Source: Trichoplax adhaerens
Taxonomy: Eukaryota > Animalia > Placozoa
Direction: 5' to 3'
DNA: 64,000 bases
NCBI RefSeq assembly: GCF_000150275.1
Contig: NW_002060943.1
Span: forward strand, 6,998,299-7,062,298
The position numbers and the translations under genes were made by a program. This document shows, in pieces, positions 1 to 64,000 of the stretch. The notes beneath the pieces were generated by a model. It ran no database searches. It worked only from the letters and a program-made list of their open reading frames with translations, and had not been told where the DNA came from. Within the stretch, counting starts at the first letter, position 1; every line of letters starts with the position of its first letter.

Positions 1-40
1 TCATCATTGACTTACCTCTCAATCAATGTTCGGTTTTTAG

Positions 41-3000
41 GCGAAATCACCATGCAAAAAGTGAAAGTTCAACGTTATGTAACTGGCAAAAGGTTGTATG
101 GTTAATTTGCTGTACTGTAGTGTTACAATGATGAAATAGAACAATTTCAATAGGCTGTGTTACCAGGCTTAAAAGTAGTCATAATGCTAATTTCCAAATG
201 TTCTACAACATAGTACTGTACGTATAACAAAATCTACAGTAGTGGACTTAATCTCATAATCAAGTCAATGGAGGCTACCAGTATTAACCTGAAAAGACAC
301 CATTCGATCGATATTCCTACAATGATTATTAAATACTATTGGCTAGAAAGGATAACTTCAATTTATTCGAACCGATTAATCCTGTGCACGTTACTCCTAG
401 TAGTAGCTTATCCGTGTAGCACTATTTGTTGCTTTTGTAAATATAGCTCTCCTACAGCGCTATATAGTCTGTATACTTTACTCTTTTGAGTGGTAGGCAA
501 TTTTTTGTCTTCCGGTGAATATACATAAGCATACACTAATATAGCTCTTTTTATAGACCATTGTATGCCCCAGAATCGGACGAGGAGGAGGTAGAAGAAG
601 AAGATGAGTTTATTGAAGCTGAAGACCGCTTCAACGACGAATATGTAAATTTCTAATATTACCTCTTTTCAATAGCACATGTCTAGTGTTAGCTCGTTTA
701 AAAGGATACTTTACTGAAAATCTAATCACATTTCAGTCAATGAATCGAGAGAATAGTTTAACGTTATCTTACTCATATCTACTATTAATCTGGTATATAC
801 TAGAATTTAGATGAAGATATAGCAAGGGATAGACGAATGAAACGTTTATTACAACATCAACGAGAAGGATACGATGGTGAACGGTAAGTCAAATCAAAAA
901 GGAATTGTTACACTGCAGCCATTATCAGTATGTGTCTCTTAATCCATAGATTGCATGTCCATATGACCCTTATTAATTATTAGAAGCAGTAGCTACCACA
1001 CTTTTTAGAATACTCATACATTATCAGATTTGCCCAGTGTATGATAATTAAAACAGCAGACTGGTAGAAAAACTGATGCGAAACCGTTTAACGTCTCTAA
1101 ACTATAGGAGAAGAGAGGTTACTGGCCCTGAGATTCTCAGTTATGGTGACGATGAAGCTTCTGCTGATGATGTAATGCAATGATACCTCAATTAGTCTTT
1201 AATGAAGTGAAAATCAACAAATATTCATCTCGATTCTTTTAATTAATCATAAAGATGGACATTGAAGACGATGAACCAGCTAACGTTGCCAGTAGATTCG
1301 TTGACGAAAGCGAGTATGTAAACAGAGTTTTTATTCAACTCTCAACTATCTACAATTATAACGGTTTATTCACTGCTTTTAGGGAATCAGATGAAGATCT
1401 AGATGAAGACGTAGGTTTAGAACAATACCTCTACATTTATAACTTAAAATTCCATATATTATAGAGTACTACATCTTCGAACGCTTCAATAGGAAATAGA
1501 AAGGAGACGAGAACTCATGAGACAGAGAGCTAAAGAAAGATTAGTGGAGGAGGTACATTTATAAGATATCATTTTTAATTCAAGATAAGCTATACGAGGA
1601 GACCGTAGTTCTTGCTATATTCTACCAATATGATATCAATCAGCTTATATCTTAACATGATCATTAATTATCATAGGATGATGTTTTGGAATTAGAGGAT
1701 GAACGACGATCAGAAGATGCAGAAGAAGATGAGGTTACTATCAACTATTTTCCTTAACAGCGATACACAGGTTTCGTTATCACATTTTTAAACTAAGCCT
1801 TGCTATATAGTCCTCGGAATACGAAGAATACTCCGACTCCGAAGAAGATACCGGTCCAAGATTAAAGCCCGTATTTGTCAGAAAGTACGTAAACTTAGCT
1901 TAATTTGCATTATCATAATTGTCTTGAGAAATTCATATATTTTTGTTCTGAAGATCCGATCGCGGTACCATTAAATCGCAGCGAGATATTGAAAAGGAAG
2001 AAGAAATGTTAGCACGAAAGGAAGAACAGCAGGCCATACTTAGACGTCAAGAAGCGAAAAGGCTCGTTAATACTGTAGTTTTAGAAGAACTGAAGGAAGA
2101 ACAGAAACAAGAAGAAATAGAAAATGTCGTGAATACTGACGATGATAACGACGAAGAAGAGGTAAGCTCAGTTTATGGATTACCTTTTTTTAAATAACTG
2201 TAACTCTATTTCTAACGTAATTTAAATTATTGTATGTGGCACATAGTATGAGGCATGGAAGGTTAGAGAGTTAAATCGTATCAAAAAGGATAGAGATGAA
2301 AGAGAACAAAGAGAAAAAGAAAAGCAAGAACTTGAACGTATTCGCAATATGACTGACGAAGAACGTCGTTTGGAATTTTTAAAGAATCCTAAACTTCAAG
2401 TTAATAAAGGACCAAAGGGCAGATACAAATTTTTGCAAAAGTATTATCATAAAGGTGCCTTTTTCATGGTAAGAGAATCATCTATACGAGTTCTATGTAT
2501 ACAGTATATATCAAAACTGCATTAGTCTACAACAATAAGATGGAATTCTAGACTTAAAACATAATCAAGATTCATAACGTTACCTAATAGGATGACGAAG
2601 ACAATTTATATAAAAGAGATTATGCTGAGCCTACACTTGAAGATCACTTTGATAAGACTATTTTGCCGAAAGTGATGCAGGTAATATAAGAAACAGTATG
2701 AATTTTAAATCCAAGACATCTCTATGCAGCTAATTCGGTTTGGAAACACCAGCTGATAAAGTATTAATTTGGTGGCGGTTGACATTTTCATTTGCGTCAT
2801 GTGTAACGATATTGTTAAATATTATAAATATATCATTTTATCGCTTTGGTTTTATAGCTAAAAATTATTTTTTTGTGGTTCAATTTCATCCACTTAGGTG
2901 AAACACTTTGGGCGATCTGGTAGAACTAAATATACCCATCTAGTGGACCAGGATACAACAGATGCCTCATCAGCGTGGGCTCAAGAATCAGCTATTAACC

Positions 3001-3071
3001 ATAAATTTTACTATAGCAAAGCTGCGGGCAGAAAAAATTTAAATCAATCATCCAACAAAAAGAAAAAATAA
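41..3071 (+). CDS. MFAP1: Microfibrillar-associated protein 1 (spliceosomal B-complex protein), multi-exon, 5' end upstream of the window
   Basis: Spliced exons read (G)[17 protein letters not shown]|[11 protein letters not shown] (41-92, 557-), [25 protein letters not shown] (~1811-1884), [20 protein letters not shown]...[18 protein letters not shown] (~2247-2468), [13 protein letters not shown] (~2591-2680) and [21 protein letters not shown] (2898-), stop TAA 3069-3071. These are hallmark MFAP1 motifs; about 13 short exons with GT-AG introns. Confidence 0.96.
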
Positions 3072-4297
3072 AATGTTAAAGCGTTCAATCCCATTTTCAA
3101 TAATGATACATCCAATAAACTAATTGTTATGGCGCAAACTAACTTGACGCTTTGAGTCACTTCAGAATTATAGGCGTTATTTAATATAGCGTATATGCAT
3201 TTTATGTTTTATATCTCGTATAATATGCTGCTCTGCTATACATAAGCCTGTTGCCCAGTAACAAATTATTTAGCCTGTCTTGTATATATATATATATGTA
3301 GTTTTGTACATATATTACGGTAGATGTGCACTTTGTAAGTAACGATTAACTCTGTATGATACATGATGAAATTGGAAAGCTATGATGTGATTTGTAGCTC
3401 TATATGCGTACTGCTGTAGTTTAATGAATATTAATAGGGTATTACGTAGCGAAAAGTGTACGACGTCCTATCCATTAGTATGTGACTAATGTGTACCCTT
3501 CAAGCAACAATATCAAGTTACATTTGACTTGGAGCAAGAAATTTTTGCAAAATCTTAACCTGTATAATAACAGTAGAATTAAGTTTGAACTTGTGAATGT
3601 CGTTATACTGATATAGGATGTGATACAAACAGTGGCTTGTGAAAGAAAAGGTATGGAATGATTCTGTGTTATTATATTAGTCAGTTTATGGCGTCTTTCA
3701 CTATACAGTACTGAAGTTAATGATTCATCGCTGAACTGTATTGATATTGATATAGACCCTTTTCTCATGTTGAAGTTGTACAGTACAACTTTTATCAGTA
3801 AGTTTCTTGGCTGTTAATTGCACTTGTTTTTAATTTGAATAAAATGAATAATTCAGAAAGATGCCACATTCATCTAATCCATATTGAAAAGTGAACTGTG
3901 GTATCTCTGTCAGCGAAGCGACCAGGCGAAAAGCTACTATCTATTTTAATAGTGCATTTGTAGTACGCATATCGTAATTTATTTAGAATGATACAATTTA
4001 TACAGCGTTATCTAGCTGTCTGTATAACTACTGTAATTTTTAAGAGGAAAAGTAATGAATTTATAAGGCTAACTAAAGCGGTTTATAAATTCCAACAGTA
4101 TTACCACTATTGAACTACAGTAATTCTATAGACCATGGGTGATAAAATTCATTATTTTCTTTTATACTAGTCTATTTATTTTTAAAATAAATCATATCTA
4201 CGTCTCAGACTCTCACTGTCGGAAAGCTATGTGATCTTGGTATCATTTAGTCCGTTGCAAAGTGTTTTTTTTTTTTACAGTACGATCTTCGTATCAT

Positions 4298-4356
4298 CAT
4301 GGACTGCTAGATAGCCGATACTACAGTATACCAAGTATCGAATCTAGTAGTCCATG
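4298..4356. repeat. Short inverted-repeat (MITE-like) hairpin element
   Basis: CATGGACTGCTAGAT ... ATCTAGTAGTCCATG terminal arms plus an inner CGATACT/AGTATCG stem. It lies between two diverged copies of ggtatcatttagtc.gttgca.agtgt (~4239 and ~4356). Confidence 0.7.
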
Positions 4357-4703
4357 GTATCATTTAGTCAGTTGCACAGTGTGCTTCTTTTACAGCTCTG
4401 TATAATGCAATACAGTGGAGTTTAGATGCTTATTGCAGAGAAACCAGCGGGGCGCGCTGCTAACAATTAGTACGAGTATTCTGCAACTATTATTGATTGT
4501 CGGAACTCTAGAGTAACTCGAGGACGCTTCCGGTGGATCGTACGATAAAAACAGAATATTAATCCGTAGTCAATATAGTTTTTTTTGACCTTGACTAGAC
4601 TAGCCGATCTAGATACAAGAAAAGCAAATCTATCTCTATGGTACAATAGCTGGTCGTTATTCAGCCGATTGGAGTGCTGTACATTGTACGATAATAACGG
4701 ACA

Positions 4704-4986
4704 TTAGCATTTCAGACGGGACAGTTGTTATTGCGAGTTGCATCAGAGGTTTTATACTGTATGGCCTGGATAATTAGAATAACGTCTTCTCGTAGTCCAT
4801 GTATTTATTGTACAGCGTTCAGTTATGGATTCATAAGTTTTTCCATCTGTTTAGCATTGCAGACGGGACAGTTGTTATTGTGAGTTGCATCAGAGGTTTT
4901 ATACTGTACGGCATGGATAATTAGAATAGTCTCTTCTCGTAGTCCATGTATTGTACAGTTATGGATTCATAAGTTTATCCATCTGT
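4704..4986. repeat. Two-copy tandem duplication (~140 bp unit)
   Basis: ttagcatt.cagacgggacagttgttattg.gagttgcatcagaggttttatactgta...gttatggattcataagttt.tccatctgt occurs at 4704-4850 and 4851-4986. Confidence 0.9.
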
Positions 4987-5324
4987 GGGTTTTTCTTATA
5001 TCTCGTAGGCTCAGCGAGCATTATCCATTCTAATCTGTGACCTAATGCCTATGGATCTTGTCCAGCTTATAACATCAACGTTGTTATAGGACTGAAGTAA
5101 TCAGTTTCTATCACCAAGCGAACGCCCAACTTGGATGCTGACATGTTGTCGAAAAATGGAAAAAGAAGTGGCGACATGCATTTTGCACAGTGCATTCCAC
5201 CGGAACCCCTTCTGTCTAGTACGCTCTATAGTACAGTAAGCTATAACTAAGTTGTTACAGTAGGATGCTGTACACTAGTGTTGAATGATGCCTAGAGTGT
5301 CACCCCGAGTGGCTTGGTTAGAGT

Positions 5325-5372
5325 GTACAGTACAGTCGGCTACAGTGTACAGTACAGTACTGTACTGTACGT
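5325..5372. promoter_or_regulatory. CAGTA/TACTG palindromic array in the putative p190RhoGAP promoter region
   Basis: gtacagtacagtcggctacagtgtacagtacagtactgtactgtac, in a locally GC-richer stretch 3.5 kb upstream of the p190 ATG. The regulatory role is inferred from recurrence at other 5' ends. Confidence 0.4.
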
Positions 5373-8300
5373 CCACTCACGCCACTAAATCACCAAGCAC
5401 AATCGACGCCCAAAGGCAATTTCTTGGCAGCATTGCAGTCGCTGTAGGCTGTAGAATCTTGGCTGTCAATGGAGTTTTTTTTTCTTCATCTACCATAGCA
5501 GTTCGATGAAGTGATTGCAGTATTGATTAACAGTCTATTTCTGCCTTGAATCGATATTTTTTTTGCAAGGATTTAGTATACGTTGGTCCATACGTTCATG
5601 GTTTTAAAGTGGAGAATACAAACGTAAAAGCCATCAAGAGTCAAGACTGTGGAAAGTGGAACAATCCAGTATTGGAAATTGCGATTGATTGCCCAATCGA
5701 TAACTTATTACATTAGTCTTTTTGACTATATTAAAGCCATCTGGCCACACTTTCATCAATGTTGTAAGTACGATAGGATGATACTAGCTAGCTCAATGTT
5801 ATGTTATGTAACTGTTTTGTTTATTGGTTTTGTGCTCTATTATAAAAATACACTACAATTAAATGGATACTTTACTTACTGTCGACGTACGCGTATGTTC
5901 CAATCGTTTAGACGATAAAATGGATCATCAATACAATACAGCTTAGAGTCATAAAAATAAATTAAAATGATATGTACGCTGTTTTACTACTTTACTTCAA
6001 CGCTATCATAGTGTAGTCACGATCGTTTCTGCTATTTTTATTTGAACGCTGTCAATATTGATAGAAAATATCCATTTAATGTCCAGCGTATCAGCTCCTT
6101 CTACCATAGCACAAGCTAGTATTGTGTTTCTCAAGCGAACTCCACCATTTTATCCACCTCAATGCTATGCATCATAGTCGATATTGTTATTTTCAATGGA
6201 ATAGTCCACAGCCTATATTCATCACAGTGGATGAGTATCAACGAGGCTAAATATAATTTCATTCCTATTCAAGCACAATATATAAAGCGTAACTCGATAC
6301 GACTAGCAACGATAAGAATATCGCTGACTCTCTATCCAATATTTCCGATCAATAGCCTCCTTGACCAAGAAATTGACATTTCTAAATCACGGATACGACT
6401 GCAAAATCTGATGAATGATATTATGTATTTATATCGCCTAGTTGCATTTGGCATCATTTTTGCCCACAGAGAGAAATTCCATGACTTAATCAATTCGTTT
6501 TAACGTTGTCACTCTGAAAGTGACAAATATTAAATCTTATATGTATACGTCCATCATATCTGCTAAAAAAAAAAATAGACGGTACGTGTATTCAATCCTA
6601 AAAATCAATACTACACATGGACTATGCAGAGAATATAATTCATAATTTACAACCTTAATAAAAATGAAAAAGACCTAGCTTAAAATAACTCAATTCGCTT
6701 CTGTCTTAGGCAAGATATGAACAAACACAATCTGATCTCCGTAAACATTCATTTAATGTGAATACTATAGTACTCCGGTGACTTTCAACAGCTTGAATCA
6801 ATCCGAACACTGTAAATCCGATACAGTAGAATAGAGCGAATTAAAATTCTTCTCTTTCTGAAAACAAATACGATGTTAAGCGTTGCAGTACCCCCCCCCC
6901 CCCTTGCAAGTTAAACGGGTGTAGTTGACTACTGTGCACCCTGGTGGAAAGTTTGTTGATGATCATGATCGTATCGATTGTATGATATACAAACAGTAAA
7001 GTCGAAGATCGTCTCACTGCCCAAACCCTTTACAGCCATTATCAAATCTTTAAAAATTCAATATACTATAGAAGGATGAATTTATTCTTTAAGGTATCAC
7101 TTTAATTAATCTTGTTTGTTATACATTGTTTGCATGCAATTTGAAACCGTTCACGCGACCGTGCTCTACCCTTAATTATAATACCACAAGGAATTTACAA
7201 ATTTAATATGCTACTCTGTAATGCAAAATAGAGCAATATTCCATATTGCCATATTCCTTCACCAATTCGCAATATTGAGCCATCGCGTATTGTAAGCGAC
7301 GTAACAATAATTAATTTGTTGTTGTTGTTGTATTGCAATTATGGCAATGTGCGCTAACTGCAATTACAGTAATAATCGTGAATTGTAAGTATTGCTGTAA
7401 CTCATGTTCTTCTGCCCAAGTGATAGGATGTGGTGATGATGGAACCCACAGTGCTATAAATACAAATACAGTACATTATTTAATTAATTACCAGTATAAA
7501 TTTTCACTTCTATTTCGTAAGGATCCGATTGAATCCTGAACTAAATCATCAATTTTAACTCTGTGATAGTGAATACAATATCTCAATCCTATAGCATATC
7601 CAAAAATCAGACGATTCTAAATCCTAACAACGCTAAAATTTTTTTTTGTTATCGTTTTTACATGTATTGTTATGAACCAATAAGTTAACGCGAATTACGT
7701 AATCTTGAAAGTAATGTCTGATAATTAACAATCGATCCAATAGGAATAAAAACTTGGTGCAAGCATAGCTCGTAATAAATGATACAATACATGAACAAGG
7801 CATTGCTGATTTTGTTATGTAGTTTAATTAATTGGTATTACTCATTTTATACAGTAACAACGAACACTCATACGGAGTAACAAACAGCATACACCCGTGA
7901 TAGAAACATCTCCACACCTTACACCGAAACACGCAAACCTATTTCTACCTTATTGAGTATAGTATGTTAACTAACTGCTATACGTCGCTGTTTGTACATT
8001 TAGAAATGTAAACTTTGCACATAATTGATATAGCATCCTCGGATAAACAGTAAAATCTGCACAGTAACGTTACAACGCCGAAACATATAACATAACAACA
8101 TGCATCATTCAATGATAATATAATATCTAACCTTAAATCGATATACTAAAGTTATTCCAATATACAGAACAACGCACGTATACTACTGTATGTGTACAGA
8201 TGAAGTTTACGACGTAAGACAAATAGTAACTGACACGAATTGCTATATTGCTGTATAGTTCTTATATGTGTTTATGTAATACATAGGTACGTACTTGTAT

Positions 8301-8850
8301 CATCAAAATGACGACTATTTTTATAAGCTTTCAACGGTAGTAGCTATTGGTGTGAAGTATGATTACTTCAAATGTTTTTAATCCATGTTACATGATCTAA
8401 CTAACTGATTTACGTTATACCTTTTTCAATTAACCGTATTATGTTGCCATTACAAATTGGCTAATTACTTATTTTGTATTCTTGTAACAGCTTCTACGAA
8501 AGGCAAGACTTTTACAAATGAAGTATTAAACATTCTAAGCTGGGCATCTATATACAATGCAGAAACTTTAAAACGTCAGCTATCAATCTTTACAGAATTT
8601 GAACATTTTATTAATATTTGTTACCTTGTAAATCTAATACTCCCGCAACATTGGTGCAAAATGTTCTATATATGAGCAAACTGGATTGCAATATCGATCC
8701 ATATTGTACCTAGTAGCTGATTCTAGTAGCACTTACCATCTAGCTACAATAATTTATGACTCAAAACAAATTGATATATTCTAATTCCCTATAAATCACA
8801 AAGACTTTATCGTGCTATACAGCTGCGTATAAAGCGCTTGTAGTGACAGT

Positions 8851-11800
8851 ATGACTACAAAAGAAGTTAGCAAACCTCTTACTGGTACGGTGAATATCTG
8901 CGTTGTTGGCCTATCTGGTTTCAAGCAAAATTCTGGTAATATTGGCGTCGGTAAATCTTGTTTTTGTAATCGCTTCGTTAGACCTAAAGCTGATAGTTAT
9001 ATCAATAATCACGATTCAGCTTTATATAGCCTTAGCGATTTTAACTCACCAGTTGTTAATGGTGACCATTACTTGTATTGGGGACAAGTTGTACGAAATT
9101 ATGAAGATGATAATAGCCGAATAGTCTATCGTGTTATTGAGCAAACCGAATTTATTGATGAGCAGACTGGTGTCCCTTTTTGTGCTGACGACATACTACC
9201 ATATCACAAACGTGCCCTCCAAACCAATTTGTCCTCGGATGGCAAAATAGCATACTATAATAGCGATCAAGTCAGTTTGCCTAATGGATATCCTCAAGAC
9301 TACATGCCAGATAGCCAACTAAATATTGACGGTTTTATCTGCGTATTCGATATCAAGTCTAATAATAGTGATGCCAATGGATATTTCGAACTGCAATTTA
9401 AATTTTTCCAAAGCCTGATAGATGAATTATTTCAAGTAGGAAAACCGTTCTTAGTTGCAGCCACGAAATGTGATGAAAGTGATAATCAGTCTTTATCAGT
9501 TATCAGCGAATTTATTTCGAATAAACCTAATATCCCATTGATCGAAACATCTGCTCATCGAAATATAGGCATTGATGACGCTTTTCGTGCATTAGCTCAA
9601 ATGATACTTCTAGAATCGGAATTTGTTTTCAAGCCAATCGATTATAGCGTTGAAGAAGCCAAAAAAAATGAAGAAGAAATTTCTTTAATAACTGAACTTA
9701 ATCAAATATTAGAAGATCATGTGGACAGTTGTACGACCAAGTGGAGTGAAGTCATTGACGATATCCAAGACGATTTAGCTTATATCAAGGTTATTGACTG
9801 TATTGGAAGCGAAGCAGCACAAAAACAATTTCGGAAACATTTACGTAAACTTAAGGCTGATCTAGAAGAACGAAAATATTACGAATATATGTCATTACTT
9901 CCTAAGACACTACAGCAGATTTGGCCAACCTATTCTGCCCTATTACGAACAGTTGGCAGTGTTGAAAATTGGTCTACTTGTTGCAATTGGATAAGACATA
10001 ACATGGGAACTTGTCATAAATATATCATTATCTTTCCCGATGATTTACCTTGGAGTGAAAGCGATCATTTACTTCGTGACGATCCCCGCATACCCTACGA
10101 CTTACTACTACAAAGCGATGCCGAGGTAATGTTTAGAACTCATATCAAAAATCTCCGTGAACGTAGAGAGGTAGATCTAGCAAAGTTAGAATTTCGTAAA
10201 CTTTTAATCCACATACCTAATATTCTTCCTGGGATGGATATATCTGCTATCGAGTCTTATGTAAAATATGAAACTTGCTACATAAAATTATCAGTAAACG
10301 ATCGGAAGCAGATATACCAAGAATATCAGTCAGATCTTACTGAAAGGTGTAGAACAGATTTCATCGAATTATTATTTGAATCGCCAGATATTTGTAAGGC
10401 TTTGCTACAAGCAGATAATGATTATACTAAATTAGATATATCCCAGTTGAAGGGTTGCATTTCGAAAGATAATCGCTACAAGCGCTTAAAACACCTTAAA
10501 TCGACAGACATAGATCAAATTTTATTAGATTATGTCATTTGTATGCATGGTAAAGGCAGATGTATTTATGGTGACGGGAAATGCATGAATAAGGTAATGA
10601 GAGGAATAACGGCGAAGCATCCACGAGAAGAACATAGTAAATATGACATTAGGTACGTATACTTGTATTAGCCAGTCCTTACAGAATGTTGTTTATGAGT
10701 GGAAATCTGAACTACTTCACGCTAGCTATTTCAGTTTTCTTTCAGTTTACATGGAACCAATTTTAAATTTAAATTCGATAACTATTTTTCGTTTCCATGA
10801 CTTGGTCGTAAAGATTATGCTTATGTGCAATGTGTTGTGATCCATACAAAATCGAACGTATCCTCGATCGTTTGTGGAAGAATAAGAAATGCAGTATTGA
10901 TCAAAATAAGCCAGAAGATATTTTGATTGAAATGCCATTTGAAGGCGATATGAAGAAAATATCTCTACAATTAACATCACTTCATAGTAAGTCTTCGCTC
11001 AGCATTCTTAAATAGAACTATAGTAGCAAGGTAAAAGATAACAATAATTATCGTCATTATTTCGAATTGCAACTATAATATGTAGGTGCTCACCACGTAA
11101 ACGCAAATGAATTCCAAGGATTTGTATTGATTTATTCAACTCTAAGGCTAGCATCATTCGTCACAATGAGGTCAATATCACAGCTACAAGCTGATAAAGG
11201 ATTTTCTTAAATACAATTACCTTAATGCTGTTAATAAGTGACGTTGCTCACTAGAATGAAAAAAATGTTCGACTTGCACTCCTAAATCGTGGCAATTTAT
11301 TTACTGTTAGGAATTTATTTTTATCTCTACCGCAAGATATTCCAGTTTTGGTATTAGCGGTAACCGATGCAGATTTCGATTATGGTGTTTCCTTCGATCG
11401 TGCCTACGCTGCCAAACTTCTAGCTGATGGAAGTAATTTGGCGAAACAACGAAATAACTTTTTATGGCTATATTCCCCCCGATTTCCTAATCATGGTGGG
11501 TTTTTGTATCAAAATACGTATAGTGATTTACCGATTCAATCGGATTGATGATTAATTTATATTTTTATTACATATCTTTAGTTGGCGATTTTTCGTTGTT
11601 TTTCTCGTTGGTATTGAGTATTTCTCTTAGTAAAGCTGGCCTGCCATTAAAACGCGTTGCCGCAACTTCACTATCATCTTCTGCTCCATCACTAATTGAT
11701 AGCATAAGAAAAAGTAAAGGATCGACCTCGAGTGCACAGAAAAACCTATTAGTACCCACTAATAGCGCAAAAATGAAATATTCTGATGCGGTAAATGAGA

Positions 11801-14800
11801 ACCAGCCAGCGTTATCAACAACGATGCAAAACAATGTAATTGATCTGTATAGTAGACAACGTTGTGAATCTATGCACGGAAAGAGAAAAACTGGTAATTA
11901 TACCTCTTTCGATCAAGGCTCCGATACTGAATTAGATGAAGAACGAAACTACATACCTACCGCAGAGAAAATAGATAATTTAATCTCAAATTCTGGTAGC
12001 ATTGATGAGGATGAAGGCATTAATGCTGTTAACAATTTTGCTGACATTAAAAAAATGTGGGAACAAAAATCTATATCAACAGACGCGGATAACACCTCTA
12101 AAGTATCCTTAACAACACCTGATTTGAGCACCCAAAGAAATGTGTCTATAGATGGTACAGCAATTGACAATACCGATTCAAATTCCACAGTTCCTCTTGA
12201 TTCTGATGCTAAAGTCAATGATGTGGTTACTGATTCTTCGGCTTCTCATAGTCCTAGTCCGTTTAAGGAGTCATCAATAGTTCAAGAATCCGTCGCAAGG
12301 CCTAAAACAATTTCTTCCAAACTAGTATTACCTATAGCCGTTGAAGAAGAAGATATTATGACAATAGATAAAACTCCTGCTACTTACTCAAGTTCTAAAC
12401 TAAATGCTACTAATGTAAACAGTACTCCAGTCAATTCAGAGTATGGTACAGATGAAGTTGATGGTAGCCCAGCAGCTCTGAAAATACAATTGCCTCATCA
12501 TCGTACAAAATCTAAAGAGACAAACATAGATGATATTATACATACAACAACAAGAGCCATCAAGGAGACGAATATAGACGATGTCATACCCACAAGAACA
12601 AAAACCTATAAGGAGACGAGTCTTGATGACGTTATAGAAACCAAAATTATTCAAAAGAAAGAAACAAACTTAGATAATATAATATCTAACAAGGAACCTA
12701 GCATTCTTGCAGTTACTGATCTCACTCAGAGTCGCCAAACTACTCGTAGCTCTAATCACTCACAAGATAATATCCTACCTACCAAAATGAGCAAAACAGT
12801 TAGCAGCTACTCAATATCTGATGTGCAATATCCGAAGACCGAGCATACAGTCGGTCTTGTTAAGCAGATCAGCGCAGATACTTCTAAAAGCTATGGTTCG
12901 AAAATTCACTATGGACTGAAAAGACAGTCATCATTATATAAAAGTGAAAGTTTACCAACTTTAGTGCTATCATCGAATGCTGATGACTTAGCAAAATCTC
13001 CAGATGCTCAGCATAACACGACAGCACCGCTGGCTTTGCCTGAAGACTTTGAGCATACAGTGGTAAAAGATGAAACTACCCCATATGTGAGAACAGGAGT
13101 AAAAAAGGAAAATGTTAGGAGAAAAAAATTTTCCTTTTATTCTAAGCATGCATTCAGAAACAGAGAACTTTTTGGTAATAAAAAAGCACAGACTGATAAG
13201 TCACCGGAAGTAAAAAATCAATCAGAACCTGAACAGACTCGCCCGAATAGGTTGCTATCACCTGACCGAGAACCTGAACTGGTAAGGCCATCCGGTGGAC
13301 TGTCGCCTACATCGACATTGCGTAGAGTTTTTAGTGGGAGCTCACCTAGATTTTCTAACGTATTATCTGTCGTAAGTAATATCGTTACTTTGATCTTCGG
13401 AATATCTCACCCTAGATTAAGTCTTTAATAAATTTATTATCGTATCTCTGTAAATTTTAGCCGAACCGTTTGCAACTTGATATTCATGGCTCAGATGATT
13501 CTGAGGTAGGTAAAATAAGATACTTTTGATTCTAAATTTAGAAAATGTATTATCTAAATTTTGCTCTAAAATTTCGAAGGACTCGTGTGAAGAAGCACTT
13601 TCAAAGCTCAGCAGCTCGCGTATATTGAAGGTATAACTTACGTATTAGTTGTACACTAAGAAAACTTTCTGTGTTACCTATTAGACGACGTTATTTATAT
13701 TGAAATAATTTTTTCTTTCTTCCATCACTAATATACTGTAATCTGATTTCTAAGCTATGAAATGTCGTTTAGATATCTTGTATTAGTGCTTATTAAAATT
13801 TTTATTTCTTAATGTTCACTGCTTTTAGAATGACTTCTTACAACTATTACGAACAAAAAAATATCGGCAAGATCAACAGAAAAAAGCTAAACGAGATCAA
13901 AAACGTCAGCGAAAAGAACAAGAAAGGCGATTAGAAGATGAACGTCGAAAGCAGCGTAAGCAACGACGAACAGATGAAAAAATGAATAAAAAGATATCCA
14001 AACTACATTCAACTTCATGTCAATCACAATTCACATTAAATGATATGGCTAAAAACAAGAGTAACATGGTGCCGGATTTTATAGAAAATTGTATAAAATA
14101 CTTGGAAAAACATGGTATTTATGCACTGTATAATTTCATTCGCGCCGTAAAATATATATCGTGTATGGTATCGCCCAGATAAAGTGATGTCATAAATTTT
14201 TGTTAGGTAAACAAATTGTTGGACTGTATAGAGTTAGCGGTAATAAAGCTGATATCGAAATGATCATGAAATGTGTCTCAGAAGGTAAATTGAAGATAAC
14301 TTGAAATTATTTTTAATCTAAAATCATTTAAAACTTTCATCACTATTTTCCTTTTTATTAGATCAAGATGTTCATTTCGAAACTCTTGCATNNNNNNNNN
14401 NNNNNNNNNNNNNNNNNNNNNNNNNNNNNNNNNNNNNNNNNCCACTAATGTGTACGACCAATTGCTCGAATGTGCTGGTACGATATCAAAGTAGAATGCT
14501 GATACATAACTGTATATAACCTACCTGCATGGCTAAGTTCCTTATTGCCTGTTTATTAGATATGCAAATGCAAGATGAGAAGTATTCAAATCTAAGATCA
14601 ATCATTAAGAAATTCTCGGAAGTAAATTTGGCAGTATTTTCTTTTATGTTGGAACATCTCAGAAGGTAACATGTATAGAATTGTAACTAGGTTATCGATG
14701 TAGATTAATGGCAATTTATCTAGTGCGACTGCGTGTGTAAACGATCACGAATATTATTGATCATCATAATTTACATATTATTCCATATAGAATATGTGAT

Positions 14801-14974
14801 AATAATGTTCACAAAATGAACAGTGAAAACCTGGCAATTGTCTTTTGGCCCACGTTTGTTAGGATTACTATCAGCACTGCTAGTATAGCTCAAGATAATG
14901 CGAAATGGACCTCAATTTTGAAGTCTTTTATTGATGGCTATACTGAGATATTTACTTCTAGCACTACTATTTAA
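8851..14974 (+). CDS. ARHGAP35: p190 Rho GTPase-activating protein (ARHGAP35/ARHGAP5 co-orthologue)
   Basis: Exon 8851-10652 holds the N-terminal GTPase-like domain (VVGLSG...GNIGVGKSCFCNRF, DHYLYWG, VIEQTEFID, TKCD, ETSA) and FF repeats. pG2 (DIR|LCLCAMCCDPY...) starts at 10814, followed by a long low-complexity exon ~11582-13371 and a polybasic stretch. RhoGAP domain: VPDFIENCIKYLEKHG|KQIVGLYRVSGNKAD (Arg finger present) and KMNSENLAIVFWPTF; stop TAA 14972-14974. The gap at 14392-14441 interrupts the GAP domain. Confidence 0.93.
12514..12684 (+). repeat. Coding tandem repeat, 4 units of ~48 nt (KET[NS][IL]D[DN][IV]I motif) within p190RhoGAP
   Basis: KETNIDDIIHTTTRAI / KETNIDDVIPTRTKTY / KETSLDDVIETKIIQK / KETNLDNII in ORF 11545..13428. 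Confidence 0.85.
14392..14441. other. Assembly gap (50 N) inside the RhoGAP-domain exons
   Basis: Run of n characters. The central GAP helices expected between the flanking exons are not visible. Confidence 0.99.
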
Positions 14975-16019
14975 TTGGATTATATTGTTTATTACACCTG
15001 TACACAGCTTAGCTGCACCTGTAACGCTACCTAATTTGACTATTGAATGAAATTCTTTCCACTATGTAAAAGCATTTGTACTTATCCTTATAGTACTTTT
15101 TATATGTCTGCATGAGATAGCAGGAAAATCTGTAGTTGGCTCTTTACAACAAACGACATTATGGTATTTAGTTATGTCAATTCAGTAAAATATTGAAGTT
15201 CACAGTCCTTCATTGATATAAGCTGTGACTATTGCATTTTAAAAATTTCATATGCAACTATTGTACTTATTGTGTGTATATTTTGTCAGTAGTGACCTAG
15301 CAACAAGTAATCACGATACATTTGCAAAGATTCCATCTTTCAACGATGTGAATAGGTGTGTTGTACACTATAGCTATTCTGTTTGAAAGCATTTGGACTT
15401 TTTTTGGAAGGGTCGTCCTATGCAATTGAATAATATTCATTTACGAAGCTATTTTAATAGCCTAATTAGATAATGATATTCTTGATACGTTTTATTGTAT
15501 TTGTTATTCTAGTTTAGTTGAAGTATACGGTTTGTGAATAATTATGCTGCGATACAATGAGTAGAGAAGGAAAGGCTCGTAGACTGTAGCAAAGATTCTT
15601 GATTATAGTTATGATATAATATTCTACATGGGCTTGTTTATCACGAATGGATGTGCCTTTGCTTGATTATTCAATGAAAATTTTTCTACTAAACAACGTT
15701 GACGTTATACCATGTTATTACAAATGCTGGCGTATATTATGCAATGCATGCTAGCAAAATTTTTTTGACTTTCCAATCCTATCCCATGACATTGACCAGC
15801 GCATGCAGTTCAGCAATTTGCAACGATGCTATTGTAATCGTCCTGTAACTGTGTCCTTTCTGTCCGTTACCGCGTATAGTATGTGGGTAGTACGATGTGT
15901 TTACTTTCTTTTCAGACTGCGAACAAGGGAAAAAATAGTACTGAAACTCATGTAAAATGACTATACTTTATACCATTTTGGAAGGAGAGTCGAATCGCAT
16001 AGTCATAATTGCTACGCAC

Positions 16020-16390
16020 AGCCTTTGTTACGCAGTACTGTACACTGTAGACTAGAGACTCTGCAAGGGTTCTACAGTACTGTACTGTACTGTACAGTGT
16101 ACAGTATAGTACGGTAATTTACAGTACTGTACATCACGAGCCTTTGTTACGCAGTACAGTACTGTACACTGTAGAGTAGAGTAGAGACTCCGTTCTACAG
16201 TACTACAGTACAGTATGCAGTACTGTATGTGTACAGTCCTTGTCCATCACGAGCCTTTGTTACGCAGTACTGTACTGTACTGTATACTGTAAATACAGTA
16301 CTGTACAGTACTTGTCCATCACGAGCCTTTGTTACGCAGTACACTGTACTGTAGAGTAGAGACTCTGCAAGGGTTCTACAGTACTGTACT
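16020..16390. repeat. Compound minisatellite: 4 copies of (cacg)agcctttgttacgcagtac separated by CAGTA/TACTG arrays
   Basis: Core at ~16020, 16135, 16248 and 16320; agagactctgcaagggttctacagtactgtact recurs at ~16054 and ~16359. It lies just upstream of a likely non-coding first exon (gtaagt donor ~16594). Confidence 0.88.
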
Positions 16391-19300
16391 CAAGCTTGTG
16401 GTTTGGTTTCAACCGACAGCACACGTACTATCAACGATCGACTGCATCTGGTGTGAATGGACACGGGTGTACGTACCCTTGCGATGTACGTCACTCCAAC
16501 GTCGGTCAGCGCTATCACTCACTATATCCTCTTCTTCTACTTCTCCATTGATCCACTAACGGAGAATATCGTCTGCCATTTTTAAATCATTGAGTAAGTA
16601 CAAAATGAAATATTTTCCAATGGATTATCCACATGAATTTGTCAGGATGACTTTGTTGTTGCGTCTTGGTGTTGTTTTTGTATTGCATTTTAGAGTAGTA
16701 TAGTCGTACAATTATTACTGGTAGTAGCCTCATTGAAAGTGTAATACCATTAGACATGGCAAGTTGTCAAGACGGGTAGGATAAAAGTAAACGCTGCAGA
16801 AGTTACACTACAAATGACAAAAATCCAAGCGATAGTTACTATTCTATTCTAGCAACTGAAATAATGACAGGACTCTTTACTGGATTACGTCTTTAGGGCT
16901 AGCAGTTTTACGAGAGGAAAATTTCACAGCTGTTCATAGAACTTGGTAAAGCCCCCAGTTGGTTTACGCTTATTATTGTCATGAATTATTGTTGTCACTG
17001 TTATACAGCACAGTACTAGTTGGTAAAAGTGTTTTCCTATAACAGATCCACGGAGTTATCCATTTGGATACTTTGCCAATCCATTTCAAAAGTCATAGTG
17101 GATGTTGTTCGCCACACTCTTATTGTACTTACGTATATGATATAGGACAAGACTACCAAGGCTATTGCGATATTGTACAATTTGATTCCACATCCAAGAC
17201 CAATACTGGCCCCCTTTCGTGTAAGCATCAATTCAGAATTGTTTTGACAGCGATTCAATCTCAATCATACTCGCCGTTCATTGAAAACATTCAACAAATG
17301 ACAACATGATTCCTCATAACTGCAGTCGATAGAGCTATTCTACCTAAATTGGAATGCGTTGCTTAGTCTGTGATGACAATCTCTTGTACACCACTGTAAC
17401 GTGTCGATGTAGAGCTTTTACTTTCCAAAGATTATTTCTACTTCAAAGTGGAAGCCATGAAGTCGCTTTCGACTGCAAACCCGTAGTCCACTATCTACTG
17501 TACTCGTATGCTATAAATAAGTTCAATGAATCGCGGACCGTTCACATCGTTAAACCAACTGAATCGTATGGTATAAATTGTCTTCATTTAGAAGTAGTTT
17601 CCACTCATTTAGTACCTACTATGATAGAAATCTCCAGCAGCAAGTATGTAAAAAATACAGAGAACTAAAGGCACAAAACTGCCCTTACAGTAAGTGGAGA
17701 ACGGTATGGGCCTTGCATGTCTTGACGTGATAGAACGTGTCCGCTATGACACTCGCTGGAAATAATGATAATTTAATGAACAAGTATCAGTTAATACTGG
17801 ATACTGAAGATTTTGTGTAAGATCACTTCGAAGAAACTACAATATTCAGTGTAGCATTCAGCAAATTATCAATATTAAGACATTGATATTCGTATCATTC
17901 TTTCATGTCTACTCGTATTTCGTATTCATCCATTACCTATAACGCCTATACAACAAGACGATTGTTCCTTTTGCTACTTGATTAATCGTTCCAACAATAT
18001 CTAGCGCACTTTACCGTACACCTGTAGGCATGATTCCACGTATATCAAGTAACGTTTGACATGATATCGTCTTTTAATTTACTCATATTATATTAATTAT
18101 TGCCTCACTCTTTCAGTTGCTTATTTTTTTTTCCCCTGACGTCATGTTTTCTACTCATCGAACGCTGTCGGTAGCACTGATGACATTAAAGAATAGATAT
18201 CATGATATAATCATGTAATATCAAGTTTACTGTGCTTCTTACAATTAAAGTATTACTTTTCCTTGACAATATTAATCTATCCTTCGTGCCGTGAGTCTCG
18301 CATATTTCTCTGAACAGAAGATGAATTTCTAAATTGTCTTAACGGCTCAATATAACGCAATTATGACATGGGGCATGTTGAAATAACCATATCGATCTGT
18401 CGGCGGGGGGGGTAAGTTACCATTAATTCGTTCAAGTAAGCTTACCGTAAAATAAAGATTAGAAGTAGAACTAAATTCGATACCGCTACCACCATTATTA
18501 AATCGGTAATTAATAATAGTTAACATTGGTCCATTGATGAAGAAAAAACTACGCATTCAATGATAATAGTACAGCAAAAGTAAGAAAACAGAAAACCCTA
18601 ATTCAAATTTATTCTTCATTATCCTATTGTATCTGACAATACCGTTATATCAACTTTCCAACTAAAACTTTCAAAGTCCATCCTAATCGTACTAATTATT
18701 TGTTCAGTTTTTTATCATATGCAAGAGTTTTCATAACAGAAAAATAAGAAATTGATCCTATACAGTACAATCTGTTTCCTTTTACATTTGCGAACATTAG
18801 AAGACAGTTATCGCGATTGTATAGTAGATTAATACGACATTGAATTAATCATAATTATAATCGGCTATTATAACACTTTTTAAATTCATCGCTTTAAGTT
18901 AAGGGTTTTATGATATCGTTAGTGGCAAGAGAGTTGGGCCTGCCTTGTTGTTGATTTTGCTATCAGTTTGGGCTAAAGTAAACAAAGCAAGCATATTAAC
19001 TAACTATGATTATAGAACATTGATTCTTATAGTGCACAGTTATAGCTATTACTAGAGCTTGAATATCAAACATTAATGACCTAAGATATCAAATACTACA
19101 AAACGTCCTTTACGACATAAATTATATGTCCTTGACGAGCTTATATTTATAACTTATCTTAATAGGCAGTATGTATTAATTTAGAGAGATGGCTATTGAG
19201 TTGGTAATTGCTTTTGAGAGCCATTTCCTTTCGCTATTTCACGCCCTAATTATTGAGATAAAATTGTAACATCTGTTGATAAAATTATGACTTCTTAACA

Positions 19301-19573
19301 AATTTCCAAGGCCTTAAGAGTATATCATTTGCATTTATATTTCAAACTACCCTAAATTCGGTTTATACGTCCTTCATTACACTTTTCTACCTCAATTTAT
19401 ATCTCATATAATTCTAAGAAATGTAATTTAATTTAAGAGCAATTTCGGTCTTTTCTACTTAGAGACCTAGTAAACAAATTTGTTTAAATATTAGAATATC
19501 TTAAATAGTAAGTACTGTATTGATGTTGGCAGATGCTTTAAGATCTCTCGGCGCCATCGAAATTTAAGAAGCA

Positions 19574-22500
19574 ATGTATAGTGATTTCGACGGATTTCAA
19601 GTTGTTAGTGGCAAAGCACCAGCAATAGATGAAAACTGGCCTCCTGCAAACGATGCAACTTCAATAGGTTCTATTACTCAGACTATCAGCGAACAATCGA
19701 TGCCGAAGGATTTTAGGTCTGTCTATAAATAATCGGATATAATTACTGACAGGGTGATTCTAGAAATTATGCTAAAGTTGTCATAAAGAGCTACTTAATG
19801 CAACACTCCATACTTTGAGAAATCATACTATCTAATACGTGAATGCAAAAGAAGCAAAAGTAATCGCGTAAATTTGTCAGAACAACTTTTACTATGTACA
19901 CTGTGCTTACGTATGACGTCCTACGATTAACGAATAAGATTGGTATTCACTCACATGTTCTGTTCTTACTGACTATAACGCTAAGTTATAATAATGCCAA
20001 ACATAATTGGAATTTTACTACTTTATCAATATACTGCATAGCTAGTGAATCAATTTTTTGCTTGATAAACCTTTAGGTTAGATAAATTTCAAAATGTAGA
20101 AGATGAACAAGTGCAACTTAATCGATCTCTACTAGCCTTAACAACACACTTCGCTCAGGTACGTCAAAATTTCATGTAAAAGTGGAATGATAAGTCTTAC
20201 TGGCCAATAAAACGTATCGCCAAGCAGTATTAAATCCATTATGAAGCAACGTGACACTTTTATGATAACAGTTAATCTAAAAACATAAGAGATTTTATCA
20301 ATCATGCCACACTTTACGATGCAATTAGATTGAAATTGGGTTTCTCATCTCTTAATCGTCTATTTTAATTAACTTATTTCGCAACCTACATAGGTTCAAT
20401 TTCGCCTTAGACAAATAGTCGAAGCTGACCAAGAAGAGAAAGAGGTAAGATAAAAACTTTGAATTCATGACCTATGCTGGTATTGTTATATTGGCGAAAA
20501 AAGTGATTTTAGGCAATCTGAGTAAACAATTAAAATTAACATTGTTTCATATCTTTTATACCATAATTATTATTTAAGGTACTTCTACGCGAGCTTGAAC
20601 GATTCGCCTTTCAAGGAATACCCGAACTCAACGGTTCTAATCCCACAGCTGTAGTAGAGGAAATGGTACGACATTACCTTATATATTTGTTTCTATTTGT
20701 CCTCTCATTTTTGGCTCAATCAACATTACCTATTAGACTAAAACATTTATCTATATTCCTGTTTTTCCATTGCTTTCACCTAGAGCCATCGTGAATACGA
20801 GCAGAAATTAGATCGCCAAAAAGATAGTCAGCAAAAACTAATCACGCACTTGAAACTTCAGTTAGAAGACTTGGAGCGTTACGCTGCTCAGGTAATTCGG
20901 GTATTAACACGCTATGTGCAATTAACGACCACGTAATTCTAATCTAAATGATTTGATACGCAATGGATTGATTTATTTTATCTGCAAAATGTTAATGAAA
21001 TGAAATAATTAATTAAAAATACAATCAACTTTAGGAAAGTGCTAGATCCACCGTAAGTAGACCCAATTACGATCTACATGATAAACAACGTGTTATCATT
21101 GATGAGTTAAGGTTAGGCTTGAATTTAAAACAAAAAAATACTTCATCCATCGTTCTGATGACTATCGATTAATGTGAAATTTAAACTCATAATTTAAACT
21201 TAGGAATCGCCTTGGTATCAAGTTGGATAGTTTCGATTCATTAAAGTAAAATGATTTACCATTTAATAATTGATTAAAAATAGGTTTCTGTTCCCAGATA
21301 ATCTTATTCTCCTTTTAATATGTTCTTGACTACTAATACTGTATCCAGAGCTGAAGATTTAAAATCAAAAATCGATTTTGCTGTTAAGCAGGTTAAGGCT
21401 GTTTTAATGATACTATAAAGTATAAATCTTTTTTTCTAAATCGGTTATAAACTTTCATTAAATCCGACTCTTTCATCTTCTATTCATTAGTTAATCCGTC
21501 CTGTGAGATCAAAGGTTATAATAGTAGTATAGCTTCAATAACTTGCTCTTAAATACTTTAACACCGATCCTCAACTGACTCTTTCGGATATTACTTCAGG
21601 AACAGTTAGTCAAGCAGCTGACCACGCAAGTTATTGATCTAGAGCGCTACATATCCTACCTACAAGGTGACACAAATAGTCCAGGTCCTTATGGAAGATT
21701 TACTCGGATGGGCATGCCATATCCATCCCAGGTAAAGCAATTGCACTAGGCATTTTGTCATTTAGTCCTAGCTATCTATAAGTTTTATTTTAAAATCCAT
21801 AAAATATCAAACCATGTACATTATTTACCTCCATGCATCATCCTTATTTTAATCCTAATGATTCATCCAATACATAAATAGCAATCTGTATCGAGTCCTC
21901 CGCGCGCTTCAAGCAGAAAATCAGTTGTTAGCAATGATGAGTTCTCGTATGACACAAATGATGATTTGAGTTACTATGCAGATTCCATTTCATCCATAGA
22001 TGCGAAAAGACAACTTCAGGCTTCTACGGCCAATGTAAGCTATGATCATTGTAAGAGCTAAATAGTTCAAGCGTTATTTATTTATATTAATTTCAAGCTA
22101 ACTATTTCGTTTATTATTTAATCTATATACATAAAGAATTTTGTTAACTGTACTATTTAAGGGTTAAGCATATCATTTAGTGCTCTTGTTGTTTGTTGCA
22201 TTTAGGTAAAAGAACCTGAAATGACTTTTGTTAGAAGAATGTTGAAAATATTAGATATTTTTGGAGGAGGGTAAGACTATATTATATATTAGCATTATCG
22301 ATGAATGCTATATCATAATACAGCACATGCATAGCAGCTCACTGGTTATTAAAAAATTTTTTAACTTAGATCGGATGACCTCCGTATTGGTGTAAAACCG
22401 CTAGTACCCACCAAAATAGATACTAGGTATAAAGAAATCTGTAATTGGACTTACACTTGTCGTACGATTCGCCATTTCACAAAATGCTTCCGATCAATTA

Positions 22501-23832
22501 ACAGAGTCTTAACGTCTTAACCGATTAGATATACCATTTCCAAACTGGATGAAGCCGTGGATAGAATTATCGCTGTTAAATGCCAAATGGTTGAAAGAGG
22601 AGAACTTCAAAAATCTTTAGATTTGGTAATTGTGATTTATTTAAAATTATGACTATTAAACGTGTCCTTTCAAGTCTTAGCTAAATTTTACGTTATTTGC
22701 TACATATATCTATCTTTAGATTACATCAAATTCCCCCAATGAATTATTTAAAATTATTTCAAGGCATTTTACAAATAATTTTACGTTGTTGCTACAACAC
22801 GGCTTATGTGAGGTATTGTAATGTACTTATTCGTTTACGATAATCTTAAAATTAATATTTAGAACAATGTAAATATTTAACCAAATATTATTTATTTGTG
22901 ATTCATCCAGACAACCGAAACTAGTCTCCTAGCTCCTATGTCTTGTTTCGCTTTCATGAAATCAAATAACGAGGATACTAGTAATGCGATGCACCCATGG
23001 CAATTATTTGTTAGATTCTACAATAGTAGGCACGGTAGTAACTATAATGAGAATCCAGCTAGAAGATTATCGCATTCTTTCGGAAATGATGCTGTAGGAA
23101 TAAAATCTAATTCTGTAAAGCAGGTATATTAACCAGTAATTATATTCAATCAATGTACAACTGGTGCACTGAAAGCTAATTTAATTTCTCACTAGACTTT
23201 TCTTGCGACCGTGTACGATATTATATCATCTCCAGAAGTACGTTATAAGACAGATGACTTTAAGGTAACTCTATTATTGCTTGTAAATTTGGCAATTATG
23301 CCTAATTTGATTTGCTCTAACAGTCCTATTGCGTATTCTTCTTAATATTCATGTCATCTTTATTGTTTGTATGCTATCCTATAATTACTACTCACACTAA
23401 TTTTGAAATTTCAATATTTTCGATTTAGTTGCGTGCCCTTATATTTGCAGGTTTACAGTAAGTTAATCAAAGCACTCATAAATTTCACTGGGCCTTAAAT
23501 AGCTACCTAAATAACCAATTTTTTTAAATTGACATGAACCTTATTTATGCTCCTAGCTCTCAAAAACTAACTCAATGGTGTAAACTGATTAGTAGCTCTC
23601 GTAATTTAATGGAAGCTCATTATCAAAGTTGGGCTTATGTAGCTAATGGTGGTATGTTAAATAAACCTAAGTCTACTATTATTGTATTTCTTCAACACTA
23701 AAACATTTATTACATATATTTATTCCAGGATTTTCAGAAATTATCGATGTAATTGAAAAGCTGTCTCCTTTAAAATTCGATCTTCCAGTTACATTAACCG
23801 TGCATGAAAAGAATGATATCTTTTACTCATAG
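19574..23832 (+). CDS. RUNDC1: RUN domain-containing protein 1
   Basis: Spliced exons: MYSDFDGFQVVSGKAPAIDENWPP..., VEDEQVQLNRSLLALTTHFAQ|VQFRLRQIV, VLLRELERFAFQG, LITHLKLQLEDLERYA, KEQLVKQLTTQVIDLERYISYLQG, MHPWQLFVRFYNSRHGSNYNENPARRLSHSF, HYQSWAYVANG|GFSEIIDVIEKLSPLKFDLPV; TAG 23830-23832. These match RUNDC1 motifs; the start codon is less certain. Confidence 0.92.
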
Positions 23833-25818
23833 CTAAACTTCATTCCCCACTTCTAGTAATTTGGTTTGGCTTAGAACTAACCTATTTTCAGTACTGTAAT
23901 ATCGGTTAACAACATAAGAAAACGTGTTGACTTCGATGATTGCAAAATTCTCATGTACTAAAGAAATCTTTAACGTGACTCATATTTTTGCATAAATCTA
24001 TATTGCAGATGCGAAAGTTTTTCGATCGAAATTATGTCATAGTTGTCGTTTTTGGATCTAAGAAATATCGAAAAATTTAAAAGCAGAGCTTCATTAACTA
24101 TTAATTACGAATTAGCGGCTTTTATACGCGAATGCATTCACTACTGTTACGAATTATCCAATAATACAACTGATACTACCTGAAATCTATTTCTAAGCTA
24201 GCGAAAAAAAGCGTAATTATCATACATCTATGGTACTATTTATTCGATTCTGTACACAATTTTGAAAGCACAAGTAGAGTTAATATATTACTATATTGGT
24301 TTTTGTAAATATTAAGTTCTAATCTGCATTAATTAATTTAAATTAAAGGATCCTAAATTAGCACATTCATATTATCGATATAAAATCGTATAGCTCAAAT
24401 TACTTGAATAGCGATAATTGTATTTTGTATCGCTGCAAGTGACTTATTAAGCGAGTGTTAGTTGAATTTTATCCTTTTCGAGTATAAAATCTAAAACTCC
24501 TAAAAATCTTTATATCATTGAAAATTATAGCCTCTTGATACAGCCAATAAAAAGATTCCCTTGCTAAAATGTAACAAAATATTTTGACTGCAATGTCAGC
24601 CGTTTAATATTGTGGTATTCTTCTCTTCGAATTCAATAAAAACCGTATTTAACTAGAAGAGCCTCTTACAAATATTAAAGTTTTAAGCCATTACCATATC
24701 TGATCGTATTCGATTTCATATCTGATCATATTTGATTACAAAACGAAAGAAAAACCCACGCTTCTATTTCTCTTCATCTGTTGCATGCAATAAAAATTTG
24801 AATTCATGTAGTTAAGCATACAACAGCAACATGTTAGAGAGAAATTGTACTCAATAGGTAAGCCATTGCTCAGTACATGAATGCTAGTGCATCTAATTAA
24901 AACTTCTTATAAATTACTTTATTACGTCAGTAAATGTAGTAACTTTGATTACAGTTATTCAGCCATACAACCAGAATAGTAGAATATTTACTAAAGATTC
25001 CTGCTCAATCCAATCTTGTGTAAGGGGAGTAAGCACTTAGCATTTTAAGATAAACTGCAAGTATTATCGATTAATTATTATTACATTTGTTCCGATTCAG
25101 GCCAAAGGATTATAATATAATTAAAGGCAAATAAAGTTAAGCATCCATGAAGTAGTAATTCCTTAAAATCCATCATATTTCACCCTAAAAATTAGCTGTT
25201 CAATCTATGCATAATTAGTTACTAGAACTAATACGTAGCAATTGCTACGTGGTCATCACTCATTAATTATTTTAGCCAATATTACAGCGGCCAGATCTAT
25301 GGATAGGGTAGGAATAGCTAAGATTGAGTTAACTAAACTTATGAACAAAGAAAGCTCCGATGTTTTTTGTACAAATTAATTTAAATTTTAACAAGACAAA
25401 ATCTGTTCGCCTATAACTATATCTTGTACTAATACATTTTTCATCGTGCACGGTAAGAAATAAAGAAGTATTAATAAACATCCAGATTTTTCGGTATACA
25501 TTTTAAATATTGGATGCACAAACAATTAATCCGCAGTTTCCGAAATATAAAGTTCGCTTTGTGATCTTTTCATGTTTGTAAAATATAAATTAACCGGGCA
25601 AAGCGAGTGTTTAAGGCATAAATTAGTCTTACAATAAAGGTTCCATCTGTTGATGAATTATTATCTCATGAAAGTGAATTATATCGTAATTTTTACACGG
25701 TCATGCCAAAATTAGAGCCAATCTCAGTATTAAAATGGTAATTTTTTAATTAGATAGAGAATAATAACATTTATCCCGAAACAATAATCATTGTTACCAG
25801 CAATTTATAAATAAGTTA

Positions 25819-27877
25819 TTATTTCCAAACTGATAATGCATTATCGTCGCCTCCAGAAGATAGATATTTTCCCGATCTCGAGAAACAACAAGCTCTCACA
25901 GCAGATTTCGATCTCAGACTGAAATAGGAGAGTGTGTACATTAATACATTAGTAAAATTCTCACAGGTAATAATAATTATATAATATACTACATTGAATA
26001 GCATCGATATCTTTTCTAATTTCTGCATGGTATGAAGAAGTTTATTTATTTAAATTGGCCAAGCAGAAGTCACTTGAATATTAAAGGATGTAATCTATAT
26101 ACTATTAAAGAGAAAGTACAAATGTAATACTACTTTCTTTCCAGGTTATAAATATTATTATAGCATTCTACCCTAAGACTAATTCGTTTTATAGTAATAA
26201 CTATGTTCTATAGTTTTGTGTAAAGGAATAATTTAACATCACTAAAAGCGATAAAACTGTCCCTATATGTTCATGCATGTTCTATTTACAAGGGATTTTT
26301 AAAGAATCTAAAAATTTTCTCTTATAAGTCCCTATATTTACTCACACGTGCAATGGTGTCGATTTCAGCGCAGTCTTTTCCGCCTCCCAGATGCATATCG
26401 TTCGATCAGTAGACCCCGTAGCAATTTTTCCATCAGCTGAAAATGCAATTGTCTATATATAATACATAATAATTATGGCATTACCGGGTTTCGTATCAAT
26501 GACATGTATGCAAAGCAACGACATTAAAAACATGAATATCATGAATCTTAATCTATTTATAGTGTTAGCATGATTGCATAACAGCTACAAATAGTAACAG
26601 TAGAACGAAGTTTTACATCATTAATAATGCTACATACAACATCCTCATAAGAAACATGGCATTAAATCTATCAACATAGCGTCCCTTTAGATATTTCGTT
26701 CGTTGGAGTAATTAAAGCGAATAAAAATAATTTACATAGTTTTTCTAGCCATATCCATGTTCTGCGATTATATCGTTTATTTGCATCATTTAAAATATTC
26801 GAAAGAGATTCACTACTTGATATACAGATTAACTAAATATATAACAATCCTAACATTGTCACATAAATCCACATAACGAAAAGCCTACCAATCCATTGCA
26901 TAGATACGGTTTACATTCTATATTTAGAGGATAATGATGTTTCTATCGTAGTTAGAGTCGGTAGTTATTTCCAAATTCTTTTCATTTTGCACACTGTTCT
27001 ACGCCAATGTACTCTACTACCGCACTATACTTCATTTTGATATAATATAAAACTATCAAGTTACTGCTACTTTGATGCGATGTAATTATAGACTTACCGT
27101 GACCATTTCAGTATGATATCCCTCTAATATGTTGACTATTTCGCATAACATTGTATTCCACACCCGAACACATTTACCAGAACAGGATGCAATTTCACCA
27201 CCATCGCCACTAAATCGACACTGTATCACCGGATTATATGGATCAGTTAAAATACTAGTAATCTTACCGGAAACGCGATTCCATAATCGTATTGTCCGAT
27301 CGTCAGAACAAGTGGCTAATAAAATTCCATCAGGAGAAAACTGGGCAGAATGAATTGGCCCTTCATGACCTTCTAGGCATAGATATTTACCATTGATATA
27401 TTGTCCACTACCAGGTACAATATCATATAATTTAATGGTACAATCTTTCGATGCCGTGGCTAAACATTTACCATCAGGTGAAAATGTGCATGCCGTGACG
27501 GTATTTTCATGAGCTTCAAATCGTGCAACGCGACGGCCTAATTTAATATTCCATAACATAACTAAATGATCTTCTGAACCACTTGCCAAAATATGCGTAT
27601 CAATGGAACTAAAAGAGCAACAAGTTACAGCTTTTTTATGTTGCTTGAAAACTCGATATAATCGGCCACTTTTCAATTCCCACAGAGCAATTGTACTATC
27701 AGCAGAAGTGGTGACAATGAAGGTATCATCGGGTGAAAATTCAATGCTTAAAATTGGCGCTTCATGTTTTTCATGAATGTAATGGATGACTTTGCCGCCG
27801 AAAGTTTTACTACTGCTAATGCAATCGAAACCATTTTCTTTTTTAGAGATTTTCTTTTTACTTTGAGTATGTCCCAT
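25819..27877 (-). CDS. WD40-repeat (~7-blade beta-propeller) protein with an N-terminal MGxxxS plus polybasic motif
   Basis: Exons 27877-27098 (MGHTQSKKKISKK...FSPDDTFIVTTSADSTIALWE...GHEGPIHSAQFSPDG...), ~26452-26346 (TIAFSADGKIATGSTDRTICIWE) and ~25918-25819 (CCFSRSGKYLSSGGDDNALSVWK*). GH...WD-type repeats are repeated throughout. Orthology is not assignable by eye. Confidence 0.9.
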
Positions 27878-30649
27878 TTTTCTTGTTGGCAATTTTCAAT
27901 GATAATAAGTGATCATTGAGTAAAATGGTATTACAATGGATGAAAGTTGGTTTTTTTACAAATTTCTAGCACAGTTTATAGGATAGAAAATCCTGTGTGC
28001 ATGTAACACTAACCGAGATGTATTGTAAAAAATGAAAAATGAAAAAAAATGGATGACTAAGTAGCTATCAATTTATGTTATTAAACGTCAGTGTCCAAGA
28101 GTACTAGGGACATTGACCAATTATACGTGTTATAGATATTGTAGTAAATAATGGACAGTAGATGAATCAATATCGACCATTAGGGTTGTATAAGAAATAC
28201 AATATCAAATAATGCCAATCGTTAGGCGTTACTTTGTAGCAATACTGGATCCAATTTCCTATTACGCAGGTAGAAATTTTATCAGCTATTATAGAAATAA
28301 CAGGGTGTTCAAACTGTACACCAAAATTGAAAGATTGAAGTTAGACCAAGATATTGCCAATTAATACTGGTAATAGAAAATAATCTATGCCTCAATATCG
28401 ATTATTAATCAGTAATCGTTACAAAAACTAATAAAAACGACAGTACTCTATGTGTGTACAGTATCAGTAGAACATAGAAGTGTAAACTCCCTCGAATGAT
28501 TAAGTCGATAACAAGGCGATAACAATTTGAACAAGCTAGTCAATGCCCAAGTTACTAATTGCACAACATCTACAGCTATGCGAGTACAGATACGAATATA
28601 CGTATGTCCAGTTTTCCGATACAACAACTGGCAAATATTGCAACTTATCGGCTAGAGCAAAGAACAAGAAGAAAGTGATAGAAATAGATCGATGATCGAT
28701 CTAAAGCTTGGAGGATTCCCTTCGATTAACATAAGACTAGAAACAACTTATTTCAGTTAGAAAATCAAGCCAATATTGAAGATGGTTATCGATTTGCTGC
28801 GATGAATGATTTATAGCCGGTAAGAATTGATCGATTGGCGATATTGGACAGCCAGTAAAATCATGGAGGCCACGTAAAACCTACAAGGGAAATTCACACA
28901 GATTATTAGTGCACAAACAAGATCACAGCTATCTCGTTTAGAATACGAAAAGCAAATGAATTATTAGCATATAGGAAGATGTGGCACTGTGACGTCTGTG
29001 CAGCAGTAAGAGAGAAGAGTTGGAGACGGTGGAAGAAGTGTAACATTTTTACTTGAGTAGTCCCTGCTATTGGTACATGTGCTGCTGTCAAGTCCATTAC
29101 AAAAGCAACTGTATTATCAAGTGTAGATGTCCATAGGCATTCCCTATGCATTAACTACCAAAGAGAAAACCTTTCTCCCTCAGGCATCATGATCATGGAT
29201 ATATAGAGAAAACTTTTCAAAACAGATTCAGAACAAGAAATTCGACACAACTGTGCTGTAGACTGGTCGTTCTTTCAAGTTGATCCCATACTACTATAAG
29301 GCTAAAATCTTTTCTGACCCATCTCCCCTAATATGCGTAGAACCATACCAAGATCAAATCGTGGAGAATTGAGGGTTATGGCTGGTTTACTTTTTGTCAA
29401 AGAATTGATTTCCTGTATCATAAATTCATCAACTGTTGCTTAAAAAGAAAGAAAAAGGATTTAATTTCATTTAGTTTCTTTTTTTTAAATCACCTCTCAA
29501 GGATATACAGTACTTATAATAATTTAGCGTTATTATTGCTAACTTGCACTATGATTGGGACACTTTGAAACAAGGTTGAGATTAGGGGATAACACCGATT
29601 TATTTATCCTATTTTATCTATCAAGCCACTTACAGCAATCAGTGAGTCTTGCAAAGTAGTATAACATTATAGTGGTTGACACAATCCATCCACTACCATC
29701 TAAACTAATTTAGATGTTATTTACCAGCCATTACATTAAAATCTTGAATTACCTTACTGTTCATCGTTAAATCTACCAAATATAAAGAAATACTCTATGA
29801 AGGAGAATACTAAATATTAACCTTCGTTACATACTGTTAGAGGTGATTTCACTTTAAAATCAGCACTTATCATTATGACAGTTTGCAGAGAATTTTACGG
29901 ATCAGATTCGTGGTTCCAAATGGGCACTTCGCACAACTTAGAAGTAGCCTTATGTAATGCAAGAAATCTTTCCCTACTAATCTGCTATTATACAGCAACA
30001 TTAACATCAAAATTACTAACGGCTTCTACCAGGGAATACTAATATAATGATCGAGACAAATCGCTTTCTCATCACCTCATTGAATGCTCAAAAGCCAGGA
30101 AATTCTAACCAAATACTTACATTGTTTATTACATTGCATAACAATTATAGTAGTGAGCGCTAGGACAAATGTACAACATGGCGCTGTCTACCTCATGTCA
30201 TGTAAAATACTCTCGTTTTGACAGACTACTATAAAATTTCAAGAAGGAGAAGTCTTTGTGTCTTTTACTAATAGCAAATTTGAGTCATTTACTCTTTGTC
30301 GCAAGTGTCTTGTCTACAAGTCTATGCGGTAGAGCGGCGATTATAAAATATCACTTCAATAGGGTTTCAGTGATATGAAAAGTATGGAAACTCTTCTTTA
30401 CATTACTTCCATTTTCAACTCACGACTGGATATTAATGAAGTTTCTTAGCTGATAGTGAACGTGAGACTACGATATTTCATTATTAATTAATTAATCAAT
30501 GCAAGACTAGCATTATGTGAAGGATTTTTGCGTTTAGTAAAACCACCCCCCCCCAAAAAAAAGTTAAGGATTGTTGACTTATAAATTAGAAAAAATTCAA
30601 TACCAATTCCTTATTGTCTCTATCTTAGTTTCCTATAACTATCCTCGCA

Positions 30650-33600
30650 GTCTAGCAACTACCCATCTGCTATCATCTTTGTAGCCGTCCATTTCAACAA
30701 GCACTCGGTGTGATTGTAAGAAATATAAGATACAGAATACTACAATTAAAACAAGGCTAGGAATATTGCTTTATTGAAGATTACCACTATCCACTTGTAC
30801 GACTAGTATATCTGTAACTTGTCGACAATTTTAATCCCAATATGATACTAAAGCAGATTCCAAATGAAAGACATTTACTTTCCATAATATGGAATAGTTT
30901 TCGCCCTTTTAGTACTCGTATAAATATTGTCACGTCGAATCAATGCTTAATCTACGTTTCAGCCCCATTACAAAATCATGATATTAGAACATCAAGGCTT
31001 CTAGAAGTACAATATTTATCCACCGAAATCATAAAATACATTGGTAGGGCAGTATATGAGAAACTACAAATGCTTCGCCATTGCATTGGCAAGTCAACGC
31101 AATAGTAGACTTCCAGAGAGATTGAATCAAGTGTAATAATGGCAATGAATGGGATTATAACCTCCATCGGTTCGCAATCTACTAACTCTAAATTGAAGTT
31201 GTAGAGCAAATCTCGAATATAACACAAGCACTACTGTAATTTGCTGAGGTTACTATTCTACATTGCCTTTGACATTAACATTAGTGACATCGACGAAACA
31301 GGGAATTCACACGCGCATAGCTAGAAGTCTTGATAGTATCCAGTCGCTAAATTTCGAGAAGTTAACGTGGATGATATAACTGGTGATATTTTTGTAGCAG
31401 CATTGTCTATCAATAACACTTTCTACAACGATAGACTGGTAAAAACTCTCGACAAAGTCACGATTTATTCGATATCCATAGTAACATAGATTCTATAAGA
31501 ATTCATTTGAAAACTATCTATCTCTTTAAAAAGCAATGCCTAATTAATATCGGTATGTAAGCCAATAACAACACTAAACCCTAATAGAAGATAGGCGAGC
31601 ATATCCTATGTGAGTGGTTCTCGTAGTATAGTGGCTATATTTGAGATTACATCCGCTGGCGCTTGTTTATTATATCATGGAATTTTATCAATACATTACT
31701 CAATTATTAAAGTTTAAAGCACTTTAAGACTAAAGTAATAATGTGGATTAAACTTGTTTTGTTTAGTAGATATGGTACATTAACTTTTATAAATCATTTC
31801 CTCAGCAAATATTCATTGAATCATTCAGTCAAAATCCAACTAATTGAAATTTTCCATGAACGAGTAATAGCGAGAATAGTATCAACCATATTTACTTGGT
31901 ACAGTAATCGCTAAATCATAATTCTAAAAGTTGAGAAATTTTTAATGTTATCCATAGTAGTAGACACCATATAGTGCACTAAAGATTGATTAAGATATAG
32001 TACGATCTTCAGAAAATAGTTTCAACGTGAGTCTTACGTATAGTAGTATATAAAAATTCGCCAAATTACAATTAATCAAGTCATTCTGCGCAATATGATC
32101 GTAGTAATACTAAATTAGGCCTGCCATGATTATGCATGTCTTGTATACAATAAAGTGTATCATGCTTACAATAGTAAAAATCCGTTCTTGAAACGGTCTA
32201 AAAAAGCCATGATAGGGATCAGAGAAGATAGAGATGCAATAGAAATGCACTAGTAGTAGCAATAAGGATGAATTCGATTTACTCCTTAAGGATAGTAATC
32301 ACGCTGAATCAGGTTTAAAAGTGTACTGCATATGTGCCATAAAATAATGCATAACCAAACACTTGAAAACAGGGTAGACTCTAAATTCAGTTTCACAAGT
32401 AGTTCATTTTAAAGCTGTAGATCAAAGCGTCTCCTTCACTTATATCTTGGGATGAAAGTATATATCAGAGTGCAGCAACATCAATAACGTACATACGTAT
32501 GATGGCAATACTGGACAGGGTATTACCCGCAATTTCGAAGGACTTCTTCCACTTTAATCACAATTCAATATTTACAAACCTTTAGTCATCTAATTTAATG
32601 GATAATATCAATCATCTTTTAACATAAGGTCATCAAAGAATGAGATCGAAGAGGCCTACATGGATTTTATTGCTTCATAAAATTTGTGTTATTGTAACAG
32701 TTTCACTCAGTCTAGTCATTGAGTTTCAACAGAAGTTAAAACGTGCACAAAAATAAAATATAAAATTCCATGACAATGTCTAGATGAGATGATGCCTAAT
32801 CTTATAGTTTAAACTATCGTAAAAATTCGAATGCCCCTAGCCTAAAATGAGACAGTGTACCAACAGATATCGAAAGTGATCATGTATAAGAATCTTCTAA
32901 CGATCATCACTTGTAGTAACATTGTATAAGATAGCTTTTTCGCTAGTCTAAATAACTAATTCTATCCTTATTTGAAGTTGATACTACTAACTAAGCCAAA
33001 CTTGAACCAATTTCTACTACATTACAGAGCATATAAATGGAACCGCACGACATGATAACTACAATAACAAGACTACCATTATCCTAAATAGTATATAATA
33101 GATCATCCACTATCAAATAATATATCGACAGTTCTGATTTTGATGAAGTTAAAAAGCGATTATCGATACCATACAAGGTTAAAAGCTCTGTACCTGTATC
33201 TGTTTTAGGATAGAAAATTTCTGTAAATTTATCTATCGTATTGTAGCCGATGACAATTTAATAAGAAGTGAACTTTAGATCCGATCAAGACATAATCATA
33301 CCTTAATATAACAACTAAAAAGATATTTTACAGCACCAAAGGCATAAAATGCAATGATCATATTGATATTAAGAACAAACCAATCAGAATAAGGTGTAGT
33401 ATTGAATCAGTTTTTCTCTATCATCCGTCTTGAATACGTTATATAAAACTCATAGTTTTGGGCTAAATAGAATGGGATGCTACACGAACTATCAATAAAC
33501 TTAAGTTCACTCATAGTGGTAAAATGATTATCCTCTTTTTAATCGATGTATTACTCTCTATATGGTATGGCTAGTGCCACGATGGTTTAAACAGAACGTT

Positions 33601-36600
33601 TAATTCATTTATAACTAACTATTCCAATACCATTTCTTTTTGCTAAGGAAACCATGAGAGAAATTTAAAATGTTGATCAGGTTAACAACTTTAATACCCA
33701 AAATACAGTAATCAAGGCCTTAGATCAATCATCAAAGTGAATTCCATTCTTTCTGCTTTAGTATCTCTTACTGATGCCATCGAACAGCAAATATCGATAT
33801 AACACCATCAAGGAAGAGTAACTCCAAAGAGGTCAAAAAAAATAATAGAAAAACGCGTACCATTGCCAACCATTTATCAGTATCATTCTACAAACTTGGG
33901 TATTCCTATACCATGCACTCCATTCGTACAATATATGATGTACTATACCGGTATATATCCGTTTTCATCTTACGCTATTTTGACATTGTCAACGGTAACA
34001 TAATTTTTCATCAAGATTTCAACTAGATTTCTTTGATAGATCAATTTGTTTAAGCATCCATTTACTAAACTTTTCAACGAGGATATTACAGTCTACTTTA
34101 TAGTTTTTATAGATTTTTTAAGTACTTTGAAGAAGCAGATCAAAAATAAACCGCTAACATCAATAATGCCTGTCTTCTCGTAAAGTTACATTATGGAAAG
34201 TAGATAGAAAAATGAAGAAGCATCTTCATGACTAAAACCTGATTGACGGTGTCAAAGCTCTCTTTGATAGCAATTAGGAGAAATCAATCAGTCATTTTGT
34301 CGATACTAGACTCTATATCCTTGATTCTTAAAACTAAATAAAGTCTTAAATAGCTCTTTCTGCTACCCCCTTGAAAATTTTATAAATAATTTTTACCAAA
34401 GGCATTTATGGATTATCATTCAACATAGGCGATCCAGTTATAACATAACTGTTGTATGACTACGGAGGGAAAACATTCATTATCATAAATTTTAAATAGA
34501 TAATTCTATATCGAGATACAGTAATGATGACATCTGATGTAGCCTACTCTATATTGTCTCATTATTTTATTCATTCAGTTTAATTGCTAAGTTGTATTAA
34601 TGTTAAAACTTGACTTGTTCATCCTAATATATTAATAGAATAATGATGTCAATGATACAAGCCACTGATCGTGTTGAAACGAAAGTGATAGAGAAAGAAG
34701 GGAAAGAATTCGAAAATGAAAAGGAATAAAAACTGTAGAATTAATCTACCCATAAGATACGCTAGTGATAGTTATCCTTAGTCAGGATGGCATTATTCAA
34801 AGAAATTGAGATTAGACACGTTATTATTGTAGTTTGTACGTCCAAAAAAAAGCTTGTGTTAAACAAGATAGATAGTAAGTACTTTCATTTTCTACAATAA
34901 ATGTTATATCATTTTTCCTTTCCAATATTCAATTAAACATTAGTCATACAATCGCTTAAAACTGTCAATGGACTAACACATGAACTGCTATTGCCGTTGG
35001 AAAGAGATTAAAGGTTGCGCCATTACAAATTGAATTCTCAATCTTCAGTACTGACCATACATCATGACAAATTTTATACCTTCCAGTTCTAAAGCAGACA
35101 TAAATATCATCAATATTATGGTTTTCCCTTACTTGAAGTCGAAAAAGATTCTTTCTGATCGATTAAGGTTCTATACAAATCTTCCTTCTATCACCGTAGA
35201 AAATGAAACTCGTCTATACAGTTTTTCGTCTTTCTTTGATGGCCTTTATACACAAGAGTAAAATAAATGATAATATAGTATTTTAAGACTGGACCAATTC
35301 TACAGCTCTCTTTACAACGATAGTCTATTTAATTACTAGATATAAACTACAAGTTCTAGTTAGGCCAAAGATAGTAACAAACTCTTTCTATGAAAAAAAT
35401 TCTATCACTCTCTGGTATAGCACTTAGAGTAAACTCTACTATACTAACAAAAATAGACAAGTGCTGTCTTGAACATCTTATAATATAGAAATAATAATTA
35501 TTGCAGGTGGACAATCTACCTATTGACAACAATACGTCAATTGATGAAAGTATCGTTGGACAATAACTGCCAATTACACTATGGAAGAAAAATAGAATTT
35601 CTAAAACTATTATTACCTATAAACAAAAGGTAGATAGAATTTCGAATTGTCTAAATCCAATACCGCCCGAAATGATCCAAAAAATAGGAGGAAAAGTCGC
35701 CAGATGAAAAAGTCATTGATTGTAATTTTCCCCCTATTTTCGAGGCTATTAATTTATTCTAACAAGCTAATGTTTAATGTTTAAGCGGTTATCAACAGTT
35801 TTAGGCCCTATGTAAACTGATCATTATTATTGGTGTAGAAAATGACAAGGATAGAAATCTGCACTATAATCCATGAGCTATCCGTCATCATGTTCAACAA
35901 AGATATTAATCAATAGGAAAAATAGCCAAAATAATTCAAAAAGTACCAGTGAAAGAAGCTACATAACTAACTTCATCAAGTGATTAATATTCCAAGGTTG
36001 CTTGGTATTAACTTGAACATAATAGCATGGGCGAAAAAAAAATTGATTTGTCTGTCACCTAGAATGTTACGATAGGATTAAATCAATAAATTTAGGAATT
36101 TCCATACCAAGTATTCTTGGAATCATTATTGCCTTCCTCGATTTATTGACTTCAATCGAGTTTTCTTCTGCTTGGATTAATTCAATTTTACATGCGTGGA
36201 GATAAAACCATTTTTTTTTCACATTCCCTTTCATTCATTCCAAGCTTTATTTTTACAATCATTATAACTGTTAATGACAAATTATAGTAAGAAGTTAATA
36301 TTGCAAAATTTGCGTCACGGTAATGGATTATCCCCATATCCACCTTATTAGACAACAGCTCAAGGAATCTTGGTTGATAAAAATTCAAGAATAACTCTAT
36401 AAGTATATTGTTCATATTACAATTGTATCTCACTGGTTATGTTACTATTTTGTTTGAACCAAACTCTAACATCTCAAAATATAATACCTAAGTATTTCAT
36501 CATTTATGGAATAATTATTATCATATAATTAATAGACAGTATATATGTACTACAATATCTACTCAATTTCATATTCAATAATTCTATTACTGAATACAAT

Positions 36601-37560
36601 ATTATAGAACGATATATATTAAGTTAAGCACACTACTTTACAGCTCCATATCATATGCAGATTAAAAATGAATGATATATTCAATTTCAGAGAAATAGAA
36701 TAAATGCTTACGACAATGTATCATTAGCTATAAAAATGATTCCATATTTCTAGGAATTTTTCTTTCTATTTTTTTATAATCAAATAGTTGTGAAAGAGAC
36801 TAACAGTAAATGAACCAGATTTTCTAGTAGCCAAAGTCATTAAAGTCAATCAAATGACTAATTCATTGACTTTATACTATCCATTCTGTTAGGACTAAAA
36901 CAAGAATAAAATAAAGAACAATAAAATAGTTCAACGTTAAATGTATTCCATATACATGTCAAAACTATAGTAGTAGCCAATGAAATGGCTAGCAATCCAT
37001 TCTATTTCAATGGATGACAACCTTAAACTAAGTGGTCGAAAAAATATACACAATCATGGGTACAAAAGCGATGATATATTATTGTCATCGATATATGATA
37101 TCAAGTAATCCGTAATGTCATAAATATTGCGGAAAAAAGGCAATTAAAGTATAATAGCTGGTGTTGTATGACATCTTTCAAAGTCGAAAGTGTACAAGGA
37201 TAGCCAAAGACGACAATTCAATTACAATCATAGTGACCATTTATCTATTATTAAGTCAAAAATGAAACCTAATCATAATACTTCTCCAAGCTCGAAAAAC
37301 CATTACGTAAATATCAACATGAAGAAAATTGAACTACTATGGCAAATAGAGAATAACCATATTACTTGATCAATTAATGCATTGATGGATCATGTGATAC
37401 AATAATCGGGATTATGACGTCCTTTCCGCCAGATCTGCCATGATAAATTATTTTACTTCCAATTAATTGCTATGATTTCTATTATATTGTCAATACTCTC
37501 TAGCCAACCTTTAAGTGTGAGAAAGAGAGAAGTCTTGACGGATAATTAAGAGGTGAATAA
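30650..37560 (+). pseudogene. Highly decayed LRR-ectodomain GPCR (LGR, RXFP/GRL101-like) pseudogene
   Basis: Frame-broken relics in the expected order. LRRNT-like: TCTTSISVTCRQ...LKQIP (~30794-30861). LRR-like: LEVQYLSTEIIKYIGRAVYEKLQMLRH (ORF 30842), LEVLIVSS (31321), FKMLIRLTTL (~33664), LYILDS and LPKAFMD (34311-34413), INIMVFPYLKS and SSFFDGL (ORF 35064), QLMKVSLDNN (35538). TM-like: LGISIPSILGIIIAF (36092), FTIIITVND (36252), YPF (36878), IDGSCDTIIGIM (37381), IILLPINC...VNTL (37447). Many stops and frameshifts. Confidence 0.55.
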
Positions 37561-40500
37561 GATTAAACAATGTTGTCAACGTAAGAAAATTTATAATACG
37601 TAGAGTTAATTATCAAGCAATTTATATTTATCATAACATGGTGTCTTTTATCTCCGACAACATTGTACTATTACGGCCACAATTGCTAAATTAAAGGCTG
37701 TAGTTAATTTCTCGCGATATCAATGCGAGTCTCGATACTATCATAATATCGACAGGAGATCAAAAGAAAAAACTATGGAAGAGAATTATGAGGATATAAC
37801 ATCAATGGCACCGGCTTGTTACTGATAATTGTAAGCAATAGTCATAAAAAAGAGTCATAAATTAATTTTCGTATTAATAAAAACAGAAACATCTAATATA
37901 ATACGATTTAGTAGATGCTGAAGTAATCATCAGCAATCAATCGAACGCTAACATACAAAGGAGTATTAAATTAAAATTTTTTTAAATAATATTGCAGAGC
38001 CTACCACTGCTTAATAAAAGCTGCATGTGGGGTGATAATTTCTAGAAAGTACTTTAAATTAAATTTCGTAATAAAAGAAAGGCATTAAATATATTATTTT
38101 ATTCTAATAGACTTCAAATTATTATAATTCATTAATATACAGGCGTAATCATCATGAATTCCGTACAAAAAGATTTTTGAAAGAAAGTCATTTGTTAATA
38201 AGATAAATAATTAATTATTATACTAGTATTTCCGCGACTAACATAGGCCGATAATCATTAACTACAGCATGTAATACAAATTCCTAAAAGGATTCTAAAT
38301 TATTTTTATTGTAGTAAGAGAAGATAAAAATATAATATTCTCAATAGACAGACTTCAAAATAACTATAATCCATTGATATATATACACATTGTGGAATCT
38401 CTATACTGGTAATAAGAAGTTACTCCTGAAAAGTTTATAGATCACGCTATTTATACCGTACTTTAAGAATTACTATTAATTATATCATGCCGTAACATTC
38501 CTAGAAAATAATTAAGTATAATAGTGCTAGAGCTAGATATCGAGATTGTTATTTTAGTACTATTAAACCGGTGGATCGAATAAGCGAGTACAAATCCGTG
38601 AGTTTTCTCAAATAACTTAGAATAAATTGATATATTATGGTATCTGTCAGTCCAATTAAGAGGGATAAAACAGCTTATTCTGTATAAAGATATTCCAGAA
38701 GAACGCTAAAATTGAATATTGAATATTAAATAGCAAATCATATATCAGTAATTTCTAACTGCGTGTAAGAGAATACCATAGAAAAGAATCATAAATTAAC
38801 CCTATGCCAATAATTGGAGAAAAGTTAAAATTACAACAATAACCTGCAATAGACAGATTTCATAATTACTAGATTGGAATAATGTAGGTAAATTGCTATC
38901 CATATGTTGCAGAACTACGCATTCACGAACGTAGTAAATTAGAGTACATTAGTAAGGACAGGATGATATTATTAACAGCGCTTATCATTAACTATTTCTG
39001 AAGCTTAGTAACGTGCAGTAAATCTGCGTGTATGTTCATATTACGCAGATTCTATAATCTGATTACTAAAATCAATAGTGAATGGCTAAAGGTACTCAAT
39101 TAAATGATTTCCTCACATGTACGCCTATAATTTCTATTTTATAAATAATAATAGACTGTAGACATACTCGTATACCGAAATCATTACAACTCTCCATGCA
39201 TTTCACTTTCTGGATAATCTTTAATATCCTGTTGTATATAATACGGTATTCCTCGAAATTAATGCATTAGAAATTTTAGAACTGATATTCTATTTAATGT
39301 GCCAGCTTCATTGTTATGCAAAATTCCTGCACTGCTTAGCTTTGGATGTAGATAGAGAAGATATTAAATGATATATATAATTAAATAAGAATTTTTCTAA
39401 TTTCCGTTATGTAAGTCATATCTTTTTCCGTAAAGTATAAACAAAATCCTGTTCGCTATGGCGTCATTCCATAATGTTTCCATAACAATATTTTGATCGT
39501 CTGATAGAAAATTGGAATTCTTTAATTCTGTGACTTAGTTTAATTAAGAAAAAAAGGCAAAATGTGTAAAATTATAAAATTTTAATTTAAGTTCGAAATT
39601 ATTTACAATTTGTATGGCATCCACGAAGAATAAATTGTAAAATGTAACAGTAAGTTAATACGGGTAAGTTAATATTTATAAGTCAGTTAAAAGCTCTACG
39701 CTTAATATAAGCGAAGAAACAGTATACTATCACATGCAAGTTTAAGTCTGCATCGAAATAATTTCGGCGACGCAGCAGGCATTAGAGAAATCTCATATGG
39801 AGAATCTTTTTTTTCACTCATTAACTACATATTTCTTGCAATGAAAACTTAATATCGCCTGTAATTTGGGGTTATCCGATTGAATAAATGGTGTTTGCTG
39901 TTATAAAATTTATCACAAAGTAATAATATAATTCTTGTACTGATAGATCCATTTAAGAAGATAAATTTTACTCTATTTCCTTCTTGTCATTGAAGCTTAT
40001 GCAATAGCGGTGTTATCTTGAGGATAATTAAGCCCGTAAGGTTACACCTATGAATGCAACAATTGTAAATACGTATCAGTAATTGCTACATTTCTAGAGA
40101 TTTGTAATTATACCTTTCTCTCGCAGCCGCTAGGCATAAATGTACTATTGGCGATATAAATTATTTCATTTCATCAGTCTCATTTAATGCTACTGATTTT
40201 GGTACTAGTTAAATCCTTTTCATTAACTATAATTACTAGTTTCCAACTATCACCTTCATTATTCATTATTTCTTGTTAGAGTAAGGATATAATTCCTATC
40301 TTATTAGGTATTAATAGTTTCAATACAGGTACACAAGGAAAGTTAGTATCTTCTTTATTTCTTTACAACAGTATAACAAAAACAAAACCTTCACATTTTC
40401 CAGAAAATTTGCATAACCGGAAAATATAGATCATTAAGATATCATCTTGCTGTGAGGGTACCTGAATCTTTTACTCTTAAAAGAGGTAGATTGAATTATC

Positions 40501-41725
40501 ATAATAATAGTATACAATGGAAAAATCGGGAACAAGAATAGTTCTTAGTTATCTTAAAGTTATAATAAATCAGCATCAAATTCTAATGGGTGATATATAC
40601 ATTTATATTGTAACGATGATCAAAATTTACTTCCTTTCCTTGCTCTTATATGCAACCTGAGACGCAGTCACTCGCAAAGAAGAGACATTTGCTAATGCAG
40701 ATTTGAGATCAGTTTCGATGAAGACTCGCTTCGTAGAAACTCATTTGGTAGGGCTAAGGCGTAACATTTGGGGATATTTAAGAACCATATTCTGCTGCCG
40801 AGCCATGTCAAATTTTCGGCAATTTAGCACTGCATATTATAGCGCAATAATTTTTACAATATCAGAAAGTCGAGGTTAGATATTGATGGCAGGAGTACCA
40901 GGCACAAACTAATATCTACACAAATACGGTACACTTTTGGCCGCAATTAATAGTCGAAGTGAAAGAGATTCTGAGCACTAATCTAATCTGTAAATTAGCG
41001 CATTCTTTCATGCATAAATCGAAGTATTTAGTCACCATGAGCAAGTAAAATCAGTGTTGTTAATTAAAACAAAAAAATTGTTGAATTGTATCACGTATAC
41101 AAGTATCCATTTTTTCTTTGCTAGGCAAAAAAATGTTCTATACAAAAGTGGCCTTTCAAAAATTTCATTCACAAGCATCGGTCTTGCTTTATGCCTCTGT
41201 AAATTCTTCCTATAATTTGGCTGTAAAAAAGCACTATGCAGTCGCCAAGATAGCTAGTATTATAAAAGCAAAGAAAAACTGAATAATATCGCTCTATTCT
41301 AACGAAAACATTGTTATTACATCAGAAGTAACGTATGATATAAAATTATGATCCAATGACAGTAGTCAAGAGTAACAACACTATTAAAATAAAATCAAAA
41401 TAGAATTTAAGATCTTATAGCATTAAATAGGATCGTCCGGATCTGCTTCAGCTTATCTCCACTTTCCAATCTGATGCAATTTGTTTATCAACTTCTGCAT
41501 CATCATCAACAAGTTGGATATTTAATGGGGAAATTAGGCTTAATTTACGGAAAAATTTCGTTTTAACCGGGTCGCCCTCTTATTATATGCAATGGGGATG
41601 GGACCTACTGCTAGTGCACAAGTAAGTTTGAAATGGTCAACAATCAACCAACATTTCTGTTAGTTTAGTTATATACTTAAATAATTTAAATTTGCATTCA
41701 GTAAATAAAATGAATAATGGTATAT

Positions 41726-44700
41726 TTATCGTCGATGAAAGTTAATAGGTAATAAATTAGGAGGGCCACCTGATGATGTTTCTTCAGATGAACTAGAACC
41801 TCCAGACATTCCTGCTAGGATATGCGATTTACGTTGTTTAACTGCACCTCTTTGGATCTGTCTAGCTCGAGATCCAAATCCTAAGCACTGCATTGATTCA
41901 GTTAAATGCCTCTTCATGGGTGATACACAAAGAAATACTAGCAACTTTGCATCGCCACCTAGCAAAGAAATAACAACCATGAATGCAAATCTTAATATGC
42001 ACTCGTATAAGTTATTATCGTAATTACAATACTATATTACAAAATTAATACATTTTTTACCTATGGAATCTTGCAACATCTGCGTTAGTTTACTATTTCG
42101 ATAGGGTACATGAGTGCGGTTTTCAGCTAGAGCACCTAATACATCGGCTAATGCAGATAAACTATGCAAAAAGTGATAGCGTATTAGCATTCAATTGACT
42201 CAATTCAAATAACCTAAAACAGTAAGACTACTTTTTTTTTATCACTAGTAGGTAGCAGACCTTCTGTTAATATGACGAGTTTCTCGTAATGCACTTCCTG
42301 TTACTCCCGACATGCCTAGATCAATTTGAAAACATTTTACAATTTTATAATTGTCTAGTAGTAAGGTTACCAAGTATCAATAGAGAATAGACAAAAGAAA
42401 TATGCTGCTTATAAAGCGAGAATTAAAATCTCATAGCCGCATATATCGCTATTCGCAATCAAAAGATAGCTCTAAGATAGATCAGTCATCATTTCATACC
42501 TACGCATTCACTTCCAGCCAAATCAACCAATTGCAGTTTGGTTTTAACTACAGTCTTTAAAGACCCAAAAGAAGGAGTTGATGCTAATCGCAATGGCGAA
42601 TAATGAACTGATTGACTACGCCGACTAGTAGTTTGTAGGTGAATTCCAGGGGAAAGAGGAATTTGAGATGTCCTTGATTCAGCACTCTTTTTTCTCGTCT
42701 TGATTTGCTGCAAAGATTGTGAATCATTTATTGTTGTTGTAATAGTCACCGTTACAATTAAATGAGAGCGACTTGAATGCGAATGAACTAGTGTAGCATC
42801 TTCATGACGATGCCTCATTCCATACATGACAGCTGCCATAACGTCGCTAACGTTGCTAACTGGCCTAAGATGTAGTAATAAAATTAGCTTACTTTAACTG
42901 CACATTACTGCACATGACCAACAAGCTTACTAATAAAGGTCTAGATATTTGACTGGAAGTCAAATTAAGATTATTAATTATCAATTTTAGTTAATTAAAC
43001 AAACATTTGCTAAGAATGATAATTTAAAAAAGTCGGTTGAAAATCACATTACAATTATGTTGACTACGTGCTATTTGTATTGATATGGGACAACTGTTGG
43101 TTATATAATTCCAAGAATGTATGATGATGTTACTTTAGCCACATGAATTTGCTACTATTTCAAAACAAACAATCGTATCAACTGCTATAAGTAGACTAAC
43201 TTCGTTATTAAGCTTGGAACATCATGTGAACCATCAGCGCTGGTAACAATTTCTAAATAGCGAGTATCTGAGCTATCCTATAAATTGACAAATGGATAAT
43301 ACCAATTTAATATGTTCTTGTATATTTTATACAAATTTTTCTTATAATAGTGCGTAATCTTCCCGTGAATACTAGCCAAACTCTGGTTTCGTTTTTATTA
43401 CAACTATGCATTACCTTCCGACCAATATTAAGAAGATCACGAACACTATTATTGTAAACTTCGGCAACTGAAATCTCCAAAGAATGAAAATTATGAGGAT
43501 GTTTTTGATTTTCTTCTCCAATCAGCCTAAAAAAATAATGAGCCCATTAAATGGTTACGTAAGTATTGGTGTTATGTTCAAATAATTAGTTAAAAATATC
43601 AATAAACGCCACTATAGATACCGGAAAAGCTCTCGAGCAGCTCGTGGGATTACACCTTCTTGTGCATGTGGAAGCTCAATATCAATCCAATCATTATTAT
43701 CAAATGAAGCATGCCCTCCTAGCATGGTATGGGTTTTACCAGAACCAGTTTGTCCATACGCCATAATGCAGACATTATAGCTAATTTCAAACATAGAATA
43801 ATCTGGTTGTTTATATCACAGGCATCGACATATGCAAAAATTGGACAGATTGATGAAAGCACTAATCGATCTATCTTAAGAAAACTATAAAGAAGAAATT
43901 GATGTAAAATTCAAGGAAATTAACCCATCTAGAAGTGATGTTAGAAGTGGAGCTACGTCATTAAATACAGCCTCTTGGGGATCTGATTGCGCAAAAACCC
44001 TACAAAATTCAGTATGGATGAGAGTTCAGATTAGCTTCAATCTTATAGTAAATTTTTAAAAAAACTTGATTTAGATTACCTTTCGTATTCGTATGTTTTG
44101 TCAGCATTAAATCGTGGATTTTTCACCATAATAGTTTCCTGTAATCGGATATAAGAGTATTATCAATTAAGTCCAATTTGGAGTTATAATAGTTTATCAT
44201 CATTCTAATTTTACGTAAAATTACTAAAAATTGTGATACCTCATCTATCCAATCAATAACTTGCTCTTTTGGACCACTTCTGCAATCAAAGCAGTTAATA
44301 AAATTAGGATGGAAGGTATTCCATAAAATTGTAACAAGAATAAAGATAGTACGGACTTACCTTACTTTACTAGGATCATCAGTATACTCATCATCAATTG
44401 GAAGAACAGGCCTGATTCGACAATGAACACGTATATTGCCCCGAAGTTCCTAATATTTTTTACATATATTTAATATATTCTATGACATATTGCAATGATA
44501 AAATTAAAATGTAAATTACTGTACAGTAGGTTATTATATCATTCCGTTTATGGCAATACGATTAGGCATTAACTACTTAACATATCTATCGTATTACCAC
44601 CAAAGTGTTGTGTAGCATTTTTCTTTTCTCTTTTTCTTTTTCATACAATTCTTTATACTGCTTTGCTAATATATCCAAGTTATCTACTTTGCTAACAATA

Positions 44701-45903
44701 TCTTTCAAAAGTATATAAAATAGTAGCTATTAATATAAAATCTCAACATATTATGTATAATATGATCTTAACGATTTGATACATCAACAGTTGTATTTTA
44801 GTTAACTGCATTAATGCAAATAGTCTATCTTTTTCTTGCACAAAACAGATGAATGTGATCATACTAGAATAATTGCTTTAAGAGTGTTAACAATCTACCT
44901 TTTAATGCCAAATATTTTTCACGACTTTTAGTAATTAATTTTTGTCCATAAGCTTTAGAAGCAGATAGAATTTGTGTAATATTATCATCCATTTGTACGG
45001 GTATGTTGGCAACATCTTGTTTTAAAGTAGAATAAGATTGTCTCATATCCTATCGAAAATAGACCAATTTTTACGATTTGAAATTGAAATAAGCCAAATT
45101 ACAACATAAAATGGAGGCATTAAACTAAAAATAGCTTTGTCAGAAAAAAGTTCTATTAGGACTACAATACCTTCAGCTCATCGTAAAATTGTTTCAGTGA
45201 TTGAATTGTTTGATTAACATTTTTCTCCTTGCTTTCAGTTATTCGCCGTTGATGAGCAATTTGGGAATTTAATTCTCTAATTTGACTCTGGCACTATACG
45301 CATATTAGTGAAAGTGAAAAAGTAATTTCATACAATTATCCTATACTACAATTATGGCTTGTGACACTGCATCTTTTGTAAAGAAATTAATTGATCGAAA
45401 GAGAAAACCATCAAGGCTTAACTGACAATATAGTAGAGCTTTATTAAGCAGATACGCTAGTAAAATTAATGCAAAGTTATACAAATCTAACCTTTGCTAA
45501 TTTCAAATAGAGCATAGCATTTTCTGTTTCCAAAGCTAGAATTTTCTCTTGTTTTGCCTTTAATTAATAATTTTAATTTTAAGGAAGACAATGAAGCTTA
45601 TGTATTTCGTTGATATCGATTTTAGTAACATACTATCGATGATTTGAAACTGTAAAATTGCATAAATATTGTCTATCTATATGCATATTGGCTCCTATCA
45701 TTATTATTGAGCATCCTAACTAGTTTAATCTAGCATATCAACAACAAACTATTAGTATTCTAAATTGTACACTGTATAAGACTGATCAATGGTATAATAC
45801 TTACCCTTGCCAAATTCTTACTCTTAGCAAAATGCGTTGTTTTATCGATAAAGACATCATCGCATGGAGAATTGACAGCGCTTAAATCTAATGGCATCAT
45901 CAT
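41726..45903 (-). CDS. KIF25: Kinesin-14 family C-terminal motor, KIF25 orthologue
   Basis: Exons give [30 protein letters not shown]|[15 protein letters not shown]-loop [23 protein letters not shown]25-type switch [73 protein letters not shown] and [13 protein letters not shown]. The start (ATG run 45903-45895) is approximate. Confidence 0.9.
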
Positions 45904-46449
45904 ATTGAAAATACTGTATAGGGATTAATAGGTTTCGTGTTCTAGCGGTATGACAATAACAAACGTAAACTGAATTGGTAAATTGGCTAATAAAATGTAG
46001 GCTGAATCTTAGCTTATTGGTGAATTAACTACAAATGCATCTACCGGAAAATAAATTATTTGATATTCGTATATCACTGGATGGCATTTAGCCATCAATT
46101 AGAAATGAGAATGTACATGAAAGGATGACTAGAATACTGTAATTTATTGGCTAAGAAATTGTTTATTTTACAGGCAGCTTAAATGACGTGTGATCACTGC
46201 TAATTTAGAACGATGCGCCAGTTGATTACCGTTTTAATCATAGGTACTTGTACAGTACACTGATCAGTACATGACTAATCTGATTTTATTCCGTTTATAC
46301 CTGTATACGATACAGTGGAGTGTATAGAGGCTAGCTGCAAAATAGAGAGATTCTATTATGCTTAACTCAAAAGCTTGTCCATGTAGTCTTTGATTTCTAT
46401 CACTTCCTACTAGAAGTAAATAAGATGCTAACTTTCTCAAGGCAAGCAT

Positions 46450-46860
46450 GGATATTGTTTCTACAGCAACGGAGCATGCGCAGTGATCCTTCCTAGTCTT
46501 GTTTGAAGATGTGTGACACGTCTACAGTCTACAGTACTTGTCTCGTGTTGTACTGTACTATACTTGTAGTTCCCCCAAAATTACTGAAATTGTACACAGC
46601 ACACCATACTGTGGCAGTAGGTTTAAAGCCTCGTGTTGCCAATGTCTCTTTGAGACAGGCATCTTGGCACAGTACTGTACGGTACAGTACTATAGACTGT
46701 AGACTCAGTGTCGAGGTCTTTATGGTCTGGTCCGGACTAGTCCGAACCAGACCAGACTTCAGAATCGAAATTTCGAAATTTTCGCATACTGTACTGTACA
46801 GTACTGTACAATGTACTGTACTGTACAGTATACGCTCACTAGTACTGTAGCGCCCTGCCG
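46450..46860. promoter_or_regulatory. Putative bidirectional promoter for KIF25 and TAF8
   Basis: Lies between divergent ATGs at 45903 (-) and 47122 (+). Contains GCATGCGCA (~46474, partial NRF1-like), TACTG/CAGTA arrays (46520-46560, 46670-46700, 46786-46850) and a 32-bp near-perfect palindrome (46723-46754). Confidence 0.55.
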
Positions 46861-47121
46861 GTTTTTGTCAGGAATTGAAATCTAAATACTCGTCTGCTGA
46901 CCTAATTTTGGAGCCCATTTGCTGGTCTGAGGAGCCATATCTTCACAACTGGCGAAATTGCAGTCGTTAGAATTGAAAGAATTCAACTGAAAGTCTTCAG
47001 GTTGCTATCCTTGTGTAGCATCAAGGATTAGCAACACTTTAGGGATCGATTGAATTCATTTTGGTATCGTTGTCACCCCTTTATTATTTATTCATCGATT
47101 GCTACTCCAAAGATTGCTATT

Positions 47122-49214
47122 ATGGCGGACGACGGTTATCGGCATTGCCTGCAACAAGCAATTGCAGTCATTACCTCTGAAGCTGGTTATACGTCTATAT
47201 CCAGCTTGGCACTTGAAACTATAACAGAGATGATACAAAGTGGTATGCTATAACACTAGCTGATCAATCTTGGTAGAATGCTTCGATACTTCGTTACAAG
47301 TGATCGACTGTAGCCCATGCATACATTACTCGCTCGTTTGCTCAGCATGATAAAGTTCACATTATGAATGTAACATCGTAACATAGTTTTAGCACTTTTC
47401 CATGCAATCGAATATCTTTTATACAATATGGCCTAGTCGAAAATGACGAACCAGTAACCCTACCAACGTTTGCTTGATGAATTTAGAATTATCTACAATA
47501 GGAGAAAAAGAATCCATTTTATAGCTATCGTATCATACAGCTTTGATCAGAAATCAGTACATATTTCATCATTTGCAGTAGTACACGAAGGTACCAGTTG
47601 ATCCGGCCTGTAAACGTTAATAATATAATGCTAATAAACTGGTCTGTAATAGAATCCTATTAATTATTCCTATGCGTAATATTCGGTATCATTCTTATAA
47701 TAAATAACGTTCAATGTTAGGGCATTTACGAAAACGTTCAATAATGAATACTTTAAATTTCTATCTGTAGTTCTCTGCGAAATTGGACGTTGCTCTCAAT
47801 CATTTTGCGAAATATCATCTCGCACCAAGCCAACTTTGTGTGACGTTGAACAAACTTTAATCAACACCGGTATGGTATGAAATGCCCTGAGTTTCTTTTC
47901 CTTGAATATCCATGTCATTGTATGGCAATATTTTACTACTGTACTCGTATAACAGGCATTGTTGTACTTACATATTCATAGTAGCTGTTTATCGCTAACA
48001 AGAAAGTGAAATTGCAATTACTGTAAAGTTGTGTTGTCTTCTTAACTCTAAGCTCTATCTGCATAATATCTGCCTGATTACTTATATTTTACAAACAACC
48101 GGAAATAGTAGTTAATATTTGCCATACAGTTCCATTAACCCTACCTTGTCGTATTATAAAAATTGCATATCCGATAGGTGGATACTAACCCAAGTAACTA
48201 TGTATTAAATTGTACCTGTAGTTGGATTCACTATTCAAGATGTGGCGAATTATTATCTACATGCACCAACGAGGAAAATCACTTCACGTAAGTTGGACAT
48301 AACAGTCTACTTACTGCATATCCCTGTGATAATTACTGACTGTAAGCAACCTCATCTTATAAATGCTACATAGCTGAAAAATTAAATGAAAAATCTCAAC
48401 CAAAGCTTATGACTGTGGGTACACCGCTGCCACTACCGAGCTACATCCCAGACCACTTACCGCCTCTGCCTAGTCCACATACTTACATTCGAACTCCGGT
48501 AGAAACGAAGTTGCATGACTGTTTTATGTCATACTTTTCACGAGTTATTACTAATAAATCATGAAATGTATTGACCAAAATCAATTTTAAACGATGCAGA
48601 CATACAAGTTTCCCAGTACTGAATATGCCACAGTGAGGAAAAAGCGCTCTGAAAGTGTAAGATGCAGCCGAAATAGCCTTATCAAGTAAGTCTTTCGTGA
48701 TTATATATGTGTGTACATTTATCTCTTGTAATTATTAGTAGTAGAAATACTTTTAATCATAAACAATAGCGTAGTTGCTTCGCTGACCTACCATTATATT
48801 TTCGTTGAATAAACGTAATAATTGATTGATAGATTTATCGTTAAAACATCCGGCACGTTATCGCTTGTTCATGAAGATTTAAATGAAAGTTTGTGTAAGT
48901 ACTGCATTCTCACTTGATAGAGAACTATGTTAAGAATAAAGATTAGTCGTAGGTCATAAAATGTAATATTAAATTGCCGGTACCATTTTACTGTAGTAAT
49001 TAAATCGAACCCTCCGGCTCTGTCGTATATGGACGCTTTGCTTTCATTTGAGGAAGATAAAATGGATCAATCTGACAATACACCGGAGCAAGACTCAGAT
49101 GATGACGACGATGATGATGATGATGATGATGATGACGACAGCGATGCCGAATCTGCGAAACCTTATAGAAATCCATTCCTCGAACCTCCTCAAAAACGAC
49201 CGGATAGTCCTTAA
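47122..49214 (+). CDS. TAF8: TFIID subunit 8
   Basis: Histone-fold (bromo-TP) region MADDGYRHCLQQAIAVITSEAGY...ALETITEMIQS|VLCEIGRCSQSFCEISSRTKPTLCDV; proline-rich PSYIPDHLPPLPSPHTYIRTP|TY; C-terminal YMDALL...poly-Asp...RNPFLEPP; stop ends at 49214. Confidence 0.93.
49100..49140 (+). repeat. (GAY)n trinucleotide repeat encoding poly-Asp in TAF8
   Basis: gatgatgacgacgatgatgatgatgatgatgatgacgac. Confidence 0.9.
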
Positions 49215-52200
49215 TATTTTGCGACAAGCTTTTTGTAATATAATTTAATATTCTGTTTTAACGGAAAAACGGTGCTAAATTATTATCCATGTTAGCGGTA
49301 GTAGGCGAAACGGTGGACCGCTGTATATGCGTTTTACTTTCTTGTATGATAAGGTGATATATGCGCCATATTTGTTGAATGTACACTGAAATGGCAGTAT
49401 AGAATTGAATTAGCTTATCATCACCGGGTGAGAGTTTCGATATAACCATTGTTTTTACGGTAATCTTATTTCTGAAAATCGAACCATTATATTTCTGTGA
49501 ATCCTTGGATAGATTAATGTAATATACAGTACATAGATGGCTCACAACATTAATGATCGTCTTAGCTAGTTTCCAATATGCTGCATAAAACCATCTGAAT
49601 TCACATTTTATTTCATATAAAACAACATACTAGATAAACCAAAAAACTCATCAATAAGAAATGCACGGTAACACCCGTATAAAAATTATACCATGGGTCA
49701 CGATTGTGTGTTGAAGAATGTTATTATCTAAGTTCAAACTTTATATGCTGATTCTACTCAACATTGGTGACTGTGAATATTGTACAAAATAAAAGGTGCT
49801 ATACTGTACAGATAGATTTATATACTGCATGATTTAGGTTGATGTACCCAAGGCAATACTTTAATCCTATGTAAGGAAGCAGGGAAGGCCAGCTTAACAG
49901 AATTTGTTTATTTATACAAAAGTAGAAAAAACAGTCCAGACAAATAATGTAAAGGAATGGATACAGTATGCGCACATGAAGATGCATATAATGATTCCAG
50001 TGTCTGCTGGATCCTAGGTTGATGTATTCCTTCAAACAGTATGTACGAATGGTATGATTGTAATTAAAAAAATATAATTGTGTAGTACAAGACATTCTCG
50101 TTTTCGGAGAAAGGTCAGTACATTTTCAGCTAATACACTGAAAAGTTAGTTGCTTTGCGTGTATCTTGCCGGGACAGCAGGCAAAATGCTGGAAGCAACC
50201 TTTTATTTTCGGTGATTCCTCAAGTTGTAATGATGCACTGTTCTGATTATAGGTATGAAATAGGTAGGCTCCTTAGCAGTACAGTGTGTTTTAAATTTAT
50301 GACTACAATTACTTTAAATAATCAAGATTGATATATGTGTACTTTATATGTACTTTAAATGTATCCATGTATCCACGAGCTATATTCTACCCTGTTATGT
50401 GAGAATACTCTTTTGATATGCTTGCAAAATTGATCATTAATCTGAGCGGCAATTTTTGAATCTGTAGCATGCTTTTACGAATTTTAGACGATTGCATGAA
50501 TCTTGACATAAGATACATTCCTAATGATAATCGTAATCTAATCTAAAATATCTTAATTAATTCGTTCCTAATACTGTTATAAGATTTGAATTTATAAACC
50601 ACTTTGTACGAAATTTACACCTTCGTATATGCTTTTCAAATATAAGTACTATATACTCTCCAATGCAGTACAATTAATCTTTTACTCTGCATTATCAACC
50701 ATACTCCTTACTGCAACTACTTAGGTAATGGAGATGAATTAGGTAACTCTCCTAGATTTTTGAACCCTCCAATTTCATTTTCTAATTTGATTGGTGCAGT
50801 CGTGTTAACAAATTAATTCCAGTACTATTATATGACACATATTTGAGTTAAAGATTAAACCCTCATCATATCTAGATCAACTAAAATTTAGGCTCACAAA
50901 ATTTGTCTGAAAAATTTTCTACACTGAATATCTTTAGAAAATGTTTAATAAAGAACACAAGCACACCATAGTCAATTTAGTAATAAGCCTACTGGAATAT
51001 TGTGCACTATGATTGAATGAATGATCGCAAAACGAAAGAAGTTTCATTGGCATCTTTTCTAGTTTATGGAATACTCCGCCAAAAATCTAACAAAATTTAT
51101 CTTAAAAACTTCAAAGGTTGCCGTTAATTAATAGATCAAGTAATCGCCAGATAACCAGACATGTATAAATTTTTACTATTTCAAGTAATAAACGCAATTG
51201 TAGCTATTGATAATAAAAATATACGAGCCTAAAAGAGTGATATTAATGAAGACTACCAAATCATCAATCATACTATTGATTTATAATGAAAGCGGGTGTA
51301 ATTCTATTTACTACGATATATTGTAGGGGTTTTGAGGACAGCATGCAATAAGTACCGCTGGTACATATTTTTGCTCTTAAATTCTTTACATTTTGGCCAC
51401 AAAAAAATTTACCCAAGACAATATCTTGAACGCTTCTATTACCTTTATATTTATACCTAACTCGCTACACCCTTCGATTCGATGAGCCATTAATTTTAGA
51501 GTATTCTGCTTAGAATCACACTTTCAATATTTACTGGCTTGGTTTAAAAATTCATGAAATCATTGCTAATTGTCTTCATGTTTAACACACTCTCTCGCCA
51601 TAATCTCAAAATAGTAGCAGCTATTTACGTGCGGAGTCTAAAGCGATTGCAAAATACGTAGACACGGTTGCTTATAGAGTACTATATCTATACGTGCTCT
51701 AAATTAAGCAATAATGACTCCAAAAGGCGATCTACATATATAGTATTTTAAATACAACTTTATCCTTGATAGTTCGTAACTGAGACATTAATTCTATATT
51801 TGTCTAATACTCAGGGCTATAGTGAGTAAGTGAACTATCTCATATAGCTACTAGGCTATCATGACAACTTCGAATTCTTTTAAGTACAAGTATATATGCG
51901 TATATTAATACGTCAAATTAAGATTAAAATTAGCCAATAACGCTGTAAACCCTCCATTTATAAGTTGAGAATCTCATGAACTTAATTATAAATACATCAC
52001 ACTAGAGCAATAAAGTTCATTAAATTTAAAGCAAGGTTAATTCTTAGTGTTAACGAATCAACACCTAATCTACACTAGATTTATCAATATAGACCAGTTG
52101 ACAGCGCTTATTAACTTCATTTTGCATCAAGTTAGATAATCATTTGTGGAGTTGGAACAAATTGAGAAAAAGACTGCTATTTAAGCCATACAGTAGAACT

Positions 52201-52272
52201 TTACCTTATTTCTGTCTGAACCTCAGTACTTGAGATATCAGGATTTCTATTAATATTTCCAGTTGAACAGAA

Positions 52273-55200
52273 ATGCTGAAAATATCCAAAAAATTGAATA
52301 AGGGACAAAAAAGGCGTCAGCAACTTCATAAAAGAGAAGTATTTAATGCTAAAGTAAGTTAGCATTTTATTATTTTTTATTTACTATTAAATAGATAGAA
52401 TATTATAGTTAAAGATTCTATCTTTGAAGAAATGATATCTATTTGCAGGTAGAATTTATTTTTATAAGTGATAATATTATCGCAGTAGAATCATTAGTGA
52501 TTTCGCCTTGATCGCTAGGTTGCCGATGTTATCACTAGTAATGAATATAAGCCAGGAGAACCTTACTATGTCGTCGAAATAACTACGTTATTAGAGCATC
52601 CTTTTCAGCTCGTAAACGGAGCCATTGTTCAAAAACTATCAACCTATGGAATATTAACGAAACAACAGTTGCCTAAAGTAAGCACAGTGTCAATTAGTAC
52701 CAGAAATTTGTATGCAATACGTAAATATCGAGGCCATAAAGTGTAAAAGTAAATCCTAAAATGGCCCAAACAGTTACTTCTTATTTGTACGAATTAGAAC
52801 TAAAAATTTTATCATCTTAATCAAAATTCAAAATCTGTAATTTTTTTCTTTATTTCAAAACTATTAGTTACCAAGAATTATAATCTTTACGCCTATGGGT
52901 AAAGCTCATGTGAATTTTATCGCACGTGAGAAGCCATTATTTCTTACTGAAGAAGAATTAGACAATTGTGAGAAATTTCATCGATTTTTATTTGAGAATG
53001 TTATCAAGACAAGAAAAGATACAAGATTTATCAAAAATGAATCTATTAAGTACTATCTCGTTGTCCCACTAAGGTATCAAATATATTATTAAGAATAAAT
53101 AATTGATTTATTGTAGTATTATTAAACATCGTAAATTGATTGGTACCGGGTAATAATTTAGAGAAATAAAAATTACGTTCTTCAGATTTTTACCAAATAA
53201 AGTATTTAATATCTACTCTATATTCTACCCAAAATCATGATATTTGCTTCCATACTGTAAGCCTACCATTAATATTTACAAACATCCACAGTTAAGATAT
53301 TCAATAACACAGTATGCTACGTTTAATTATTTAACTTAAGTATAATATTATAACTGCAAATTTTATTGTAGAGAAAATGGAGAACTTCATTATGAATTAA
53401 TAACAAGTTGCATTAATTTTCTTCGCAATGAAAATTACCCAAATCGTCAAGTATGTAAAGAAGTTATATTACAATTTCCGCATCAAGTTGTAGTAAAGCC
53501 AAGCTACTCTCTAAATAGTCAGAGTTTAAATTGGATGCTAATTAGAAAGGTAAGCGATGCAACACCTATGTCTGAATTTCATGACACATCTATTGCGGCA
53601 ACATTTTATGATTACTATAAAAATCAATACTCGATTGACATCAGCGATAAAGAGCAAAAGTTAGTCTGCCTCCGAAAAATACCAAGTAATAACAACATGC
53701 TGAAGAAATTTCATAGAATATTAACCCTTACGTCAAAATCTAAGCAATCGCCCCACTTTGTACCGGAATTGTTAGCTATTCATCCGTTGTCTGCAAGCCG
53801 TTTTATGACTACAGTCTGCTTGCCTTCGATCTTATTTCGTGTAGAATCATTACTCTCCGTCGATGAACTCCGGCTAAAGATAGCTCGAGAAACTGGACTG
53901 GGCTTAGATGATAGTAGAATGGATAATAGTTTTATTCCACTCCTTCAAGATGCATCAACTTATTACACCAAAAAGATTGGGATTTTGCCTCATGTTTTTC
54001 ATCAAATTAAATTAAAAGATCGCTATACGCTAATAACCTTAGGCAATGGAAAAGATAATTATTTACATATATCCAATGAAGAAAAAAGAAGACTTGTCGA
54101 TCGAAAATTGAAAAGAGGTCGAGAAAAGAAGAAGCAGCTCGTAATTAACCATTGCAAGCAGTTGCGAAGAACGATCAGTAAGCTAACAAAGAAAACTAGA
54201 AAGTGGTTAAAAATTGTGCCTATTTCAGTCAGTAAGCGTCTCTTTCCTAAATTTCATCGTCGCTTATTGCATTCCAAATTGAAATCTAATCGAAATAAAG
54301 CTGTTTTGAAAAGGCCAGGCCCAAGTGTTTCAATGCTACTGCAGGCTCTCACATCGCTATCAGCAGACGATTTCTTCAATCATGAACGCTTGGAAATTCT
54401 AGGAGATTCCTACTTAAAGTTTATCACTACTGCCGATTACTTCTTTCGAAATCCAAATATGAAAGAGGGTGCTATGAGTCTTATGCGTGCCATTAATGTC
54501 TCTAATTCCCATTTATCACGTACTAGCAAGCTCAAAGGATTAACACTGTACCAATTCAACACACCATTCAAATTAAAGCAATGGTTACCACCTGGGTTTA
54601 CCTGCATTAGGAATAACGCTAATCTTGTTGCAAATAATATGCTTACGGACGGTAGTAAACAGCGTGATAGCGAATCTTTTAAACAAGTTATGTCAGTTAA
54701 AAATATTTCTGATACCGTTGAAGGCCTGGTTGGTGTTTATTCTTTAGCTAGCGGACCAGTTGATGCAGCTCGGTTATTGCCTTGGATTGGATTAGACATT
54801 GATCCGAATGTATTAATAGAAAAGGATAAAAGCGTAAATTTTGAAATACCAACGACTGATGAAGATATCCAATTAAGTAGCTGTATACTCCGTAATACTG
54901 ATTATCAATTTAATAACTTTTATTGGTTACGAATAGCTTTTACACACTCATCTGTTGCCAGTGAAAACTATCAACGATTAGAATATCTGGGCGATGCTAT
55001 ACTCGAATATTTATTGATTGAGTTTGTCTACTGTCGAAAACCATACTTTGGACCTGGTAAAATTTCACATTTCAAGTCGGTAATGACGCGTAATCAGACA
55101 TTTAGTCTAATCGCCATAGCATTCCAATTTTACACGCATATTCGATGCCATTCAAAGTTAAAATTAGATATTATGGATAGTATTCAAAATTTTAAAGAAA

Positions 55201-55957
55201 TATTGTTGGTTAGTATTAATTAATTCACGATATAGATCATGTCCTTTTAATCGTTTATCCCTAAAGTATCCCTGCGAAACAGATCACAAAGAATTAGTTA
55301 ATGAATATTTTGTATTTTAGGATAACCATCAAGATGATCATCAGCCAGACATTGGACACTTTGCAAATCTGGCATATCAATTGTATACTTCTAATCGGTA
55401 TCAGAAACTCCCCAAAGTCTGTGCCGACGTCTTTGAAGCCTTTATTGCTGCCATTTATTTGGATTGTGGTAAAAAATTGAGAACAGTTTGGAAAGTTGTG
55501 TACAAAATGGTTCAACGAATTCTAGGTACAGAACATATACGAGCATAACAACAGTGTTTCAAGCAATAAAATAAATATATAACATTTTTTGTTTCGATTA
55601 GCTGATATTCTCAATGACGTAGGTGGTCTAACTAGTACTATCCATGATATGTTTCCAAACAGAATTAGATATCAGTAAGGTTTCATATCATAAATTATCC
55701 AGAATATTGTAGATACTTGATTATGTTATCAGTTCACCCATTTGACTAATCGAAATCTTCATCATTTTAGAGTAATCAAAAGGAGTAATTCAAGTAAAAA
55801 GCATCGTAGGATGTTCCTTGATCATCCCAAATTGGGCATGCTGACTTCTGAAGGCATAGGAACAAGCAATACATCAGCTAAAGATGATGCCATCCGCAAC
55901 ATGCTCTCACATCTGGAGTGTTCAGATCAAGAGATTGAAAGTAGCAACAAGTCCTGA
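52273..55957 (+). CDS. Dicer-family RNase III, short form (platform-PAZ-connector-RNase IIIa-IIIb-degenerate dsRBD; no helicase seen)
   Basis: Platform: GQKRRQ..., PGEPYY, YGILTKQQLPK|LPRIIIFTPMG. PAZ: ATFYDYYKNQYSIDISDKEQKLV. Connector: FVPELLAIHPLSAS...VCLPSILFRVESLLSVDELR. RIIIa: PGPSVSMLLQALT, HERLEILGDSYLKF, KNISDTVEGLVG. RIIIb: AFTHSS, YQRLEYLGDAILEY, PKVCADVFEAFIAAIYLDCG. dsRBD-like: GIGTSNTSAKDDAIRNML. Exons ~52273-52353, 52519-52677, 52868-53073, 53372-55208, 55321-55525, 55602-55674, 55771-55957. The true N-terminus is unresolved. Confidence 0.93.
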
Positions 55958-56350
55958 CGATGAAAATATAAATTGTGGACGACGTTATAACTTTAAGAAG
56001 ATAGGCTACAATTTACAAACGTTTTATTACTGACAATTTCATAAAGCATCCATTAATATAAATCATCTTAATTTTATACACCTTTTAAATCATCATTACT
56101 AACATATGAAAAAAGTGTGTGGAATTATTGTGGAAATTACTTTATCATACCGCTCGAATATTGTACAGTTACTAGTAGCTACTAATGTTCAGTAAATTGT
56201 CAATTAGTGATGATCCTTTTTAATCATATTTAAGAAAGCACTTGGCAGCTATGGAGTACTTCTTTTACAATACAGGTCGAAAATAATTTTATTTGTACAT
56301 ATATTTTCAAAAACATTTTTAACTTGGAATCCAGCGAGATGTCGACAACA

Positions 56351-58283
56351 TTAGCTTTTTACGAATAGAAACATTGTGCGTCCAAAACCTAATGAGAATA
56401 GCAAGCAATTTATTATAAGTATTAAGATTTGCACAATTACTATACCATATACCACAACTTGATAGGCATGAATGAAATCAACATCCGTACATATACTATA
56501 CTATATATTATCATACACAATAACAAATAAATAAATGATCATCATTGGATGATTACTAATATCTCTGATGGCATCATACACTTTATTACCAAAAAAGATC
56601 AACGCTAGAATTATATAACAGTTGAAATAAGATGATGGAAGTAAAATCATTCTTCTCATCACATACCTTTAACAGCGTCGTTTGGAATGGGAAGTGTTTG
56701 GCATGATGAGAATCCGATTTCTTCAGATAGTAAATAATCGTTAAACTGATCGGGCATTAACTTGATTTCATCAAAGTTTTTACGAAAAGTCGCCTAAAGA
56801 TACATAATATATGCATGGAATTCAAGTTAGATACAGCTAGCAATCAATGTGCTCTTCATCTAAAAATTTGAGCTCGCTTCGTTGATAAGTATATTAGCAG
56901 TCAATGTGTATGCTTAATGCTAACATATTGAATTGCCTAATTATTCTTAAAAGGAGTTACATACAGATAAACGTTTTTTCTTTTTGTAAGATTCGATAGA
57001 TTGAGGCTCTAGGATTAGGATACCATCATGACGTAAATTCATAAATATACGTTTGAATAGTTTTTTGACACCTTCATCACCCCAGTTGAGATGGATCCAT
57101 TTTGTTAAACTTAGGCATAAAATAACATCATATAGTGGTTTTTCTTCATTAATACTTTCCATTGATTCTTTAATGTAGTTCTCCTGTAGAATAGTATTAC
57201 ATGCATGTAATGAATGAGTTTCTTTTCGTAGCTAAGCTAACATAACATTAATGAAACAACAGGCTACAGTTATGCATGCCAGTAAAGTTACATTGATACG
57301 AGTATGAGCATATTCGTATGAAGACAACTCGCCCAAGCAATGCAATGTACTGTTCCTCTACAACGTTAGGTGACAAAAAAATTATTATTATTAGCAATTC
57401 ATTATACCTGCTTAAATAAGATGTTTCTTGGATAGAGTGTACTATCATCGTTGCAAGTATCAACTATAGGTCCATGACAAATGCCAAATGATATAGGAAA
57501 TTGATGATTCTTGGTTGAATTAATTCGCGTAATATTTGAACGAGCTCGTGTAATTAATGAGGCATCAATGTCAATGCCAACGATGGTATTGGGATTGAAT
57601 TTTTTAGCAATTTCTATGGTTAAATGGCCATCATTGCATCCAATATCGAGACAATCTTTCCCTTGAAACCATTGGTGATTCCATGAATCTAACCTACCAT
57701 CATGTGTTGATTGATTTCTATAACCGTAGTATCTATTGTAATTTCCATATATAAATAATTTTTGTTTGGAATTTTTTTCCTTTAGGGTTGTTTCGACAAG
57801 TTCCACTTTGTCCTGGCGAATTTTCTTTAGGGTTTGTAGGTCATTTTTATCATCATTATCCTTACTTAATTTCCTTTTCTTTTTGTGCTGTTTCAGAGAT
57901 CGGACACGTTTATCGTATTCTCTGTCTTCCCTACTGAGCATTAATGGATCACTGGTTTGTGGTGGAACTAAAATTTGATCCTCATTGGTCACATTCTTGA
58001 CGTTGGCGAGGCGTCGATGAGAAGGAGAAACGTGTGGTGTGTCCGCTTTCAGGCGATTATTGATCTCTGGATCGAGTAAACTACGCAAATTTAATGGATC
58101 AGTTGGATCTTGAGGTTTACTTGGCAAGAGCGATTTTTCACTCGATAAACTACGACGTACTTTGGCTTTTTTGGTCTTTTTATAGCTTAAATTGGCTTTC
58201 TTGCCGCGCTCTTGATGACTTGGACTAGTTTCACTAATGAAATTTTGCCTCCATGTCGTTGCGCCACTCATGTTTACTTCCAT
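56351..58283 (-). CDS. MEPCE: 7SK snRNA methylphosphate capping enzyme (Bin3/BCDIN3 family methyltransferase)
   Basis: DPTDPLNL, FIYGNYNRYYGYRN, SAM motif CLDIGCNDGHLT, GIDID, YDVILCLSLTKWIHLNWGDEG, ILILEPQ, C-terminal GFGRTMFLFVKS*. Exons 58283-57408, 57183-56965, 56793-56667, 56389-56351. Confidence 0.93.
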
Positions 58284-58658
58284 TGGCTAATCCTAAAGGA
58301 TTGCAATTAGGAAAGGCGTCCCCGATCAACGACAATTTAGAAATGAGTCCAGTAGTATCGTGTGGACGATAGTTTAGCGCTGATTTCACCTCCTTCCCTG
58401 CACACAATATGAATCGAAATCAATGGGAATTCTACCTGTCGCCTAGATGATGCCTGCTGGAGATCTGCAGTCTTGATTTTGCTCCTTTACTCCTACTCAA
58501 CGAGTATTAAAAGCCAAATTGAAATTGATCTTTTGCTAGTCGCTTCGTCGCTATGGAACATGTTGCCGTGGGCCAAGCACGAGTCCACTGTAAGTGGTCA
58601 ATAGCCATACCCAGGGTACTATACTACCACTCGTACTGTCCACTCCTAAAATTCCCGG

Positions 58659-59033
58659 TCCCCCCCCCCCCCAAAAAAATGAAGAGCATTCTCTTCGTAG
58701 TCTATGATTCTATCAGGAAGTATTGAGAGAGAGAAAAAGAGAAAACTCTTTACTAGTCCCTGATACTATCATACTATAGGTAGTACTCAAGCTTTTTAAA
58801 GAAAAATTCCCTAGTACAGATATGGACACTTATGGTTATGTACACTGACATCAACTACCCGCCCCCCCCCCCCAAGAAAAATGAAGAGCATTCTCCTCGT
58901 AGTCTATGATACTATCAGGAAGTACTGAGAGAGAAGAAAAAAGAGAAACTCTTTACTAGTCCCTGATACTATCATACTATACGTAGTACTCAAGCTTTTT
59001 AAAGAAAAATTCCCTAGCACAGTTATGGACTAC
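58659..59033. repeat. Two-copy tandem duplication (~200 bp period) with a poly-C head and an internal imperfect inverted repeat
   Basis: C-run-aaaatgaagagcattctc.tcgtagtctatgat.ctatcaggaagta.tgagagaga...ccctgatactatcatactata.gtagtactcaagctttttaaagaaaaattccctag occurs at ~58659-58830 and ~58858-59033. Confidence 0.9.
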
Positions 59034-59070
59034 TAAATCAATGCCGGCATTCATTGAGTAGTAGTCCATA
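59024..59070. repeat. Short inverted-repeat hairpin with the same termini as the element at 4298-4356
   Basis: TATGGACTACTA-aaTCAATG-ccggcatt-CATTGA-g-TAGTAGTCCATA. Confidence 0.7.
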
Positions 59071-59135
59071 GTACAGCCAAAGAGCCATAGTAGCGACTTT
59101 TGATATACAATTCATTTCTATGGCTAGACCAGACC

Positions 59136-59230
59136 ATCAATGCGGAATACGTCGTATGTTCCACATAGCAAATTCAAAGGAAAAATATCAATACGGAATA
59201 CGTCATATGTTCCACATAGCAAATTCAAAG
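59136..59230. repeat. Two-copy 44-bp direct repeat
   Basis: atcaat[ga]cggaatacgtc[ga]tatgttccacatagcaaattcaaag at ~59136 and ~59187. Confidence 0.88.
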
Positions 59231-60276
59231 TATCATGGCCTACAGGAGTAGACGGAGAGAAGCTTTGAACTTGATATCTCTGCTGGAAAGTCTGCAATGA
59301 CTACAATATTGTTGACATTTGTAAGAACTGTCATTGGAGATGTTTCAGCAATAAATCAAAGGCATTGATACTTTTTCCAATAGATCATCATCACTCAATT
59401 CTCTATACTTAGGCTCTCTAGTCTAGTACAGAATACAGCAGTTGGACGTCTGAACTTCTTATCAAGTGGCAGGATCTACTATGCACAAAAGTAGCTGTAG
59501 AGGATAAATACATTAAACATTAGACAGTAAATTGTTCATTGTCATACACGTCAATAGATGCAAGTATTTGCGCAATTCGTTATACCATAACGAGTACTTA
59601 CAGTATTCTATTAGGCGGACTGACACATTTGAATAACGTTATCCACCACATTCATAGGGTAGTATGCCCAATCCTATCACTAAAGGCTTAAGTGATTGAG
59701 TTAAACTAGTACAGTGTACATAGGCACATTTGTACGTGATAGCATGCTACAGCTTAGATCAAAAACAACGAGGTGAGCTCCTTCTTGACTTACGTTGAAG
59801 ATAGAAATAAAAATGTTAAAACGCAACGTTCGCATGAACAGACTACTGCAATAGAATACAGTAATGCGTATGCATCCACTATGCCTAGTGTAAACCTCTG
59901 AAGTAAAAGGAGCACAAAAATCGACCTCATCCTAGCTTCCTTATTACCTCTGGGAGATTACTTTTTTGAATCACTCTTTAAAATAACGATGACTACCAAG
60001 AGTTATTATCGTCAGGCTTTGAATGAAAAATAACGCAGCACTATTTAAGCTGCTGGCCGCTAGTATATACTATCGGTTTTATTCTATGTTTCATAAACGA
60101 CGAGGTGCAATGTTTGCAATCAGCAGTGGTAATAGATGTTGTAATCCAAATCTTTCATGTACATCACGACTTTATCGTTTTGCTCACCTTTCCTTAAAAT
60201 AAGGTAAAAAATATCTAGCCAATATATTAATTATACTACATAACATAGTTGGTATCTAGGACGTCATGAAGGAAGT

Positions 60277-60560
60277 AATATAGGCTACATGCTGCTGCCA
60301 CAGTAATATAATGCAGCTGCCAGACACTTTACTCGATGCTTATATTTATTTCGTATATCCTGTTCGCAACAAGAAATTCAAGAGAAGGTACATGAGAATA
60401 CCTACTAAATGCTAACAGGGTATAATTAATATGGGCTACATACTGCTGCTACAGTAATATGATACAACTGCCAGGCACTTTACTCGATGCTTACATTTGT
60501 ATCGTATATCCTATCCATTAGAAGTAATTCAATAGAAGGTACATTAGAATATGTACCTAA
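60277..60560. repeat. Diverged two-copy tandem duplication (~150 bp period)
   Basis: ggctacat.ctgctgc.acagtaatat.at.ca.ctgccag.cactttactcgatgctta.attt.t.tcgtatatcc...aattcaa.agaaggtacat..gaata...acctaa occurs at ~60283 and ~60434. Confidence 0.85.
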
Positions 60561-61667
60561 GGTTAGCAGTGTAAACCATTTAACAGACATGATTCAGAAA
60601 TACATGTATTGTATAGCAATAAAAAAAATATCAAATGATGACGACAGTAGGAGATTGCCGTCGAATCCACCCATACAGGGCTAATTCTAGATCTCTATTA
60701 TATGTAATCATAACCAATGGCTACTTGATTTCTGTTCTTACTTGCAGCTCATATGCTATTTATTAGTATGTCCTTCAATAAAAACTAAATGCATTGCGTC
60801 ATAGCATTGTACTACTCAATAATTTGTTTACATGGATAGAAGCAACAAACATCCACTACCATCCTGACAATATGATTGGCATCAATTAATTTGAAATTCA
60901 ATAAATGGAACATTCATTTGAAGGTCTTTATACCAAATATTCCATATCAACAGCAATAAAAAATAAATTTCAATACTTAATTTTTTGCCACGGTGATGAG
61001 ATTTTTGTAATCGGCCTATGAAATAATACACTAAATAAACCAATTTTACGAGTATATCTACAATTGGATTCGTTTACAAATACGGCTGCCAGTACTCACT
61101 AATCTAAGACGATAGGAACCTTTTACAAACATATAACCTCCAAAATACGAATAGTATACCATAGATTATTATAGTGAATCGTTCGTCCTAACTGTAATTG
61201 TTTTTTTTTTTAATTGCTCTATGCAAGTTTTCATTTTGGCGTAGAAGAAGTTATACTTGCTTTTTATTGGCGCGTACATATGCTCCACCCACAGGATATC
61301 CATATGGCAATAATAATATTACTTCCTTAGCTACTAAGTTAACCCCAAATTTCCTAGCCATTCGTACATTATGACAGAGATGCAATCTAATCACGATTAC
61401 GCGGGTGTTGTGCTAATATGTTCCGCTACCAGCTAAAATTAATCATTGTCCTAGTTAAGTGAATCTGTTACATAAAACCTTACGTTCTATTGAGCACATT
61501 AGTCTATATATAGTTAGCACTTTTATTATTTAGCTACCACTAATCATATTCATCAACAGTACTCCGTCCCATATTAGAATTGACCTTGTTTACTCCTACG
61601 GTGTCTGCAACATCATATCATAGCTAAATTTTTGGTTGTTACTTCTGTATCGGAAATCTTCTCTGCA

Positions 61668-63609
61668 ATGAATAACAAGTTTCGTTACTTGATTTTCTTG
61701 ATCATTGTACTTTATGGCAATAATATCAGAGTATTTTCAGGCAATGTACCAGGTTCTATCTATTTACCAATACGTAAAAATGTTAACATTCAGAGTCATT
61801 TGTTTTTATTAATCAATATATTAAAGCATACGATATTATCAGCGGTAACCTAATTGTTGCTTTTTCCCCTTTCTCATTTCAAGCAGTTAAACATAATAGG
61901 ACAAGCACTAACACTGTATTACATCCAAATGAAGGCATTGCTGTATCGCCAATTCGAATTGTAGACGGTTTTACACAATACTCAGGTAGAATAGAAATCT
62001 ACCATGCAAATAAATGGGGATCGATCTGCAGTAACGGATGGGGAATAAAAGAAGCTAATGTTGCATGTCGGCAATTAAATTATGCGAAAGCAATGTCTGC
62101 AAAAGGTATGCCTATCTATATGCAAAGAAGTAAATCATGTTTGATTTATAGCTAAAATCACAGCGAAATAACAGTTTAATTTTGTCTTCATCATTAATTT
62201 ATCGTAGTTTGTGCTATGATTCCGTCCCATGTAACTCTCAACCAATGATCATACTTCCAATTTAGCTTCATTGCGACAAGAATCTCTATCAAAACAATCA
62301 TGGACAGGATTTATAGCTTGTCAAGGCAATGAAATTGCCCTTTCTCAATGCGAGCAATCGCAGTGGATTATTTCTGCAGAATGTACAAGCCAAAGTAACG
62401 CACGTATTTCATGCGAAGCGACTGCAGGTTAGAAATCTCGAATTAGCTGCATTCTAAAATTATAAGACTGTGACTAAATGCACTGATAATGGCCATGTGA
62501 AGCCGTTCAACTAAATACATTTTTTACTCTTGCAGATAATCCCCTGAATTGTATCTTTGAGCATGGATTTTGCAGTTGGAAGCAACCTAAGAGAAACTAT
62601 AAAATGGATTGGCTGTGGACGGATAGTAATCACACGCCATTAAACAAAAAGTTCTCAGGTACGTATGAAAATCAATCAAAGCTTAAAGATATTATTCTCC
62701 ATCAATAAATTAACTTTATTAGCTTATTTACGTTAGTTAAGACAACTTGAACGTTTAGGAAGTAAATCTATAATTATAATATAGCTCAATAATAATAATT
62801 CACCATACTATAAAAGCTTATCGATGTGCGCTACTCATATTTGATGGCTATTTCATAGCGTGACTGTTATTAGTCAATAAATTATCCATTGCAAAGGTTA
62901 ATCGTAAAGTACCCTATAACGCAAATGCATGCTAACATTTTACAGATTCATTAAGATTTAAAATTATAATGACACTTAATCTGGCCTTCCTCTTAGGACC
63001 CCATATTTTTTTAAATACTTTATATGGCAATGATGAAGAAGAAGCAACTCTACGTAGTCCATTATTGATGACTCCTTATCAAAGAAATATAACTGTAAGT
63101 ATTTAACTATTATTTTCTTCTGCAGAATGGGTTACATTTTCATCGAATAGATAGTTTGAAATTGATAATAAATATCCTTATAACAGTTTTCTATTTGAAT
63201 TCATTGCTATCGCCTCAGGTTACCTTCAATTACCACCAATCTAAGATAATTAGTGGAGCATTCACGGTTGAAGTTTTTACAAAAGTATCTCAAAAAATAT
63301 GGCAAGCTGATAAGGCATCACCACCTGATGACATTCAGCAAAGGAAAGTCGTTTTTCAAGCCCCAGCAAAGCATTTCAACGTAAGATAGAAGCAATTTAT
63401 TATAAACAAATCAGATTTATCTCGCATGCTTCATAAGGCATGGCGATTATAATTGATTTCTCATCTAGTCAATATTGAATAGTACGATAATAAATGTAAT
63501 TTAAAGAAATAATATTTTAAAAATTAGGTACAATTCAAATTTGTAAAAGGACGAAAATCGACCGGTGTTATCAGTATGAACGCAATCAAGATCCAAGGAT
63601 GTCGTGAAG
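61668..63609 (+). CDS. Secreted or membrane protein with signal peptide, SRCR domain and MAM domain; continues past the last identifiable exon
   Basis: Signal-like MNNKFRYLIFLIIVLYG. SRCR: IRIVDGFTQYSGRIEIYHANKWGSICSNGWGIKEANVACRQLNY (~61950-62085) and IACQGNEIALSQC...ARISC (~62265-62427). MAM: LNCIFEHGFCSWKQ...MDW, ATLRSPLL, VTFNYH, GVISMNAIKIQGC. The last exon ends in a phase-1 donor with no stop seen. Confidence 0.85.
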
Positions 63610-64000
63610 GTTAGTACATTATCTCAGCCATTAATCCGTATCGTATTCAATCCGCTGTGCTTTATGACTGTGCTGAGTCTTTATAGATTAACTTTCTGAT
63701 GTGATAGCCTTGATACTGGTTATGATTTAGAGGGAGCTATATATATATCGAAAACTGCAGGAAACTGGTATCTAACCAGTCTCTAAATGACGTTATTAAC
63801 CTTCGAAATTTACCTTTAAAGTTAATTTTAAAAATTTATGCCATATCAGTCTATTACATACCTTAAAATTATGTTTTCAGTCGCTCATACAATTGTACAA
63901 ATCTTAGATCAGTTTTCTTATATATAGTAATCAGAAAATTTCCATATATTGCATGCGAATAATAAATTATACTACATTCAAGATATTGGAGAATCTAGTA

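What the first reader, a model, noticed from the sequence alone, without database searches (positions are those of the whole stretch)
49800..55957. Helicase-less minimal Dicer with both RNase III active sites intact
Seen: platform, PAZ, connector helix, RIIIa (ERLEILGD; SDTVE) and RIIIb (QRLEYLGD; ADVFE) with all catalytic acidic residues, in roughly 900 aa. Only ~2.5 kb separates the TAF8 poly(A) signal (~49788) from the first platform exon (~52273), and I see no GxGKT, DExH or other helicase motif and no clear DUF283 there. Known: canonical animal Dicers have an N-terminal DExD/H helicase that is autoinhibitory; Giardia Dicer lacks it, and N-terminally truncated mouse oocyte Dicer dices long dsRNA more efficiently; placozoans have several Dicer paralogues but reportedly no miRNAs. 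Inference: a specialised, ATP-independent siRNA-generating paralogue, pointing to a non-canonical RNAi branch.
Basis: partly seen in the sequence, partly recalled or inferred. Interest (0 to 1): 0.8.

Follow-up and report, generated by a model that had tools for sequence, protein, structure and literature searches.

The report
Helicase-less Dicer paralogue in Trichoplax
This is a real, intact and selectively maintained Dicer gene of the placozoan Trichoplax adhaerens that starts at the platform domain and has no helicase or DUF283. The gene is already catalogued as TRIADDRAFT_52058 / 'Dicer D', and whether it works as an ATP-independent siRNA maker is untested.

Summary
Window 52273-55957 (+) encodes the public 915-aa model TRIADDRAFT_52058 (TadhD) in seven GT-AG exons. 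Its layout is a basic N-terminal exon, platform, PAZ, connector helix, basic linker, RNase IIIa, RNase IIIb and a dsRBD-like tail. All eight catalytic acidic residues are present.

No helicase or DUF283 coding was found in the 3.06 kb between the TAF8 stop (49214) and the ATG, or anywhere else in the window. The largest open + frame there is 65 aa. There are no Pfam hits, no tblastn hits with paralogue helicase exons, and no GxGKT, DExH or QxxGR motifs. The independent Trichoplax sp. H2 assembly is collinear here and carries the same 915-aa model, so mis-assembly is unlikely.

Three of the four other Trichoplax Dicer genes carry the helicase in one 510-556-aa exon with DECH and QxxGR. The fourth has a degenerate 443-aa version.

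Orthologous exons on two other contigs, presumably placozoan (63-66% identity), give dN/dS of 0.18-0.23, so this is not a pseudogene.

The ATP-independent dicing function is inference only, and the 5' end lacks transcript evidence. The gene appears in published Dicer surveys, so novelty is modest.

The parts
49215..52272 (+). Spacer between the TAF8 stop codon and the Dicer ATG, with AATAAA at 49788. It has no helicase or DUF283 coding capacity.
   Evidence: The largest stop-free + segment is 65 aa. No Pfam hits. No tblastn hits with paralogue helicase/DUF283 peptides or with fungal and oomycete Dicers. No GxGKT, DExH or QxxGR motifs. The stretch is unique in the genome, has no Rfam hit and no N.
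52273..52353 (+). Exon 1: ATG plus a 27-aa leader that is 37% Lys/Arg. It has no homology to other Dicers and could be an NLS or RNA-binding segment (speculative).
   Evidence: Exon boundaries from threading P0001 on the window; the donor is AAA|gtaagt. An in-frame TGA lies 2 codons upstream of the ATG. K/R fraction. Exon 2 has no Met and opens right at its acceptor, so an upstream start exon is required.
52519..52677 (+). Exon 2: N-terminal part of the platform domain.
   Evidence: Alignment to mouse and human Dicer starts at residue 20-25, equivalent to human residue ~750, just after DUF283. Canonical AG/GT boundaries.
52868..53073 (+). Exon 3: C-terminal part of the platform domain.
   Evidence: PF20931 Dicer_platform. 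tblastn match to the platform exons of paralogues L001, L003 and L004.
53372..55208 (+). Exon 4 (612 codons). It holds PAZ (53535-53792), the connector helix (53790-53924), a lineage-specific basic linker (53925-54311), RNase IIIa (54312-54845; ERLEILGD 54384-54407, SDTVE 54708-54722) and the N-terminal part of RNase IIIb (QRLEYLGD 54972-54995).
   Evidence: Pfam results. phmmer alignment to mouse Dicer. Coordinates. Orthologous open exons in L006 and L007, with dN/dS 0.18-0.23.
55321..55525 (+). Exon 5: C-terminal part of RNase IIIb with the second catalytic pair (ADVFE, 55423-55437).
   Evidence: Pfam Ribonuclease_3 profile positions 77-102. Matches to the equivalent exon of paralogues L001, L002 and L004. 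ADIFE is conserved in L007.
55602..55674 (+). Exon 6: linker between RNase IIIb and the C-terminal tail.
   Evidence: Exon map. Conserved in L007.
55771..55957 (+). Exon 7: dsRBD-like C-terminus (GIGTSNTSAKDDA at 55850-55891) plus the stop codon.
   Evidence: The phmmer alignment runs to the end of the mouse Dicer dsRBD (query 656-913; also 3c4b). The AF2 model gives strand-strand-strand-helix at 856-901 with pLDDT about 46-71. There is no Pfam dsrm hit, so this part is tentative.

Best explanation
The gene is a genuine, selectively maintained Dicer paralogue (Dicer D lineage; TRIADDRAFT_52058). It descends from a full-length animal Dicer and has lost everything upstream of the platform domain, namely the RIG-I-like DExD/H helicase and DUF283. 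It keeps platform, PAZ, connector helix, both catalytically complete RNase III domains and a dsRBD-like tail. It has gained a short basic leader and a conserved basic linker before RNase IIIa.

Most likely mechanism (inferred): it acts as a stand-alone molecular ruler. PAZ/platform anchors a 2-nt 3'-overhang dsRNA end. The connector sets the distance. The intramolecular RNase IIIa/IIIb dimer cuts both strands. No ATP is used, there is no helicase-driven threading or end discrimination, and the Hel2i surface that binds dsRBP partners is absent. It would therefore be a distributive, non-autoinhibited dicer of long dsRNA or hairpins, working beside three helicase-bearing paralogues and one with a degenerate helicase.

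Shown: gene integrity, domain content, absence of helicase coding, purifying selection. Inferred: expression, the exact 5' end, activity, substrate and ATP-independence.
For: Identity. The window is T. adhaerens scaffold_1. The public models are 915 aa in both T. adhaerens and Trichoplax sp. H2.

Gene structure. Seven canonical GT-AG exons.

Domains. [quoted passage not shown] Foldseek's best match is mammalian Dicer in the dicing state.

Absence of helicase and DUF283. Every Dicer_dimer hit in the genome lies inside one of the four other Dicer genes, so there is no stand-alone helicase-DUF283 gene.

Paralogues. They carry the helicase in one 443-556-aa exon. DECH and QxxGR are present in three of them. 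Such an exon would be easy to see here if it existed.

Assembly. H1 and H2 are collinear over 42273-58648 at 99.35% identity, and the stretch has no N.

Selection. dN/dS is 0.18-0.23 against two other contigs, presumably placozoan, with catalytic motifs conserved. H1 versus H2 shows 9 non-synonymous changes out of 17 coding differences, against 77% expected under neutrality (p = 0.025).
Against: No transcript-derived protein fragments of the N-terminus were found. The ATG at 52273 and exon 1 are therefore predictions, and possible acceptor sites (ccag, acag) lie just upstream of the ATG.

The N-terminal state of the orthologues in other lineages is unknown, because their contigs are only 2.4-2.6 kb.

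The AF2 model is poor for residues 1-218. The dsRBD is not recognised by Pfam.

One PAZ 3'-pocket residue appears changed to Ser (the Arg next to the first Tyr, residue role from memory).

No biochemical or small-RNA data exist for this protein.
Confidence: 0.7

Rival explanations
1. The gene model is incomplete at its 5' end. One or more short, non-helicase coding exons lie in 49.8-52.27 kb and splice into or replace exon 1, so the true N-terminus differs from the predicted basic leader. The protein would still lack a helicase.
For: Exon 1 is only a prediction. Possible acceptors lie immediately upstream of the ATG. Exon 1 has no homologues. Both public 915-aa models may share one annotation lineage.
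Against: The frame of exon 1 is closed by a TGA two codons upstream of the ATG. The 250 bp upstream of the ATG carries 7 H1/H2 substitutions, about 4 times the local mean, which is unlike coding sequence. No + strand open segment in the spacer exceeds 65 aa, and none has any Pfam or paralogue similarity.
Confidence: 0.15
2. The protein is catalytically competent but does not produce siRNAs. For example, it could be a nuclear or structured-RNA processing enzyme (Drosha-like or Rnt1-like role), targeted by its basic leader and linker.
For: The leader is 37% K/R and the linker 28% K/R, with the motif TRKW-x3-PISV-x-[KR]RLFP conserved in all three lineages. According to the literature, Trichoplax lacks Pasha and miRNAs (PMC3840309, PMC3563972), which leaves room for unconventional RNase III roles.
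Against: The PAZ aromatic pocket and the connector are retained. This is the end-measuring apparatus that Drosha lacks. PDB similarity to Dicer is E 1e-66, against 1e-9 for Drosha. Nuclear localisation is pure speculation from composition.
Confidence: 0.12
3. A helicase is supplied from elsewhere: distant exons, trans-splicing, an assembly error, or a separate helicase-DUF283 gene acting as a split Dicer.
For: None found.
Against: There are no Helicase_C, ResIII or Dicer_dimer hits in the window or in the 16 kb downstream. Every Dicer_dimer hit in the genome lies inside another complete Dicer gene. TAF8 sits on the same strand immediately upstream. Two independent assemblies are collinear.
Confidence: 0.02
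4. The gene is a truncated pseudogene or an unexpressed relic.
For: It sits on a long stem branch (1.33 substitutions per site) and is very divergent from its paralogues. No transcript-derived fragments were found.
Against: All seven exons are open and have canonical splice sites. The 612-codon exon is open in three lineages with dN/dS 0.18-0.23. All catalytic residues are conserved in the orthologues.
Confidence: 0.02

Closest known systems
Mammalian Dicer (human 5ZAK, mouse 7ZPI) and the mouse oocyte isoform Dicer-O (7YYN)
   Same: It is the best sequence match (E about 1e-66) and the best fold match. Platform, PAZ, connector, RNase IIIa, RNase IIIb and dsRBD are collinear, and all catalytic E/D/D/E residues are conserved. 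Like Dicer-O and engineered helicase-deleted Dicer, it lacks helicase parts described as autoinhibitory (established knowledge: Ma et al. 2008; Flemr et al. 2013, from memory).
   Different: Dicer-O is an alternative-promoter isoform that lacks only HEL1 and keeps Hel2i, HEL2 and DUF283. Here a separate gene lacks the whole helicase and DUF283. The arginines of the 5'-phosphate pocket are not conserved (residue roles from memory). The long acidic insert of RNase IIIa is replaced by a ~130-aa basic linker before RNase IIIa.
Giardia intestinalis Dicer (2FFL), the archetypal minimal Dicer
   Same: The functional layout is the same: platform-PAZ-connector-RNase IIIa-RNase IIIb with no helicase and no DUF283. 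Giardia Dicer dices without ATP (established knowledge, MacRae et al. 2006, from memory).
   Different: Sequence similarity is very weak (E 1e-6, one RNase III stretch only). Giardia Dicer has no dsRBD, whereas this protein has a dsRBD-like tail. This protein is clearly derived from animal Dicer, so the helicase loss is independent.
The four other Trichoplax adhaerens Dicer genes (scaffold_1 at 3.89, 6.31, 6.97 and 7.08 Mb)
   Same: The exon plan from the platform exon onward is shared: a platform exon, one large PAZ-to-RNase IIIb exon, then an RNase IIIb C-terminal exon. They group together in a tree that contained no other animal Dicers.
   Different: Three of them have ResIII/DEAD, Helicase_C (with DECH and QxxGR) and Dicer_dimer. 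The 7.08 Mb gene has a 443-aa exon without those motifs and only a weak Dicer_PBD hit. This gene has none of these. Identity to them is only 24-27%, and it sits on a long separate branch.
Drosha
   Same: Tandem RNase III domains plus a dsRBD, and no helicase.
   Different: Drosha has no PAZ and depends on DGCR8/Pasha. PDB similarity is only E 1e-9, confined to RNase IIIa. This protein has Pfam PAZ and platform domains above their cut-offs.

Membership tests
Eukaryotic Dicer (PAZ-containing tandem RNase III) | Two RNase III domains in one chain, each with its catalytic E...D / D...E residues | tested here: met
   PF00636 matches twice, E 7e-32. ERLEILGD/SDTVE and QRLEYLGD/ADVFE align with the mouse Dicer catalytic residues.
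Eukaryotic Dicer (PAZ-containing tandem RNase III) | PAZ domain with the aromatic 3'-end pocket | tested here: met
   PF02170 scores 33-34 bits against a cut-off of 28.8. The P-x-Y and YYK-x-x-Y tyrosines align with mouse Dicer, while the neighbouring Arg is Ser. PMC3991619 reports the 3' pocket conserved in all Trichoplax Dicers except DicerA.
Eukaryotic Dicer (PAZ-containing tandem RNase III) | Platform domain and connector helix linking PAZ to the RNase III core | tested here: met
   PF20931 scores 41.2 bits against a cut-off of 26.5. Residues 289-333 align with the mouse connector. AF2 predicts a helix at 290-323.
Canonical animal Dicer (full-length architecture) | N-terminal RIG-I-like DExD/H helicase (HEL1, HEL2i, HEL2) | tested here: not met
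   No Helicase_C, ResIII or DEAD hit in the window. No tblastn hit with paralogue helicase exons. No helicase motifs I, II or VI in the spacer. The maximum open frame there is 65 aa.
Canonical animal Dicer (full-length architecture) | DUF283 / Dicer_dimer domain | tested here: not met
   The six PF03368 hits in the genome all lie in the other four Dicer genes. Nothing was found in P0001 or in the upstream segments.
Canonical animal Dicer (full-length architecture) | C-terminal dsRBD | tested here: inconclusive
   phmmer aligns residues up to 913 with the mouse Dicer dsRBD. AF2 gives strand-strand-strand-helix at low to moderate pLDDT. There is no Pfam dsrm hit.
Minimal (helicase-less) Dicers, Giardia type | Platform-PAZ-connector-RNase IIIa/b without helicase or DUF283 | tested here: met
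   See the rows above. This describes the architecture only, not common descent: 2FFL matches at only E 1e-6.
Minimal (helicase-less) Dicers, Giardia type | ATP-independent cleavage of dsRNA into fixed-length duplexes | not testable with these tools
   Needs recombinant protein assays and small-RNA sequencing.
Drosha | No PAZ; central domain and Pasha/DGCR8 dependence | tested here: not met
   PAZ and platform are present. Drosha chains match only the RNase IIIa stretch, at E 1e-9.

The most novel reading that the evidence does not exclude
The Dicer D lineage is an old minimal Dicer retained across several placozoan lineages. After the helicase and DUF283 were deleted, a conserved basic linker (TRKW-x3-PISV-x-[KR]RLFP) and a basic leader took over RNA holding or localisation. 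This would give the animal a constitutively active, ATP-independent dicer for antiviral or transposon dsRNA. It would be a gene-level counterpart of the mouse oocyte Dicer-O isoform, in an animal with no miRNA pathway.
Probability: 0.25. Interest if true: 0.6.

Novelty: new member of a known kind. Interest (0 to 1): 0.4.

Why it matters
Helicase removal is known to de-repress mammalian Dicer, and helicase-less Dicers were previously characterised mainly in protists and fungi. This gene is helicase- and DUF283-less, animal-derived and under purifying selection. In the same genome it sits beside three motif-intact paralogues and one with a degenerate helicase. That makes a natural series for asking what the helicase contributes (processivity, end discrimination, partner binding, autoinhibition), in an animal that lacks miRNAs. 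The practical value is a compact (915 aa) animal Dicer core for biochemical and structural work. It does not change current views unless activity and expression are shown.

Tried and rejected
- Word-index protein searches with the large exon, the whole model and residues 1-160. They found only the T. adhaerens/H2 model and two short orthologous contigs. No N-terminal or transcript-derived fragments turned up, and the Trichoplax paralogues were too divergent to be retrieved.
- JGI metagenome scan. The single locus, L009, is a Piwi/Argonaute that matched through its PAZ domain only, so it is irrelevant.
- AF2 with a 21-row alignment. The RNase III core is good, but residues 1-218 have pLDDT below 50. 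The model says nothing reliable about the leader or the platform.
- Rfam, repeat and self-similarity checks of the spacer found nothing.
- Pfam on the - strand 98-aa ORF at 49799-50095 found nothing.
- Literature search for the gene identifiers found only PMC3991619. de Jong et al. 2009 is not in the held library, so its domain figure and cDNA evidence could not be read.
- The large representative-protein search and the protein atlas were not used, because the protein's family is not in doubt.
- No exon sequences joined by me were handed to any search or folding tool. Whole-protein steps used the public model P0001 by id. Exon borders were obtained by threading P0001 on the window inside one script, and nothing was saved.
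- No contig looked human.
Full report
**What is there.** The window is Trichoplax adhaerens scaffold_1 (G000:C1414:6998299-7062298; 105.6 Mb assembly). The + strand of 52273-55957 encodes the public protein TRIADDRAFT_52058 / XP_002108012 / B3RLM8 (P0001, 915 aa). Gao et al. 2014 list this protein as T. adhaerens Dicer 'TadhD', 915 aa (PMC3991619, Table 1). Trichoplax sp. H2 carries an equally long model (RDD41993.1, 9 amino-acid differences).

Threading P0001 on the window gives seven exons with canonical GT-AG borders:
- 52273-52353
- 52519-52677
- 52868-53073
- 53372-55208
- 55321-55525
- 55602-55674
- 55771-55957

**Domain content.** Pfam finds the following:

| Family | Score / E-value | Cut-off |
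|---|---|---|
| Dicer_platform | 41.2 bits | 26.5 |
| PAZ | 33 bits | 28.8 |
| Ribonuclease_3 (two stretches) | E 7e-32 | 27 |

Against all PDB chains, the best matches are mouse and human Dicer (E about 1e-66). Three blocks align:
- Residues 20-333 align with platform, PAZ and connector. This corresponds to human residues ~750-1084, so the match starts just after DUF283.
- Residues 463-566 align with RNase IIIa.
- Residues 656-913 align with RNase IIIb and run on to the end of the dsRBD.

The four catalytic motifs line up with the mouse catalytic E/D and D/E pairs:
- ERLEILGD, 54384-54407
- SDTVE, 54708-54722
- QRLEYLGD, 54972-54995
- ADVFE, 55423-55437

The PAZ tyrosines (P-x-Y and YYK-x-x-Y) are kept, while the adjacent Arg is Ser. 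The arginine cluster that forms the 5'-phosphate pocket in human Dicer has no counterpart here (the residue roles are from my memory of Park et al. 2011 and Tian et al. 2014).

The C-terminus is dsRBD-like by alignment and by a strand-strand-strand-helix in the AF2 model. Confidence is low and Pfam dsrm does not fire.

Foldseek puts mammalian Dicer in the dicing state first (7ZPI). The AF2 model is unreliable for residues 1-218.

**Is the helicase really absent?** The upstream + strand gene is TAF8 (Bromo_TP and TAF8_C). Its stop is at 49214 and an AATAAA sits at 49788. The 3,058 bp up to the ATG show the following:
- No stop-free + segment is longer than 65 aa.
- None of the twelve + strand segments tested (all but four of those of 30 aa or more) has a Pfam hit pointing to a helicase or a Dicer domain.
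- tblastn with every open segment of 40 aa or more from the four paralogous Dicer loci, and with eight full-length fungal and oomycete Dicers, hits only platform, PAZ and RNase III sequences. Nothing hits the spacer, the rest of the window or the next 10 kb.
- No GxGK[TS], DExH or QxxGR occurs in any + frame.

Genome-wide scans also give nothing in the window:
- Helicase_C: 99 matches.
- ResIII: 32 matches.
- Dicer_dimer: 6 matches, all inside the other four Dicer genes, so there is no stand-alone helicase-DUF283 gene that could complement this one.

The spacer is single-copy, has no Rfam match and contains no N. The independent H2 assembly is collinear across 42273-58648 at 99.35% identity, which argues against mis-assembly.

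**Comparison with the paralogues.** All five Dicer genes lie on scaffold_1, at 3.89, 6.31, 6.97, 7.05 (this one) and 7.08 Mb.

| Locus | Helicase exon | Motifs and Pfam families |
|---|---|---|
| 3.89 Mb | 556 aa, single exon | DEAD/ResIII, Helicase_C; DECH and QxxGR; Dicer_dimer |
| 6.31 Mb | 517 aa, single exon | DEAD/ResIII, Helicase_C; DECH and QxxGR; Dicer_dimer |
| 6.97 Mb | 510 aa, single exon | DEAD/ResIII, Helicase_C; DECH and QxxGR; Dicer_dimer |
| 7.08 Mb | 443 aa equivalent exon | Motifs lost; only weak Dicer_PBD (E 5e-4) and weak Dicer_dimer (E 0.19) |
| 7.05 Mb (this gene) | none | none |

From the platform exon onward the exon plan is shared by all five. The simplest history is therefore a 5' deletion of a full-length Dicer gene, followed by acquisition of a new first exon. 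That history is inference.

Exon 2 contains no Met and opens exactly at its acceptor, so an upstream start exon is needed. The predicted exon 1 fits: the ATG is preceded two codons upstream by an in-frame TGA, and it has a good donor. It remains unverified by transcripts.

**Is it alive?** Two short contigs, one from an environmental metagenome assembly and one from a public sequencing run (L006 and L007, 63-66% amino-acid identity), carry the orthologous large exon, and it is open in both. L007 also carries exons 5 and 6 with introns, and every catalytic motif visible on the contigs is conserved.

| Comparison | Nei-Gojobori dN/dS |
|---|---|
| T. adhaerens vs L006 | 0.20 |
| T. adhaerens vs L007 | 0.18 |
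| L006 vs L007 | 0.23 |

Synonymous sites are near saturation in the deeper pairs, so those two ratios are, if anything, overestimates.

Between H1 and H2, 9 of 17 coding differences are non-synonymous, against about 77% expected under neutrality (one-sided p = 0.025). By contrast, the 250 bp just upstream of the ATG holds 7 substitutions.

In a quick ML tree the D lineage forms a clade with 100% support on a long stem (1.33 substitutions per site). It is sister to the other four Trichoplax paralogues with SH-aLRT 84. That tree had no other animal Dicers and only the quick search finished, so it says nothing about the Dicer1/Dicer2 affiliation.

**Lineage-specific features.**
- Exon 1 is 37% Lys/Arg.
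- Residues 334-462, between the connector and RNase IIIa, are 28% Lys/Arg. They contain a motif conserved in all three lineages, TRKW-x3-PISV-x-[KR]RLFP. This stretch does not align with mammalian Dicer.

**Mechanism (inferred).** The protein has PAZ/platform, a connector and a complete intramolecular RNase III dimer, and no ATPase. It should therefore measure from a 3'-overhang end and cut both strands without ATP, as Giardia Dicer and helicase-deleted human Dicer do (established knowledge, from memory). It would lack helicase-dependent threading of blunt dsRNA, and it would lack the Hel2i platform for TRBP/Loqs/R2D2-type partners. The basic leader and linker may add non-specific RNA affinity or nuclear targeting, which is speculation.

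The published context is as follows:
- Trichoplax has five Dicers (PMC3991619).
- It has apparently lost Dicer1/AGO1 and miRNAs (PMC3563972).
- It lacks Pasha (PMC3840309).
- An antiviral role for the Dicer expansion has been proposed (PMC3991619).

**Novelty.** The gene and its length are in the public record and in at least one published Dicer survey. That paper's figure of domain organisation, which I could not see, presumably already shows the short architecture. The accessible texts do not discuss the absence of the helicase in this gene.

New here are four points:
- The genome-level demonstration that the truncation is not a gene-model artefact.
- The graded series among the five paralogues.
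- Evidence of purifying selection across lineages.
- The conserved basic linker.

Helicase-less Dicers are a known kind, so I class this as a new (animal) member of that kind, of moderate interest.

**Limits.**
- There are no transcript data.
- The N-termini of the orthologues were not recovered.
- de Jong et al. 2009 is not in the held library.
- The large representative-protein search was deliberately not run.
- No exon sequences joined by me were submitted to any tool. The public model P0001 was used by id instead.

Noticed in passing
L003:4188-5516 (G000:C1414:7076687-7078015, + strand), about 25 kb downstream of this gene: The neighbouring Dicer paralogue at 7.08 Mb has a 443-aa exon in the position of the helicase exon. 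It lacks DECH and QxxGR and gives no Helicase_C, DEAD or ResIII hit. It shows only a weak Dicer_PBD hit (E 5e-4) and 17-19% identity to the other paralogues' helicase exons. It is probably an ATPase-dead, degenerate helicase.
   Followed up: partly
G000:C1414 at 3.89, 6.31, 6.97, 7.05 and 7.08 Mb: All five Trichoplax Dicer genes lie on one scaffold. Three of them sit within about 110 kb (6.97 Mb on the - strand; 7.05 and 7.08 Mb on the + strand). This looks like an old, much diverged local gene cluster.
   Followed up: partly
window 53925-54311 (residues 334-462): A basic linker (28% K/R) lies between the connector helix and RNase IIIa. It contains a motif conserved in three lineages, TRKW-x3-PISV-x-[KR]RLFP. 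It has no counterpart in mammalian Dicer and no Pfam match.
   Followed up: partly
window 52026-52243 and 55315: There is a local excess of H1/H2 substitutions just upstream of the Dicer ATG: 7 in about 220 bp, against a mean of 0.65%. There is also a 4-bp indel in intron 4.
   Followed up: no
window ~56320-58283, - strand: The convergent downstream gene is a Bin3/MePCE-type methyltransferase (451 aa in the H2 annotation; Pfam Bin3 and Methyltransf families). It is an RNA-capping enzyme next to a Dicer, which is probably coincidence.
   Followed up: no
window 49029-49214, + strand: The last TAF8 exon ends in an uninterrupted run of 14 Asp residues inside an acidic tail.
   Followed up: no
G000:C1409:3646849-3647100 (+) and G000:C1413:3498184-3498444 (-): There are two further RNase III hits outside the Dicer genes. 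One lies in a 1444-aa open frame and may be Drosha. The other has four in-frame stops in the match, so it may be intron-split or broken.
   Followed up: no
L009:396-3650: A JGI metagenome contig was pulled in by the PAZ peptide pattern. It encodes a 1084-aa Piwi/Argonaute protein, not a Dicer.
   Followed up: yes
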